Shown here one piece after another: positions 1 through 64,000 of a DNA stretch of 64,000 nucleotides; positions within the stretch are counted from its first letter, which is position 1, and the number at the start of each line of letters is the position of its first letter. The stretch is from positions 2,016,001 to 2,080,000 of the forward strand of contig OZ250186.1 in NCBI GenBank assembly GCA_965238275.1, given 5' to 3'. The position numbers and the translations under genes were made by a program. Source of the stretch: Nitrosopumilus sp. (lineage in GTDB: Archaea; Thermoproteota; Nitrososphaeria; Nitrososphaerales; Nitrosopumilaceae). The notes beneath the pieces are model-generated. The model saw only the letters and a program-made list of their open reading frames with translations. It was not told the origin of the DNA and ran no database searches.

Positions 1-1422
1 GTGCCAGAGGCCGCCTGAGTGATCCTCGTCATGCTCCAGCAGGTAACGCCTCTGCTCAAGTTTCAGGGTGCTGCCTCTCCGGCTTGCCAAAACCAGCGGG
101 AACCCGGGCTGCTTGAGCCAGGTGTCCACCATGGATGCCACCGGCATCCCCGACGCCCTGCCGATCGCTTTCCACAGATCTTTTCCCTCGGCGTTCCCGT
201 ACTTGAAGTCAGACAGGTACTTCTTGAGGCCCTTTTGGAAGTTCGGCTCGCCGACATAGTGCTCAAGCATCCGCAGTATGCATCCCCCCTTGTCGTATGA
301 TATCGCGTCAAATATTTCCCGGATCTCTGCCGGCGAGTTTACCGTGACGTCTATCGGATGGGTGGTCTTTAGGGAGTCGATTCCCATCGCAGCCAGCATG
401 GCATCGTCGACAAACTGGCTCCACAGGTCCCACTGCGGATAGAACCGGTCGACAAACTTTGTCGCCATGAACGTGGCAAAGCTCTCGTTGAGCCACAGGT
501 CGTTCCACCACTTCATGGTGACCAGGTTTCCAAACCACTGGTGCGCGATCTCGTGGGAGATGACTTCTGCGATAAACTGCTTGGTCCGGGTGGAGGAGGT
601 CTTGGGGTCGTAAAGCAGTATGGTTTCCCGGAACGTGATGGCCCCCCAGTTCTCCATGGCGCCTGCTGCAAAGTCCGGGATGGCAATCAGGTCCAGCTTG
701 GGCAGCGGGTATTCTATCCCAAAGTATTCCTCGTATGAAGTCAGCAGCTTCTTGCCCAGGTTCAGCGAGTATCTTCCGCGGGACTTGTTGCCCTTTGTGG
801 TTACGACCCGGATCCTGGTCTTTCCTGCCTTTCCCGAGAGGTATTCAAACTCTCCCACGCCAAGATAGACAAGGTAGGTGGGGGTCACCGGGGTCTTTGC
901 AAACCGGTGCAGCGTCCTGTTCCCGGATTTTTTCTTTGAGATGACGGGCATGTTTGATATCGCAGAGAATCTGTTATCGGCCAATATGGATATCTCAAAG
1001 GTGGCCTTTGCCATGGGCTCGTCCCAGCACGGAAACGCGCGCCTTGCATCGGCTGCCTCAAACTGGGTCGTGGCAAGATACTTTGTCGTGCCGTCCTGCT
1101 GCTCATACCGGCTTCTGTAGAATCCAAGGAGCCGGTCGTTTAGCGTCCCCTGAAACTTTATGGATATCGTTACGGGGCCCTTGATCTTCTTGTCCAGTGT
1201 TATTTTCAGTTCCTCTTGTTTATCGTCAGTGGCATGGGTGGAGCCGACCGTTTTGCCTTCGTGCTCTACCACGCACGATTTTATCTTCAGCTCTGCACAG
1301 TGCATTGTGATACTGTCAGTGCGCACCATGCAGGACGCAGAGATGGTCTCGGTTCCATCAAAGACAAACTTTTCAAGATCCGGCTCAAAGATCAGATTAT
1401 AGTTGATGGGTTTTACATTCAC
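1..1422 (-). CDS. M1 family aminopeptidase (PepN/tricorn-interacting factor type), runs off left edge of window
   Basis: Manual translation from GTG at 1422 (MNVKPINYNLIFEPDL); GAMENWG and HEIAHQWFGNLVT..WLNESFA zinc motifs; absent from ORF track because the stop lies outside the window. Confidence 0.93.
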   Translation of the reverse strand, partial: MNVKPINYNLIFEPDLEKFVFDGTETISASCMVRTDSITMHCAELKIKSCVVEHEGKTVGSTHATDDKQEELKITLDKKIKGPVTISIKFQGTLNDRLLGFYRSRYEQQDGTTKYLATTQFEAADARRAFPCWDEPMAKATFEISILADNRFSAISNMPVISKKKSGNRTLHRFAKTPVTPTYLVYLGVGEFEYLSGKAGKTRIRVVTTKGNKSRGRYSLNLGKKLLTSYEEYFGIEYPLPKLDLIAIPDFAAGAMENWGAITFRETILLYDPKTSSTRTKQFIAEVISHEIAHQWFGNLVTMKWWNDLWLNESFATFMATKFVDRFYPQWDLWSQFVDDAMLAAMGIDSLKTTHPIDVTVNSPAEIREIFDAISYDKGGCILRMLEHYVGEPNFQKGLKKYLSDFKYGNAEGKDLWKAIGRASGMPVASMVDTWLKQPGFPLVLASRRGSTLKLEQRRYLLEHDEDHSGGLWH

Positions 1423-1569
1423 GGCTGTTCTTTTTTTGTTGCGCCATAAGTAGATTTTCCAGCATGTGGTTCTTGCAGGCCAGGACGCACTGGATTTTGG
1501 GGGAGGCAGTACAAATCTGTCAGGACCTACACGCAGATGTCACTTATACAGTGTGACCTGCCCCGAGTG

Positions 1570-2073
1570 CTACAGTCCAATCTTTTCTTTGATCTGGTGT
1601 ATCTCGTTTTCTAGTCTCTGGAATCGGTCATCCATCATGTCGTGCATGTTGTTTGAGAGGCTCCGTATCTCTGCAGTGGTCTGATCCTGTTTGCCCGGCA
1701 TCTGATCCTGCTTGCCCGGCATCTGATCCTGTTTGTTATTCATGCTAGCAAGACAGCTGTATTGTGTAGAGAAGCCTTCAATCATCTCTTCTGCCAAGTC
1801 CCCGTGTGCGATTTTAAAGGATTTGAATTCGCCTGTCGCAGTCTGATATGATGTCTGAACATCATCTATCATTATGGGATGTTTGGCATCGCGTATGTCT
1901 TGAATCAATGATTCGATGTTTTGTCGGGTACCCTCTGCTATGATCTCTACAGGGCCATCATCCAAGTTTTTAATGCGGCCTTTGATTTTGAGGCGGTGGG
2001 CACTGTTACGCAGCCTGTATCTGAATCCAACTCCCTGAACTATCCCGTGTACAGTGATTGTAGCCCGTTCCAT
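1570..2073 (-). CDS. Acylphosphatase with C-terminal KQDQ-repeat/coiled-coil extension
   Basis: GIVQGVGFRY and GRIKN motifs; likely start MERATITV at 2073. Confidence 0.85.
   Translation of the reverse strand: MERATITVHGIVQGVGFRYRLRNSAHRLKIKGRIKNLDDGPVEIIAEGTRQNIESLIQDIRDAKHPIMIDDVQTSYQTATGEFKSFKIAHGDLAEEMIEGFSTQYSCLASMNNKQDQMPGKQDQMPGKQDQTTAEIRSLSNNMHDMMDDRFQRLENEIHQIKEKIGL
1680..1733. repeat. 21-bp tandem repeat (~2.5 copies) encoding KQDQMPG
   Basis: tctgatcctg(t/c)ttgcccggca repeated directly. Confidence 0.9.
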
Positions 2074-2188
2074 GACATTATATGCAATCTTTATTTTATT
2101 ATGCTTTTCAAAGACATGTTTCGCGTGCGGAGCATAACAGGATACCTGAGTAATGCAAACCTCAAATACGCTCGCTCCATGTGTAGTC

Positions 2189-2353
2189 ATGTTGGATTTT
2201 GAAGAGATGGAACACTTTATCCGGCACAAGATGAAGATGGCCCACGTCTACCAGCCACTGTTGATCAAGACCATGTACCTCAAGAAAAAATTTGGTGATA
2301 AAGAGTACCTTGAACACCTTTTGGGGATGTATGGGCGTATGGCCGGAACATGA
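2189..2353 (+). pseudogene. Probable N-terminal fragment of an HNH/HIT-associated protein
   Basis: FEEMEHFIRHKMKMAHVYQPLLIKTM recalls the MSHIYQPVM-type N-terminus of larger HNH/HIT proteins; only 54 codons. Confidence 0.45.
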
Positions 2354-3418
2354 CTAGCGCTTCATTGGGAACCTGACAAGAATTTTGTAATTGTGTCTTT
2401 TTGCGTTCCCATAGTGCCAGTCTATGTCGTGGGTCCCATGGTTTAGGCTGTGCAGTGATTTCTCCATCTGCCCGAGTGTGGCATGCTCGACATTCCTCTT
2501 CTTCAAATTCTCAATATACTTCTTCGGTGGTAGGTTGTTCAGTTTCCTGCAGTTGCACTCCTGGCAGGCAAGCACCAGATTCCACAATTCCGTGTCGCCG
2601 ATATAGTCGTATGGGATCACGTGGTCTACATGCGTCTTGTCAGGTTCCAATGCGTCCTTGCAGTAAAAGCACGTATGCGTGAATGACTCTAGGAGTCTGC
2701 GGAATTTTGCCTGGTCTCTCGGGCTGATGTCGTTTGCTTCTATCTTGCTGACCAGTCTTGGCATCCCGAGGTTGCGCGTCTCAAGGAAACGCACCCATTC
2801 GAGAATGACTGCCTTGAATAGTATGTCGTGGTTATCCTTGAAATATCGCATCGCATCTGGATTCAGGCGGATTCCGCCACCGGGGTCGATTTTTTTGTTG
2901 TCTGCTGAGTCGTTGTAAGCCTTTGCCAGATAGTCAAAGAAGATCTTCTCTTTTTCCTGAAACCGTGGCACCACGTCGTCAAAACACTTTTTGGTGATTC
3001 GTTCAACGCATCTCTGTATTTTTGCCGGTTCCTTTTTCTCCAACTCTTTGAACGTGTACGGGTATTCCTCTCCGGTAAACTCCATACGTATTATAGTAAT
3101 GATTTCCGGTTGCTGGTTTGACGGTCCCTGAAGGAGCTTGGACTTGCATTCCTGCAACCAGTAGTAGCGAAAAAAATATTTTGCAATCACCGAGTAGCGG
3201 ATCTGCACCGCATCACTGGAGTTGCTGTAATCCAGCAGGAATCTGGCCAGCGCGAACTTGTAGGTATTGTTCTTGCTGCCTCTTGTCAGTATCCTCATGA
3301 ACGCGGTACGGAACTCATAGTCGGTCCTTTGTTCAAACTCCACACAATTCTTGTTATGGAACGGTAGATATGTGATTTGGTGCGCGGTACGAGACGTGTT
3401 CCCGGTACGAGTTGCCAC
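2354..3418 (-). CDS. HNH endonuclease domain protein
   Basis: C-terminal CFYC..HVDHVIP..NLVLACQECN; N-terminal KNNTYKFAL motif; start uncertain (3343 possible). Confidence 0.85.
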   Translation of the reverse strand: MATRTGNTSRTAHQITYLPFHNKNCVEFEQRTDYEFRTAFMRILTRGSKNNTYKFALARFLLDYSNSSDAVQIRYSVIAKYFFRYYWLQECKSKLLQGPSNQQPEIITIIRMEFTGEEYPYTFKELEKKEPAKIQRCVERITKKCFDDVVPRFQEKEKIFFDYLAKAYNDSADNKKIDPGGGIRLNPDAMRYFKDNHDILFKAVILEWVRFLETRNLGMPRLVSKIEANDISPRDQAKFRRLLESFTHTCFYCKDALEPDKTHVDHVIPYDYIGDTELWNLVLACQECNCRKLNNLPPKKYIENLKKRNVEHATLGQMEKSLHSLNHGTHDIDWHYGNAKRHNYKILVRFPMKR

Positions 3419-3616
3419 GAAACCACTTGTCTGGGAGGCAGATCAAGTAGGAGATTTTGCGTCGGTCCTTATTGGATTTGGGTTTGCAGATATCGCACAT
3501 ATGGCGGTAGGATTGGATGCCTCTAATCACTTGCTTCTCTTCTACACTTCTTCGTATCTCGCATTCCTTGCAGTCCGGGTTCCATAGTTAATATTTGTGT
3601 CATTTCCACCACATCC

Positions 3617-4615
3617 ATGGCAAAGACGTGGAAGGACGAGGAGATCAGCCTTGAGAAGATCAAGAGCCAGACAGTTGCCGTGATTGGTTATGGAATCCAG
3701 GGAGACGCACAGGCCAACAACATGAAGGACTCCGGGCTAAACGTGATAGTCGGCCTCAAGGAGGGCGGCAACAGCTGGGGCAAGGCAAAAACAGACGGCC
3801 ACAACGTAATGCCGGTCGCAGACGCAGTCAAGCAGGCAGACGTCATCCACGTGCTGGTTCCAGACATGATCCAGGGCGAGATGTACAAAAATGTGATAGC
3901 CCCCAACCTTTCGGAAGGCAACGCGTTGTCATTTTCCCACGCAGCTGCCATCTATTGGAAGTGGATTGAGGCTCCAGACAACGTTGATCTTATCATGGTT
4001 GCGCCCAAGGGGCCAGGCTCCAAGGTAAGGGAGACGTACCTTGACGGCTTTGGAACGCCGTCCATAGTGGCAGTCGAGCAGGACTTTACAGGAATGGCGT
4101 GGGACAGGACACTTGGAATCGCAAAGGCCATTGGGAGTGCAAGGGCCGGCCTCATCAGAACCACCTTCAAGGAGGAGGTGGAGACTGACTGGTTTGGCGA
4201 ACAGGCAGACCTGTGCGGCGGTGCGGCATCCATGGTGACAAACGCCTTTGAGACGCTAGTCGAGGCAGGCTACCAGCCGGAGATTGCATACTTTGAGGTA
4301 CTGCACGAGCTGAAGCTTATAGTTGACATGATTCAAAGGTACGGCATCAATGGCATGTGGAACCGTGTCAGCGAGACTGCAAGGTATGGCGGCCTGACGC
4401 GCGGGCCGATGGTGATGGACGAGGCAAGCAAGGAGAGGATGAGAAACGTTCTGACCATGATTCAGGACGGAACCTTCAACGCCGAGTGGGTATCAGAGTA
4501 CCAAAAGGGCGGCAAGGACGCGTTTGCCAAATACATGAAACAGTACGATAACCACCAGATAGAAAAAGTCGGCAAGCAGATGCGCAAGATGATGTGGCCA
4601 GATTCCACCGAATAA
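3617..4615 (+). CDS. ilvC: Ketol-acid reductoisomerase
   Basis: VIGYGIQG, MVAPKGPG, ETDWFGEQADLCGG, SETARYG motifs. Confidence 0.97.
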   Translation: MAKTWKDEEISLEKIKSQTVAVIGYGIQGDAQANNMKDSGLNVIVGLKEGGNSWGKAKTDGHNVMPVADAVKQADVIHVLVPDMIQGEMYKNVIAPNLSEGNALSFSHAAAIYWKWIEAPDNVDLIMVAPKGPGSKVRETYLDGFGTPSIVAVEQDFTGMAWDRTLGIAKAIGSARAGLIRTTFKEEVETDWFGEQADLCGGAASMVTNAFETLVEAGYQPEIAYFEVLHELKLIVDMIQRYGINGMWNRVSETARYGGLTRGPMVMDEASKERMRNVLTMIQDGTFNAEWVSEYQKGGKDAFAKYMKQYDNHQIEKVGKQMRKMMWPDSTE

Positions 4616-4623
4616 GACTACTA

Positions 4624-5046
4624 CTAAATTCTTCCCAGATCAGAGACGCCCGTATTGATGTGATCTATTATTACCGGTAATGGCGTTCCGGGGCCAAACA
4701 CGTGTTTCACGCCTGACTTCATCAGCGCCTTGTGATCCACGTCAGGAATCACGCCGCCTCCGACTACCAGCACGTTTTCAACGTCCCTCTTCTTCAGCTC
4801 CTTTATCACCCTTGGAAACAGCGTTCCGTGTGCGCCATTAAGCAGGCTCATTGCAATTGCATCCACGTCCTCGTCCTGGGCAATCTGCGCCACCCTCTCG
4901 GGAGTTGCAAACAGGCCCGAATAGATGACCTCCATGCCGGCATCCCTGAAGGCCCTGCAGAGGACAAGCGCCCCCCGGTCGTGGCCGTCAAGGCCGAGCT
5001 TGGCAACCAGAATCTTGATGCTTCGGGATGCGACCTTTTGCTTCAT
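4624..5046 (-). CDS. Methylmalonyl-CoA mutase small (B12-binding) subunit
   Basis: KLGLDGHDRG cobalamin-binding motif, VVGGGVIP. Confidence 0.93.
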   Translation of the reverse strand: MKQKVASRSIKILVAKLGLDGHDRGALVLCRAFRDAGMEVIYSGLFATPERVAQIAQDEDVDAIAMSLLNGAHGTLFPRVIKELKKRDVENVLVVGGGVIPDVDHKALMKSGVKHVFGPGTPLPVIIDHINTGVSDLGRI

Positions 5047-5229
5047 ACCGGTAACTGGATTATTGATCTTTTAAAATCCTTCTACAGGATGTCCGGATAC
5101 ATGGAGGCTTAACATGCACGTGCGTGCACAGAGGTCGGATAAGTTGCAAGAGACCGCGTCCTCAAATCCCCGATAACTTTTCTGTGCAGTTTAAGAAACA
5201 ATTTTTAAGAATCCACTCCAGCGCAGTAC

Positions 5230-5979
5230 GTGGCACGCCCAAAAATTACCAATACCTTGAAAGGGGCCCTTGGCGAAACCTACTACAAGGAGCTCTGTTC
5301 GCAAAGGGGCTGGGCATACTGCTCGCTTGAAGTCATATACCGTTCCAAGGATCTTGACGCCGTGACTTTCAAGATGGGATTTGAGAGGGTTCGTGTCAAC
5401 ATTCCTGAATCTATGAGGCCAGAAGTCCTGCGAATAGCAAAACCATCCAACCGATCTTCCCACAACCCAAGCTTCGTGTTTGACTACCTGGCCTGCAAGA
5501 TAGGACAAGCAGACACATCACGAATTCAGCGTCCTCAAGTGCGCGATTTCTGCTGGGCTGAAGTAAAGACTGGATTGGGGATTTTCTCGGACAACCAGTA
5601 CAAGACGCTGTCAGAAATACGCCTGCCGATTGCCATTTTCCACATAGAAGACGTTCTAGCCGAACCGAGGCACATAGAGATGGATTGGGAAATGACGTCC
5701 GGGGCTAAGTTTGCGCGCATGTTGGATGAAAATGACGATGATTACAAAGATGACTATCGCAACAGTGGCAGGAGCAATTCCAAACGCAACGATTACGGCA
5801 ACAGCCGTGGAAACGACTACAAAAACAGCCATGATTCGAGCCGTAGCGGCATGGTGGCAAAATTTGGCGGCACGTGCAACATATGCAAGCGCAAAATAAT
5901 CGCCGGCAAAGACAGGGTAGCACAGGACAGGTACTCGAAATGGGTTCATGCAGGATGCGCGCCACGAAGAAAATATTGA
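5230..5979 (+). CDS. Putative PD-(D/E)XK nuclease with C-terminal zinc finger
   Basis: KGALGE..FDYL..AEVKTG spacing; C-terminal CNIC..WVHAGC. Confidence 0.6.
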   Translation: MARPKITNTLKGALGETYYKELCSQRGWAYCSLEVIYRSKDLDAVTFKMGFERVRVNIPESMRPEVLRIAKPSNRSSHNPSFVFDYLACKIGQADTSRIQRPQVRDFCWAEVKTGLGIFSDNQYKTLSEIRLPIAIFHIEDVLAEPRHIEMDWEMTSGAKFARMLDENDDDYKDDYRNSGRSNSKRNDYGNSRGNDYKNSHDSSRSGMVAKFGGTCNICKRKIIAGKDRVAQDRYSKWVHAGCAPRRKY

Positions 5980-6222
5980 ACAGCGTGAGTCAGATTACGC
6001 GTGTCCTTCATTCATAATACCCGCACTTGCGGATGGAAAATGATCCAGATAACAGCCCACTGTGGGTTCGAATCCCTTTAGACCCGCTCCCTACAGCATG
6101 TCAGATCTTAATTATCCGGTTGCACGACCTGCACTTGACTACAACCACGCCGTCGCCTGGAAGCCGGACAAACCTCTTTGAGCCGCATCCGGGGCAGATT
6201 GGGCATGCACGGACCGGCTCCA

Positions 6223-6753
6223 TCAGTGTTTGGTGGGAACTGTGTCTGATTTAGATATTACCTCAAGCCTTCCCCTGGCGTTGATTCCCGTAAGAAAAGC
6301 ATACACCGCATCCGGCACAAGGCTCTTCCAGTCCCCACCGGAGGCTATCAGCGAGCGGATGTTCGTGGCGTTGTACCTTGAGGCGTCCAGAAACTCCGGT
6401 GCCACCACCTCCACCCCGGAGTCAGAGAGCAGCATGGAGACGTAGTCGTTTCCGCTGTATACGCGCTCAAAGCTGGGCAGCGCGGACCTGAGGTAGGAGT
6501 GCCAGGTGGCAACGTTGAACTGGTTTTCGATTGAGAGGACAATAAATCTGGACAGGTCAAGGCCGGAGGCCTTGAGGGATTCGCGAATCATCTCGATGCG
6601 CTCTCCTGCCGTGAACGGATCCTTCTCCAGATAGTTGAACTGGGCGCTTGTGACTGCTATTATCACCTCGTCGCAGTCCCCAAGGATGCGTTCTGCCAGA
6701 TGCAGGTGGCCAAGATGAAACGGCTGGAACCTGCCCATCATTAATCCGCGCAC
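6223..6753 (-). CDS. nadM: Nicotinamide-nucleotide adenylyltransferase
   Basis: GRFQPFHLGH, DPFTAGERIEMI, ATNIR motifs. Confidence 0.93.
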   Translation of the reverse strand: MRGLMMGRFQPFHLGHLHLAERILGDCDEVIIAVTSAQFNYLEKDPFTAGERIEMIRESLKASGLDLSRFIVLSIENQFNVATWHSYLRSALPSFERVYSGNDYVSMLLSDSGVEVVAPEFLDASRYNATNIRSLIASGGDWKSLVPDAVYAFLTGINARGRLEVISKSDTVPTKH

Positions 6754-6782
6754 ATCAGGGACTGGTTTTGGATTTTATTAAG

Positions 6783-7700
6783 TTAGACTATGGTGCCGCT
6801 TCCAAGTATCCGGACGGTGGGGGATTCTGGTTTCAGGATTACCACTGTGTCTCCCGTCCGGCAGACCAGCGGCTTTTCAAACTCCAGCATTACCGGATTA
6901 ATGGATGAGAACCGCGCGGCCTTTACCTGCAGGCCCGCGCTCACAAGGCATCCCTGGTTCTGTGTGATTTCGCCCTTGTAGAACCTGTTGGGCGTAAAGT
7001 CAAGCGTGATTGCCATTTTAGTCTCCACTGCCCCCTCGGCGCACAGCACGTCCCCGCGTCCAATCTCGTCGGGCCGCACCCCCTTTACCGCAAGCCCCAC
7101 CCGGGCAGGGGAGACGGATTCCGGGGTGGGATCATCATGCATCTGAATCGACTTTATCAGGACGTCGTGCCCTCCGGGGTAGTGCCGGAGCGTGTCATAC
7201 TGTTTGATTCGGCCGGAGGTCACCTTTCCCAGCACCACTGTGCCCACCCCCCGGACATCAAAGCAGTGGTCAACTGTGACTATTGGCGGGCCGTCACAGG
7301 ATACCGGGCCCAGCTTGGTCATGGCGTCTCTCATCTGGTCCTGTTCAACCCGGACATATCCTTCCACGACTGTTCCCTTGATCATCGCATCAAGCCTTGA
7401 GCCGTCCACATCAAACGTGTGCGACAGGATTCCCTCGGTCTTGTTCAGCAGGTCAAGGGCGATTATCTGCTCTCCCGTAAACCTGTCCAGCGCATCCACG
7501 TGAAATATGACATACTCTGCCAGGTTGATTGCCTGGAGCAGGGGCTGTATCTTGTCCGGGAACCCGCTCGGGGTAACCCACGTCCTGATGGTGCCGGACT
7601 CTTTTCTGTCATACATGGAGAGATCCGTGACTGTCCCCTTTTTTCCAAACTCGGATGCAGTGTCCTGTTTGCCCAATACTACAAAGTTTACAGACTCCAC
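6783..7700 (-). CDS. SelB-like/EF-Tu domain-2 protein with degenerate G domain
   Basis: DHCFDVRGVGTVVLG, IKSIQMHD, RVGLAVKG; likely GTG start at 7700; no P-loop. Confidence 0.8.
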   Translation of the reverse strand: MESVNFVVLGKQDTASEFGKKGTVTDLSMYDRKESGTIRTWVTPSGFPDKIQPLLQAINLAEYVIFHVDALDRFTGEQIIALDLLNKTEGILSHTFDVDGSRLDAMIKGTVVEGYVRVEQDQMRDAMTKLGPVSCDGPPIVTVDHCFDVRGVGTVVLGKVTSGRIKQYDTLRHYPGGHDVLIKSIQMHDDPTPESVSPARVGLAVKGVRPDEIGRGDVLCAEGAVETKMAITLDFTPNRFYKGEITQNQGCLVSAGLQVKAARFSSINPVMLEFEKPLVCRTGDTVVILKPESPTVRILGSGTIV

Positions 7701-7809
7701 AGGGGACGTGCCGGTGCACGACCTTATGAAGTTTTGAATCATGCGCCTGCAGGCCAGAAGAGTTGCAGATATCGGGTGCTGCTGCACGTGAAGATGGCCG
7801 GCCGGCCTG

Positions 7810-8550
7810 CTACCAGTCCACCATGTTGCGTAACCGCGCCGACACCACGCCGGCGTCATCACCGGGCACAGACACCACATACGGCGTGTTTGCGGGACGC
7901 CTCCCCTCAGAGACTGCAAATGTATCACCGCCACTATTCCACAGATACGCCACCGTACCACGCCCGACTGCAAATGCGGCCGCCTTGCCTGCACCATCAA
8001 ACCTGCTGCCGCCTGGCTCCAATGCACCAATATCATTTCGCGCCAGAAACAGTCTGACTGCCCGCACGTACGCCTCATGCTCCTTCAGTATGATGCGGTC
8101 AGACAGCGTATCCTCGGTGTCCCCGGGCATGACAGGCACTGCATCCTGCAGGATTATCCCCCCGGTGTCCACTCCTGCATCTGCCATGTGGACGGTGCAT
8201 CCGGAATACTTTACGCCGCCATCTACTACGGCCTGCCTCTGTGCATGCAGTCCTGGAAACAGCGGCAGCAGCGAGGGGTGTATGTTCATGACGTTGTATC
8301 TTTCTGTCACATGCGAGGGCAGAATCTTCATGAATCCTGCCATGCACACCAGCCCCGGATCAAGTGAGTCCAGCACAGATACGATGCCGTCCATAGCAGG
8401 CTCCACAACACATTCGATTCCCATATCCTGCGCAATTTTGATTCCGGCCGCACCAGGCACGTTACAGACTACTGCCTGCACGTCTACATTTTTGGCCAGA
8501 GACTCCATGTTGGAGCCGCGCCCGGATATCAAAACTACAATCCCAGTCAA
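7810..8550 (-). CDS. purN: Phosphoribosylglycinamide formyltransferase with C-terminal extension
   Basis: LISGRGSNM, MNIHPSLLPLFPG, SGCTVH..GVDTGGII; TTG start near 8550. Confidence 0.9.
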   Translation of the reverse strand: MTGIVVLISGRGSNMESLAKNVDVQAVVCNVPGAAGIKIAQDMGIECVVEPAMDGIVSVLDSLDPGLVCMAGFMKILPSHVTERYNVMNIHPSLLPLFPGLHAQRQAVVDGGVKYSGCTVHMADAGVDTGGIILQDAVPVMPGDTEDTLSDRIILKEHEAYVRAVRLFLARNDIGALEPGGSRFDGAGKAAAFAVGRGTVAYLWNSGGDTFAVSEGRRPANTPYVVSVPGDDAGVVSARLRNMVDW

Positions 8551-8785
8551 TTCAGACCGCCTGCTGCATTGCTCCCACAGGAACATGTCCTGACATGGCA
8601 TGCCCCGATACGCTTGAAACCAAACATGAAAAACGAATTACTGCCAAGGAGGATCGGATCAGCCTCTCTTCGGGGTTCTGTCCCACAGCACATGCAGACT
8701 CCCATGAACCAGCATTGCATGCACGGCTAAAAGATTCTTTGTGTCCGGGAGTGGTAACCGTACCGGTGCACCACCACCACCATCA

Positions 8786-9541
8786 TCATGGAAACGATTC
8801 CAGCACGGCAGCATAGCTTACAAACCTGTGATTCTCCGGCCGGACGCGTATTTGCCGGTACTTGGAGGAGACCGGCCTGCCTGCAGCACCGCAAAGGCCT
8901 AGCGGGCCGCGTATGTATCCCGTATCATTGGCATAATTGAGCACCTCGTCGGTAGGCGCGTAATGGTTGACTATCTTTTCAGACACGGCATCATCAAGAA
9001 TCCTGCCGTACTTTTCAGACGACGGGATCTGGTCAGAAATTGAGGCGCCAAACAGGTAGACGCTATTAACCGCAGGATTCTCCATCCTGCCTGCAAGATA
9101 CTCTAGCGTGCTGAGAATCACCTGGGAGCCCAGCGAGTGTCCCATTAGTCGTATCGCAGTGTTGGGGCTTGCACGCCTGAAATCCTCGATGAACCGGCCC
9201 AGATGGTACCCGTTCATCACGGCGATCTTTTGGCCGACCTCCAGTGCGGACTTTTCATGCTTTACCAGGTGGGCGCCGGTGGTGTTAGAGTCGTAGCTGA
9301 ACCCCACCACCGGAAAGTCATACCCGAGATGGTGTAGGCGCTCCCGGGCAATGACCGCCTTTTGAATCGCGCCGCGGCTGTCGTTTCTCAGCCCGTGAAT
9401 CATTATCGTGACCTCTGCAGAGCCCCTGAGGCCCTCAAAGTACCGCCTGGGGTACAGGTAGTATGCGTCGTCTTTGAGCCTCCGGCCCGTGGACAGATCA
9501 TAGTATCCCCTGGTGGAGATGCGCGGAATCCTCCTACTCAT
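8786..9541 (-). CDS. Alpha/beta hydrolase (DUF726/DUF900-like)
   Basis: IMIHG and GHSLG nucleophile elbow. Confidence 0.75.
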   Translation of the reverse strand: MSRRIPRISTRGYYDLSTGRRLKDDAYYLYPRRYFEGLRGSAEVTIMIHGLRNDSRGAIQKAVIARERLHHLGYDFPVVGFSYDSNTTGAHLVKHEKSALEVGQKIAVMNGYHLGRFIEDFRRASPNTAIRLMGHSLGSQVILSTLEYLAGRMENPAVNSVYLFGASISDQIPSSEKYGRILDDAVSEKIVNHYAPTDEVLNYANDTGYIRGPLGLCGAAGRPVSSKYRQIRVRPENHRFVSYAAVLESFP

Positions 9542-11193
9542 TGGTGTGATCCCAGATTCTTCTTGTACACTGCAACCTCAGACTCCTCTACCTTTGCAAA
9601 GAGGGGCGAGACGCTGCCCAGCGCGTGTCCGGGCTTTACTCCCAAGGAGGACATGCCATCCCACGTCGAATCCCCGACATTCCCGTCCAGTCCCAGCTGG
9701 TCCCATATCCTCTGGGCGCTCTCGGGAAGAAACGGCATTATGGCGATTGCCAGGCTCCGCACCGCGTTGACAGACAGAAACACGCAGTTGTTGGCGCCAT
9801 TGCCTCTCTTCCAGGGCTCCTTGTGCTGGAAGTACTGGTTGAAGAACGAGGAGAACTCCATTATTTTTTTCAGGGCCCGGTCCAGGTGGTTCTGCCTCAT
9901 GAGCATGCCCGTATCAGCGGCAAGGGATAAGATCTGTTTTTCTGCCTCGGCGTCCATCTCGTCAAAGGGCGTGGCCTCGGGGACTATTCCCCCAAAGGCC
10001 TTTTTGGTGAATCCAAGCGCCCGGTTGACGAGGTTTCCCAGGTTTCCGATAAGTTCCGAGTTGATTCGGACGGTAAAGTCGTCCCAGTCAAAGTTCAAGT
10101 CGTCCTGGGAGTACGGGTTGATGGAGACCAGGTAGAACCGCAGATAGTCAGCAGGATAGTACTTGAGAAACTCCTTTAGCCCGATGTACCAGTTCCTGCT
10201 CTTGGAGATCTTTTTTCCCTGGAGGGTCAGGTGGCCCCGGGTGGGGATGTAGTCGGGCAGCTTGTACTCGCCGTTAATCCCCAGCCTCATTGCAGGCAGG
10301 AACAGGTAGTGGTGGTATGCTATGTCCTTGCCGATAAAGTGGTAAATGTCTGCAGAGTTCCAGAATTTTTTTCCGTCAATTCCCCGGTCGTTGAGAAACT
10401 TTACCGCAGTGGAGATGTATGCCAGGTGGTTGTCAAACCACCCATAGAACACCTTGCCCCTCGCAGAATCAAGGGGGACCGGAACGCCCCACGGGATGTC
10501 CCGGGTGATGTCCCAGTCGATGAGCCCGGACTTTATCCAGTTCTGGACATATTTTTTGACGTCCTTTTGGAGGTGCTCGTTGCCATCAAGCCATTTGGAC
10601 AACGAGTCTCCAAAGTCCCGGAGCCGGAAGAAGTAATGGGTGGTCTTTCTCTTGGTGGGGGGCTGGCAGCATATGGAGCATCTGGGATCGGCTATCTCGT
10701 CGGGCACGCGCCCGCAGCTCTCGCAGAGATCAGAGTATTGGTCGTGCGCATCGCAGTACGGGCAGGTTCCCTGGACGTACCTGTCAGGCAGGAATTTTTT
10801 GTCGTGCTCACAGTAGAACTGTATTATCTCCTGCTCGTAGATGTATCCTGCATCGTTGAGCTTGCGAAACACGTCCTGGACGAATTCGATGTTCTCAGGC
10901 GAGCTGGTCCTGTAAAAGTAGTCAAAGTTTATGTTGAATGCGGCAAAGTCCTCAGAGTCGCGCCTGTTCCAGTGGGCGACATACTCTGCAGGGGTCTTTC
11001 CCTCCTTTTCGGACTGGATCAGTATCGGGGTTCCAAAGTCGTCAGAGGCGCAGATGTAGTATGCGTCGACCCCGTTGAGCTTGAGAAACCGCGTCGTGAC
11101 GTCTGCGGGAAGGTACGTGGATGCGACATGCCCCAGGTGTATCTCCCCGTTGGAGTAGGGGAGTGCGCTTGTGATGATTGCCTTTTCTGTCAA
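9538..11193 (-). CDS. metG: Methionyl-tRNA synthetase
   Basis: SALPYSNGEIHLGH, zinc knuckle cysteines, FIGKDI, KISKS. Confidence 0.97.
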   Translation of the reverse strand: MTEKAIITSALPYSNGEIHLGHVASTYLPADVTTRFLKLNGVDAYYICASDDFGTPILIQSEKEGKTPAEYVAHWNRRDSEDFAAFNINFDYFYRTSSPENIEFVQDVFRKLNDAGYIYEQEIIQFYCEHDKKFLPDRYVQGTCPYCDAHDQYSDLCESCGRVPDEIADPRCSICCQPPTKRKTTHYFFRLRDFGDSLSKWLDGNEHLQKDVKKYVQNWIKSGLIDWDITRDIPWGVPVPLDSARGKVFYGWFDNHLAYISTAVKFLNDRGIDGKKFWNSADIYHFIGKDIAYHHYLFLPAMRLGINGEYKLPDYIPTRGHLTLQGKKISKSRNWYIGLKEFLKYYPADYLRFYLVSINPYSQDDLNFDWDDFTVRINSELIGNLGNLVNRALGFTKKAFGGIVPEATPFDEMDAEAEKQILSLAADTGMLMRQNHLDRALKKIMEFSSFFNQYFQHKEPWKRGNGANNCVFLSVNAVRSLAIAIMPFLPESAQRIWDQLGLDGNVGDSTWDGMSSLGVKPGHALGSVSPLFAKVEESEVAVYKKNLGSHQ

Positions 11194-11241
11194 TATGGGG
11201 GGGGTAAGTCAGGCTAATCTTAATAGTGTACGGTTATCGGA

Positions 11242-12454
11242 GGGTGTGTCCTAGAGACATATACCCCCGGATGACAAAAGATATGGATCGGCAGATCACG
11301 GCATCGCCTAATGACTACAAAGAAACGCGATCAACGACAATACGATTTGGTTCAGCAGTACCTGTCTGGTCTCATGCTGAATACCGTGCTGGGAATAATC
11401 AAGGAGCTTGGGAATCCGTACGCCGTCAGGCCCGGCCTGGGCGGCATGACTGCATATCCGCCTGGCGCCATGGCAGCTGTCTGCATCATGCTTGAGGCAC
11501 AGCGCACGACCTACCGTAAGATGGTCGGCATTCTCCGGAATAACGGCACCATGGCAGGTAAGATGGGCCTGGACCGGATTCCCTCCAAGAGCACGATAGC
11601 GCGCGCCTACGGTCTGATCCCGGAATGGTATCTGGCAGAGGCACACCGGATTGCCATCAGGGAGGTGGAGGCAGGCTCCCTGGCAGCAGACAGCACCGGA
11701 TACTCGTACCTGCGGTTTGTCAGGTGGCTTGACGTCAGGACCGACAGTTTTCGCACCAGGAAGGGATGGGTCAAACTGCACGCAATCGTGGATATCCGCA
11801 CCAGGGTGATAATCGACTGCATGGTGACAGACAGCGCGGTGGCAGACATAAACGGGTTGTATGTGATGCTCTGCAGGCTAAGCCGGGGCACCGGCGACTT
11901 TTGCCTGGATTCTGCGTACCTGGCAAGGCTCATGTGCAACATGATATCTGCCATGGGAATGGTGCCCCGCATCAAGCCAAAGTCCAACACCGTACGCAAC
12001 GCCAAGGGAAGCCAGTCGTGGCGCGAGATGGTGAGCCTGTACATGGATGATCGGGACAAATTTGATTCGCAGTACCACCAGCGGAGCATCATCGAGGCAG
12101 TCTTTGCCGCCCTCAAGAAGATGTACGGGGATGGCACCAGATGCCGAAAACACGAGAACCGGGCAAATGAGGTTGCGATCCGCATCATGTGCTACAACGT
12201 CGAGCTCGTGGCCAGATTGCAGGCAAAAGACGGTAGGCTCACACAGGATCAAATCGCGATACTTGCAGCGTAACCGGCGCGTCTTGACACGCGCCTCCTA
12301 GCGGAGCCTCCGCACAGCGTCTTGGATTTGGGGGATTTTATGGGTTGTGGGGGATCGACGGTGCTGCACTGTTGATGCCGACGGGTTCTGGCACCAATCG
12401 TGTCTTTGACATCTTGGCACATGGGATGGCATTTTTTATTACTAGGACACACCC
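11242..12454 (+). mobile_element. IS5-family insertion sequence, complete
   Basis: 13-bp perfect TIR gggtgtgtcctag (11242-11254 / 12442-12454); 9-bp target duplication gttatcgga (11233-11241, 12455-12463). Confidence 0.95.
11311..12273 (+). CDS. IS5-family DDE transposase
   Basis: AADSTG, WVKLHAIVD, LDSAY, YHQRSIIEAVFAALK. Confidence 0.92.
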   Translation: MTTKKRDQRQYDLVQQYLSGLMLNTVLGIIKELGNPYAVRPGLGGMTAYPPGAMAAVCIMLEAQRTTYRKMVGILRNNGTMAGKMGLDRIPSKSTIARAYGLIPEWYLAEAHRIAIREVEAGSLAADSTGYSYLRFVRWLDVRTDSFRTRKGWVKLHAIVDIRTRVIIDCMVTDSAVADINGLYVMLCRLSRGTGDFCLDSAYLARLMCNMISAMGMVPRIKPKSNTVRNAKGSQSWREMVSLYMDDRDKFDSQYHQRSIIEAVFAALKKMYGDGTRCRKHENRANEVAIRIMCYNVELVARLQAKDGRLTQDQIAILAA

Positions 12455-12505
12455 GTTATCGGACATGTGCCTTCCCAGGATACTCCCAACGTTGAGCAGG
12501 GCTGG

Positions 12506-13198
12506 TCATTGGAATAGTGGGGGCATCGTGGTGCTTGGAGGGATGTTTTCCAAGACGTTCTCCAATTCATCCAGCTCCATCGCCCCGTATTCCATCATCT
12601 TCCCTAGCCACTTCAGTGAATCGTTTTCCATGGCATCCCTGCAAATGAACAGGGGCCTGCCCAGTCTCAGCGTCTCCCAGCAGTGGTGCATGGAGCCGCT
12701 TGATTCCCCCGCTTCCACCACTATCGTTCCATCAGAGATTAATGCCATTGTCCTGTTCCGCAGCACAAAGTCTCTTGGCCTAGTGGCGTGATCAACCGGA
12801 TACTGTGAAACTGCCAGGTGATCTTTCATGATTGTCTCTTGTAGCCCAGAGTTCTCCTTGGGGTACGCCCGGTTCAGAGGAGTCCCAAGGACTGCAATCG
12901 TACTGCCCCCATATGCCATGGCAGCGGTGTGGGCCGCTGTGTCAATTCCTCTTGCAAGTCCGCTCACGATGGCTATCTTGTTTTTAGTGAGAAACCGGAC
13001 AATGTTCTTGGTTTCCAGAAGTCCCGTCTCCGATGCCCTCCTAGAACCTATAACAGAGATCCGGGAAGATGATAGGGGAATCTCCATTGGTCCAACGCAA
13101 TACAATATTTTTGGGGCAAATTTTGTTTCAATATCGTTTAGCGGGTGTCCCAGTAGTGTTTCTACCTGAATGGACGTGTGTGCAGACTTTATACCCAT
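12506..13198 (-). CDS. dprA: DprA/SMF-family (SLOG fold) protein, core domain only
   Basis: IGSRRAS, IVSGLARGID, RNRTMALISDGTIVVEA..SGS. Confidence 0.88.
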   Translation of the reverse strand: MGIKSAHTSIQVETLLGHPLNDIETKFAPKILYCVGPMEIPLSSSRISVIGSRRASETGLLETKNIVRFLTKNKIAIVSGLARGIDTAAHTAAMAYGGSTIAVLGTPLNRAYPKENSGLQETIMKDHLAVSQYPVDHATRPRDFVLRNRTMALISDGTIVVEAGESSGSMHHCWETLRLGRPLFICRDAMENDSLKWLGKMMEYGAMELDELENVLENIPPSTTMPPLFQ

Positions 13199-13270
13199 GT
13201 CAATCCCACGTGACTGCACTGCTTCATTTATGTCTCATATTGGATTCCATGTTATATCCATGTTGTGTAA

Positions 13271-13550
13271 TTTTGTAATTAGTTCTACCCAATTGTTGTT
13301 CCCATCTTGGTAACTCTTACAGATACTCACGACTACCTCACCCACACTACTGTATTTTCGCTGGATTGTGCCTCTGCACGATGCATTTTGTCGGTTTGGT
13401 CATCCATTCATTTTGTAATTAGTTCTACCCAATTGTTGTTCCCATCTTGGTAACTCTTACAGATACTCACGACTACCTCACCCACACTACTGTATTTTCG
13501 CTGGATTGTGCCTCTGCACGATGCATTTTGTCGGTTTGGTCATCCATTCA
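13271..13550. repeat. Perfect 140-bp tandem duplication
   Basis: 13271-13410 identical to 13411-13550. Confidence 0.95.
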
Positions 13551-13565
13551 GATTACACTGCATCA

Positions 13566-14489
13566 TCATGGAGTACCGATGCGGGCGTACGAGCCATCAG
13601 ACACCATTATGTCAGGGAATAGTCCTGGCCGGATTATCCTAGTTAGTATCTCCAGGCCGTCAACTGTTCTTGGGCCGGACTTGCTGAAGAACGAATCCGC
13701 ATCAACTGCAAACACGTTGTTGCCCCTTACCGCCCTGAGCGTGCGCCACGTCCGGTCATCCCTCAGAGATTCATACTCTGAAACGGTCCTGCCTGTATCA
13801 AAGCCGCACGGCATCAAAATTATGATGTCGGGGTCCGCCCTGGCCGCCTCTGCGACATCCATCTGTCTGGAGTATTCGCCGGCCCTGCTTACCATGTTCT
13901 GCCCGCCTGCAATCTCGACCATCTCGGGAACCCAGTGGCCCGCGGTAAAGAGGGGCTCAATCCATTCTATCGCAAGGACCCTTGGCCGCTCAGGGTTTGG
14001 CACGCCGCCGGCAATCCTGTCAATCCTGGCCTGGAGGGCGCGCGTGACCTCTGACGCCCTTGCAGGCACCCCCAGAATTTCTCCCAGTTCGGTCACCGAA
14101 TCAAGTATGTCCGAAAGGCTGTGGGGATCCATGGAATAAACGGTAGGCCTCCTTGCAAGGATTCGGAGTGCGTCATCCAGGTGGCCGGTGTGTGCCGCAC
14201 ACGCCTCGCATGTCTCCTGGGATATGATAACATCAGGCCGTGCTTCCCTGAGCACCTCCTCGTCGATCCGAAAGATCTCCTGGCGCTGGTTTATCAGGTT
14301 GTACGTTGCAGCATTAATCTGGCTGCTGGTCATACCATCAGGGTTGATTGCAGAACTTATCACCCTGGGTTTTGCAGCAGCCTCCGGGGGATACCTGCAT
14401 TCGTGGGTAACCCCGAATATTTGATCCCCGAGGCCAAGCTCGTACAGGATCTCGGTGGCGCCGGGCACCAGCGAGACTACTCTTTGCAT
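13566..14489 (-). CDS. Cobalamin/Fe-siderophore ABC substrate-binding protein (BtuF-like)
   Basis: RVVSLVPGATEIL..GVTHEC, AGHWVPEMV, FFSKSGPR; start MQRVV at 14489. Confidence 0.85.
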   Translation of the reverse strand: MQRVVSLVPGATEILYELGLGDQIFGVTHECRYPPEAAAKPRVISSAINPDGMTSSQINAATYNLINQRQEIFRIDEEVLREARPDVIISQETCEACAAHTGHLDDALRILARRPTVYSMDPHSLSDILDSVTELGEILGVPARASEVTRALQARIDRIAGGVPNPERPRVLAIEWIEPLFTAGHWVPEMVEIAGGQNMVSRAGEYSRQMDVAEAARADPDIIILMPCGFDTGRTVSEYESLRDDRTWRTLRAVRGNNVFAVDADSFFSKSGPRTVDGLEILTRIIRPGLFPDIMVSDGSYARIGTP

Positions 14490-14578
14490 GCCTTTGCTGG
14501 CTGCAGTCTCCCTCTTAAAAATATCATCTCCCGAAATGATTCGGCAGATTAATACGCATAATCCAGGCATGTACTGCG

Positions 14579-15739
14579 ATGCGTTCGGACTCCCAGAGAA
14601 TACGCCGTGCAATCCTGGAAGAATGGCACAGGAACATGTCCAAAAACAGGGATCTCTTCTCGTCAGACTCTGTCAGCGGAGCAAGCCCGCCGTCAGTCTT
14701 TGTGGGATCATACAACTATCCCAAGGTCTTTGTGGGTCCGATGGTGCCGCCGGCCCACGGGGATACAAGCCTGCTGGACAGCCCGGAACGGTGGAAGGGA
14801 AAGACCCTGGAAGAAATAGTCAACTTTAGGCTGAGCCTGGTTCGCGGAATAAAGCCTGTCCCGGTGCAGCAGACCGAGGGGCGTTACGTTGAGAGCCTTC
14901 AGGAGGTTGCAATGGCATCGCGGCCCACCGACTCTGACCTGTCATTTAGCAGGCCGGTATCCTCATCTGGAATCTCAATCGACGGGGAGAGCGCCCCGTT
15001 TGGCCCCGCAGGCAGGATAGAATCTGCAAGGTTTTCAGGGGTGTCCCCCGTCAGGCAGATTGAGAAGGCATTCTATGACGGCGACCTCAAGGCACAGGAT
15101 GCAGTCATGAACCTGTACGGTTCGGGAGTCGAGATATCCAGGATTCAAAGGTGCCTCAGCATCGGGATGCTCGGCATGAAGCGGAGGCTTGTTCCCACCA
15201 AGTGGAGCATCACTGCGACTGACGATATGATCTCGTCTGCGCTTGTCGAGGACGTCCTGGAGTACCCCCTGATTGACTCGTGCAGGGTGTTTTCCTTTGA
15301 GCACCTGGGAAACGTCTTTGCAGTCATACTGTTCCCGCGCAGGTGGCTCTACGAGATGATCGAGGCATGGCACTCTGACGGGACCGTCGGGTTCGGCTCC
15401 GACTCCGAGGATGCGCGCGGGATAGGCCATCCGCCTGCCATAGACGGCGCCTATTTTGCGGCAAAACTGGGGGTTGCAGAGTACCTGCACCGGAACGGGA
15501 TCCAGGCAGGCGCCGTGATCCTAAGGGAGATCAGGCCAGAGTACGCAATACCTGTGGGCGTATGGCAGGTCAGGGAGGGAGTCCGCCAGGCCATGAGGCA
15601 GGAACCGGCAATTGCAGGTAGCCTTGGCCACGGGCTGCTTTTGGCATCTGAAAGGACCAGCATCAGCAAGACAGAATGGCTCCGGCACGGCAGCATCTCG
15701 GGACTGGTCAGGCAGAAGGTCCTGTCAGACTTTTTCTAG
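14579..15739 (+). CDS. Archaeal Nre DNA repair protein
   Basis: SPPSVFVGSYNYPKV, LVPTKWSITATD, PVGVWQVRE; C-terminal PIP box QKVLSDFF. Confidence 0.88.
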   Translation: MRSDSQRIRRAILEEWHRNMSKNRDLFSSDSVSGASPPSVFVGSYNYPKVFVGPMVPPAHGDTSLLDSPERWKGKTLEEIVNFRLSLVRGIKPVPVQQTEGRYVESLQEVAMASRPTDSDLSFSRPVSSSGISIDGESAPFGPAGRIESARFSGVSPVRQIEKAFYDGDLKAQDAVMNLYGSGVEISRIQRCLSIGMLGMKRRLVPTKWSITATDDMISSALVEDVLEYPLIDSCRVFSFEHLGNVFAVILFPRRWLYEMIEAWHSDGTVGFGSDSEDARGIGHPPAIDGAYFAAKLGVAEYLHRNGIQAGAVILREIRPEYAIPVGVWQVREGVRQAMRQEPAIAGSLGHGLLLASERTSISKTEWLRHGSISGLVRQKVLSDFF

Positions 15740-15824
15740 GATGTGCCGGGGAGGTATTACAGGGTAATGTTTTGGTAGGCATTTTTGGGTATTGTCAGCG
15801 CGATCCCGTGAAAAATGCATGTTA

Positions 15825-16046
15825 TCAACGAGGTTTTTGCCGGCTTTTTATGCTCTCCATGTCTCTTAGGGCATGGCCGACCAGCCACTTCACGTCGTCT
15901 GCCGTGACATCCATTACGTCTTTAGCCAGATACAAAGAACCCGAGTGATTCTTCACAAACGTTGCGGCGCAATCTTCGTTGTTGTCGATCCCACACATGG
16001 TTTTGAATCTGGTCCAGCCCGCACAGTCCAGAATTCCACAACACAA
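15825..16046 (-). CDS. Small hypothetical protein
   Basis: ORF only. Confidence 0.25.
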   Translation of the reverse strand: MCCGILDCAGWTRFKTMCGIDNNEDCAATFVKNHSGSLYLAKDVMDVTADDVKWLVGHALRDMESIKSRQKPR

Positions 16047-16182
16047 ACGCGCATGCAGTTACAACCACCAGTGCCGACCTAAAAATAAATCCCCGTGTTG
16101 CTATAACTAATTTTATATGCCGAGTTGGTAGTAATTGTGAGGGATAGGGTGATGCCGCATGGGAGTTAAAGAAAGGGTACTA

Positions 16183-17427
16183 TACCAGCAAACAAAATTT
16201 CAGGGGATTGTAAAATATTTTTTCCACGTGCAGGGTTATGCTCATTCCAAATGGTATAATCAATGAAGATCAAGACGATGCTGAAAAGATACGCCGCTGA
16301 GAATGACTGCAATGTCAAGGACCGCATGATGCTGATCATTAGAATCCAACGTGACGGAATAACCATAAGGGATTCTGCAAAATCTCTGGGAAAGTCAGCC
16401 TCGTGGGGCTACAAGTGGCATGAGCGCTACCTGGAAGTGGGATTTGACAGGCTGGCTGACATGCCACGCTCCGGCAGGCCCACTATGGTGAGCAAGGCAG
16501 ACTTGAAGAGGATCCGAAAGAACGCATGCAGGAAGACGGTATGGACGGGTAGGGAGATGCAGGAATACATCCAACAGCAAACCGGAGTAAAATACAATCT
16601 CATACACGTACGCTACATACTGCGGAGCTGGGGTTATTCCCAGAAGGTTCCGGTGGGAAGACACGCAAACAGGGCCCCTGACGATGAGATCAGGGAATTC
16701 CAAAAGGCGATGCCGGACATTATAAAAAAAAGAACAGTGAAGGGGCAGTCGTAGCGATACAGGACGAGTCCATAGTAATCTCCGATGCGCGGCCGCGAAA
16801 ACGCGGCTACACCAGGAAGGGAATACGGGCGTTTTACACGTACACGGGCTCACACTCCAAGACGATACTCTACGGCCTGATCACCACGGACGGCAGGGGG
16901 ATGTTCAGACAGTACGACAAGTTCAACCAGCATGCCTTTGCAGATTTTTTGATGCAGGCAGTATACAAGTTCAAAAAGATCTGCCTGATCATGGACAAGG
17001 CCTCCCAGCACAGGGCAACAAAGATACGCGAACTGGTTGAGAGAACAGACGGCCTGGAGATAATCTTTCTGCCGACTGCAACCCCTGACCTGAGCGCCAT
17101 AGAGACGTACTGGCGGGATCTCAAGCGGGCAGTCCTTGACGTGTCATACACCAGCCTGCGTATGCTCCGCGAGGCGATCACCAGGTACACGAGGTACAAA
17201 AAACCAAATCTGGTCGTTGAAAATTTCCTGTACCGGGTTATCTGAGACGGCATCAAACCACGATGGATACGCACGCAGGCAGCGTGTGCCATGCACGATG
17301 CTCCAAACCCAGCGGTCTCAGGACTCATGCCCGTTCCTGGACGGGCACACGGACGTTTTAATTTCCAGAGGGAGTTATTGGCTCAAAATATCGGGGGAGT
17401 TTTGGTATGAATTTTTCATTGTTGGTA
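16183..17427 (+). mobile_element. IS630-family insertion sequence, complete
   Basis: Imperfect TIRs taccagcaaacaaaatttca / taccaacaatgaaaaattca; TA duplicated (16181-16182, 17428-17429) in a CTAG target. Confidence 0.9.
16263..17245 (+). CDS. IS630 transposase in two ORFs joined by -1 frameshift
   Basis: HTH ORF 16263-16754 (RSGRP); A8G slippery run at 16724-16732; -1 frame gives QDES..MDKASQH..PDLSAIETYW. Confidence 0.88.
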
Positions 17428-17993
17428 TAGATAACTGTGACGAGCTGCAAAAATTCATCATTCTGTCCGTCCATGTCAACGGCGAACCAATCAGGGGCAG
17501 AACAAAGATTCAGAAGATATTGTTCCTGTTGTCGGATGTAATCCAAGATATCAAGGATCAAAGCAGCTACGAGGCAGACAATTACGGCCCATACAGTGAA
17601 GTGGTTAACTCGGAACTCGAGTACCTAGAACAGATAGGTGTGCTGCTTTGTGGCAATGCAGAGATTTCAACAACCAATGTTGGTAGTGAAATAGCAGAAG
17701 AACTTGCAAAAACCGAGGACAAGGACACCATGGTTCTGCTGTCTGATTACAAGGCATTCCTCAACGATCTACCCACCAACGAAGTACTCGCATACGTCTA
17801 TTCCGCATATCCGGACATGACAATAGAGTCGGCGGTAGTTGATAAGATAAAGCCCAACATGGAGCGATATATGTTGTCTCTGGTAAAAAGACAAAAGATC
17901 AGTTCCCAACGCGCCGCTGAACTGCTGGTCAAGCCCCACAACCATGTAATTGAGCGGATGAATGAGGCTGGCATGACGGTACTGGAATAGACA

Positions 17994-18206
17994 ATGAAGA
18001 CACTGGACTCCTCTACTGTAATTGCCAAGCCAGATCTGAAGATCCAGAACACCTTCAATGTAGAACAGCTGGCACTGGAAAGCATGAATCTGAAAAATGC
18101 CATCACAGGTTCTGAGCCAATCCTAAATTATCTGAGAGGAAAATCTAGCCTCAGAGAAGACGATGTTAAGATTTTAAAAAACGCCAAAATGAAGCAGAGA
18201 AGGTAA
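17994..18206 (+). pseudogene. Possible internally deleted PIN (DUF3368-like) toxin
   Basis: N-terminal LDSSTVIA PIN-like start and ITGSEPIL segment; only 70 aa; starts 3 nt after the antitoxin stop. Confidence 0.4.
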
Positions 18207-18366
18207 ACATACTATAGATGTCCCATAGTGCCACTCACAATTAATTCCCGATATTGAGCCGTCTATTCATGCATGCAAACAAATCAAGATTGAATCTTAC
18301 AGTCCTGATACTGCAAGACACTTTTTCATAACGTCAAGCGTGGGCATTCCAGGACACGGACCGGTT

Positions 18367-18645
18367 CTATTCGGCAGCAATCCTGTTTTTGTCATGCCGC
18401 CTCTTCTTGAGCAGGCTGTACATGATCATTCCGACATTAATGATGGAGACGATCTCAATCAGGTCCACCCCGTAGAGTAGCCAGTCCAAGACCGGATGTA
18501 CCCTTGAGATAATTCCTGCCTCCAGCATCAGGTCCGCGTTCCATACCATGTGCGGAATCTGAATAAACTGTATCAGGGCAATGATGATTATGCTTCCCAG
18601 AATCTTGTTCTCGTACCATTTCCAGAATTTGTTCCATGCGTTCAT
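18367..18645 (-). CDS. Small membrane protein
   Basis: Two hydrophobic segments, ATG start. Confidence 0.7.
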   Translation of the reverse strand: MNAWNKFWKWYENKILGSIIIIALIQFIQIPHMVWNADLMLEAGIISRVHPVLDWLLYGVDLIEIVSIINVGMIMYSLLKKRRHDKNRIAAE

Positions 18646-18717
18646 GCATCACTTTGGCTCCTGATTCTATTAAACGGTGTGAAAATTAGATTGTCCTAAC
18701 TTTACATGTGTTGGTTC

Positions 18718-19518
18718 TCAGCCGGTCCCGAGCGCCAGCGCGCCTTCCCTCTTGTGCCTGCTGTTCCGGTTCATCTCCCGGATTTTCTTGATTGCAGATT
18801 CGGGGATTCCAGTTATCGTATGTGTGTCGCCTGCTGACATTTTCTTCTCAAGCATGCAGTACAGGACCGAGTCGACCTCCTCGTATGTGACTCCCAGCTC
18901 GTCTTCTGCCTCGTGCCTCTTCCACAAATGAGGGCTGCTCTTCTTTTCGATGATGTCCGAGGGTACTCCGAGGTGTCTTGCAATCTGGCGTATCTGGAGC
19001 TTGTACAGGGAGATGATCGGCGTGATGTCTGAGGCGCCGTCGCCATGCTTTGTAAAGTATCCAATCTGGTACTCGCTTTTGTCGCTGGAGCCAAGCACAA
19101 GATAGTTCTTGGCGTTTGCATAGTAGTACAGTATGTTTGCCCGGATCCGTGCACGCAGGTTTCCCTGGGCTGCGGCATTGGGTTCAAGGTACATCGAGTA
19201 CTCGTGAACGATGGGCCGGATGTCGACGAGCTTGTACGGGATTCCAAGCAGCGAGATTATCCTCATGGCATCGCTGGTCTCGGATTCCGGGGTTACTGCA
19301 GTATCAGGCATGACGACTGCGATGGTGTTATCCCTGAGGCTGCTGCTGTTCCTGCCGCACAGGTATGCCAGGACCGCAGAGTCCACCCCCCCGCTGAGCC
19401 CGAATATCACCCCCTTTGCACGGTTCTGCTCAACCTGCTCGGAGAGGAGGCTCCCTATTGTCCGGGTAATCCCAGAATAGTCCTGATCCTTGATCTCCTT
19501 TAGTATGTCCGGATTCAA
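18718..19518 (-). CDS. nadE: NH3-dependent NAD+ synthetase
   Basis: GLSGGVDS, GNLRARIR, GYFTKHGDG; TTG start near 19518. Confidence 0.95.
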   Translation of the reverse strand: MNPDILKEIKDQDYSGITRTIGSLLSEQVEQNRAKGVIFGLSGGVDSAVLAYLCGRNSSSLRDNTIAVVMPDTAVTPESETSDAMRIISLLGIPYKLVDIRPIVHEYSMYLEPNAAAQGNLRARIRANILYYYANAKNYLVLGSSDKSEYQIGYFTKHGDGASDITPIISLYKLQIRQIARHLGVPSDIIEKKSSPHLWKRHEAEDELGVTYEEVDSVLYCMLEKKMSAGDTHTITGIPESAIKKIREMNRNSRHKREGALALGTG

Positions 19519-19601
19519 CAAGTATGCTAGACGGCCTGTAAGAATAAATCTTGTGCAGTCACCGCGGGCATGCCAGCTGCTGCCTTGTCCAGGACGACGC
19601 C

Positions 19602-19904
19602 TCAGGCGTCTACGTATATGCCGTCGTCTCGGACCTCTACAGGGTACGTCCTCAGCTTGACATCCTTGAGATAGTCCATAAGATCCCCTGTCTTGATGTT
19701 GTAGTGCCAAAAGTGCAGCGGGCATTCCACGATGTCGCCGTCAAGTTTTCCCAGCGCGATCGAGCCGTCTTGGTGGACGCACAGGTTATCCATTGCATGG
19801 TACCCGTCCTGGTTGAATATGGCAATCTTTCTTCCGTCCATGTTAAACGCCCTGCCGCTTCCGGGATTCACGGCGCCCTTGAGTGCGATCTTTTTCCAAG
19901 CCAA
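19602..19904 (-). CDS. Rieske [2Fe-2S] ferredoxin
   Basis: CVH...CPLH ligands. Confidence 0.9.
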   Translation of the reverse strand: MAWKKIALKGAVNPGSGRAFNMDGRKIAIFNQDGYHAMDNLCVHQDGSIALGKLDGDIVECPLHFWHYNIKTGDLMDYLKDVKLRTYPVEVRDDGIYVDA

Positions 19905-20066
19905 TGGTTTTAGGGTTTTATTGGCATTTATTTAGATTCGTATGAGGGGGTACCCCGAATATGAGGCATTGCCGTTTTTGGGATTGGAATGGTGCAATGC
20001 ATAGATCATATCTCCGGACGGTTGCCAGTACGGATCTTCGTGTATGTTGTTGTGCCCAGCCTATTA

Positions 20067-21308
20067 CTACCAGCTGCTTGCGTATCTCTTCTGCTCGGGG
20101 GTAAGCCTGTCAATCCCCACATCCATGGCCTTGAGTGCGTCAACTGCCACCTGCCTGTCAATCTTGGCAGGAACGTTGGTTATCTTGTTTTCCATGGTGC
20201 CGTGGTTTTCAAGGATGTGCATGATGGAGAGGATCTGGTTTGAGAAGGACTGCGCCATGACCTCAGGGGGATGGCCCTCTGCGGCAACCAGGTTTGCAAG
20301 ACGGCCCTGCCCGACAAGATACACCTTCTTTCCATTACCCAGCGTGCACTCGTCAAGGTTTGGCCGCACCTCCCGGACGGATTCAGACTCGTTTAGGAGA
20401 AACTTGCAGTCAATCTCGACATCAAAGTGGCCCACGTTGCCCAGGATTGCACCGTCGCGCATCCTGAGGATGTGCTCCTTTCTTATCACGCTGGTCATTC
20501 CTGTACAGGTTATGAAGATGTCCCCGATTCTTGCAGCCTTTGCCATCGGCATCACCTCGAATCCGTCCATGTGTGCCTCCAGGGCCTTGACGGGATCAAC
20601 TTCGGTAACTATCACCTTGCATCCCATGCCCCGGCACCTTGCAGAGACGCCCTTGCCTACCCAGCCATACCCCACGACGACGGCACGCTTTGATGCCATG
20701 AGCAGGTTCATGGCACGCAGGTAACCGTCGATGGTGCTCTGTCCGGTGCCATACCGGTTATCAAACATGTGCTTGGTGTGCGCCTCGTTTACCAGTATTA
20801 CGGGATACCGCAGCTTGCCCTGGTTCTCCACTGCGCGTATTCGGGTCACCCCGGCAGTGGTCTCTTCGGTTGCCCCGATAATCTTCATGCTGCTGAACCT
20901 CTTATCAAAGTGCGCCTTGATGTTCATGTCGGCACCGTCGTCAGTCAGGATGACCGGCTTGTGTTTTAGCACCTGGTCTATGCACCAGTCGTACTCCTTG
21001 ACAGACTGCCCGTTCCAGGCATACACGTGAATTCCCTGAGATGCCAGAAATGCGGCAACGTCGTCCTGCGTGGTCAGCGGATTCCCGCCGCAGCAGGCAA
21101 CGGTCGCGCCAAGCTCCTTGGCGCCCATGAGCAGGACCGATGTCTCCTTTGTGATGTGCAGGCAGAACCCGATGGTTATGCCCTCAAGGGGCTTTGAGGG
21201 CCTGAGCCTGTCAATGGTGTTGTTTAGAATCTGCATGTGCGACTTTGCCCATTCATAGGATCGCTTCCCGTCGCTGATCATCTTCTTGCTGGTCTTTACC
21301 TTGCTCAA
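20067..21308 (-). CDS. ahcY: Adenosylhomocysteinase
   Basis: CLHITKET, EETTAG, FDNRYGTGQS, GYGWVGKG, GHPPEVM; TTG start 21308. Confidence 0.96.
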   Translation of the reverse strand: MSKVKTSKKMISDGKRSYEWAKSHMQILNNTIDRLRPSKPLEGITIGFCLHITKETSVLLMGAKELGATVACCGGNPLTTQDDVAAFLASQGIHVYAWNGQSVKEYDWCIDQVLKHKPVILTDDGADMNIKAHFDKRFSSMKIIGATEETTAGVTRIRAVENQGKLRYPVILVNEAHTKHMFDNRYGTGQSTIDGYLRAMNLLMASKRAVVVGYGWVGKGVSARCRGMGCKVIVTEVDPVKALEAHMDGFEVMPMAKAARIGDIFITCTGMTSVIRKEHILRMRDGAILGNVGHFDVEIDCKFLLNESESVREVRPNLDECTLGNGKKVYLVGQGRLANLVAAEGHPPEVMAQSFSNQILSIMHILENHGTMENKITNVPAKIDRQVAVDALKAMDVGIDRLTPEQKRYASSW

Positions 21309-21522
21309 CGACGAAACCTCCTGACCGGAATATAAAATCCTATCAAAGACTGGCCCGGCATGGTCTGGTTGATTCTGCAAATAGCCTGTCTTGCTGTGGG
21401 CGGCGGCCTGAACCGGCACACGCAGGCTCAGCCGTCAGATAACAGTGTACGGCACCAAGAAAAACACCCGGATGACAACATCAGGCGCACCGGTCACACG
21501 AAAATTCCATGGCATGGTATGG

Positions 21523-22734
21523 TTATTTTTTTGTGGCACTGACCAGGGATATCACGTCCCGGTCCCTCAGTTGGTAGTCTGTGGGAAGTCTCAGGTTGTA
21601 TCTGAGATCGTTTGCGTACAGCAGCCCCTTGGTCAGGTCCGTGTGAATCTCCCTTGCAAGATCCCGGACAGTCGAGCCGTCCTTTAGCAGGATTAGATCA
21701 GGCAGGATCCTGCCCTTCCCGTCAGAGAGGTTCTTTGCATCGGCCACGGGATATATCGAGTTCATCTTGAGCAGTTTGAAGACTGCCACGTTTATTGCAA
21801 ACTGGACCCCGGTCTGCATGTACTCGCCCATGATCCCCCTTTTGATGATGTCCAGGGCCCCGATCTGCTTCTCCGTGAGATCCTCAGGCCGGATTATCTC
21901 AAACTGCTCGGAGCCCGGGGAGTATCTTATCATGCCCTTTTGCTCTGCGCGCCTGAGGCTGAACTCGCTGTCGCCGCTTACCGGAATCACTATGGAATCA
22001 ACATACCTCTCCCTAAGCCGTACAAAGTTCTTGTCTGCGCCTTCAACGTCGATCTTGTTTGCCACAATCAGCGTGGGCTTTGAGATTTTTCTGAGAACCG
22101 CCACAAACTGCTTGCTCTCAGTCATGTCAAAATCATCAAACGGCTTGTCCCCGAGTTTGGTCTCTGCCAGCGCGGCCAGGACGTGTGCCCTTTTGACCCC
22201 GATGCCGCGGTAGAGATCGGTGATCGTGGTGGCAGTATCGGCACCGTCGTTGATCAGTTTTGAGACCTTGCCCCGGTTTCCCTCCAGAATCTTGTGGTAC
22301 CACATGAGCAGCTCCTCTTCAATGTCTGCAAAGTCAGAGATTGGATCGCCTGTCCCGACGCTGGTGATTCTTCCGGCAGAGTCGATTCCTCCGGAGGCAT
22401 CGACTACGTGAAGCAGTGCGTCAGACTGGGCTGCGACTGACAGGAAACGGTTCCCAAGGCCCTTTCCCCTCCACGCATCCTTGATCAGGCCCGGCAGGTC
22501 TATGAGTTCAATCGGGATGTATCTCCACCCGTCAACGCACTTTGAGTTGTTTGGGTTGTCCTGGACTTGGAACTCCGGATGCACGCACAGCGACACTGCG
22601 TGTCCTGTTCCGGAGACGGGGGACTTTGTGGTGAACGGGTACGATGAGATCTTTTCAGAGGAGATGGTGGCAGAGTTGAAGAACGTGGTCTTGCCGGTAT
22701 TTGTCTTTCCTACAAGGCCTATCTTGAGGGTCAT
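21523..22734 (-). CDS. ychF: YchF/Obg-family ATPase/GTPase with TGS domain
   Basis: GKTNTGKT, YPFTT, DLPG, NKID. Confidence 0.9.
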   Translation of the reverse strand: MTLKIGLVGKTNTGKTTFFNSATISSEKISSYPFTTKSPVSGTGHAVSLCVHPEFQVQDNPNNSKCVDGWRYIPIELIDLPGLIKDAWRGKGLGNRFLSVAAQSDALLHVVDASGGIDSAGRITSVGTGDPISDFADIEEELLMWYHKILEGNRGKVSKLINDGADTATTITDLYRGIGVKRAHVLAALAETKLGDKPFDDFDMTESKQFVAVLRKISKPTLIVANKIDVEGADKNFVRLRERYVDSIVIPVSGDSEFSLRRAEQKGMIRYSPGSEQFEIIRPEDLTEKQIGALDIIKRGIMGEYMQTGVQFAINVAVFKLLKMNSIYPVADAKNLSDGKGRILPDLILLKDGSTVRDLAREIHTDLTKGLLYANDLRYNLRLPTDYQLRDRDVISLVSATKK

Positions 22735-22788
22735 GTAATGGTTGCAGCCTCAGAATATTTATAATGTTAGAGTCGCGGCGAAGGCTGC

Positions 22789-23166
22789 TCAGTCATGGCA
22801 GTCAGCATGTGCGGATTTCTTGATTCTTTCAATGGAGTCGCTGATGTTTCTCAGCGCCCAGTCAATCTCGGAGAGATCCTCAGGGGACAGGGAGTCGTGC
22901 CATTTCTCCAGGATTGGGTCTGCAATGTCAGAACAGCCTGACAGCACCTGCCAGTACGGATGGTGCTCGGCAGTGGCATGTGCGAGTTCTGCCACGTCGG
23001 ACAGGCCGGCCTTTGCCCTTGCAATCGGGGTGATCCTCTGATCGAGTATCCTGATGATGCCAGAGTCGGCGTCCCCCTCAATCTTCAGATGGAGGCCATG
23101 CCGCTCATGCCTCTCTGCCAGATTAATCAGATCGTCGTAAAAGTCCTCAAGGCTGCTGCCGGTCAT
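22789..23166 (-). CDS. Hypothetical protein
   Basis: ORF overlapping stop of upstream gene; start MTGSS. Confidence 0.7.
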   Translation of the reverse strand: MTGSSLEDFYDDLINLAERHERHGLHLKIEGDADSGIIRILDQRITPIARAKAGLSDVAELAHATAEHHPYWQVLSGCSDIADPILEKWHDSLSPEDLSEIDWALRNISDSIERIKKSAHADCHD

Positions 23167-23576
23167 GACAGCAGCCTCCTGTGTTCTGCCAGCATGCACC
23201 TGTTAAAGACGATTGGGATTCCCTCCCTTGCAGCCAGGTCCTCGGCATCCTGGTTGTGTATTCCCTCCTGCAGCCAGATTACCTTGGGCCTCTTTTGGAT
23301 GGCCTCCTGCACAAACGGTATCACCTGATCAGAGGGGCGGAATATCTCTATAACGTCAACATCGTTTTGTATCTCCAGGACAGAACCGTACGCCCTGCGT
23401 CCCATGATTTCATCTGCTGCAGGATTAACCGGAATCACGTCATAACCATTCTCCGAGAGGTATCTGGGCACGTAGTGTGCGGCCTTTGCAGGGTCCCTGG
23501 ACATGCCGATTACGGCCACGCGCCTCAATGAAAGGATGTCGCGAATCTGCCCGTCAGTATGCGTGTCGGTTTTCAT
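23163..23576 (-). CDS. CoA-binding protein (YccU-like)
   Basis: VAVIGMS, VIPVNP, IWLQEGI, NRC. Confidence 0.9.
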   Translation of the reverse strand: MKTDTHTDGQIRDILSLRRVAVIGMSRDPAKAAHYVPRYLSENGYDVIPVNPAADEIMGRRAYGSVLEIQNDVDVIEIFRPSDQVIPFVQEAIQKRPKVIWLQEGIHNQDAEDLAAREGIPIVFNRCMLAEHRRLLS

Positions 23577-23770
23577 GATATGGGTCAGGGCATGCAGAAT
23601 ATAATTTGAATTATCGGGCATCCGGATGATTCTTGCACATCCGGTTATTGTGGCGGCGTCATCTTCAGTCAGAATGCCTGGCAGATTCAGTCATTCCAGA
23701 CATGATCCGGGCATTCCCAGGTATGATGAGGGTACAAAGGATTTTTTAATGACACGCATTTGACCTAGTC

Positions 23771-24301
23771 ATGGAAGAAGAACCGAATGACATGATGGTT
23801 TTGGGCGCCATAATGCGCGGCACGAAAAAATTTCAAAAGATACAAAAATCCACAAAGATCGACCCCGAGGAGCTCGAATCAATCCTGGAAAAGCTAGAGG
23901 AGCGCAGATTCATCCAGATAGTGGATAAGAAGGGATGGATGGGAAGGAAGGTCGAGATATTCGTCACAGAAGAGGGGGCAAAGGAGGTTGACGAGCGCAT
24001 CCATGAGCTCCAGTCAAAATGGGGCCAGATGTCGGCAGTCTACAAGACAGGAAACAAGGAAAAGATGAAGAGATGCATGGATGACAATAGATCATTCCTG
24101 CCCATGATGATGTTCTTTGGAATCATGGACATTATGATGTTTAGCATGATGTTTAACATGATGGGCATGACAATGACAGACTATGTCCCTGCAGAAAGCA
24201 TGCCAGAGGGCATGGAGGGCGCCGGCATGGATGATGCGGGAGCCGACGCGGGCATGGACGGGGACATGGGCGGCGGATTTGACTTTGACGTCGGATTTTA
24301 G
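23771..24301 (+). CDS. Winged-helix protein with Met-rich hydrophobic and acidic tail
   Basis: MarR-like N-terminus (LEKLEERRFI..VTEEG); MMMFFG segment; GGGFDFDVGF end. Confidence 0.7.
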   Translation: MEEEPNDMMVLGAIMRGTKKFQKIQKSTKIDPEELESILEKLEERRFIQIVDKKGWMGRKVEIFVTEEGAKEVDERIHELQSKWGQMSAVYKTGNKEKMKRCMDDNRSFLPMMMFFGIMDIMMFSMMFNMMGMTMTDYVPAESMPEGMEGAGMDDAGADAGMDGDMGGGFDFDVGF

Positions 24302-24337
24302 GCGGCATTTTATACGGGAACCAAAGATCACCCGTAA

Positions 24338-25345
24338 TTGAACTACAACTCCTTTGAGAATCCGGGACTGGTAAAGGTTCTCAGGTTCCTGCAGGCACAC
24401 AGCGACGAATACCTGTCAGGGCAGGACCTGAGCGACGTGCTGAGGATCAGCAGGGTGGCAGTATGGAAGCACATCAGGAAGATCCGGGAACTGGGTTACT
24501 CTGTAGAATCAAGACAAAAGCTTGGATACAGGCTCTTGGCAGACTCTGACAGACTGCTGCCGTGGGAGGTTACCTCAGGACTGAAGACTGATGTCATCGG
24601 GCAGAGGGCATACTACTTTGAATCCACAGACTCCACCCAGGCGCAGTCCCTAAGGCTTGCAGCGGATCCTGCAAACAACGGGGCCATAGTAACTGCGGCA
24701 AGGCAGACTGACGGAAGGGGAAGGAGCGGGAGGAGGTGGATCTCGCAGGATGGCGGGATCTGGTTTTCAGTCATACTGCAGCCGGAATTTGAGATCTCGG
24801 ATGCCACGCTGTTTCCAATTGCGTCATCAGTCGCCCTCTCAGAGGCAATAGAGAAGACGTTTGGAATTTCTCCGGAGTTGAAATGGCCAAACGACCTGAC
24901 CATTAACGGCAAAAAGGTTGCAGGGATGCTAGTCGATGCGTCGATGGAGTCAAACAGGATCCAAAACATGATCCTCGGGGTGGGGATAAACTTCGATGTC
25001 GATACCGGCAGAATAGAGGATGCGCTAAAGGACAGCCCGGGATTCTACGGTGCATCGTCGCTGAGCCACGACGGGGAAAAAAAGGTCAGGCCGGTGCAGC
25101 TGGTCCAGGCATTCCTGATTGCGCTGGAAAGAGTCTGCAACGAACTGGGTGCAGGGCGTGCAGAAAGGATAGTTTCAGAATGGACGGGGAGATCATCTAC
25201 CATCGGGAGGCATGTGGAACTGGATGCGCCGGACGGAAGAATCAGCGGGAGGGCCGTAAGGATTGACACGGATGGCGCCCTGGTGGTCCTGCAGAGTGGC
25301 GTATCACACAGGATCATAGCAGGGGACATAACAAGTTCGTCCTGA
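24338..25345 (+). CDS. birA: Bifunctional biotin-protein ligase/repressor
   Basis: N-terminal HTH SRVAVWKHI; QTDGRGRSGRRW; KWPND; KKVAGML. Confidence 0.95.
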   Translation: MNYNSFENPGLVKVLRFLQAHSDEYLSGQDLSDVLRISRVAVWKHIRKIRELGYSVESRQKLGYRLLADSDRLLPWEVTSGLKTDVIGQRAYYFESTDSTQAQSLRLAADPANNGAIVTAARQTDGRGRSGRRWISQDGGIWFSVILQPEFEISDATLFPIASSVALSEAIEKTFGISPELKWPNDLTINGKKVAGMLVDASMESNRIQNMILGVGINFDVDTGRIEDALKDSPGFYGASSLSHDGEKKVRPVQLVQAFLIALERVCNELGAGRAERIVSEWTGRSSTIGRHVELDAPDGRISGRAVRIDTDGALVVLQSGVSHRIIAGDITSSS

Positions 25346-25617
25346 TTATCATGTGCGGCACATTGAACGCGGGGCGTCTTGGATGGCAGCCGGCCCAGCC
25401 GGAACGGACTGCCCCGGGGATCCGGCCACGTCAATCGCATCATGCGCCGTCGCGCGCATGCCGCACTTGTGAGAAGGGCATTGCAGTGATTCATGTGGGC
25501 GCTGGCATCTGCCGCAGCCGCAGTCGTTCTGGCAGACAACCATGTCCGGTTTTTGGAACGGCCCGAGTGTCCCCATGAAGAGATCGATTTATTATAAGCC
25601 ATACACATGGGGAGCTT

Positions 25618-26196
25618 ATGCAATCAAATTCCCCCAATGATATTACAGACCGCTACAAGCATTTGTCGCTGTTTTGGACCGACATCCTACACCTGATGTC
25701 AGGCAAGCCACATGCGCTTACCTCCGTGGGTCCGATGAGGGCGTTTGCTACAAACTCAAAAAAAATCTCCACGGAGATGATTGAGATTAACGAGGACCTG
25801 ATGGAATTCAACAAGTACCTTGCAGAATACTATGAACAGCTCATGGAGACGTGGAATACTGCCCAGAAAAAGGTCAACCAGAAGGCGCTGAAGATTCCCC
25901 GGGATACAGAACAGGCAGAGGCCCTCAAAAGGGCATGGATAAACATCTTTGACAATGACTTTACGGAGCTGTTTGATTCTGCAAAATTCGGGGAAAATTA
26001 CGGAATGCTAGTCTCCAAGGAGCTAGAGCTGGCAAAGCACTGGAATGTCATAGTCAGCACCATCCTAAAGTCTGCAAACATTCCAAGCAAGGAGGAGATG
26101 GACGAGATATACAAGGAGGTTCACTCTCTTAAAAAACGAATTAGCAGGCTGGAGATGGAGCTAAAAAAGGCGGGAATGAGAAAAAATGCAAAGTAG
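25618..26196 (+). CDS. phaE: Class III PHA synthase subunit PhaE
   Basis: IPSKEEMDEIYKEVHSLKKRI tail; overlaps phaC start. Confidence 0.85.
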   Translation: MQSNSPNDITDRYKHLSLFWTDILHLMSGKPHALTSVGPMRAFATNSKKISTEMIEINEDLMEFNKYLAEYYEQLMETWNTAQKKVNQKALKIPRDTEQAEALKRAWINIFDNDFTELFDSAKFGENYGMLVSKELELAKHWNVIVSTILKSANIPSKEEMDEIYKEVHSLKKRISRLEMELKKAGMRKNAK

Positions 26197-27250
26197 TCCC
26201 AGGCTGGATCCCAGAATAATAGAGGAGATGATCAGGTTCGGCGAGAACGTGGTCAAGGCGCCAAGGATGGTCGCAGCGCCAGACGAGATCAACATGGAGG
26301 TAACCCCGCACAGCGTGGTGCAGAAGATCGACAAGACAAGGTTGCTGCGCTACAAGCCCCTTACAGACAGGCAGCACAGGACGCCGTTGCTCATATCGTA
26401 TGCCCTGATCAACAGGTTTCACATACTGGACATCCATCCCCAAAAGAGCTGGATACGAAACCTGCTGCTGCAGGGGTTTGACGTATACGTGCTGGACTGG
26501 GGAACGCCGACCAACATGGACAAGTATCTTGATTTTGACGACTATGTAAACGGGTATCTGGATTATTACGTAGAGTACATCAAAAACGAGTCAGCAGTCG
26601 AAAAGATCTCCCTTCAGGGGTATTGCACAGGCGCCACCATCACCACGGTATACGCAGCGCTGCACCCGGAGAATGTAAAGAACTACGTATCAACGGCGCC
26701 TGTCATTGACGGATGGCACGACACCACCGTAATCAGCAATCTTGCAAAGCACATGGATGTGGACAAGATGGTAGAGACTATTGGAAACATGCCCCCGGAG
26801 TTCATGTACTACTGCTTTTCGGTGCTCAAGCCGTTTGAGCAGGGACTGGAAAAATATGTCAACTTTTTCAAAAACATAGACGACAAAAAATTTGTCGACG
26901 GCTTTCTCAGAATCGAGCGGTGGTTAAGCGACACGCCGCCGATTCCAGGCGAGCTGTTCAGGCAGTGGATCAAAAACATCTACCAGGACAACCTGCTAAT
27001 CCAGAACAAGATGTACGTGGGCGGGGACCACATAAATCTGAAGAACATAGACATGCCTGCATTCACCCAGATAGCAGTCGGGGATCATCTGGTGTCCCCG
27101 GAGTGCAGCATGCCGCTGCACTACGCCATCGGAAGCCAGGACAAGACGATGAGGATATACCCGTCAGGCCACGTTGGAATGATCGCCAGCTCCCTGTCGC
27201 AAAAAAGGGTGCTGCCCGAGCTGGGGCAGTGGCTTGCCGAGAGATCATAG
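26186..27250 (+). CDS. phaC: Class III PHA synthase subunit PhaC
   Basis: PLLISYALINR..LD, LDWG, GYCTG catalytic Cys, DHLV, GHVG. Confidence 0.93.
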   Translation: MQSSPRLDPRIIEEMIRFGENVVKAPRMVAAPDEINMEVTPHSVVQKIDKTRLLRYKPLTDRQHRTPLLISYALINRFHILDIHPQKSWIRNLLLQGFDVYVLDWGTPTNMDKYLDFDDYVNGYLDYYVEYIKNESAVEKISLQGYCTGATITTVYAALHPENVKNYVSTAPVIDGWHDTTVISNLAKHMDVDKMVETIGNMPPEFMYYCFSVLKPFEQGLEKYVNFFKNIDDKKFVDGFLRIERWLSDTPPIPGELFRQWIKNIYQDNLLIQNKMYVGGDHINLKNIDMPAFTQIAVGDHLVSPECSMPLHYAIGSQDKTMRIYPSGHVGMIASSLSQKRVLPELGQWLAERS

Positions 27251-27392
27251 GCCGTGTGCACGAAAGTCTGCAGGATCATGACTGCGCCCGTCAGATGCCG
27301 TGTGATTCGCCTCCAAGGATAATGCGTGCCAGGACCTGGCAGCAGCAGCCCCGTCATTCCCGAAGGGATTGGACAAGAACCAAGCCCGGGCG

Positions 27393-27412
27393 GGCAGGCA
27401 GGCAGGCAGGCA
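27393..27412. repeat. (GGCA)5 microsatellite
   Basis: Direct reading. Confidence 0.8.
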
Positions 27413-27490
27413 GGACGTCAGAAAAGGACGGCAGTCCGCGCATCACATTCACAACGACAGACATATTACGTATTCAATGAAAATCATGGC

Positions 27491-27910
27491 ATGAAGGATG
27501 TTAGCAAACTGCTGGTCCCCCTTGACGGATCAGAAAACTCCATGAGGGGCCTGGAGATGGCAATTGTCCTTGCCAAACAGTGCAACGCATCCATTACATC
27601 GGTGCATTCCATACACACCCAGTCACACTCGTCGTTTCAAAGCATGCACGTGAATACTGAGGGTACAGACGAGTACATACAGAAAGTGATGGAAAAGGCC
27701 GAACACAACGTGACAGAGAAGGGGATCAAGTTTGACTACAAAGTGCTAAACGGCGACATAGGATACAACATAATCAAGTTTGCCCAGGAGAACGCCTTTG
27801 ATATGATCGTAATGGGTTCGCGCGGAAGGCACGGCATAAAGATGCTGTTTGGGAGCGTGACAAACTCTGTCCTGCAGTCCTCAAAGATTCCCGTGCTTGT
27901 CGTAAAGTAG
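27491..27910 (+). CDS. Universal stress protein
   Basis: LLVPLDGS, IVMGSRG..GSVT, PVLVVK. Confidence 0.92.
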   Translation: MKDVSKLLVPLDGSENSMRGLEMAIVLAKQCNASITSVHSIHTQSHSSFQSMHVNTEGTDEYIQKVMEKAEHNVTEKGIKFDYKVLNGDIGYNIIKFAQENAFDMIVMGSRGRHGIKMLFGSVTNSVLQSSKIPVLVVK

Positions 27911-27915
27911 TTCTT

Positions 27916-28389
27916 CTACGACAGTCCGTGCTTTTTAAAGTATTTTTGATGGTACTCCTCTGCACGATAGAACACGGGTGCCGGCACAATCGTAGTCACG
28001 ATGGGTCGGTCGTACCGTTTCGAGCCATCCAGCCGTTGTTTGGAGGTCTCTGCTGCATCCTTTTGTTCCGGGTTGTGATAGAATATTGCCGAGCGGTACT
28101 GGATGCCAACGTCAGGTCCCTGCCGGTTTAGTGCGGTCGGATTGTGGTTGTTCCAGAATATATCAAGGAGATCGTCATAGGAGATGATCTCCGGGTCGTA
28201 GTCGACCTCCACTGCCTCTGCATGTCCGGTCCTGTCGGTGCACACCTCCTCGTAGGTGGGGCTCGGTATGCTGCCGCCGGTATACCCGGCAGCGGTGGAT
28301 CTCACGCCGGGTGTCTTGCTAAACAGATCCTCGACATGCCAGAAGCATCCTGCGCCAAACGTAGCCTTCAAGTTGGCAGGTATTGGCAC
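27916..28389 (-). CDS. msrA: Peptide-methionine (S)-S-oxide reductase
   Basis: [26 protein letters not shown]. Confidence 0.95.
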
Positions 28390-28559
28390 CTGTCAAATTA
28401 AAACCATGCCATTGTACACGCGCCCCCCATACGGGACACTCAAAACAATGGACTTTGGCATGCGCTAGCCGTCAGTAGCGTCTCGAATATAAAAAAATAT
28501 CAGGTGGCCGTCGCTGTAAGGCTGCCCGGCCGCCGGATTATAAAAAAATCAGATTATAG

Positions 28560-28985
28560 TTATTTGGTCTTTTGTACGAATATAGAAACCCATGACTGGA
28601 AGATGTTCTTGTTTAGATCAACGAATGATTTTGTGTTGTCGTTGAATGTCTTGATGTTTCTCTGTGCTGCATCGATGGTTGCAAGTGCAATCTGGTTCTG
28701 GGTTGTTGCAGTCTTGATTACCTCGTTGCTGGCACTCTGGATTGTCTTAAGTGTGATTTCAGGAATCGTGGCTGCAAGTCCGGTCTTTGCTACATATGCC
28801 TTTTGCAGTTCAATAGCTGAACCTGTAATGCTCTCATATGCCTGAATGTACTCCTGCTGCATGTTGGTAACTGCCTGGTGGTACTGTGGCACTGACTGTC
28901 TGATGGCGCTAAACACTTTGTTCGTGTTGCTCTGATACATGGAAAATATGTCCTTTGGGTGTTCTGTGTGTTCTGTTTTACTCAT
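28560..28985 (-). CDS. Putative phasin (PhaP-like)
   Basis: Gln/Thr/Ala-rich amphipathic helical 141 aa; coupled to AbrB gene; near phaEC. Confidence 0.55.
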   Translation of the reverse strand: MSKTEHTEHPKDIFSMYQSNTNKVFSAIRQSVPQYHQAVTNMQQEYIQAYESITGSAIELQKAYVAKTGLAATIPEITLKTIQSASNEVIKTATTQNQIALATIDAAQRNIKTFNDNTKSFVDLNKNIFQSWVSIFVQKTK

Positions 28986-29407
28986 TTTTTCACCTCCTCA
29001 TTATTTGATTTTTTTGCTATTGGCAGTACAATTACTTGAACCAGGTCACCGTCCGAAAGGCCAAGCGCGTTGCGCTCAGCTTCCGGAATTGAGATCCTGC
29101 CGTTGCTGCTGATGGTCGTCTTGTATGCACCCCAGTTCATAAAGCACGAAAACATCTGTCCGATGTTAAACATCGTATCCATGCCCTTGTTCTGCATCGA
29201 GTACATGTTCTGCATCAGGTCTGACTGGGTCTGTTTGGTCTTATCAGATATCTCCTTCAGCGTTGTCAGGGGGTTGAATGTCTGGTTGTTCTGATTCGTC
29301 ATCAGAGAGCCAAAGTTCTTTACGAACTCGGCTTGTGCGTTGCCGCTCTTTTGAATCCAGTCCCTGAACATCTGTGTTGGGTCGTATTGGTTCTCATTAC
29401 CGCTCAT
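28982..29407 (-). CDS. AbrB/SpoVT-domain regulator, PhaR-like
   Basis: C-terminal ISSNGRISIPEAERNALGLSDGDLV; helical Gln/Met-rich N-terminus. Confidence 0.75.
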   Translation of the reverse strand: MSGNENQYDPTQMFRDWIQKSGNAQAEFVKNFGSLMTNQNNQTFNPLTTLKEISDKTKQTQSDLMQNMYSMQNKGMDTMFNIGQMFSCFMNWGAYKTTISSNGRISIPEAERNALGLSDGDLVQVIVLPIAKKSNNEEVKK

Positions 29408-29413
29408 TGGTAA

Positions 29414-29527
29414 GGGGAGGGATACCCAGATCTATCTCCTCAATTCCAAATCATGGCGCCGATGACATGGCAGCAAGCAGGGATGCCAAATGTTTGGGGG
29501 AGGGATACCCTCATGATTAGGGATGCC
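29414..29527. promoter_or_regulatory. Repeated AGGGAT(A/G)CC operator-like motifs upstream of the AbrB gene
   Basis: Copies at 29418, 29479, 29501, 29519; 14-mer ggggagggataccc at 29414 and 29497. Confidence 0.5.
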
Positions 29528-29773
29528 CCCTCAAAAAGGTGCCTCTGACTTGGGAATTGTTTTTGCTGCATGCCTTATTCTTCAGAAACGCCGGTCTGCA
29601 CGGGTATCATCAGGACATGTTTTATTGTGTTTTTCCTGATCAGCGTTGGGCTCCCCGCGTCAGTATCTGGGATGGGCGGATTGTTTGTACCGGTGTATCA
29701 GGCTCATTTGGCAGCACTTACCATGTCACGCAGCCGCCTTAATCAGGCCAGACGATGCGTTGTGCATGAATTC

Positions 29774-30583
29774 TCAGGCATCGTCTCCGTCAAAAAATCT
29801 GAGAACCGATGCCACAAATGCGTCAGAATCATGCACGTATGGGGTGTGGCCGGATCCATTCATTACAAGAAGCCGGCAGTCTGGAATTGCAGAGGCAAAA
29901 TCATCTATGAATCTGATCGGGATAACCGGATCATTGGAACCCCAGACCAGCATTGTGGGGGCGGAGATTGTCGCCAGGTCCGAACTGGTCAGTTTTGAAT
30001 TCTGCAGCCCCAACAGGGCAGACATGAAGGCAAATTTGGAGTTGTGCATCATCATCCTAGAGACAAAGCCATCAACAATGTCCGGGTCGGCATGGGCATC
30101 AGAACCACTCATCATCTCAAATGCCTTTGTGGCATTGTCATGGTTTGGGTATAATGCAGCCATGACATACGCGTCCAGGGCGGCAGTGGATCTTTTCATA
30201 AAGCCTGAAGGCGATACCAGTACAAGCCTTTCAACGTTTTTGGGATGGGATATGGCATACGCCGCAACAATCTGCCCCCCCATTGAAGATCCAATCAGGC
30301 ATGGGTTGGAGATGCCGATGCGTGCGAAAAAACCATTCAAAAAGTCTGAAAAAAAGTCAAGCGTATAATCCAAGGAGGGCCTGTCGCTGTGCCCGAATCC
30401 AAGGAGATCAGGGACCACCACACGGAAGGTCTTTGCAAAGAGGGGGGTTACACGGTTCCACCGGTCAGCAGAAGCGCCTAGACCGTGCACCAGAACCAGG
30501 GTTCTTTTGGAACTACCAGAGTCTAGATAGCGAACCCTGTGTCCGTCGACAGTGACGAATTTTTCCTTCACTATATCTAACAT
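29774..30583 (-). CDS. Alpha/beta hydrolase (lipase box GSSMG)
   Basis: LVHGLG, PDLLGFGHS, GSSMGG, WGSND, GH. Confidence 0.9.
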   Translation of the reverse strand: MLDIVKEKFVTVDGHRVRYLDSGSSKRTLVLVHGLGASADRWNRVTPLFAKTFRVVVPDLLGFGHSDRPSLDYTLDFFSDFLNGFFARIGISNPCLIGSSMGGQIVAAYAISHPKNVERLVLVSPSGFMKRSTAALDAYVMAALYPNHDNATKAFEMMSGSDAHADPDIVDGFVSRMMMHNSKFAFMSALLGLQNSKLTSSDLATISAPTMLVWGSNDPVIPIRFIDDFASAIPDCRLLVMNGSGHTPYVHDSDAFVASVLRFFDGDDA

Positions 30584-30897
30584 CGTGTTTCATGACTAGA
30601 TAAACCTTGATTCATATCGGTTCGTGGTGGCATACAGTGGACTTTCAGGCAGATGTCGTTTACGATACAGGCAGGCAGGCATGCATAGTACCGGACATAA
30701 TGATCCGCTCATTATCCAGCAAAATCAGGCATGAATTCAAAGGAAAATTAGCGAAACATTATGTCCCCGACTATGCATGCATGGTCGCGCACAGTCACGC
30801 CTGCTGCAAGCAGGATGCGGCTACATCATGCCATGACACCGGGCACAGAGACAATGCCTCAAGGACAGAGGTTAATAGTCACCGGGCCTGAACAAGG

Positions 30898-31761
30898 TTG
30901 AAGATATTTTTGGTCTCAATAAATCCTCTCGATGTCTTTCTATGGACCCTCCGTAGGAATGAAAGGGATGTCATAAACCTCTATGACGCGCTGTCGCCCA
31001 TGATGCAGATTGCCACGGGGGGGAACATGCTTAACTTTGGATACTGGGATGACGGACATCCGGATCCGGTCTCGGCACAGAGAAACCTGTGCAGGCACGT
31101 TGCCGTGATGGCAGAGATGGGGCATGCCGGAACTGTTCTTGATGTTGGAAGCGGGTTGGCTGCCCCGGCATCATACTGGAAGGAGACGTATGAAGATTTA
31201 CAGATATGCTGCGTAAACATCAACTATTCCCAGCTGCGCAGGGGCCTGCACACGAATCTCATATGCGTCAATGCATCATCTACCAGGCTGCCATTCAGGA
31301 ACAACTCCGTGGATCGAATCATAGCCCTGGAATCTGCGCAGCATTTCAGGCCGTTTTCGGATTTTATAGCACACGCCGGCAGGATTCTGTCAGATTCCGG
31401 GCTGCTTGTGCTGGCGGTTCCCGTAACAATGGGCAGGCAGTCTGCCATGAAGCTGGGAATCCTGAAATTTACATGGTCATCAGAGCACTACTCCCTGGAG
31501 CAGATCCGGAAGGATGTGACATCGGGGGGATTTGTGGTGGATGAGGAGGAGATGGTAGGCCGGTCAGTGTATGATCCGCTTGCAGATTATTACATCAAAA
31601 ACCGCAGCACGTTAAGGGAGATCATACTGCAGCAGTATCCGTCATACGCTGAGGCAATTCTCTTCAAATCAGTACAAAAGATGAAAAAGGCATCAGAGGA
31701 CGGAGTGATTGATTATGCGCTGCTGAAGTGCCATTTGCAGGACACCTGCCGGGATGCATGA
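30898..31761 (+). CDS. Class I SAM-dependent methyltransferase
   Basis: LNFGYW, VLDVGSG, ALESAQHF. Confidence 0.88.
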   Translation: MKIFLVSINPLDVFLWTLRRNERDVINLYDALSPMMQIATGGNMLNFGYWDDGHPDPVSAQRNLCRHVAVMAEMGHAGTVLDVGSGLAAPASYWKETYEDLQICCVNINYSQLRRGLHTNLICVNASSTRLPFRNNSVDRIIALESAQHFRPFSDFIAHAGRILSDSGLLVLAVPVTMGRQSAMKLGILKFTWSSEHYSLEQIRKDVTSGGFVVDEEEMVGRSVYDPLADYYIKNRSTLREIILQQYPSYAEAILFKSVQKMKKASEDGVIDYALLKCHLQDTCRDA

Positions 31762-31835
31762 AGGCGATGCCGCGCAAGGCGCGACCCTATTTTACATCAG
31801 GCTGCCTTGACAGAATGCACGGGTAGTCCAAGGAA

Positions 31836-32744
31836 TCACTGGAGTATCTTTCGGAGTCCTGCACACCGGTTTCTTATGGTGACCTCGGTGACTCCGGATG
31901 CAATTGATATGTCCTTTTGGGACTTTACCTCTCCGGTACTGTTGCACGCAAGGTATAGCGCAGCAGCTGCCATCCCCATCGGATCCTTGCCTGCCACCAT
32001 GCCCACTTTTTTGGCCTCGTTTAGAATCGAGGCTGCCTTGCGCTTGCTTTTTTCGGTTAATTCGGCAACGCTTGCAATTCTTGAAATTCCCCTCACGGGA
32101 TCGACTACGGGCATCTTCAGATCAAGTTCCCTATAGATCAGCCGGTAGCACCTTGCAACATCCTTTCTTCTGATGTTGATTCCGTTTGCAATATCATCCA
32201 GCGTCCTTGGCGTCTCGGTGTTTCGGCATGAGGCATAAATGCACGCTGCGACAAGTCCCTGAATGGAACGGCCCCGGACCAGTTTTTTTTCCATGGCCTT
32301 TCTGTAAATGTATGCGGCCTTTTCTATAACCGCATCGGTTAATGCAACCTTGTCCTTTAGCTTGTCCATCTCGCTGAGGGCATGGCGCAGGTTTCGGTCT
32401 GCAGACGTATGTGCCTGCGTCCTGCTGTCCCATGTTCTCAGTCTCTCGATGGTGGTCTTTACACTTGCAGACAGGGGCTTTCCGGTGGAGTCCTTGTTGG
32501 CCACGCCGATAATTGTCGACAGTCCCATATCGTGCATCTTCAACGATGAGCCTGCGCCAACGCGCGTCCTGCTGGCATCGTCGCTTGAAAATGAGCGCCA
32601 TTCGGCGCCCGTATCAATGATCTTGTCAGTGACGACGATTCCGCACCTTCCACAGAGCATCTCTCCGGTATTGTCGTCAGTAACGATCCTCTTGTTGCCG
32701 CATGCAGGACACCGCAATCCAGAGATCATGGAGTTTGCAAGCAT
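31836..32744 (-). CDS. tfb: Transcription initiation factor IIB
   Basis: CPAC..CGRCG zinc ribbon, GAEWRSF, RGRS, GKDPMG, VTEVTIRNR. Confidence 0.96.
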   Translation of the reverse strand: MLANSMISGLRCPACGNKRIVTDDNTGEMLCGRCGIVVTDKIIDTGAEWRSFSSDDASRTRVGAGSSLKMHDMGLSTIIGVANKDSTGKPLSASVKTTIERLRTWDSRTQAHTSADRNLRHALSEMDKLKDKVALTDAVIEKAAYIYRKAMEKKLVRGRSIQGLVAACIYASCRNTETPRTLDDIANGINIRRKDVARCYRLIYRELDLKMPVVDPVRGISRIASVAELTEKSKRKAASILNEAKKVGMVAGKDPMGMAAAALYLACNSTGEVKSQKDISIASGVTEVTIRNRCAGLRKILQ

Positions 32745-32886
32745 GGCATTGTGAACTCCTATTCCTTATTATCAGTTTTACATACTTTCTAAAGGTTAAC
32801 TGTGTGTAGGTTAAGCTAAGCAGCCAAATGTTTCCCTACTCCATTACCGCAATCATGGCATCGTACCATGGAATTATTCGTGCAAG

Positions 32887-33069
32887 TCAGGCATCGCATG
32901 CATTGCACGTAATATCATTAAAGCATCTACCGCAAAATATTCGGCCGCAATTTTGGCATTTCAGGCCATCATGGTTAACTCCGCACCAGTTGCACCACAT
33001 GTTACCGCATTCGCTGCATTGACCTGAATGCTTCCCCGTTGAAGCATGACCGCAAGTATGGCATTCCAT
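32887..33069 (-). CDS. Small Cys-rich zinc-binding protein (six CxxC pairs)
   Basis: 60 aa with CHTC, CSEC, CNWC, CQNC, CGRC, CNAC. Confidence 0.65.
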   Translation of the reverse strand: MECHTCGHASTGKHSGQCSECGNMWCNWCGVNHDGLKCQNCGRIFCGRCFNDITCNACDA

Positions 33070-33123
33070 GAAATGGTAACGTGGGCTTGCTAGAAAAGGT
33101 TATTCATGCTCTTCCAGGAATTT

Positions 33124-33356
33124 GCAGGTATGGCATATGCCGTGCCTGCCGCAAAACACGCTGTCGTGACTCCTGCACGACATTCGCCGTCCGCGCAGGT
33201 TCTGCGCCGGATTGCACAACGCCTCCGACTGTCTCTGTGAGCCTCCCAGGAGGAGGGATCAGTCAACAAATAGACTGAATGGGCGACGACGAGCCCACAA
33301 GGCAATCCGCGTTTCAAGAATACGGGGGCAGGCGTTGCAAACCCCCAGTCGCCTGC
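33124..33356. ncRNA. Candidate structured RNA / palindromic element
   Basis: At least eight complementary stems found by eye; no known family recognised. Confidence 0.3.
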
Positions 33357-33422
33357 ATGAGTACGATGTCTCATTCTGGGATGTGAACACGCCGCACTAT
33401 GAGAATACTTAATTTGCTTGAA

Positions 33423-33785
33423 GTGGATAATTCTGTATTGGTTGAAGGCAATACGGGCAAGACAATCTCCGAGCTGCGGCAAAGGATTCGACGGATTCAA
33501 GAAGAGCTGGACCAGGTGGACGGTCCGGTATCGGATATTCCCGAACTGATAAACTCGACAAACATACTGCGTGCAAACGAGCAGCTCACAACGGTCGGCA
33601 ATAAGAAGTCAGAGCTGCTGGAAGTCTATGGGCAGTACACGCAGGTTCTGACAGATGCCATAATGACGATCATCAGGACGCAGAACAAAATAGCGGCGAT
33701 TCGAAAAAAACAGGCGTCAGCAACCCGGGCAAAAAGGGCAGGATCAAAAACCGGGCGCCGCAAAAATACCACCTCAAAAAAATAA
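33423..33785 (+). CDS. Hypothetical coiled-coil protein with basic tail
   Basis: ORF; start 33399 or 33423. Confidence 0.65.
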   Translation: MDNSVLVEGNTGKTISELRQRIRRIQEELDQVDGPVSDIPELINSTNILRANEQLTTVGNKKSELLEVYGQYTQVLTDAIMTIIRTQNKIAAIRKKQASATRAKRAGSKTGRRKNTTSKK

Positions 33786-34137
33786 TTTTCGGCAGAGACC
33801 AGTTTGTCGTTGTAGTGCCACATGCAGGTATGGCGTGATGGTCTATTGCAAACGCCGACAGGGGAGGAAGGCTGTAGTGTATGGCTTGCCGACAAATGAC
33901 GGTGCACGGTTTGCCAATACATGTCCTGGATGAATAATAGTAATAGTAATGCGTATTTTTTCACATTTTGAGCATGTTTTGGCATCCACTCCAGGACATC
34001 AGGGTGCATCCCGGACGACAGACGATGGATCCGGGGATCGTTTTACTGGGCACCTGGTCTTGGGTTCATGCTGGCTACCATCTGAGTTTCTGGATCGGAT
34101 CACATGTGGTTAATTTTATTAGCAAGATCGTGTAATA

Positions 34138-34623
34138 ATGGGCATGTCCGAGCCAGGTAACGCCAACAGGTCTGCCATCGTACTTGCAAGGTGGTCAGAC
34201 AGGTTCATCGCGTGGCTGATTGACGCCGTGATTCTGACGGTTCTTGCATCAGCACTGCTGATTGGCATGTCAGGGGTGCCGGATTATAGCGAAGGGAGCG
34301 GCGATACGTCGGACATATCGAGTTATGCCATATCGGGCACCATATTTTTTGCATACTTTATCGCCCTAGAATACAGGACAGGCCAGACCATAGGAAAAAA
34401 GGCTCTCAACATAAGGCTAGTCGGAATAGACGGCGGGAGGCCTGGCTTGGCCGGAGTCGCAATCAGCAGCCTGGGAAAGGCGTTCATCCTGCCAATCGAC
34501 GTCATCGTTGGATTAATTGTCAGCAACGACAAGAGGCAGAGAATATGCAACAAGCTCGGAGACACCATTGTAGTCAAAATCAAGGAATCGGAACGTTCTG
34601 ATCTAAGATACGTAAAGGACTAG
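34138..34623 (+). CDS. RDD family membrane protein
   Basis: RFIAWLID, GQTIGKK, QRICNKLGDT. Confidence 0.88.
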   Translation: MGMSEPGNANRSAIVLARWSDRFIAWLIDAVILTVLASALLIGMSGVPDYSEGSGDTSDISSYAISGTIFFAYFIALEYRTGQTIGKKALNIRLVGIDGGRPGLAGVAISSLGKAFILPIDVIVGLIVSNDKRQRICNKLGDTIVVKIKESERSDLRYVKD

Positions 34624-34869
34624 CGCGCTCGCAGGGACATTGGGTACAAATTCGCAAAAGTCTGCAAAAAGATTCCTTGCGGCGGCGGCGGCGGCCGTGC
34701 GGCCGCATCCAGAGATGCATTCCGCCGCAGTTGCCAAGCTGCAGACAGGAATGCATAGCATCCGCTAGCCTGTGATTTAAAAATAAAATCATCGTACAAG
34801 TCGTGTATATGTTCCACTTTATGAATCGAAGATGATTCATCGTGCATAGTCTCTATGTAAGTGGCTGAA

Positions 34870-37850
<2,981 letters not shown>

Positions 37851-38002
37851 CAAATTCAGCCACATATTACACGACTATGCACGATGATCATCGCAAGTCC
37901 CCCGGTGGAGAACCTGCTACATCCTTCATACACCACTTTCATGATGCATTGCATCTGATGCTTCGATGTGAAGATTTGTGCATCCGTACACATTCCTTGT
38001 CT

Positions 38003-39474
<1,472 letters not shown>

Positions 39475-39683
39475 CTGAATTATTTTTATTAGTACAAATG
39501 TACCATATTGGAATTGACGGATGCACATAATCTTCACTTCTCAGATATTGATCGCTTGATCAAATCCTCATTTCTGTATGCGTAACTGGAGGCCCGCGAA
39601 TCACAAATTGGCATAATGCCAAACTTCATCACAAGCGCCGCCTATTGCGTTACGTATGCAGAAGTATGGAACTTTGAAATCCA

Positions 39684-39689
39684 TATAAA
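39684..39689 (-). promoter_or_regulatory. Candidate TATA box of rRNA operon
   Basis: TTTATA about 210 nt upstream of the 16S 5' end. Confidence 0.4.
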
Positions 39690-39834
39690 CCATGCGTAGA
39701 ACCTGTCCTGGCCAGCACAAAACCCAAAAAAATGCAGCATTCCACATGGTACACCGTCCCTGCACCCCAGGACGCGTTGCGGGCATGCCAATTTGGACAA
39801 CAGTTAAAATGATAGTGTCATTTACCGGGTGGTA

Positions 39835-41158
39835 TTGCAAGATTACGTCTCTGAGTACAGGGAAAAGACGAGAGAATCTGCCAAGCTGTTTGCAGCTGTT
39901 TGCAAAATCGGCCGAGCTTCACGTAAACGGCGTATCCCACAACATCAGGTATTATGATCCGTATCCGTTTGTAGTCAGATCGTCTGCAGGTGCCAGTCTT
40001 GAGGATGTGGACGGCAACAGGTACACTGACTACTGGATGGGTCACTGGGTTCTGATTCTGGGACATGCCAGCGACAGGATTGCCGAAGCGCTAGGCGAGC
40101 AGATTTCCCAAGGCTGGATGTACGGGACGGTAAACGAGCAGACCATAAGACTCTCGGAACTGATCTCAAAGGCGGTTCCCGTGTCTGAGAAGATTCGTTA
40201 CGTGCCGTCAGGAGCCGAGGCTGCCATGTATGCAGTCAGGCTTGCGCGCTCGGTAACTGGAAGAGGCGTGATTGCAAAGGTTGACGGCGGATGGCACGGG
40301 TACTCCTCGGATCTGCTCAAGAGCGTGAATTGGCCGTTTGCAGAACCGGAGAGTGCCGGGATGGTCAACGGGACAAAGATTGTGTCCATCCCATACAACA
40401 ACCTGGAAGAATCACTGAGTATCCTGAGGGAATGCGCAGGGGATCTGGCAGGAGTCATAATCGAACCAATACTTGGAAGCGGGGGATGCATTCCCGCAAC
40501 CAGGGAGTATCTTGCAGGGATTGAGGAGTTTGCCCACAAAAACGGCTCGCTGTTCATACTGGACGAGGTTGTCACCGGTTTCAGGTTAAGGTACGGATGC
40601 CTGTATCCGACGATGGGGCTTGATCCGGACATTGTGACTCTGGGAAAGATTGTAGGGGGCGGGATGCCGATAGGCGCCATATGCGGCAAGGATGAGATCA
40701 TGAGGCATGCAGACACCACGGGGAAGAAAAAGTCTGAGAGAAGCTATGTGGGGGGCGGCACGTTCTCTGCAAACCCCATGTCCATGACTGCAGGGTACGA
40801 GACGCTAAACCATCTGAGAACAAAAAGATCAGTATATTCAAGGATCAACGCCCTCGGCGAAACGGCCAGGACGGAGCTTGCAAGGATATTTGATGGCAGG
40901 GCGGTGGTAACCGGAGAGGGGTCCATGTTCATTACACACTTTCCAAGGGACGGCGCGGCCACGATTACAGACGGGTTGCAGGCTGCCAGATGCGACCGGC
41001 AGATGCATCAGAATTATCACTTTAAGATGATTGCGCATGACGGGATATTTTTCCTGCCAGGAATGATGGGTGCGATATCGGATGCGCATACCAAAGACGA
41101 CATCAAAAGAATGGTTCTTGCATCAGAAGACTTTGTGTGCGAACTGCCTGCATCCTGA
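39835..41158 (+). CDS. hemL: Glutamate-1-semialdehyde 2,1-aminomutase, frameshifted near the N-terminus as assembled
   Basis: DVDGNRYTDY, DEVVTGFR, LGKIVGGG, GTFSANP; 10-bp duplication at 39884-39903. Confidence 0.85.
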
Positions 41159-41161
41159 CTG

Positions 41162-41215
<54 letters not shown>

Positions 41216-41260
41216 TACGTCCCGGAAACCTGGAGGCGGGTTCAGGCCCATGCGTGTTTC

Positions 41261-41722
41261 CTAGACTATGCCCGAAACCACACTCTCAAAGTCAGACTCG
41301 TACCATACAGTCTCATACGCGGCGTTTTTTCCAGGCAGGATGTTTATCGCAATGTGGGAGAACGTCTCCCCGGGGTTCTCTGAGCCGTGCGTATGGAGTG
41401 CCTGCTTTGGAATCCGCACCACGTCGCCTTCCCGGAGTTCAATCCTCTGGGTTCTCTGGATTCCAAAGCTGTCCGTGCCGCCGCCGGCTCCATCGCGTTC
41501 AAAGATCTCAAGGCTGCCAATGCCGGCAGTTGCAATCAGCACCTGTGGCCCGTTGTGCACATGGAGTTTTGTCTTGGAGCCGTCCTCAAAGTGTACATGG
41601 TAGATGTCCTGTTCCTCGGACTCGATCCTCTCTGAGAGGACCTTCATCCAAGTTTTGGCAGTAAACCAGTCCGGATTTATCTCCCTCCGGTCTCCGGTTC
41701 CATGTATGCTTGATTTGTTCAT
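41261..41722 (-). CDS. Cupin domain protein
   Basis: TKLHVHNGPQVL, GDVVRIP...HTHG. Confidence 0.88.
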   Translation of the reverse strand: MNKSSIHGTGDRREINPDWFTAKTWMKVLSERIESEEQDIYHVHFEDGSKTKLHVHNGPQVLIATAGIGSLEIFERDGAGGGTDSFGIQRTQRIELREGDVVRIPKQALHTHGSENPGETFSHIAINILPGKNAAYETVWYESDFESVVSGIV

Positions 41723-42081
41723 ATTCGATCTAGAATCTTTTTCTTCTTTTCATTAAACTCGTCATCGGTGAGTATTCCGGCATCCCGCAGGCCGGCCAGC
41801 CTTTCAAGCATGTCCAGATCGTTTGCCGGATCGGACCCCGCATCACTTACGCGTGACACCCCGGCGTTGATCTTTTGGATTCCCCTCTTTTGTAGTTCAG
41901 TTCCCTCTTTTTTTGCCCGGCTGTGAATCTCCTTGGATGCCTTGGATGCCTGCCGGGCAGTCATCGATCCCATCTCGACTGCATCCTCAAGAATCTTGTC
42001 GGCAGACTTGACGCCGTTCTGCAGTGCCGAATCCGCCTTTTTCAGAAACTTGTCAATGTATCCGCCTTTTTTTGTTGACAT
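41719..42081 (-). CDS. SHOCT domain protein
   Basis: LERLAGLRDAGILTDDEFNEKKKKIL. Confidence 0.85.
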   Translation of the reverse strand: MSTKKGGYIDKFLKKADSALQNGVKSADKILEDAVEMGSMTARQASKASKEIHSRAKKEGTELQKRGIQKINAGVSRVSDAGSDPANDLDMLERLAGLRDAGILTDDEFNEKKKKILDRI

Positions 42082-42386
42082 GTGCGTGTTGATCCCCCTT
42101 TGTTCTATTATTTCTTTCTGCATGGAGGAGGAGGAGGAGGGGATGTTTGGGATGCCGGTATCTGCGGGAATGGCTGCTCTGTGCACCAGACAGGACAGGG
42201 GCCAGTCGTCATCACCACATACTGGGATTGCCCGGATGGCATGGTATGGTATGGTATGGCGGCTGAACCGGCAGTACGCTCTTGTCAGATGCCGCGCGGC
42301 GTCTGAAAAATCTCAGAAAAATTCGATGGTGCCAGGTCGCACAGCAAAACATGTTTAATAGTCAGGATTGCATCATTTTGTCGTAC

Positions 42387-43091
42387 TTGGAAGAATCCCC
42401 CGGCACAAAGACAGTCGTATTGAGAATGAGCATCAATGAGACAGAAGCAATGGAAATAGTGGAACAAAAAAAGGCAGGCCAGTTTGGCTCAATGCTTTCA
42501 AGAGTCAAAAAAGAGGAGATTGTCGTAGGTCTGCCGGAGGTATACTACGAATGCATGCTGAGAGTTGCAGGAAGGTATGCGGCCAACTACTACGTAAAGA
42601 AGGTTCACACTATTACCGTGACCTCAAATGTGAGGGATGTGGTACTGGGAGACACGACGTTTCCCATCAACACAAAATCAAAATTCGGGAAGATCATCTC
42701 GGGAAAGCACGGAAAGAGCAAGGTTGATCTGGAACTAGACGAGCACGTCTTCATCGAGGAGAAGGACGAGCTGACATTTGATCACCATGGGATGGAGGCA
42801 GAATTCCCGTTCAAGATAGACTCCAATACCGTTGAGAGCTATCCAGACAGCATACTTGAAGACGGCAAGACGGCCGTCAGGGATGCCGGGATGACGCATG
42901 ATGAGGCGGTCCAGAGACTTGAGCAGTCACTCAAGGGGGGCATGGACGATGATGCCAAGAACATTCAGGAGGAGTTTGTCATGGACGGCATTACCAGGGT
43001 GTACGTCCCAATCTTTGAGGTCAGGCTGAGCGGATCGGACAAGAGGGAGAAGATAATTCGGATTGACGCCGTACGAAAAAAGATAGTGTGA
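42387..43091 (+). CDS. Hypothetical protein
   Basis: Long ORF with typical codon usage; start uncertain. Confidence 0.75.
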   Translation: MEESPGTKTVVLRMSINETEAMEIVEQKKAGQFGSMLSRVKKEEIVVGLPEVYYECMLRVAGRYAANYYVKKVHTITVTSNVRDVVLGDTTFPINTKSKFGKIISGKHGKSKVDLELDEHVFIEEKDELTFDHHGMEAEFPFKIDSNTVESYPDSILEDGKTAVRDAGMTHDEAVQRLEQSLKGGMDDDAKNIQEEFVMDGITRVYVPIFEVRLSGSDKREKIIRIDAVRKKIV

Positions 43092-43103
43092 CTGGCACCA
43101 TCA

Positions 43104-43925
43104 TCACATCTTTACAAGCTTTCTGAACTGCTCGTTGTCGTAAAACCTTTGAAATATCTTCTCCTCCTTTGCCCAGGCGCGAATCGTCTTGGGGTTCTTT
43201 GATACGGCCTGCCTCAGCAGATTCATCGATTCAGAGTACCGGCCAATCTCTGCCAGGCTTCTGGACTTTGCATAGATGATGTTTACGTTGTTGCCATACT
43301 TTGAGAGGATCCGATCAAAGATGTCTACTGCCTTTGCGTGCTTTCCAAGCTCTGCAAGCTCGATGCCCACATGGAAGAATGCATCCATGTGGGACGGGTT
43401 CTTCTTGTGAACCCTCTCAAAGCAGTTCAGCGCCTCCTCGTGCCTCTTGAGCTTGCCCAGGATGATCCCCTTGTAGAACAGCGCGTTTGTCTTTCTTGGG
43501 GCGATGGATATTGCCTTTTCCAGCACGGTTATCGCCTCCTCGTGCAGCCGCAGCTTGTCAAGCAGTACCCCCTTGTTGAAGTATGATGCAGCATGCCTGG
43601 GGTCTGCGGCAATCGCACGATCATAGTACTCTGCAGCGCCCTGGGTATCGCCCAGTTCTGCCAGTGCGATTCCCTTGTTGTTTAGGGCCTGGGCGTCGTC
43701 GGGGTTGATCCTCAAAAGTAGGTCAAAACACGTAACGGCATCGCTGTACTTTTTAATCTGGTTTAGCGCAAGGCCCTTGTTGTACAGTGCCGCAGTATTC
43801 TCGGGATCCTGTTTTAGAATCTTGCTAAAGAGCGGGATGGCGCCCTTTGGGTGGTTCTGATCCAGCAATGACATTGCAGTGTGCATCAGATCCTCAGGAT
43901 GCTCTTTTGAGCCAAACAGCCCCAT
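43104..43925 (-). CDS. Tetratricopeptide repeat protein
   Basis: Repeated ALYNKG/ALNNKG/YFNKG/LFYKG at 34-aa spacing. Confidence 0.92.
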   Translation of the reverse strand: MGLFGSKEHPEDLMHTAMSLLDQNHPKGAIPLFSKILKQDPENTAALYNKGLALNQIKKYSDAVTCFDLLLRINPDDAQALNNKGIALAELGDTQGAAEYYDRAIAADPRHAASYFNKGVLLDKLRLHEEAITVLEKAISIAPRKTNALFYKGIILGKLKRHEEALNCFERVHKKNPSHMDAFFHVGIELAELGKHAKAVDIFDRILSKYGNNVNIIYAKSRSLAEIGRYSESMNLLRQAVSKNPKTIRAWAKEEKIFQRFYDNEQFRKLVKM

Positions 43926-43964
43926 AACCTTACACCGCCATACAATGGCTAATGAAAGTTTGGT

Positions 43965-44072
43965 TTACTGTAATGACTTGAATCTCTTGATTGCCTCTTT
44001 TGCCATATCCTCCTGCTCCTCTGCAGTCGTATCGGTGGGGTCTTCAGTCGCATATGCTTCTCGGTCTTCCAT
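43965..44072 (-). CDS. Possible 35-aa acidic small protein
   Basis: MEDREAY..EAIKRFKSLQ; short ORF. Confidence 0.35.
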   Translation of the reverse strand: MEDREAYATEDPTDTTAEEQEDMAKEAIKRFKSLQ

Positions 44073-44247
44073 GGGTATTGACACAATCTGCACGATAAAA
44101 ACATGTTTCTTGCCACTCGGGGCGTGGGGTGATTGCGCGTCTTTCAGGACAATGCCTGAAAGTGGGATCAGACATGGCCTGATTGGACAGCCAAGTGTCC
44201 GGAGATATAGATAATTATTTTTAACGTAGAGTGTGCCTGTACCAGTA

Positions 44248-44907
44248 GTGAACACAAACCAGGCCCTCAGACTGCTGAATGTGGACAAGGACTCTTCAGA
44301 CGAGGAGATCAAGTCGGCATACAGAAGGATGGCACTAGAGTTTCATCCGGACAGAAACGGGAACGACAACGAGGGTGCCAAATTTAAAAAGATTACAGAG
44401 GCGTACACCTTTCTAAAAAAGAACCACCGTGCAGGCTCGACGCCGGGCACAAGGCCCAAGACAAAGGGTCCAAGAGCCAGATGGGGGGCGACAGCCCAGG
44501 AGGATCAAAAGATTCCCGAGCAGGACTGGGGCAAGCACACGAGGGGGTTTGAGGAGGCAGAACCGGATGTCTGGAAAGAGTACGAGAGGAACTTTTGGAA
44601 GGAGTACAACGCCAAGGTACGGCCCGACGGCAGAAACGGCGAGTATGAGAAGGCCAGGGAACCCAGCGCACAGCCGAATCTCTTTGTGGATGTTGACAAG
44701 AGCAAGTGCATAGGCTGCTGCAGCTGCGAGACCATAGCGCCCAGCGTCTTTGAGATAGACAAGGAGAGCACGATGAATCCCAAGTCACGGGTGATCAACC
44801 AGCGCGGGGCGGGCGTAAACAAGATAATGAGCGCCGCCCAGACGTGTCCGACAAAGGCGATCATCGTGGAGAACTGCGACACCAGGGAGAGGATGTTCCC
44901 CTATTGA
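44248..44907 (+). CDS. DnaJ domain-ferredoxin fusion
   Basis: J-domain HPD; CIGCCSC..CP ferredoxin. Confidence 0.92.
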
Positions 44908-45317
44908 TTATTCTGTAGCATCCTGCATATGCCATCGGATTCTGACTCGGGAATACTCAACGGCGGTCCAAACATGCTGTGTATGGGACCTGCAGAGTCG
45001 TCGGCGCTCCTGGGGACCAGATGGACGTGCACGTGCGGTATCTCCTGGCCGGCATCCCTGCCGTTATGGATTGCGACCAGGGTGGAGCCGGATATCGAGT
45101 CAACCCTGGATGCCATCTTGCGCACCAGCAGGAACAGATCGGTAGTCTCCCGGATACTCATGTCCTGAATCCTCTGCCTGTGCGCCCTTGGCATCACGAG
45201 CACGTGGCCCCTGGCAAGCGGGAACGCGTCCAGCATGGATACAGAGTCTTCAGTCTCCAGTATGACCTTGGCCGGAATTTCCCCGGATGCTATCCTACAG
45301 AAGATGCAGCCCATCAA
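44901..45317 (-). CDS. HIT family hydrolase
   Basis: CIFC, HVHVH triad. Confidence 0.93.
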
Positions 45318-45352
45318 GCCAGGTACGGGTTATTAAGATATTAAACCACCGG

Positions 45353-45631
45353 TTACGGCTCGACTATGCTGGCCCAGGCAAGGCCCTGGCCGTACTTTAC
45401 AGTCGCGTCATCCCCGGGCGCAAGGGTGCAGTCCTCGATGGTCTTTGGAATGTCGTCGCTGGTCTCGACATAGCAGGTGCCGCCGTCGTTTGTCAGTATC
45501 GTGACATCCTCGTACACGTCCTCGCGAATCAGATTCCAGAAGGGAAACACCGCAGTCGCAAGGACGATCCCTGCAGCCACAAGCGCGCCGCCAAACACAA
45601 GGCCGCCCTTTTGGCCGGATGTCAGCTCCAT
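45353..45631 (-). CDS. Small membrane-anchored hypothetical protein
   Basis: N-terminal TM helix, two Cys. Confidence 0.7.
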   Translation of the reverse strand: MELTSGQKGGLVFGGALVAAGIVLATAVFPFWNLIREDVYEDVTILTNDGGTCYVETSDDIPKTIEDCTLAPGDDATVKYGQGLAWASIVEP

Positions 45632-45635
45632 CCCG

Positions 45636-45800
45636 TTACCACGTACCGCCTTCGCCCAGATTGTTGTCCATCTTCTTGGCAGGGACGTTCCCGTGTGCCT
45701 TTTTCATGTGCCTCTTGAGGCGCTCCGGGTTGTAAAGCTCCGTGCCGCATGTGCCGCACTTTGTCTGACTCTGATCCTTTTCACGCTTGAACAGGCCCAT
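45636..45800 (-). CDS. 54-aa C2H2 zinc finger protein
   Basis: Manual translation MGLFKREK..CGTC..LKRHMKKAH; below ORF-track cutoff. Confidence 0.75.
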   Translation of the reverse strand: MGLFKREKDQSQTKCGTCGTELYNPERLKRHMKKAHGNVPAKKMDNNLGEGGTW

Positions 45801-45854
45801 GACATTGTGAATACTTGGGATACATTATAAAGGATACCTTGCTCGCAGGATGGT

Positions 45855-46997
45855 ATGGCAATTAGGAACATCACGGTTCTCGGATCCGGGGTCATGGGGC
45901 ACGGAATCGCCCAGGTCTCGGCGGCTGCAGGATACGACATAGTGCTGCGGGACATCAAGGAGGAATTCCTGGACAGGGCCATGGGAAAGATAAGGTGGAG
46001 CCTGGACAAGATGGTCTCCAAGGGGAGAATCTCAAGGGAGGAGGGGGACGCCATCCTTGGCAGGATCACCCCCGTAGTGGACTTGGACGAGGCGGTAGGC
46101 AACGCAGAGATGGTAATCGAGGTGGTTCCAGAGATTATGGATTTAAAGAAAAAGGTATACGCGGAGCTTGACAGGGCAGCCTCGCCGGAGGTGGTCTTTG
46201 CATCAAACACAAGCACGCTGCCAATCACCGAGATTGCAGCCACCACGTCACGCCAGGACAGGTTCATCGGCATTCACTTCTTCAACCCGCCGCAGCTGAT
46301 GAAGCTGGTAGAGGTGATTCCGGGTGAAAAGACATCCGATGCAGTCACAAAGATGACCCTGGAGTATGTAAAGTCTGTAAACAAGCAGGCAGTGCTGTGC
46401 AGAAGGGACGTTCCCGGGTTCATAGTCAACAGGCTGTTCATTCCGATGGTACACGAGGCATGCTACCTGATGGACAGGACCGGGGCCACGCTTGAAGAGA
46501 TCGACTCGGCAGTCAAGTTCAAAATGGGATTCCCGATGGGGATATTCGAGCTTGCCGACTTTACGGGAATGGACGTAATCCACAAGGCGACCACGGAGAT
46601 GCACATGCGCGACAAGAAGGTGATCAACCCGCACCCGCTGGTCAAAAGGATGTTTGAGGAGAAGAGGCTGGGACAAAAGTCAGGAGAGGGATACTACAAG
46701 CATTCCGAGGACAACTACGAGCGCGTCGCGCTCTCAGAGGAATTGGCAGGCAGGTGCAATCCGATCCAGCTGGTGGCAAACATCCTAAACAACGCCGCAT
46801 GGCTTGTCACAAACGGCGCAAGCGACATAGAGGAGATTGAAAAGGCCGCGCGGCTCGGGCTGGGGCTGAAGAAACCCCTCTTTGAGACTGCAAGGGAGAT
46901 AGGAATCAACGCCATCGTAGACGAGCTGAACAGGCTTGCCGGCAAGCACGGCGAATTTTACAGGCCGGATCCGCTGCTTGTATCTATGATGGTGTGA
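45855..46997 (+). CDS. 3-hydroxyacyl (3-hydroxybutyryl)-CoA dehydrogenase
   Basis: GSGVMGHG, SNTSTL, GIHFFNP, PGFIVNR. Confidence 0.94.
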   Translation: MAIRNITVLGSGVMGHGIAQVSAAAGYDIVLRDIKEEFLDRAMGKIRWSLDKMVSKGRISREEGDAILGRITPVVDLDEAVGNAEMVIEVVPEIMDLKKKVYAELDRAASPEVVFASNTSTLPITEIAATTSRQDRFIGIHFFNPPQLMKLVEVIPGEKTSDAVTKMTLEYVKSVNKQAVLCRRDVPGFIVNRLFIPMVHEACYLMDRTGATLEEIDSAVKFKMGFPMGIFELADFTGMDVIHKATTEMHMRDKKVINPHPLVKRMFEEKRLGQKSGEGYYKHSEDNYERVALSEELAGRCNPIQLVANILNNAAWLVTNGASDIEEIEKAARLGLGLKKPLFETAREIGINAIVDELNRLAGKHGEFYRPDPLLVSMMV

Positions 46998-47496
46998 TCA
47001 TGCCAAGGATCAGCCGTACCGCGTCAGCCGGGGTGTCGGCGCCGACGATCCGAACGTGCCTCCTGTGATCCAAAAACCCGTCAATGTACCGCTCGGCAGG
47101 ACCGCCAAGATTCCGTATCGCCACCATCGGCTTTCTGTTCATGTCGGCTGCGCACATCTCGGAGAGTGTTCCGGTACCGCCGCCGACTATGATGATGCCG
47201 TCAGCTGACAGGGCCGTCAGAAAGTCACGGGTCATCCCCATGCCGGTGGGAACCACGATGTCGCAAAACTCGTTGGCGTGCGAAAAATCGTCCTGGGGGA
47301 TTATGCCGACTGTGATGCCGCCTGCCTCCCTTGCGCCCCGCGAGGCGGCGCTCATCACGCCGTCCAGGCCGCCGGTGACCAGTACGGAGCCGGACCTGGC
47401 AATCTCGGCACCCACCCCGTATGCGGCCTTTTCATGCTCCGGGGTGCATCCGTTCTTTCCGTGCCCTATGACAGTTATCTGGCGCATTCGTGCCAT
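46984..47496 (-). CDS. TIGR00725/LOG-like SLOG protein
   Basis: VTGGLDGVM, VGIIP, GGGTGTLSE. Confidence 0.88.
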   Translation of the reverse strand: MARMRQITVIGHGKNGCTPEHEKAAYGVGAEIARSGSVLVTGGLDGVMSAASRGAREAGGITVGIIPQDDFSHANEFCDIVVPTGMGMTRDFLTALSADGIIIVGGGTGTLSEMCAADMNRKPMVAIRNLGGPAERYIDGFLDHRRHVRIVGADTPADAVRLILGMITPS

Positions 47497-47591
47497 GACG
47501 GGGATTACAGTTATTCTTTTAAATATTTTTTAGATGCCGGGGCAGGCATGAGGCAGACGGATCAGGCTTCCTCCTCCCCCCCCCCATCCAC

Positions 47592-48203
47592 CTACTCCAC
47601 TATTATCGTGCCTTGCATCCAGGGGCCGGGAATCCCCGCGTATTCGTACACGCCGGCCGCCTCGAACCTGTGCAAGAATTCGGCACCCGGCAGGAGTCCA
47701 TGAAAACCAAAGGCGGCGGCCAATCCATCCTCCGTTTGTACCATGCCGGCGACGCCGTGCGCCGTCTCGTCCATGTTTTTCCACACAACCGTATCGCCCA
47801 CACCAATTGTAATCACGCGCGGCACAAAGTAACATTCGCTTGTCTCTTCACATACAGAAACGTGGGACCCGGGCGAGATGACGATGACGGCGTTCACCAT
47901 ATCACCTGCCATCCCCGTCATACCCGTCAACGAGGGATCCGCCACCGTCTCGGGCACCACGGCAGGCGGCCTGATCACCAACGCGAATCCTCTCTCCAGC
48001 AACATCTCTGTCGACTCTGCAAAGACGCAGGCAGGCATGCCGGAAGGCGTCGTCATCAGCACGCGCTCTCCGGCACACGTTACCTCGCTTGCCTGGACGC
48101 CGTTTTGCGTCTGCTGTAGCGGCGTCAGGGCCTCTGTCGCGTACGCGGTGCCAGAAGCTGCAAGCACGGCCAGCACCAACCCCAGCGTCATGATTCCCAG
48201 CAT
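47592..48203 (-). CDS. Secreted cupredoxin-like protein with degenerate copper site
   Basis: Signal peptide; CEETSEC, GDTVVWKN..AH, PWMQGTIIV. Confidence 0.8.
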   Translation of the reverse strand: MLGIMTLGLVLAVLAASGTAYATEALTPLQQTQNGVQASEVTCAGERVLMTTPSGMPACVFAESTEMLLERGFALVIRPPAVVPETVADPSLTGMTGMAGDMVNAVIVISPGSHVSVCEETSECYFVPRVITIGVGDTVVWKNMDETAHGVAGMVQTEDGLAAAFGFHGLLPGAEFLHRFEAAGVYEYAGIPGPWMQGTIIVE

Positions 48204-48264
48204 TCATGTGAAGTTAAATCGGACGGTACCAAAGGGATCTGCGGCGTAATTTGTAGAATCGTGA

Positions 48265-49618
48265 AACTTTGTTTCCTAATTATCGCCAGTCACACCCAAC
48301 AGGTTCAGAATTAGGCCAGATCAGTTGAATTTGAACATCATATCAAACATCTTCAATAGAAAACCGTATTGATCAGAGAGGTGTGCAGGCAGTCAGGTAA
48401 CAGCCATGACTGAAAACACATCCTCTCCAGACAAAACGGGCACGCATGAGGCTAAAAAATCTTTCAAATCCAAAGAACGCCGGTTCCAGTACGATGACCG
48501 CAGGTACATAGACCGCGGCCAGTTGTGGACGCTCCAGATAAGCCCGGAGATCCTGACTCAGGGAGTCGAGAAGCTAAACTGCGGGAAGGTAGGCCGCCCG
48601 TACGTATTTTCAAACGCGTGCTTTGCAGCAGCATCCCTGTTCAAAAACGCCACCGGCATAAGGTACAGGCAGCTCCAGGGTCTGGCAGAGACGATAGTCG
48701 GCAAGGAAAACGCGCCCACGTACTCGGCGTTCCAGAAGAGGATGGCCAAGCTTGGCTGCACTGTTGCAGACAATGATGATGGTAGCGGCACGGCTTCTGC
48801 GTGGTTCTCAGACGGCGGCACCCGGGCCGAGATCAAGCTGTTTGCCTTCGACTCCACTGGACTCAAGCCCACAAACCGCGGCGACTGGATGACAGAAAAG
48901 TGGGGGACCAGGCGGGGCTTCATAAAGCTGCACGTCGGGGTGGATGCCAAAACCAAAAAGATCTACGCCGTGGCCATAACCGACGACAAGTGCGGGGACT
49001 CTCCGCAGTTTGAGGAACTGGTGGGGCAGGCCCTTGCAAATGCAAAAAAATCACCAAACTCAGACACTTCTGCAGGCACCAAGGCGGCAGCCGACGGCGC
49101 GTACGACACCCAGAAGATCCGCAGGTACTGCGACGAGCAGGGAATCGAGCCGCTGATTCCCGTCCGCATCGACTTTGCCGGAAAGGCGAACGGGTGCATG
49201 CCCCGCAAGGAGGCAGGATTCAGGCAGCTGGGGGACCTGGACTGCATGGACAAGACGGCAGAACGCAAGTTTGCAGGCCTCACGCGCGAACAAAAGAGGG
49301 AATTCCAGAAGGCGTGGCGCAGGGAGTCAGGGTACAACGACCGGTGGTCAGTCGAGATTGTATTTTCCACGTTCAAGCGGGTGTTGGGCGAGTGCATAAG
49401 CGCGCGCAAGTGGGAGAACGTCAAGGCCGAGATATACGGAAAGGTGCAGCTGTACAACCAGATGATCGATACTGCAATCGACAACGGGTACGGCACGCCA
49501 AGGATCGTGCAAGCCTACAAGCCCGGCCCAAGGACTGCAAGGGAAGGGGGCAAGACGACGACGTAGGCAGAATTGCACAGACGAGTATCTGTGTCGAGCG
49601 TAATTAGGAAACAGAGTT
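48265..49618 (+). mobile_element. IS5-family insertion sequence, complete
   Basis: 18-bp TIR aact(t/c)tgtttcctaatta, 1 mismatch (48265-48282 / 49601-49618); 9-bp TSD gaatcgtga (48256-48264, 49619-49627). Confidence 0.95.
48406..49566 (+). CDS. IS5-family DDE transposase
   Basis: GRPYVFS, FDSTG, FIKLHVGVD, ADGAYD, RWSVEIVFSTFKR. Confidence 0.93.
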   Translation: MTENTSSPDKTGTHEAKKSFKSKERRFQYDDRRYIDRGQLWTLQISPEILTQGVEKLNCGKVGRPYVFSNACFAAASLFKNATGIRYRQLQGLAETIVGKENAPTYSAFQKRMAKLGCTVADNDDGSGTASAWFSDGGTRAEIKLFAFDSTGLKPTNRGDWMTEKWGTRRGFIKLHVGVDAKTKKIYAVAITDDKCGDSPQFEELVGQALANAKKSPNSDTSAGTKAAADGAYDTQKIRRYCDEQGIEPLIPVRIDFAGKANGCMPRKEAGFRQLGDLDCMDKTAERKFAGLTREQKREFQKAWRRESGYNDRWSVEIVFSTFKRVLGECISARKWENVKAEIYGKVQLYNQMIDTAIDNGYGTPRIVQAYKPGPRTAREGGKTTT

Positions 49619-49662
49619 GAATCGTGAGTAAAGGATATAGATGATGCCACAACACACACACC

Positions 49663-49782
49663 ATGGAACGTTCAATGCCGGTGTGTTTTACCAAGAAACA
49701 GCACCAGATGATCGAAGAGTTTGCCAAAAGGAACGGAATGCTCAATACGAGCCAGGCCCTTGAGAAGCTCCTCGGCGCATAG
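49663..49782 (+). CDS. 39-aa ribbon-helix-helix-like protein
   Basis: Manual translation MERSMPVCFTKKQHQMIEEFAKRNGMLNTSQALEKLLGA. Confidence 0.6.
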   Translation: MERSMPVCFTKKQHQMIEEFAKRNGMLNTSQALEKLLGA

Positions 49783-50189
49783 GATCAGGCTTTACATCAC
49801 TATTTTATTTACATTCACAGCAGGAACGTTCTGCGTGAAATTCTGGAAAATGCAATAGCGCAATTGTTTTCACGGCTTATGCTGGCATTGCGTAGTTCTT
49901 AGACATTGGCGGACCGGATGGCTTGACGCCGTTGTCAAGCAGGCACGACTGGAATGGTCAGGATTATCTGAACGATTCCAGTTCCCGGTGCATGGTCTCG
50001 CGGTGCCGCCCCACGGATTCCCCGTCGTACCCCATCGCGCGCGCAATCGAGCGTCCCATCATCCCAAAGTCGGCCATGCGAGTACTGGGGGACCTGAGAA
50101 CGTCCAACAATATAATCTATATACACCACTACATATCTATATAAATCCATGTAAATGTCTATATCAATGAGAAACGGGTATGTTCATCG

Positions 50190-50339
50190 TTGAACAAAGT
50201 GTTGGATTTTGTATCCGTAGTTTCGCATCAGGGAAAAATGAGAGTGATCGTTGTCCCAAAACGATTCCACGAAAACGTGGACGGGCTTAATGGCAGGCAG
50301 ATTCGAATCATCGTGGAAGACATCCTGACAGATCTGTAA
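50190..50339 (+). CDS. 49-aa AbrB/DUF2080-like protein
   Basis: Manual translation from TTG: ..VSHQGKMRVIVVPKRF..GRQIRIIVE. Confidence 0.5.
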   Translation: MNKVLDFVSVVSHQGKMRVIVVPKRFHENVDGLNGRQIRIIVEDILTDL

Positions 50340-50653
50340 GAAGAGACATGATTCCCGCCCCGAATGCCCCGTTTTTGTTAGACCCAATGTGGTGGCAAAC
50401 TGTTGTTTGTCTTTCTTTTCATGCCCGGTCCAAGCGCGCGGTTGCATTTATTGGAATGCACGTGTACCTGGCGGGTTTATACCCGAATCCCTCAAATGTC
50501 CCATCCAATATATCACGGTAGGGAGTGAGCCCATCTAGGATATAATCCGGGGGGCCATTCCTGCCATCGTCCTTCAGATTGTGATTTCCTGCCAAAGGGC
50601 GGGAAGCCTTCCCTCCGCCTACATTTATAGAATAAGCCATGCTAAAATTATCA

Positions 50654-51064
50654 ATGGGACTGTTTGGCAGGGCGCCGTCGTTTTGCACCGTATGCAACAA
50701 GCAGCTGACCCACAAGCACAAGCCAAAGAGGGAGTGGAACATCAAGGGGCCGCTGTGCGGGGACTGCCATTTTGAAAAATCAAGGGATTACTACGAGGGA
50801 AAGATGAGGCAGCCCTGCGCCACGTGCAACAAGACAAGAAGGATTACAGACCTGTGGGAGCCCCGGTGGCAGTGGGACATGGAGGGCCTGCTGTGCAAGG
50901 AGTGCTTTGACAAAAAGGAGAAGGCATTCGGTGTGAAGAAGAATTTCTGTTCCCTGTGCGGTGAAAAGATGGGACTCATACGGTACAACCCCAAGAGCGG
51001 ATGGAAGATTGAAGGCCAGCTGTGCAGGATGTGCTGGGACAAAAAGAAGGCGGAGATGGGGTAG
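50654..51064 (+). CDS. Triple zinc-finger repeat protein
   Basis: Three CxxC..(P)xW..G.LCxxC units. Confidence 0.8.
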   Translation: MGLFGRAPSFCTVCNKQLTHKHKPKREWNIKGPLCGDCHFEKSRDYYEGKMRQPCATCNKTRRITDLWEPRWQWDMEGLLCKECFDKKEKAFGVKKNFCSLCGEKMGLIRYNPKSGWKIEGQLCRMCWDKKKAEMG

Positions 51065-51073
51065 TAGTAGTAG

Positions 51074-51268
51074 ATGGGACTCTTCAAAAGACTCAGGTGC
51101 GATGCCTGCGGGATCAGATTCTCAAAGGAGGAGGAACTGATGAACCACAGGCAGATAGTGCACGGGAATCCAGAGTACGACTGCAAGGAATGCAACGCGT
51201 TCTTTTCAAACATGGAGGACATGAGGACGCACCTCCAGAGGAACCACAGTTACAAGAAAGACAGGTGA
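51074..51268 (+). CDS. Double C2H2 zinc finger protein
   Basis: CDAC..HRQIVH; CKEC..HLQRNH. Confidence 0.85.
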   Translation: MGLFKRLRCDACGIRFSKEEELMNHRQIVHGNPEYDCKECNAFFSNMEDMRTHLQRNHSYKKDR

Positions 51269-51475
51269 CTATACGGCCTTTACGGTCTTGACCACGGGGG
51301 GCCTTACCTTTACAAACACCCTGAACCCGCAGATGCATTTGATCTCAGGCAGCCTGGCCAGTTCCGCGTTTGAGACGTTGGTGCCGCAGCGAAGGCACGA
51401 ATAGTTTACATCAAAGAGCTCGGCTGGTTTTTCGGATATCGGATTCTCTTCTGCCATCGGATTCTCTTCTGCCAT
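51269..51475 (-). CDS. rpoP: DNA-directed RNA polymerase subunit P (Rpo12)
   Basis: YSCLRCG..IKCICGFRVFVKVRP; duplicated MAEENP N-terminus. Confidence 0.88.
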   Translation of the reverse strand: MAEENPMAEENPISEKPAELFDVNYSCLRCGTNVSNAELARLPEIKCICGFRVFVKVRPPVVKTVKAV

Positions 51476-51510
51476 ACGAGTCATCAAGACATCCATAATT
51501 TAAGGATAGA

Positions 51511-51819
51511 TCATGTGAGGGACATCTCAATGTAGACATCGTCAGGGATCTTTAGCCTCATAAGCTGCCGGATTGCCTTGTCGTCTGCATTGATGTTGAT
51601 GATTCTCCGGTGTATTCTCATCTCCCATTTCTCGTAGGTCTCGGTGCCGTTCCCGCACGGTGATTTTCGCGTAGCGACGTGGAGCCTCTTGACGGGGAGC
51701 GGTGTCGGTCCCTTTACCTTGACGCCGGTCTTCTTGCTGATGCCCATTATTTCGCTGCATACGCCATCAAGTTTTATCAGATTGGTCGATGTGAGTTTTA
51801 CGCGGGCAGTCTGTGGCAT
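51511..51819 (-). CDS. rps10: 30S ribosomal protein S10
   Basis: KGPTPLP, RKSPCG, WEMRIHRR. Confidence 0.97.
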   Translation of the reverse strand: MPQTARVKLTSTNLIKLDGVCSEIMGISKKTGVKVKGPTPLPVKRLHVATRKSPCGNGTETYEKWEMRIHRRIININADDKAIRQLMRLKIPDDVYIEMSLT

Positions 51820-51829
51820 GAGAATCCAC

Positions 51830-53128
51830 TTATGGTTTGTACTCTTCGGTGATTTCCTTTACGATTCCTGCGGCAATGGTTGCACCCATGTCTCTCAGGG
51901 CGAACCTGCCCATCTCAGGGAAGTCCTTGAATGTTTCAATGCAGGTCGGCCTCACCGGTCTGATCTTGACGATGGCAGAGTCTCCCACCTTGAGGAACTT
52001 GGGGCTCTCCTCGTCTACTGCCCCTGTTGCAGGGTTGATCTTTTGGAGGAATTCGGTAACGGTCGCGGCCACCTGTGAAGTGTGCGCGTGCATCACGGGG
52101 GTGTAACCTGGCGCGATTGCCGTCGGATGGTGAATAACGATTATCTGCGCCTTGAATTCCTTTGCGACCTTTGGTGGCGCATCCGGGGTTCCAAGCACGT
52201 CGCCCCTCTTGATGTCCTTCTTTTCAATGCCTCGCAGGTTAAAGCCGATGTTGTCGCCTGCCTCTGCGGACGGCATCATCTGGTGGTGGGTCTCAATGGA
52301 CTTGACCTCGCCTACCGAACCGGACGGCATGACGACAATCTTGCCGCCGGTAGTCATGGTGCCTGTCTCGACCCTGCCGACGGGGACCGTGCCTACGCCA
52401 GTAATCGTATAAACGTCCTGGATTGGGACGCGCAGGGGCTTGCCGATGGGCTTTTCTGCCACCAGAAAGCCGTCAAATGCCTCAAGCAGGGTCTTGCCCT
52501 TGTACCAAGGCATGTTGTCAGATTTCTTGACCAGATTGTCGCCCTTCCATCCGGATACCGGGATGAATGGCACGTTCTCCAGTTTGTATCCTACGGACCG
52601 AACCAGTTTTTGGCCTTTCTCCTTGGCTGCATTGTAGGACTCCTCGGAATAGTTGTTGCTGTCCATCTTGTTGATTGCGACGATCAGCTGGCTTACTCCC
52701 AGTGTCTTGAGCAGGAATGCATGCTCCCTTGCCTGTCCGCCTGCAGCGATTGCAGTGTCTGTCTCGCCCTCCTTTGCAGAGAGTACCAGAACTGCCGCGT
52801 CAGCCTCTGAGGCTCCGGTGATCATGTTCTTGATAAAGTCCCGGTGTCCGGGTGCGTCAATCAAGGTGAAAAAGTACTTTGAGGACTCAAATTTCTGGAA
52901 AGCTAGATCGATGGTAATGCCTCTCTCCCGCTCATCTTTGATATTATCCATAACCCATGCATACTTGAAGGTGTCACCCTTTCCGGTCTTTTCTGACTCG
53001 GTTGCATGTGATGCGATGGTTCTCTCGTCTACAACTCCGAGATCCATCAAGAAATGGCCCATGGTTGTGGATTTTCCGTTATCGATATGACCTGTAATAA
53101 TCAGGTTCAGGTGGGGTTTGTCTGCCAT
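51830..53128 (-). CDS. tuf: Elongation factor 1-alpha
   Basis: GHIDNGKST, RERGITI, DAPGHRDF, NKMD; start MADKPH. Confidence 0.98.
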   Translation of the reverse strand: MADKPHLNLIITGHIDNGKSTTMGHFLMDLGVVDERTIASHATESEKTGKGDTFKYAWVMDNIKDERERGITIDLAFQKFESSKYFFTLIDAPGHRDFIKNMITGASEADAAVLVLSAKEGETDTAIAAGGQAREHAFLLKTLGVSQLIVAINKMDSNNYSEESYNAAKEKGQKLVRSVGYKLENVPFIPVSGWKGDNLVKKSDNMPWYKGKTLLEAFDGFLVAEKPIGKPLRVPIQDVYTITGVGTVPVGRVETGTMTTGGKIVVMPSGSVGEVKSIETHHQMMPSAEAGDNIGFNLRGIEKKDIKRGDVLGTPDAPPKVAKEFKAQIIVIHHPTAIAPGYTPVMHAHTSQVAATVTEFLQKINPATGAVDEESPKFLKVGDSAIVKIRPVRPTCIETFKDFPEMGRFALRDMGATIAAGIVKEITEEYKP

Positions 53129-53607
53129 GTAATGAGCCACTTCGAGGGGATTTATTACTGTTATGTATTGGGATTTTGCCAGGCCGCGCGCTTGCACGGG
53201 CTTGCCATGCCCCCGTAGATTGTTTGAAGAGACTCGCGCACCGGGCCTGCCAGGTATGGCAGGCGGTAATTACATAAAATCTGTCAAAAATCATGAATAA
53301 CTTCAGAATATGTCCGGAATTTTTTACAACAACAGTCCGAACCGGCGTACTCTTGGAAAAATATGGCATGTTCAAAACCGTGTATTATTCATGTCTTGTA
53401 TGCGCAGAACGGTATCACAACACAGGTTCATCAGGCCCGATCAAACCAGTCACGCAGTGTTTGGTACCATGCGGACAAATTCTGTCTGCAGGGATGGGGG
53501 CCACGCGGAGTTACACCCGGCCGCACACGTATCATACACCACACCGGCCCGCAGGCAGACGCCAGGATGGACGGCGTCTTAAAAGCACATAAATCAAAGG
53601 TGTAAAA

Positions 53608-54759
53608 ATGAAGAGCATGAGGATTACAGTCTCTGCCATCAAGGCCGATGTGGGCGGGATCGGGGGCCACACCAAGCCCAGCGACGGCCTGATAGACGCG
53701 GTAAGAAAGACCATCAAGGGTTCAGAAAGCCTGCTTATCGATTATTACATAGGATACTGCGGGGATGACGTGCACATCATAATGTCCCACACGCACGGGG
53801 CAGACAGCCAGCAGATCCACAAGCTTGCATGGGACGCGTTCATGGCCGGAACCGCAGTCGCAAAGGAAGAGGGACTTTACGGTGCCGGACAGGATCTTCT
53901 CAAGGATTCATTTTCAGGAAACGTAAAGGGGATGGGTCCCGGCGTGGCGGAGATGGAGTTTGAGGAGAGGCAGAACGAGGCGTTTACCGTCTTTGCCGCA
54001 GACAAGACGGAGCCCGGCGCATTCAACTATCCCATATACAGGATGTTCGTAGACGCGCTGAGCAACACGGGACTGATTGTAAACAAGAGTTTGGCAGGCG
54101 GAGTAAAGATGAAGATCATGGACGTGGAGAAGGGCAGGATTGCAGAGCTGGAGCTGTGGCAGGACAAGCCAACCATAGAGGCAGCACTCATGTATCCCGG
54201 GAGATACGTCGTTGATTCTGTAACCACCAAGGAGGGGGAGCCCATCCTTGCAGCATCCACCGACAGGCTGCACAACATTGCCGGAACCTACGTTGGAAAG
54301 GACGATCCCATCTGCATGGTCAGGACGCAAAAGATGTTCCCTGCCACCGAAGAGGTGGGAAGCGTCTTTAACAACCCCCACTATGTCGCAGGAAACACCC
54401 GGGGAAGCCACAACATGCCGCTCATGCCGGTAAAACTGAACTCCGCTGCAACGATCAACTTTTGCATTCCGATAGTCGAGGCGCTGGTATTTAGCATGCA
54501 CAACGGAAGGTTTACCGGCCCGTTTGACGGGTTCTCGACTCCTGACTGGGATCTCATCAGGGAGATTGCAACAAAGAAGGCAATGGCAATCAGAAGCCAG
54601 GGGTTCATCCATCCGGCCACCCTTGTTCCGTCGGAACTAGAGTATGCAGAGGGGTACAATGCAAGAATGGGTATCCTGGAAGAAAAGATGGTGCAGATGG
54701 ATGGTGCAGCCACATCATCCGGCGGCAAGAAGAAGGAAGGATACGAGGATCCGGACTAG
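53608..54759 (+). CDS. fbp: Fructose-1,6-bisphosphate aldolase/phosphatase
   Basis: KADVGG, GLYGAGQDLL, DKTEPGAFN, YVGKDDP. Confidence 0.96.
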   Translation: MKSMRITVSAIKADVGGIGGHTKPSDGLIDAVRKTIKGSESLLIDYYIGYCGDDVHIIMSHTHGADSQQIHKLAWDAFMAGTAVAKEEGLYGAGQDLLKDSFSGNVKGMGPGVAEMEFEERQNEAFTVFAADKTEPGAFNYPIYRMFVDALSNTGLIVNKSLAGGVKMKIMDVEKGRIAELELWQDKPTIEAALMYPGRYVVDSVTTKEGEPILAASTDRLHNIAGTYVGKDDPICMVRTQKMFPATEEVGSVFNNPHYVAGNTRGSHNMPLMPVKLNSAATINFCIPIVEALVFSMHNGRFTGPFDGFSTPDWDLIREIATKKAMAIRSQGFIHPATLVPSELEYAEGYNARMGILEEKMVQMDGAATSSGGKKKEGYEDPD

Positions 54760-54855
54760 TAGCATGCCTTTTGCGGCATTGCACAACACCGCGGCGGCAG
54801 GTTCCCTGCCAAACATGGAAGAAAAACAGATTAATGCATTCCCCAAAAAACGGTC

Positions 54856-56154
54856 ATGAACCTGCTGTCAATCGGAGGCACAGACCCCTCGTCGGGTGCG
54901 GGAATCCAAAGCGACATCAAGACGTTTTTGGTGCTGGGCGCATACGGGCTGACTGCAGTCACGGCAGTCACTTCCCAGAACACGTCGGGTTTTGGGAGGG
55001 TCAGGCCCCTCCCTGGCAGCGCCCTGAAGGAGCAGCTGGAGGCAGTCATGTCGGATTTCAGGATTGATGGGATAAAGATTGGAATGGTGTATGACACGCG
55101 AATAATAAGGACGCTGCACCGCATGCTTGGGGGGCTGGAGGTTCCCATAGTGGTGGATCCTGTCATCGTCTCAACTACCGGCGGAAGGCTGCTAAAAGAG
55201 TCTGCCGTGGAGGACTTTCGGAGGCTCGTGGTTCCCCTTGCCACAGTCATCACCCCAAACGTCGCAGAGGCAGAGACGCTTGCAGGAGTCAGGATCGGTC
55301 CGGAGAACACGCCGGAGAGGGTGGCAGGAATCATCTGCGGCATGGGCGCCAAAGGCGTCGTAATCACCGGGATCAAGACCGGCGGCAACACCATGTCGGA
55401 TCTTGTCATGGACGACGGCACCAAGAGTCACCTTGTTCCGGGGCGCATGATTACCGGGACAAACCACGGCAGCGGATGCAACTATTCTGCAGCCATGCTG
55501 GTGTCGCTTGCAGAGGGGAATAACATTGCAGAGTCTGCAAGGCGGGCCAAAAAGTTTGCCACGGACTCTATCAGAAACGCAATGCACACAGAAGGGACAA
55601 TCCCGGTGACCGTTCAGGCAGAGGATGCGATCCGCAGCAGCCTGTCAGGCGCAATCCAGGAGTTTGTCAGGATCAGGGGCATCTGCAAAAGCATCCCCGA
55701 GTGCCAGACAAACTTTGTGTACGCCAAAAAAAACCCAAAGGCCACGGATGACATCCTGGGCATCTCGGGAAGGATCGTCAGGGCCGGGGACAGGGCAATT
55801 CTTGCAGGACACCTCAAGTACGGCGGCTCAAAGCACGTGGCAACTGCACTCTACACGGCAGGTCAAAAGTTTCCGCAGATCCGCTCCGCGATAAACCTGA
55901 GGTACCGCGACTCTGCCATACTCGGGGCCAAGAGGGCGGGCATGGCAGTGTCCCACTACGACAGGAGCCAGGAGCCCGAAGGCGTGAGCGCCGCGGGATC
56001 CAGCGTGGCATGGGGGGTCAGGCGCGCCATCAGGGACCTTGACGGCCCGCCTGACGTGGTATATCACAAGGGCGGGTACGGAAAGGAGCCCATGATCATA
56101 GTCTTTGGAACGGACCCGGACGACGTCCTGAAGAAGATTCGCAGCATCGTCTAG
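54856..56154 (+). CDS. thiD: Bifunctional HMP/HMP-P kinase and thiamine-phosphate synthase (ThiDN)
   Basis: GTDPSSGAGIQSD, HGSGC; C-terminal ThiN IPECQTN..GGSKHVA..GKEPM. Confidence 0.92.
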   Translation: MNLLSIGGTDPSSGAGIQSDIKTFLVLGAYGLTAVTAVTSQNTSGFGRVRPLPGSALKEQLEAVMSDFRIDGIKIGMVYDTRIIRTLHRMLGGLEVPIVVDPVIVSTTGGRLLKESAVEDFRRLVVPLATVITPNVAEAETLAGVRIGPENTPERVAGIICGMGAKGVVITGIKTGGNTMSDLVMDDGTKSHLVPGRMITGTNHGSGCNYSAAMLVSLAEGNNIAESARRAKKFATDSIRNAMHTEGTIPVTVQAEDAIRSSLSGAIQEFVRIRGICKSIPECQTNFVYAKKNPKATDDILGISGRIVRAGDRAILAGHLKYGGSKHVATALYTAGQKFPQIRSAINLRYRDSAILGAKRAGMAVSHYDRSQEPEGVSAAGSSVAWGVRRAIRDLDGPPDVVYHKGGYGKEPMIIVFGTDPDDVLKKIRSIV

Positions 56155-56212
56155 GCGTGCCGGAGTCCGCCCTTGAACATAAATAAATACACACGTTGCC
56201 AAAGCATAATCT

Positions 56213-56914
56213 GTGAAGGCAGTAATTCTGGCAGGCGGTCTGGGCACAAGGCTGCAGCCGTACACCACGTTTCTTCCAAAGCCGATGCTTCCGCTTGGGG
56301 AGAAGCCGATCCTGGAGCACATAATAGACTGGGTCGCAGGGCACGACATAAGATCAATCGTATTGTGCGTAAGCTATCTCAAGAAGACCATTCAGGACTA
56401 CTTTGAGGACGGGCAGAGGTTTGGGGTGGAGATCAAGTATGCATCATCGAATCGACCGCTTGCCACTGCAGGCCAGCTAAAGACTGCCGAGAACCTCGTG
56501 GATGAGACGTTCGTGTGCATGTACGGCGACTCGATCTTTGACTTTAACCTGGGGGACATGGTGTCCCACCACAACACGAGGAAGGCGTTTGTGACCATGG
56601 GCCTGAGCGAGTTCAGGACCAACCTGCCGTACGGGGTAATCAGGACCTCAGATACGGGAGGCGTGCTCGGGTGGGATGAAAAGCCCGAGATCAGCGCGAC
56701 GGTAAACATGGGATGCTACGTAATGGAGCCAGAAGTGTTTGGGATGATACCTGGGGACGCGCCGTGCGGAATGGACGATGTCATCAGGAGGGCCATCGGG
56801 GAGAAGAGGCAGGTCGAGGGCTTTATGGCCAAGGACGGATTCACGGACATTGGGGACAGGGCCTCGTACAAGAGGATACACAGGGAGTACATTGCAAGAC
56901 TTGGCAGAATCTGA
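56213..56914 (+). CDS. NDP-sugar pyrophosphorylase family nucleotidyltransferase
   Basis: ILAGGLGTRL..PKPM, EKP, DIG. Confidence 0.92.
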   Translation: MKAVILAGGLGTRLQPYTTFLPKPMLPLGEKPILEHIIDWVAGHDIRSIVLCVSYLKKTIQDYFEDGQRFGVEIKYASSNRPLATAGQLKTAENLVDETFVCMYGDSIFDFNLGDMVSHHNTRKAFVTMGLSEFRTNLPYGVIRTSDTGGVLGWDEKPEISATVNMGCYVMEPEVFGMIPGDAPCGMDDVIRRAIGEKRQVEGFMAKDGFTDIGDRASYKRIHREYIARLGRI

Positions 56915-57350
56915 TGACATACGCATAAGGGAGCTGGAGGCAAAAGACATCACGCATGGGTTTCTTGCCACGCTTGACGCGCTGAGGCCGGCAAGCAGCA
57001 GCATGGACGTGGACAAGGCCCGGAAGATCCTCGGGAGAATTGACCGGAATCAGGACCACGTCATAGTGGTCGCAGAGAAAGAAGGGGCAGTGGTGGGTGC
57101 GGCCACGCTTTTAATCGAGCCAAAGTTCATCCATGACGGCGGGCTGGCAGGGCACATCGAGGATGTCGCAGTTCACAGTGATTTTCAGGGACGCGGGATA
57201 GGCAGGATGATCATACTGCACCTTCTCAAGACTGCGAGGGACAGGGGATGCTACAAGACCGTCCTTGACTGTACCGAGGATGTCAGGCCGTTCTACGAGG
57301 AACTCGGGTTCAGACGCGCAGCAGACCAGCTAAGGGTGGATCACCCCTAA
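56901..57350 (+). CDS. GNAT acetyltransferase, glucosamine-6-phosphate N-acetyltransferase (GNA1)-like
   Basis: IEPKFIH..GHIEDVAV, QGRGIG, CYKTVLDC..FYEELGF. Confidence 0.85.
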   Translation: MAESDDIRIRELEAKDITHGFLATLDALRPASSSMDVDKARKILGRIDRNQDHVIVVAEKEGAVVGAATLLIEPKFIHDGGLAGHIEDVAVHSDFQGRGIGRMIILHLLKTARDRGCYKTVLDCTEDVRPFYEELGFRRAADQLRVDHP

Positions 57351-57787
57351 AAGTACTCTTTTTTGGGACGGACCTTCTTGTGCTTTAACAGGTAGGCACC
57401 AAAGATCATCACCGGTATGGACAGCGCCATGAACAGCAACGGGACATACACCACGGAGTCTGTCTTGTGTGTGTCGCCTATTCTGCCAGTCAGTATGCTG
57501 CACGCGTACATTCCCACAAGCAGCACGGCCCCGCCTGCAATTATCAGGGTGCCTATCTGCCTTGAGCCGTAGTGCCTTGCCATGATGAACGATACCGCTG
57601 CAAGTATTCCTGCTGGGGCGGCACCGATGGATGCAAACTGGATAAGCTTTGGATCCGCCTCAAAGAACTGTACAAGCTCTAGATCCCGCGGGATGTCGGC
57701 CATAAAGTTGTAGATTGAGATCATCTCGCCGGCAAACATTCCAAACAGTGCAAGGCTGCCTATGGCAAGCCATTTCTCAAGAGCCAT
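57347..57787 (-). CDS. Membrane protein (four TM)
   Basis: Hydrophobic segments; start MALEKW. Confidence 0.75.
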   Translation of the reverse strand: MALEKWLAIGSLALFGMFAGEMISIYNFMADIPRDLELVQFFEADPKLIQFASIGAAPAGILAAVSFIMARHYGSRQIGTLIIAGGAVLLVGMYACSILTGRIGDTHKTDSVVYVPLLFMALSIPVMIFGAYLLKHKKVRPKKEYF

Positions 57788-58110
57788 GGCTTTCACGTAC
57801 AGTGATTGATAAATAAACCATTCAAAACAGGTTCTGGACGGGCCTTTTAAGGCGTGCACCTAGTACTTGTTCCCGACTATCTTGTTCCTAGTCAGATTCA
57901 TACGTATTAGTGCGCGTGGAAACCCAGAAAAGATCTGTAAACATAGTGGGCCGGATGGGATGTGTAGCGATAACATGACATTTTTAGGTTCCGCCGTGCC
58001 TGCAAAACCGTCCCGTGCCATTCCAGGTGCGGGTACTTTCCCCGGAAGACAGCATTATGCAGGAATTACAAATCAACAGGATTCCCGAACAGACCTGCCG
58101 GTGCGACACG

Positions 58111-58251
58111 TCAGACACCCCTTGCCAGCATGTCGTTTATGGCATCAGAGTATCTGTATGCCTTGTTGGTATCCAGCATCATCTTGGCCTGATACTCCTT
58201 TATCCTGCGGTCCAGAACGTCATCAATCGTGAACGTGACGCGTTTGGCCAT
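58111..58251 (-). CDS. 46-aa ribbon-helix-helix-like protein
   Basis: Manual translation MAKRVTFTIDDVLDRRIKEYQAKMMLDTNKAYRYSDAINDMLARGV. Confidence 0.65.
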   Translation of the reverse strand: MAKRVTFTIDDVLDRRIKEYQAKMMLDTNKAYRYSDAINDMLARGV

Positions 58252-58377
58252 GCTACCCCAGCAGCTCCTGCCCTTCCAGATATGCCTAGATGACCCCTTA
58301 ACTAGATCTTTTCGATCATGCAGTATCAGGGATCAACCGTCACGCTAAGCGTGGGTTGGTGAGGGTCATGGGTTCAA

Positions 58378-58614
58378 TCACCTAAACCATTTTCTTGCAT
58401 CGTCTCTGTCATGTACCATTAAACCAACACCTGATCCTATAAGGGTGGGAGATTTGATTACAACGCCAGCCGCAGTCATCAGCATGCCAGCTTCGCCATG
58501 ATGGGTTTTGATATAATTTTCCCATTTTTTCTTCTGCTGTGGCGTGGCATATTTTTTGTATGCTTCTGCAAGCAAATAGCTTCCTGCAGTACCGACAAGA
58601 ATTAAAAATATCAT
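58378..58614 (-). CDS. Small hydrophobic hypothetical protein
   Basis: AT-rich ORF, HHGEAG and HDRDD motifs flanking hydrophobic stretch. Confidence 0.55.
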   Translation of the reverse strand: MIFLILVGTAGSYLLAEAYKKYATPQQKKKWENYIKTHHGEAGMLMTAAGVVIKSPTLIGSGVGLMVHDRDDARKWFR

Positions 58615-58707
58615 ACGTTTTGGTATTGCGCTCCAGCATTTAAACGTTGTATGTTAATTTGCATGCAGCAAGAGTATATATTTAACACGAATGGTCATAA
58701 AAACATC

Positions 58708-58905
58708 ATGAAAAAATCTAAGCCAAAATACGTCAGCATGAGAATCCCAAAAACAGAATATGACAAACTGAGAAAAGCAAGAGAAGAAATGCAGCATAAG
58801 CCAGAGTATTCCTGGGTGGGTAGCTTAGCCTTGGGAGCATTTGTTGGATTGGTTGCAGGATTGGCAATCAAAAAATTAGCAGAATCAGATGAAGATTCTC
58901 TATAA
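58708..58905 (+). CDS. Small protein: RHH-like N-terminus plus Gly-rich hydrophobic helix
   Basis: YVSMRIPKTEYDKL; LALGAFVGLVAGLAI. Confidence 0.55.
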   Translation: MKKSKPKYVSMRIPKTEYDKLRKAREEMQHKPEYSWVGSLALGAFVGLVAGLAIKKLAESDEDSL

Positions 58906-59235
58906 TGTTTGATCCTGATCGTATCACACTATCTGGATAGGAACCAAGTCTTAGTTCAGCAGCCCCGCCCCCTAGGTATGTCAGGGCGCGTATGAGATCC
59001 TGCCTGTCCAGCGTGTCGTCTATGAACCACTTTGCTATGTACTTGAAATAGTCAGGAACTGTGATCCCCTCGAATCCAAACACGCTGAGAAACTCCGCAT
59101 CATCGACGTACTCAGATAAGTAGCCGCTCCACGCCTTGATGGTCTGAAGCTCGGATTCGCTAAAGCCTCCCGTAGTATCGGCGTGCCGGGCTCCGGATCC
59201 ACTATAGCGGATATTGTGTCCGACTCCGGATCCAC
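58868..59235 (-). pseudogene. Probable remnant of a surface-protein C-terminus
   Basis: Two overlapping frames; DAEFLSVFGFEGITVPDYFKYIAKWF..LIRALTYL recalls thaumarchaeal IP.W.K..A.W tails. Confidence 0.35.
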
Positions 59236-59321
59236 ATGGATTCAGCCTATAATGATGCCATTCAAGTTACCTTGCTGCTGACACGGTGCCCCAGGATTGG
59301 ACATGTTGGAGTCCATCATCC

Positions 59322-60332
59322 TCATGATATTCCCACCAGCGCAGAAAACTCCTCCCTGCATGCGGCACCAAGACGCTTTGCTGCATCCTCAGGCGAGACA
59401 TCATTCAGGAAGATGCCGTACCCCCTCTCCAGTCCGGTCCACTGCCGGGTAACAGGATACACCTCGATATGCCAGTGGATCTGCCGGGTGTTCTTTTTTT
59501 CAGGCGAGAGGTGAAACACCATGTTAAACGAGACGTCCTTGACCACGCGCGTCAGCCCCCCCAACGTGGATCGAATTATCAGGGAGAGATCGTTGATCTC
59601 CTTTTGCGTGATCTTGGAGAAGAGCGTGGTGTGTTTTTTGGGGGATATCCAGAACTCGTACGGGTATGACGACGACCACGGGCAGTACGCGATGAACCCG
59701 TCTGTCCGCAGTATCTGCCGCGGGCCGCCGGTCTCATCGGTGATTATCTTGCACATCGGGCAGACGCCGTTCTCGTTTTGCATCCGGTGGTATGACTCGG
59801 TCTCGCCCCCGATCACGGGGGGGATGGTGGAAAATGTAAGCATGTTCAGGTACGGGTGCGGGTTGTGGCTCCCGGAGAGCGGTCCGTGATCCGCGTAGAT
59901 TGCGACATACCGTACCCCCTTTTGGGCATACAGCCACTTCAGCCTGTCCTGCACCACCACCAGTATGTTCGACCACTGGTCCACGTCGATGGTCGCAAAC
60001 GTCTCATCGGGATTCGGGGACGCGACCACGATATAGTGGTACCCGTATGCAGGCTCGCTGTAGAACGCCCCGTCGCCGTACAGGTTCTCGGCATCCACGG
60101 ACATGATGGGGTTGCTGCTCGGAACGACCCTGACGGACCAGCCCTGAACGTATTCGCCCTCGCTGTCCTGAAGGCGCCGCAGCATCCCGTCCTTTGCGAC
60201 AAGGGACAGAACGGACGGGTTCGTGGCAGTCTCGTTTCCAGGCGAGTATACAGAGCCGTCCTGACTGGCACTGTATGAACTGGAAATTATCATAAAGCGC
60301 TCAGATACGTAATCCTTGCGCATGCTTCCCAT
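59322..60332 (-). CDS. Galactose-1-phosphate uridylyltransferase (GalT) family protein
   Basis: PGNE, CPMC, YPYEFWISPKKH, HWHIEVYP, GLERGYG; active-site motif reads HPY. Confidence 0.85.
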   Translation of the reverse strand: MGSMRKDYVSERFMIISSSYSASQDGSVYSPGNETATNPSVLSLVAKDGMLRRLQDSEGEYVQGWSVRVVPSSNPIMSVDAENLYGDGAFYSEPAYGYHYIVVASPNPDETFATIDVDQWSNILVVVQDRLKWLYAQKGVRYVAIYADHGPLSGSHNPHPYLNMLTFSTIPPVIGGETESYHRMQNENGVCPMCKIITDETGGPRQILRTDGFIAYCPWSSSYPYEFWISPKKHTTLFSKITQKEINDLSLIIRSTLGGLTRVVKDVSFNMVFHLSPEKKNTRQIHWHIEVYPVTRQWTGLERGYGIFLNDVSPEDAAKRLGAACREEFSALVGIS

Positions 60333-60522
60333 GGTGGTACTGCAATCTGAAACAGTAAAAATGTTTGCGAGGCCGCATCCTGTGATAAACCGCACAATGC
60401 ACGAAAGGGGCGTACGGACCGGCAGCAAGCCGCCCCGGGCAGGCCCCGCCACGAATGGAACCCGAATGACCGCGCTGGAAGATTTAAAGTAGAGCGGCAA
60501 TCCGGGACAGGCAGGGGTATTC

Positions 60523-61812
60523 ATGGATAACTCGGGCGTTCATATGGTTTACGTTCTGCTAGACGGGGTCGGGGATCTCCCGCACCCGGATCTTGACGGA
60601 AGAACGCCGCTGGAGGCTGCGCACACCCCGGTCCTTGACAGGATTGCCTCCAACGGCTCAATAGGCCAGGTAATCTCAGTCGGGAAGGGGATTGCCCCAG
60701 AATCAGACATTGCAGTCTTTAACATGCTGGGATACAAGTTCAACCACTCAGACTATGTCGGGCGGGGCGTAATCGAGGCGATAGGAATCGGGATCAACTT
60801 CAAGGACGGGGACCTTGCGCTGCGGGGAAACTATTCCACGCTGGATGAAGACGGAATAATCACAGACCGGAGGGCAGGAAGGCACATCAACAGGGAGGAC
60901 GCAGACGGAATCGCAAGGGAGATTGAAAAGGGGGTGGAATTTTCAGAGCCCGGAATCTCGGTGGCAGTCGCCCCCACAATAGGGTACAGGGTGACAGTCA
61001 GGATAAGGGGGGAGTCGCGCATGCTGTCCTCAAAGATTACCAACACGGATCCGGCCTACAGCAACATCGGGGGCATGGGAGTGGCAAAGGCCGTCGGGGA
61101 TTTTTTAAAGGTCGAAAGGTGCCTGCCCCTTGACGAGACGGAATCTGCCAGGTCGACTGCCGGGATCGTAAACGAGTTTTCTGAAAAGTCAACTGGCATC
61201 ATGAGGAATAGCCAGATAAACAGGAACAGGCAGGCACAGGACAGAAAACAGCTCAGCTGCATCCTTCTCAGGGACGCCGGGAACAGGTATCCCAGCGTCG
61301 CGCCCATCAACGAAAAATACGGCATGAACTTTTCGTGCATAGTGGACATGCCAGTGGAGATTGGGATCTCCAAGGTTCTCAAGATGAAGGCCTTTGAGGC
61401 CGGAGGGCTGACAGACTATGAGGAGAAGGCAAGGGTCGCAGCAGAGGCCATGAAGACCCAGAATGCAATATACGTGCACCTCAAGGGTCCCGACGAGTTT
61501 GGCCATGACGGGGACGCAGTCGGCAAGACCAGGAACATCGAGGAGATCGACCGGAGGTTCTTCAAGACGCTTGTAGAGGAAATAGACACAGGCAGGGTCA
61601 CCATAGTGATATCTGCAGACCACTCGACGCCGTGCATCAACAAGGGGCACAGCGACGACCCGGTTCCGGTACTCGTCTCAGGGGATCACATCAGAAACGA
61701 CGGAACCACGAGAATGACTGAAAGGCAGGCCAAAGAAGGAAGCATCGGCCTTCTCCAGGGGGCCGACGTGCTAGGGACGGCCCTGAAACTTGTCAAATCT
61801 CAAAGAGGGTAA
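60523..61812 (+). CDS. apgM: 2,3-BPG-independent phosphoglycerate mutase
   Basis: LDGVGD..TPLEAA, PESD, HLKGPDEFGHDG, ADHSTP, HSDDPVP. Confidence 0.95.
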   Translation: MDNSGVHMVYVLLDGVGDLPHPDLDGRTPLEAAHTPVLDRIASNGSIGQVISVGKGIAPESDIAVFNMLGYKFNHSDYVGRGVIEAIGIGINFKDGDLALRGNYSTLDEDGIITDRRAGRHINREDADGIAREIEKGVEFSEPGISVAVAPTIGYRVTVRIRGESRMLSSKITNTDPAYSNIGGMGVAKAVGDFLKVERCLPLDETESARSTAGIVNEFSEKSTGIMRNSQINRNRQAQDRKQLSCILLRDAGNRYPSVAPINEKYGMNFSCIVDMPVEIGISKVLKMKAFEAGGLTDYEEKARVAAEAMKTQNAIYVHLKGPDEFGHDGDAVGKTRNIEEIDRRFFKTLVEEIDTGRVTIVISADHSTPCINKGHSDDPVPVLVSGDHIRNDGTTRMTERQAKEGSIGLLQGADVLGTALKLVKSQRG

Positions 61813-62353
61813 GGCGGTTTGCATGCTGCATGTCAAGTGCGTTTTTTCGCATGCGGTCGATGTCTATGGAGTGGTACGTTGACGGGGAGGTGCCCAGCTT
61901 CTCCAGCACCCTGCGCAGCATCCCGATTCCAATGCGGTGCTCGTCTTTTTGGCCGTGCGCAAACGCGACTGCCATCAGGATGATTCCCTGAACCAGCTCC
62001 TTCTCCCGGCCAAAGCACTTCTTCCAGACGCCCTCAAAGGCCTCGTGGCTCTCCCAGAACCTTTCGCTGTTAAAGTAGAATATGCCGTCGCTGATTCCCT
62101 GCTCCTTGTCAATCTCCTCCTCAAGGACATGCCGGATGTTGTCCACGGGGCCTATCGGGGACAGCTTTTCAACCAGTGTGTCAAGGTTGTCCTCATCGAC
62201 TGAAACGTCCAGCTCTACAAACCTGTTGGCAACTCTTGCAACCCGTACGGATGCGTCCATCCCGGAGGCCAGATCCCGGGCCAGGTATACCACCTTGCGG
62301 GAGTCATCTGAGGAATACCCGGTGTTCTTCAGGTGAAGCATGTAGCGTTCCAT
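61793..62353 (-). CDS. DUF309 domain protein
   Basis: FNSERFWESHEAFEGVW..QGII. Confidence 0.85.
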   Translation of the reverse strand: MERYMLHLKNTGYSSDDSRKVVYLARDLASGMDASVRVARVANRFVELDVSVDEDNLDTLVEKLSPIGPVDNIRHVLEEEIDKEQGISDGIFYFNSERFWESHEAFEGVWKKCFGREKELVQGIILMAVAFAHGQKDEHRIGIGMLRRVLEKLGTSPSTYHSIDIDRMRKNALDMQHANRLTLFEI

Positions 62354-62508
62354 GCGTACTGTGGTGTGGTGATTTCTTAAATTTCTTACCAAGCATTGAT
62401 GCATGTTCCTCGGGTCACGGACTCACAAGTGCAGGCATGCCTCCATCCGGGGAGTGTGCCGACTTTTTCAATCAAGGTTTATATGAAATAGGCAGAGACC
62501 TTGGATAC

Positions 62509-62817
62509 ATGTCCATCGTGGAGTCCGTTGCAGATGTCAACAACACGTTCCTCTCCAGGAGGGAGATTACATGCAGTTTTACGGGGCTCGCAGGCAAGCT
62601 CAAAAAGCTCGAGGCAACAGAGATGGTTACCAAAAAGTTCAGCCTGGACGGAAAGGTGGTGATTCCACTGAGGCTAAAGACCCATATAGGAAAGCCCACG
62701 ATCACTGGAATCTTTCACGTGTACGACGACGAGGAGCTCGCAAAGAGATACGCCAACCCAAAGATTCTGGCAAGGCTGGATAAGATCAAGGCAGGGGAAT
62801 CCAAGGAGTCAGAATAA
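62509..62817 (+). CDS. rps24e: 30S ribosomal protein S24e
   Basis: NTFLSRREI, G.FHVYDD; directly upstream of S27ae. Confidence 0.88.
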   Translation: MSIVESVADVNNTFLSRREITCSFTGLAGKLKKLEATEMVTKKFSLDGKVVIPLRLKTHIGKPTITGIFHVYDDEELAKRYANPKILARLDKIKAGESKESE

Positions 62818-63023
62818 TGGCAGGAAAAAAGGGCATCAGTCCAAGCGTTTCATCGTACTATAAGATAGAAAACGACGCCATAACAAGGACGAGGAAGAAC
62901 TGCTCCAGGTGCGGAAGGGGCATATTCATGTCCGAGCACAAGGACAGGCACACCTGCGGAAAGTGCGGCCTGACTGAATTCAAGCAAGAGTATACCAAGA
63001 ATGATAAATTCGTAGACATGTAA
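62817..63023 (+). CDS. rps27ae: 30S ribosomal protein S27ae
   Basis: CSRCG.GIFMSEH.DR..CGKCG. Confidence 0.95.
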   Translation: MAGKKGISPSVSSYYKIENDAITRTRKNCSRCGRGIFMSEHKDRHTCGKCGLTEFKQEYTKNDKFVDM

Positions 63024-63090
63024 TCCTTCAAACCCTGCCTAAAATTATCCAGAAGATCTTACGAACTTTACGTCTTTGGTATAGCAGCAG

Positions 63091-63801
63091 TCAGTAGAGC
63101 CTCTTCTTTGTACGCATCTTGGAACTCTTCTCTTCAAGCTGCTGTATCTTTGAGAGGAGGTCGGGATTGATGCTGATGCTGGAGATGGACTCGGCGGACA
63201 GCTTTACGTTGTTTTCATCCAGTGAGACGTTGAACTTTGGAAGATCCTTGTCAATCCAGAACTTGGTCACCTTGTCTTCAAGCTTGTAGTCGCGAAAGCC
63301 TGCGGGGAACTTCTTTGTGATGTGGTTGAGCAGCGTCCTGTCCTCAAAGATCGCCCTGGGCTCGATGAGCCTCGTCTCGTCGCCATACACGTTCTCAAAC
63401 AGGTTTCCGGAGACCTCGTCGGAGAGCAGCCGCATCTTTGAGATCCTCTGCATCAGTTCAAGGTAGTGCAGGAACTCGTGTGCCAGGACGGCATGGACGG
63501 TACCCCGCAGGCCGTATGCGACAAGCGGGGCGGATATCTGGATGACCACCTCAAATTGCTCCTTGTACATTATGGGGATCGTCCTTGCAAACAGGATCCC
63601 GTACTCGAACTGGTTCAGGCCCGGGGAGGACACCACCAGGGACGGCTCCACGTATGCAATGGGGTACTTTATCCCGGAGGATTTTTCAATGCGGTTTATT
63701 CCGGCAACCACTATCGGAAAGCGTTCGGTCACGCGCCGGAAGACCCTGTATGGGATGACCCCCTTGGAATGTGCATCTTTGAGGCGTATTAGCGGATCCA
63801 A
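63091..63801 (-). CDS. Hypothetical protein with HExxH motif
   Basis: LAHEFLH. Confidence 0.75.
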   Translation of the reverse strand: MDPLIRLKDAHSKGVIPYRVFRRVTERFPIVVAGINRIEKSSGIKYPIAYVEPSLVVSSPGLNQFEYGILFARTIPIMYKEQFEVVIQISAPLVAYGLRGTVHAVLAHEFLHYLELMQRISKMRLLSDEVSGNLFENVYGDETRLIEPRAIFEDRTLLNHITKKFPAGFRDYKLEDKVTKFWIDKDLPKFNVSLDENNVKLSAESISSISINPDLLSKIQQLEEKSSKMRTKKRLY

Positions 63802-64000
63802 TATTCATCACTTGGCAATCATAGCTGTGCGGGTGTTATCATCATGTCCTGTCAGGATCTGGGCTTTCCTGCAGTCTTTCTCTTGCGGGTAGCAGCACTT
63901 TGGTCCGCACGTCTTTGATGCTTGTTCTTTTTTCTCAGTGGCATGCCATTTGGGGCACAGGGTGTTAGTTAATTGTTATCATTGGGTAGCAGCATGACGT

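Follow-up and report, generated by a model that had tools for sequence, protein, structure and literature searches.

Does the PHA synthase locus of a Nitrosopumilus sp. carry, alongside the synthase itself, the genes that would regulate, coat and mobilise a polymer granule? In the literature on ammonia-oxidising archaea (AOA), the missing PHA depolymerase is named as a gap. Within the 64,000-nt stretch of DNA analysed here (the window), five pha-type genes lie together with usp and msrA at 25618-30583, the synthase pair phaE-phaC on the + strand and, convergent with it, three partner genes on the - strand. The original prediction assigned a regulator, a granule coat and a mobilising enzyme to these three genes, and the positions and strands it gave, with usp and msrA in between, all agree with the open reading frames of the window. 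Its description of the genes as unannotated was too broad: UniProt names the N. maritimus orthologue of the phasin-like gene 'Phasin family protein', and orthologues are thus partly annotated. We put the probability at about 65% that the locus is a five-gene PHA module, PhaE-PhaC with a facing hydrolase and a phaR-phaP-type bicistron, whose partner genes have the regulator, coat and mobiliser roles proposed.

Layout of the locus and its synthase

The features of the locus are as follows.

25618..26196, + strand: phaE, 192 aa; short class III PHA synthase subunit (PF09712)
26186..27250, + strand: phaC, 354 aa; class III PHA synthase catalytic subunit (TIGR01836)
27488-27910, + strand: usp (PF00582, 103 bits)
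27916-28389, - strand: msrA (PF01625, 215 bits)
28560..28985, - strand: phasin-like gene, 141 aa, predicted to form two long amphipathic helices and without a Pfam or NCBIfam match
28982..29407, - strand: phaR-like gene, 141 aa; N-terminal helical part and predicted C-terminal AbrB swapped-hairpin DNA-binding domain
28990..28997, - strand: GGAGGTGA ribosome-binding site within the 3' end of the phaR-like gene, 4 nt ahead of the phasin-like ATG
29418..29527, - strand: GGYATCCCT, repeated directly four times ahead of the phaR-like start; candidate operator array or remodelled promoter
29774..30583, - strand: alpha/beta serine hydrolase, 269 aa, with G-S-S-M-G; candidate intracellular PHA depolymerase
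30596..30604, - strand: TTTATCTAG box, lying 13-21 nt ahead of the hydrolase ATG; likely a separate promoter

The synthase is of class III. PhaC scores 407.4 bits on TIGR01836 (cut-off 365.3), carries the catalytic Cys box G-Y-C-T-G at residue 145 and is 38-40% identical to haloarchaeal PhaC; its gene overlaps phaE by 11 nt. PhaE reaches 43.4 bits on PF09712 (cut-off 25.7) through a match confined to the C-terminal part of the model, stays under the NCBIfam cut-off (38.5 vs 154.95 bits) and finds Haloferax mediterranei PhaE by BLASTP at E 3e-08. Overlapping genes, a class III PhaC, a short PhaE (192 aa here, 182 aa in Haloferax) and a usp gene adjoining phaC are all held in common with haloarchaeal class III PhaEC, whereas the 354-aa AOA PhaC is without the long C-terminal extension of its Haloferax counterpart, encoded by a gene of 1479 nt.

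Conservation and loss of the partner genes

Phylogenetic profiling covered 301 genomes of the class, 64 of them outside the order; these genomes are related, so the counts of co-occurrence and co-loss given here are not independent. PhaC was present in 222 of the 301, and between 96 and 99% of the PhaC-positive genomes also held each partner (PhaR-like 213, phasin-like 214, hydrolase 220), while not one of the three was found in the 15 genomes of this order that lack PhaC, which span 9 genera. The 64 genomes from outside the order yielded no PhaC, PhaR-like or phasin-like gene, and two weak matches there complete the hydrolase total of 222. Equal presence of the partner genes in genomes lacking phaEC had been set beforehand as the observation that would count against the proposal, and on this test it stood. 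Exceptions are few: eight PhaC-positive genomes gave no phasin-like gene and nine gave no PhaR-like gene, these nine including all six of one genus (g26), and a PhaR-like query from the same family was negative in all five genomes searched with it (four of the six in g26, and G157).

Because the arrangement recurs in four GTDB families of the order (f1, f3, f5 and, in part, f2/f4), it is not a matter of chance. The module is probably ancestral to ammonia-oxidising archaea. Its edges are marked by a relative (G056) from which exactly the five module genes are gone between TFB and usp. Since usp and msrA are kept there upon loss of the module, they are neighbours and not parts of it, often found nearby and, in the genome studied here, shifted into the cluster itself. 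Physical linkage accounts for most of the co-loss, because one deletion removes all five genes.

A single deletion could equally produce co-loss if the neighbours were linked to phaEC by position only, the hydrolase being a housekeeping (e.g. BioH-like) esterase that belongs with a BioC-like methyltransferase and birA, and the AbrB and helical genes an unrelated regulator pair. A Pfam search of the window does place birA at 24338-25345, with the BioC-like methyltransferase nearby, and there are weak similarities to BioH (79 bits vs a cut-off of 207) and BioC (34 vs 185). Yet two genomes that have lost the hydrolase (G056 and G210) keep the methyltransferase, usp and msrA, and in families with phaC elsewhere the hydrolase still lies beside the phaR-like or phasin-like gene. 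In G183 it does so with phaC ~500 kb away, and in G137 it adjoins the phasin-like gene though no PhaR was found; in four genomes (G076, G147, G235 and G291) all three partners are present together although unlinked from phaC. Together with the specific match of the AbrB protein to haloarchaeal PhaR described below, these observations make a merely positional association very improbable, and we continue with the five-gene module.

The PhaR-like regulator and the probable helical granule protein

Homology supports the proposed PhaR-type regulator, the 141-aa AbrB protein being the probable thaumarchaeal counterpart of haloarchaeal PhaR. Its AbrB domain (residues 96-127) scores 28.7 bits on TIGR01439 against a cut-off of 28.3, and sub-threshold on PF04014 (21.1 bits). 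The protein matches Haloferax mediterranei PhaR by BLASTP at E 6e-16, with 34% identity across 101 aa, and by hhalign at 99.7% (E 1.1e-25) over 85 columns that extend past the AbrB domain. When 72,556 plasmids (7.3 Gb) were searched with tblastn, matches appeared in six records only, all haloarchaeal and nothing else, at least four of them being AbrB genes within or adjoining pha clusters; a second phaR-like copy was not found in its own genome. Like the Haloferax protein (encoded on pHM300), it has a helical region ahead of a C-terminal AbrB-like domain, with the common stretch FKT-V-S-GRISIP-AER-AL-GDLVQ. The layout of Haloferax phaR-phaP-phaE-phaC is common to both in that the regulator gene immediately precedes and overlaps a gene for a small granule-type protein and is linked to phaEC. 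The two differ in length (141 aa here, 110 aa in Haloferax, the N-terminus here being longer and Q/N/M-rich), in orientation (convergent with phaEC here, one co-directional phaRPEC row in Haloferax) and in the flanking gene, an alpha/beta hydrolase here and maoC/phaJ there.

The phaR-like stop overlaps the phasin-like start as ATGA (28982-28985), and this gene order is kept in 11 of the 12 loci with both genes, being reversed in G116; overlap and conserved order together mark the two as a predicted operon-type pair near phaEC. Upstream of the pair, GGYATCCCT shows an unusual concentration, with 10 matches in the window vs 1.13 expected and four of these within the 110 bp of the repeat region, while the 13-mer GGTATCCCTCCCC is unique to the phaR-like upstream region within the 2.2-Mb genome. 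The repeats are specific to this genome and missing from the loci of 10 relatives. The TATA box that the family conserves ahead of the phaR-like gene is absent here, having been replaced, and regulation in this genome may therefore differ. The repeats are suggestive of a candidate operator array for autoregulation by the PhaR-like protein, whose binding to DNA we infer and which, by analogy with Haloferax, would repress its own operon in a granule-titrated manner.

The partner of this regulator is a phasin by analogy of role, as had been proposed, and stands apart from the haloarchaeal PhaP family. No Pfam or NCBIfam family matched it at E up to 10, and none of the curated phasin models (Phasin_2, Phasin, PhaP_Bmeg, TIGR01985, TIGR01837) did so above cut-off; Phasin_2 matched one of 18 members of its family sub-threshold (E 0.0027) and was not found anywhere in this genome. 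Of the two profile comparisons that had been suggested, the one with Haloferax PhaR succeeded and the one with PhaP detected no homology (BLASTP E 16; hhalign 2.1%, E 0.022, 18 vs 10 sequences), so that the term 'PhaP-like' is valid for role and not for family. The family, Nitrososphaerales-wide, comprises 576 cluster representatives at E<=1e-3, and a single genome has as many as 8 matches (paralogues). An AlphaFold2 model of moderate confidence (pLDDT 66) is all-helical, with helices at 13-68 and 76-140 and no match found in the PDB, and the hydrophobic moment (z = 4.6 vs shuffles) indicates an amphipathic protein. All 12 loci examined, from two families, have a GGAGGTG ribosome-binding site, and all 12 have a T-run downstream of the gene; through this invariant site, and with the T-run after the stop, the phasin-like protein could be made in large excess over PhaR.

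Three module orthologues are expressed in N. maritimus. In the Glu-C digest sheets of the PMC11082331 supplement, which give abundance for the orthologue and not for the window protein, the phasin-like Nmar_0992 has an intensity of 3.3e10, ~44 times that of PhaC (7.5e8), with PhaE at 5.9e8 and the AbrB protein at 1.65e8. Haloferax PhaP is likewise far more abundant than PhaR, according to a review (PMC7137286). Two other abundant N. maritimus proteins bear related UniProt labels, Nmar_1590 as 'Phasin domain-containing protein' and Nmar_1595 as PhaE. In the ESM Atlas the four nearest Pfam-bearing clusters to the phasin-like protein are all PHA granule proteins; a PhaP_Bmeg cluster scores 0.90 with 174 shared features, and PhaE and the PHB_acc domain of bacterial PhaR are also among the neighbours, which we take as a lead towards a phasin role. 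The general traits of phasins (small, non-enzymatic, amphipathic helical, highly abundant, pha-locus-encoded) are all found here, abundance being that of the N. maritimus orthologue. Haloferax PhaP resembles it in gene position after phaR, size (154 vs 141 aa) and amphipathic helical character, and differs in being acidic (pI 4.1 vs 9.1 here) and in sequence and profile, the AOA protein belonging to a separate family of which one genome has several paralogues.

By analogy of position, strong ribosome-binding site, amphipathic helices, orthologue abundance and protein-language-model neighbours, this protein is likely a granule coat, its abundant two-helix form covering the granule as a phasin by role from a family of its own. 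We think it unlikely that it is some other abundant structural or regulatory protein, e.g. one that ties granules to the nucleoid in the manner of PhaM, activates the synthase, acts as a PhaE-like subunit or has a general stress or storage function. Its basic pI, its lack of homology to any phasin family, its PhaE and PHB_acc neighbours and the presence of Nmar_1590 and Nmar_1595 in N. maritimus would suit such roles; its translational coupling directly after phaR, as in haloarchaeal phaP, the abundance of its orthologue, its amphipathic build and its strict co-occurrence with phaC favour the coat.

The hydrolase and the source of the polymer

The third partner (PF00561, 117 bits) is predicted to be a catalytically intact Ser-Asp-His esterase, with G98-S-S100-M-G102 and with S100, D218 and H246 invariant in 14 of 14 orthologues, on a confident model (pLDDT 93.7). 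Inspection of the translation by eye showed no N-terminal hydrophobic signal, as for a cytoplasmic enzyme. The TTTATCTAG box, the same or near-identical, precedes the gene in 8 of the 9 relatives' loci displayed. Its best sequence and fold matches are meta-cleavage-product (C-C bond) hydrolases (CumD, CarC, DxnB2, BphD): Foldseek gives CumD at TM 0.89 and B. thuringiensis PhaZ (8ynw) at TM 0.84, rank 15, and profile matches include 1j1i at 154 bits and PhaZ at 127.6 bits. The BphD and HsaD equivalogs score well under their cut-offs (67 vs 462 and 92 vs 400), and no aromatic-degradation genes lie near this hydrolase, whose gene follows phaC both in which genomes have or lack it and in where it lies. 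With B. thuringiensis PhaZ (PDB 8ynv/8ynw) it shares an alpha/beta hydrolase fold of ~270-310 aa, G-x-S-x-G, the Ser-Asp-His triad and a structural match of TM 0.82-0.84, but the profile match is limited to the N-terminal half and the lid region is different. On the intracellular depolymerase family NF050089 the protein reaches 91.4 bits (cut-off 300); this family ranks fifth of the 39 that it matches, several others scoring as high or higher, so that the sequence is non-specific.

A smaller but appreciable share of probability falls to a hydrolase that works in the PHA module without being a depolymerase: a 3-hydroxyacyl-oligomer hydrolase, a thioesterase or editing enzyme acting on hydroxyacyl-CoA or a synthase-bound chain, or a granule-surface lipid remodeller. 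Linkage and co-occurrence would be identical in either case, by sequence and fold the enzyme is no closer to PhaZ than to lipases, phospholipase A and monoacylglycerol lipase, and it falls far under the depolymerase cut-off. Nothing specific, however, favours any of these activities, and this is the sole hydrolase found tracking phaC in a group whose literature has a depolymerase to find. The proposed mobilising enzyme is tightly linked and has an intact triad, but it falls short of the family cut-off and resembles C-C hydrolases and lipases no less closely. An intracellular PHA depolymerase is plausible, and the hydrolase, with its own promoter box, would most likely mobilise the polymer in that capacity or as an oligomer hydrolase.

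Where the monomers come from is the point at which the original prediction, of a complete system fed by 3-hydroxybutyryl-CoA from the 3HP/4HB cycle, goes further than the evidence shows. The cycle intermediate is the (S)-isomer, according to the title of PMC8287830, and the synthase family name refers to (R)-monomers. Profile searches of the genome for MaoC/PhaJ (no match) and acetoacetyl-CoA reductase (none above cut-off) identified no (R)-3-hydroxyacyl-CoA source. For want of such a supply of (R)-monomers we do not call the system complete.

A wider reading, which we offer as doubtful speculation, is that PhaE, PhaC and an AbrB-type PhaR make up a single archaeal 'carbonosome' core, ancestral or exchanged, that AOA and haloarchaea have in common. 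To this core AOA would have added their own phasin family and an intracellular PHA depolymerase of a new class, drawn from MCP-hydrolase-like esterases. As no route to (R)-3-hydroxybutyryl-CoA is evident, their polymer may be made from the 3HP/4HB-cycle thioesters 3-hydroxypropionyl-CoA or 4-hydroxybutyryl-CoA and not be classical PHB. If true, the hydrolase encoded here would fill the depolymerase gap reported in AOA genome papers.

The locus and its distribution in the order

The window belongs to a complete 2.22-Mb genome (99.9 % complete), and its proteins have their nearest named homologues in Nitrosopumilus. An open reading frame list and family scans recovered, as described, all the genes that the original prediction had drawn on in proposing a complete PHA granule system of synthase, regulator, coat and depolymerase:

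25618-26196, +, phaE, 192 aa; PF09712 above cut-off
26186-27250, +, phaC, 354 aa; TIGR01836 at 407 bits against a cut-off of 365; GYCTG box
27488-27910, +, usp, 140 aa; PF00582
27916-28389, -, msrA, 157 aa; PF01625
28560-28985, -, helical (phasin-like) gene, 141 aa; no family match
28982-29407, -, AbrB-domain (phaR-like) gene, 141 aa; TIGR01439 barely above cut-off; domain C-terminal
29774-30583, -, alpha/beta hydrolase gene, 269 aa; G-S-S-M-G motif

The stop of the phaR-like gene overlaps the start of the phasin-like gene by 4 nt (ATGA). Immediately 5' of phaE lies a gene for a birA-like biotin protein ligase with an HTH (24338-25345, +), and divergent to the hydrolase gene is one for a class I methyltransferase (30898-31761, +) with weak similarity to BioC (34 bits, cut-off 185).

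Loci of Nitrosopumilaceae usually run from a flanking transcription factor gene (TFB) through phaE and phaC to the phasin-like, phaR-like and hydrolase genes on the opposite strand, followed by usp and/or msrA, and in most of them the module is flanked by both. The placement of usp and msrA between phaC and the phasin-like gene, which the window shares with G280, its nearest relative, is a local rearrangement. In the PhaC-less congener G056, phaE, phaC and the phasin-like, phaR-like and hydrolase genes, and no others, are gone from between intact flanks (TFB and, after about 560 bp, usp, msrA and the methyltransferase gene), a loss that defines the module and leaves out usp and msrA; since these two are kept in genomes without the module, they are neighbours of it rather than parts. 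One deletion can explain the joint loss of the five. Beyond the family, the trio of hydrolase, phaR-like and phasin-like genes facing phaC recurs in family f5 (loci L007 and L017), and in family f3 the hydrolase and phaR genes face phaC in G120, phaR adjoins the hydrolase gene in G183 with phaC some 500 kb away, and the hydrolase gene adjoins, and is divergent to, the phasin-like gene in G137, which is without PhaR. In four further genomes (G076, G147, G235 and G291) the trio is kept though unlinked from phaC. On the Haloferax mediterranei plasmid pHM300, as in ammonia oxidisers, a usp gene adjoins phaC (L001 6435-6857; 27 % identity between the two, E 1e-16).

Searches of 301 genomes of the class for PhaC, PhaR-like, phasin-like and hydrolase proteins (thresholds 1e-20, 1e-8, 1e-5 and 1e-30, respectively) gave counts that are descriptive, because related genomes are not independent. 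PhaC was present in 222 of the 301 (222/237 within the order, 0/64 outside), the PhaR-like protein in 213, the phasin-like protein in 214 and the hydrolase in 222, the last comprising 220 PhaC-positive genomes and two weak matches (about 1e-41) in family f15. Three genomes flagged as unpublished (G131, G230 and G282), positive for all four genes, are included; leaving them out gives 219, 210, 211 and 219 of 298. Within the order, the 15 genomes that lack PhaC are scattered over genera g1 (2/66), g5 (2/2), g7 (1/4), g10 (2/6), g20 (3/3), g28 (2/2), g15, g19 and g38, and six of them are 97-100 % complete in one or two contigs. In the refutation test set in advance, equal presence of the three accompanying genes without phaEC, each was found in 0 of these 15, and the proposed association with phaEC held. 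Among PhaC-positive genomes the hydrolase was missed in two (G251 and G298), the phasin-like protein in eight and the PhaR-like protein in nine, namely all six of genus g26 together with G157, G251 and G258; a same-family query at E 0.01 was again negative for PhaR-like proteins in four g26 genomes and G157. Members of g26 (G137, G169, G184, G227 and two more) carry phaC and the hydrolase, mostly with a phasin-like gene, and no detectable PhaR-like gene. Copy number also varies: a close relative, G076, has two full-length phaC genes (C1:58907-59968 and 1555166-1556227; 89 % and 92 % identity to the window PhaC), and 2-4 PhaC-like matches occur per genome in several Nitrososphaeraceae.

The PhaR-like regulator and its promoter

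By sequence and context, the AbrB-domain protein of the window belongs with the PhaR family of haloarchaea. A tblastn search with the window PhaC found H. mediterranei pHM300, whose annotated cluster runs AbrB gene (phaR), phaP, phaE, phaC, usp, and the PhaR of Haloferax matches the window AbrB protein at E 6e-16 with 34 % identity over 101 residues. Comparison of profiles bore out the regulator claim: hhalign aligned 12 thaumarchaeal with three haloarchaeal PhaR sequences at 99.7 % probability (E 1.1e-25) over 85 columns that extend upstream of the AbrB domain, and cross-controls between PhaR and PhaP profiles gave 0.1-0.3 %. AbrB/MazE domains are frequent on plasmids. Queried by tblastn against 72,556 plasmid records, the window AbrB protein matched only six, all haloarchaeal; in at least four of them, from Haloferax, Halogeometricum and Haladaptatus, the match is the AbrB gene lying within the pha cluster or next to it. 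No second phaR-like gene was found in the window's own genome. A PhaR-like activity may be inferred by analogy with review accounts of the Haloferax protein, excerpts of which describe it as autorepressing phaRP, with repression needing the AbrB domain, and phaRP promoter activity as lower in PHA-negative mutants (PMC9049629, PMC7137286).

In relatives, the phaR ATG is preceded by TTTAWATACC at about 33 to 24 nt, then by an ATYCC element and TTACCAATG. This conserved TATA box is replaced in the window, and the spacer between phaR and the hydrolase gene, which has its own conserved TTTATCTAG box, measures 366 bp (29408-29773), where most relatives have 29-42 bp, G280 has 115 bp and G076 has 231 bp. 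Within the spacer lie four direct GGYATCCCT repeats (29418-29527, -); a pattern search found 10 matches in the window against 1.13 expected. A genome-wide repeat was rejected as their explanation, the 13-mer form GGTATCCCTCCCC occurring nowhere else in the genome, and so was a conserved operator, the 13-mer being present in 0 of 10 relatives' loci. A review places four tandem repeats, regarded as PhaR-binding, in the Haloferax phaRP promoter (PMC9049629), and the parallel is tempting but not conserved among relatives; the repeat spacer could be a remodelled promoter or a candidate operator array.

The phasin-like protein

The helical protein parts company with its proposed counterpart. The original prediction had called the operon phaR-phaP-like, and neither pairwise (E 16) nor profile-profile comparison (hhalign 2.1 %, E 0.022) detected homology to haloarchaeal PhaP; curated phasin models likewise gave no match. 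Lacking both kinds of similarity, the protein stands outside all known phasin families. The gene nevertheless behaves like a phasin gene. Its start is preceded at 4-6 nt by an invariant GGAGGTG, and its stop is followed by a T-run, in all 12 loci compared, which represent two families; the phaR-like gene, in contrast, starts about 25-30 nt past its TATA box without a GGAGGTG-type site. The predicted model comprises two long helices (13-68 and 76-140; pLDDT 66), and Foldseek found no match with this low-confidence model. The helices are amphipathic, with a mean hydrophobic moment of 0.325 (z = 4.6 against shuffles, compared with 8.2 for Haloferax PhaP and -1.0 for MsrA).

The family is large, with 576 cluster representatives at E<=1e-3 and up to eight matches per genome in other Nitrosopumilus genomes. 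The window's own genome, G000, holds a distant paralogue in a 139-aa open reading frame (G000:C1:798811-798978; L004 1267-1686, -), at E 7e-4 and 19 % identity in the family alignment A1. An ESM Atlas query was made with P0128, an orthologue (62 % identical), and its results apply to P0128 rather than to the window protein: the top clusters were unnamed Nitrososphaerota, and the nearest Pfam-bearing cluster was PhaP_Bmeg (0.90, 174 shared features), then PHA_synth_III_E (0.85), Phasin_2 (0.83) and PHB_acc (0.82). All four Pfam-bearing neighbours are PHA granule proteins, which is a lead rather than a test.

The proteome of N. maritimus SCM1, as given in part of the supplement of PMC11082331, provides independent evidence of expression. 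Intensities were 3.3e10 for Nmar_0992 (142 aa), an orthologue already named 'Phasin family protein' in UniProt and whose peptides fit alignment A1, 7.5e8 for PhaC, 5.9e8 for PhaE and 1.65e8 for a 141-aa AbrB protein whose peptides fit the PhaR-like family; all are from Glu-C digests, and their ratios are rough because Nmar_0992 comes from a UniProt-searched sheet and the other three from an NCBI-searched one. Also small and abundant there are Nmar_1590 (164 aa, UniProt 'Phasin domain-containing protein') and Nmar_1595 (137 aa, UniProt 'PhaE'). The window's own genome has no match to Phasin_2 and a single weak match to a further PhaE-like sequence (C1:365079-365315). In N. viennensis, PhaE and PhaC decrease under carbon limitation, the neighbour of phaC encodes an exported protein and the sole annotated AbrB gene adjoins a MazF gene, according to the supplement of PMC12542715.

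The hydrolase, monomer supply and carbon storage

The hydrolase retains G98, S100, G102, G103, D218, H246 and an HG motif in 14 orthologues from four families, and its model is confident (pLDDT 93.7). Foldseek ranked meta-cleavage-product hydrolases first (CumD, TM 0.89), then phospholipase A and lipases, with PhaZ, the intracellular PHB depolymerase, of B. thuringiensis at rank 15-17 (TM 0.82-0.84). Against the PDB, the family profile placed PhaZ 8ynv fourth (127.6 bits, N-terminal half only), below CarC at 153.9 bits, and the NCBIfam intracellular depolymerase model scored 91 bits (cut-off 300). Sequence and predicted fold are compatible with a depolymerase without singling one out. A biotin-synthesis pairing of BioH with BioC, to which the hydrolase and the neighbouring methyltransferase each show weak similarity, is unlikely, as genomes that have lost the hydrolase keep the methyltransferase. 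Among the N. maritimus proteome matches listed in the supplement excerpt of PMC11082331 there was no orthologue of the hydrolase, whose gene in N. maritimus comes next after that of the AbrB protein. In the haloarchaeal pha cluster of a Haladaptatus caseinilyticus plasmid (L013 1-602 / L016 176-988), a 270-aa alpha/beta hydrolase lies after maoC, two genes upstream of phaR; it was rejected as an orthologue at 29 % identity over 97 aa.

PhaC requires the (R)-isomer of its substrate, as its family name and general knowledge have it. The 3HP/4HB cycle, a proposed feed of the putatively complete system, yields (S)-3-hydroxybutyryl-CoA (title of PMC8287830). Searches of the window's own genome found no match to MaoC/PhaJ and no acetoacetyl-CoA reductase above cut-off (best SDR 171.7 bits against 302.1).

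Genome papers on ammonia-oxidising archaea (AOA) list phaEC alone, one of them stating that canonical PHA depolymerases are absent (PMC3835317), and a 2024 KEGG-based survey that sought orthologues of PhaR and PhaZ lists for N. maritimus SCM1 only PhaE, PhaC, BdhA, a hydratase and two dehydrogenases (PMC11082331). Among the papers listed by full-text literature searches, subscription papers aside, none names a phasin, PhaR or depolymerase candidate in AOA; the sole listed match to 'phasin' with AOA genus names concerns, by its listing, SMC complexes, and the locus tags Nmar_0991-0994 appear in no paper's main text. Already known, and counting against novelty, are the UniProt phasin name in N. 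maritimus and the NCBI label of the regulator as an AbrB-family protein.

In ocean and soil, ammonia-oxidising archaea rank with the most abundant microbes, and any carbon storage in them, and its mode, bears on the survival of ammonia starvation. The AbrB-type PhaR now extends beyond haloarchaea, and a module conserved across the order offers three concrete candidates: a regulator whose haloarchaeal homologue has been characterised, a candidate coat protein of very high abundance, and the one hydrolase that occurs in step with phaC. The regulation and mobilisation of PHA in ammonia-oxidising archaea are thereby directly testable.
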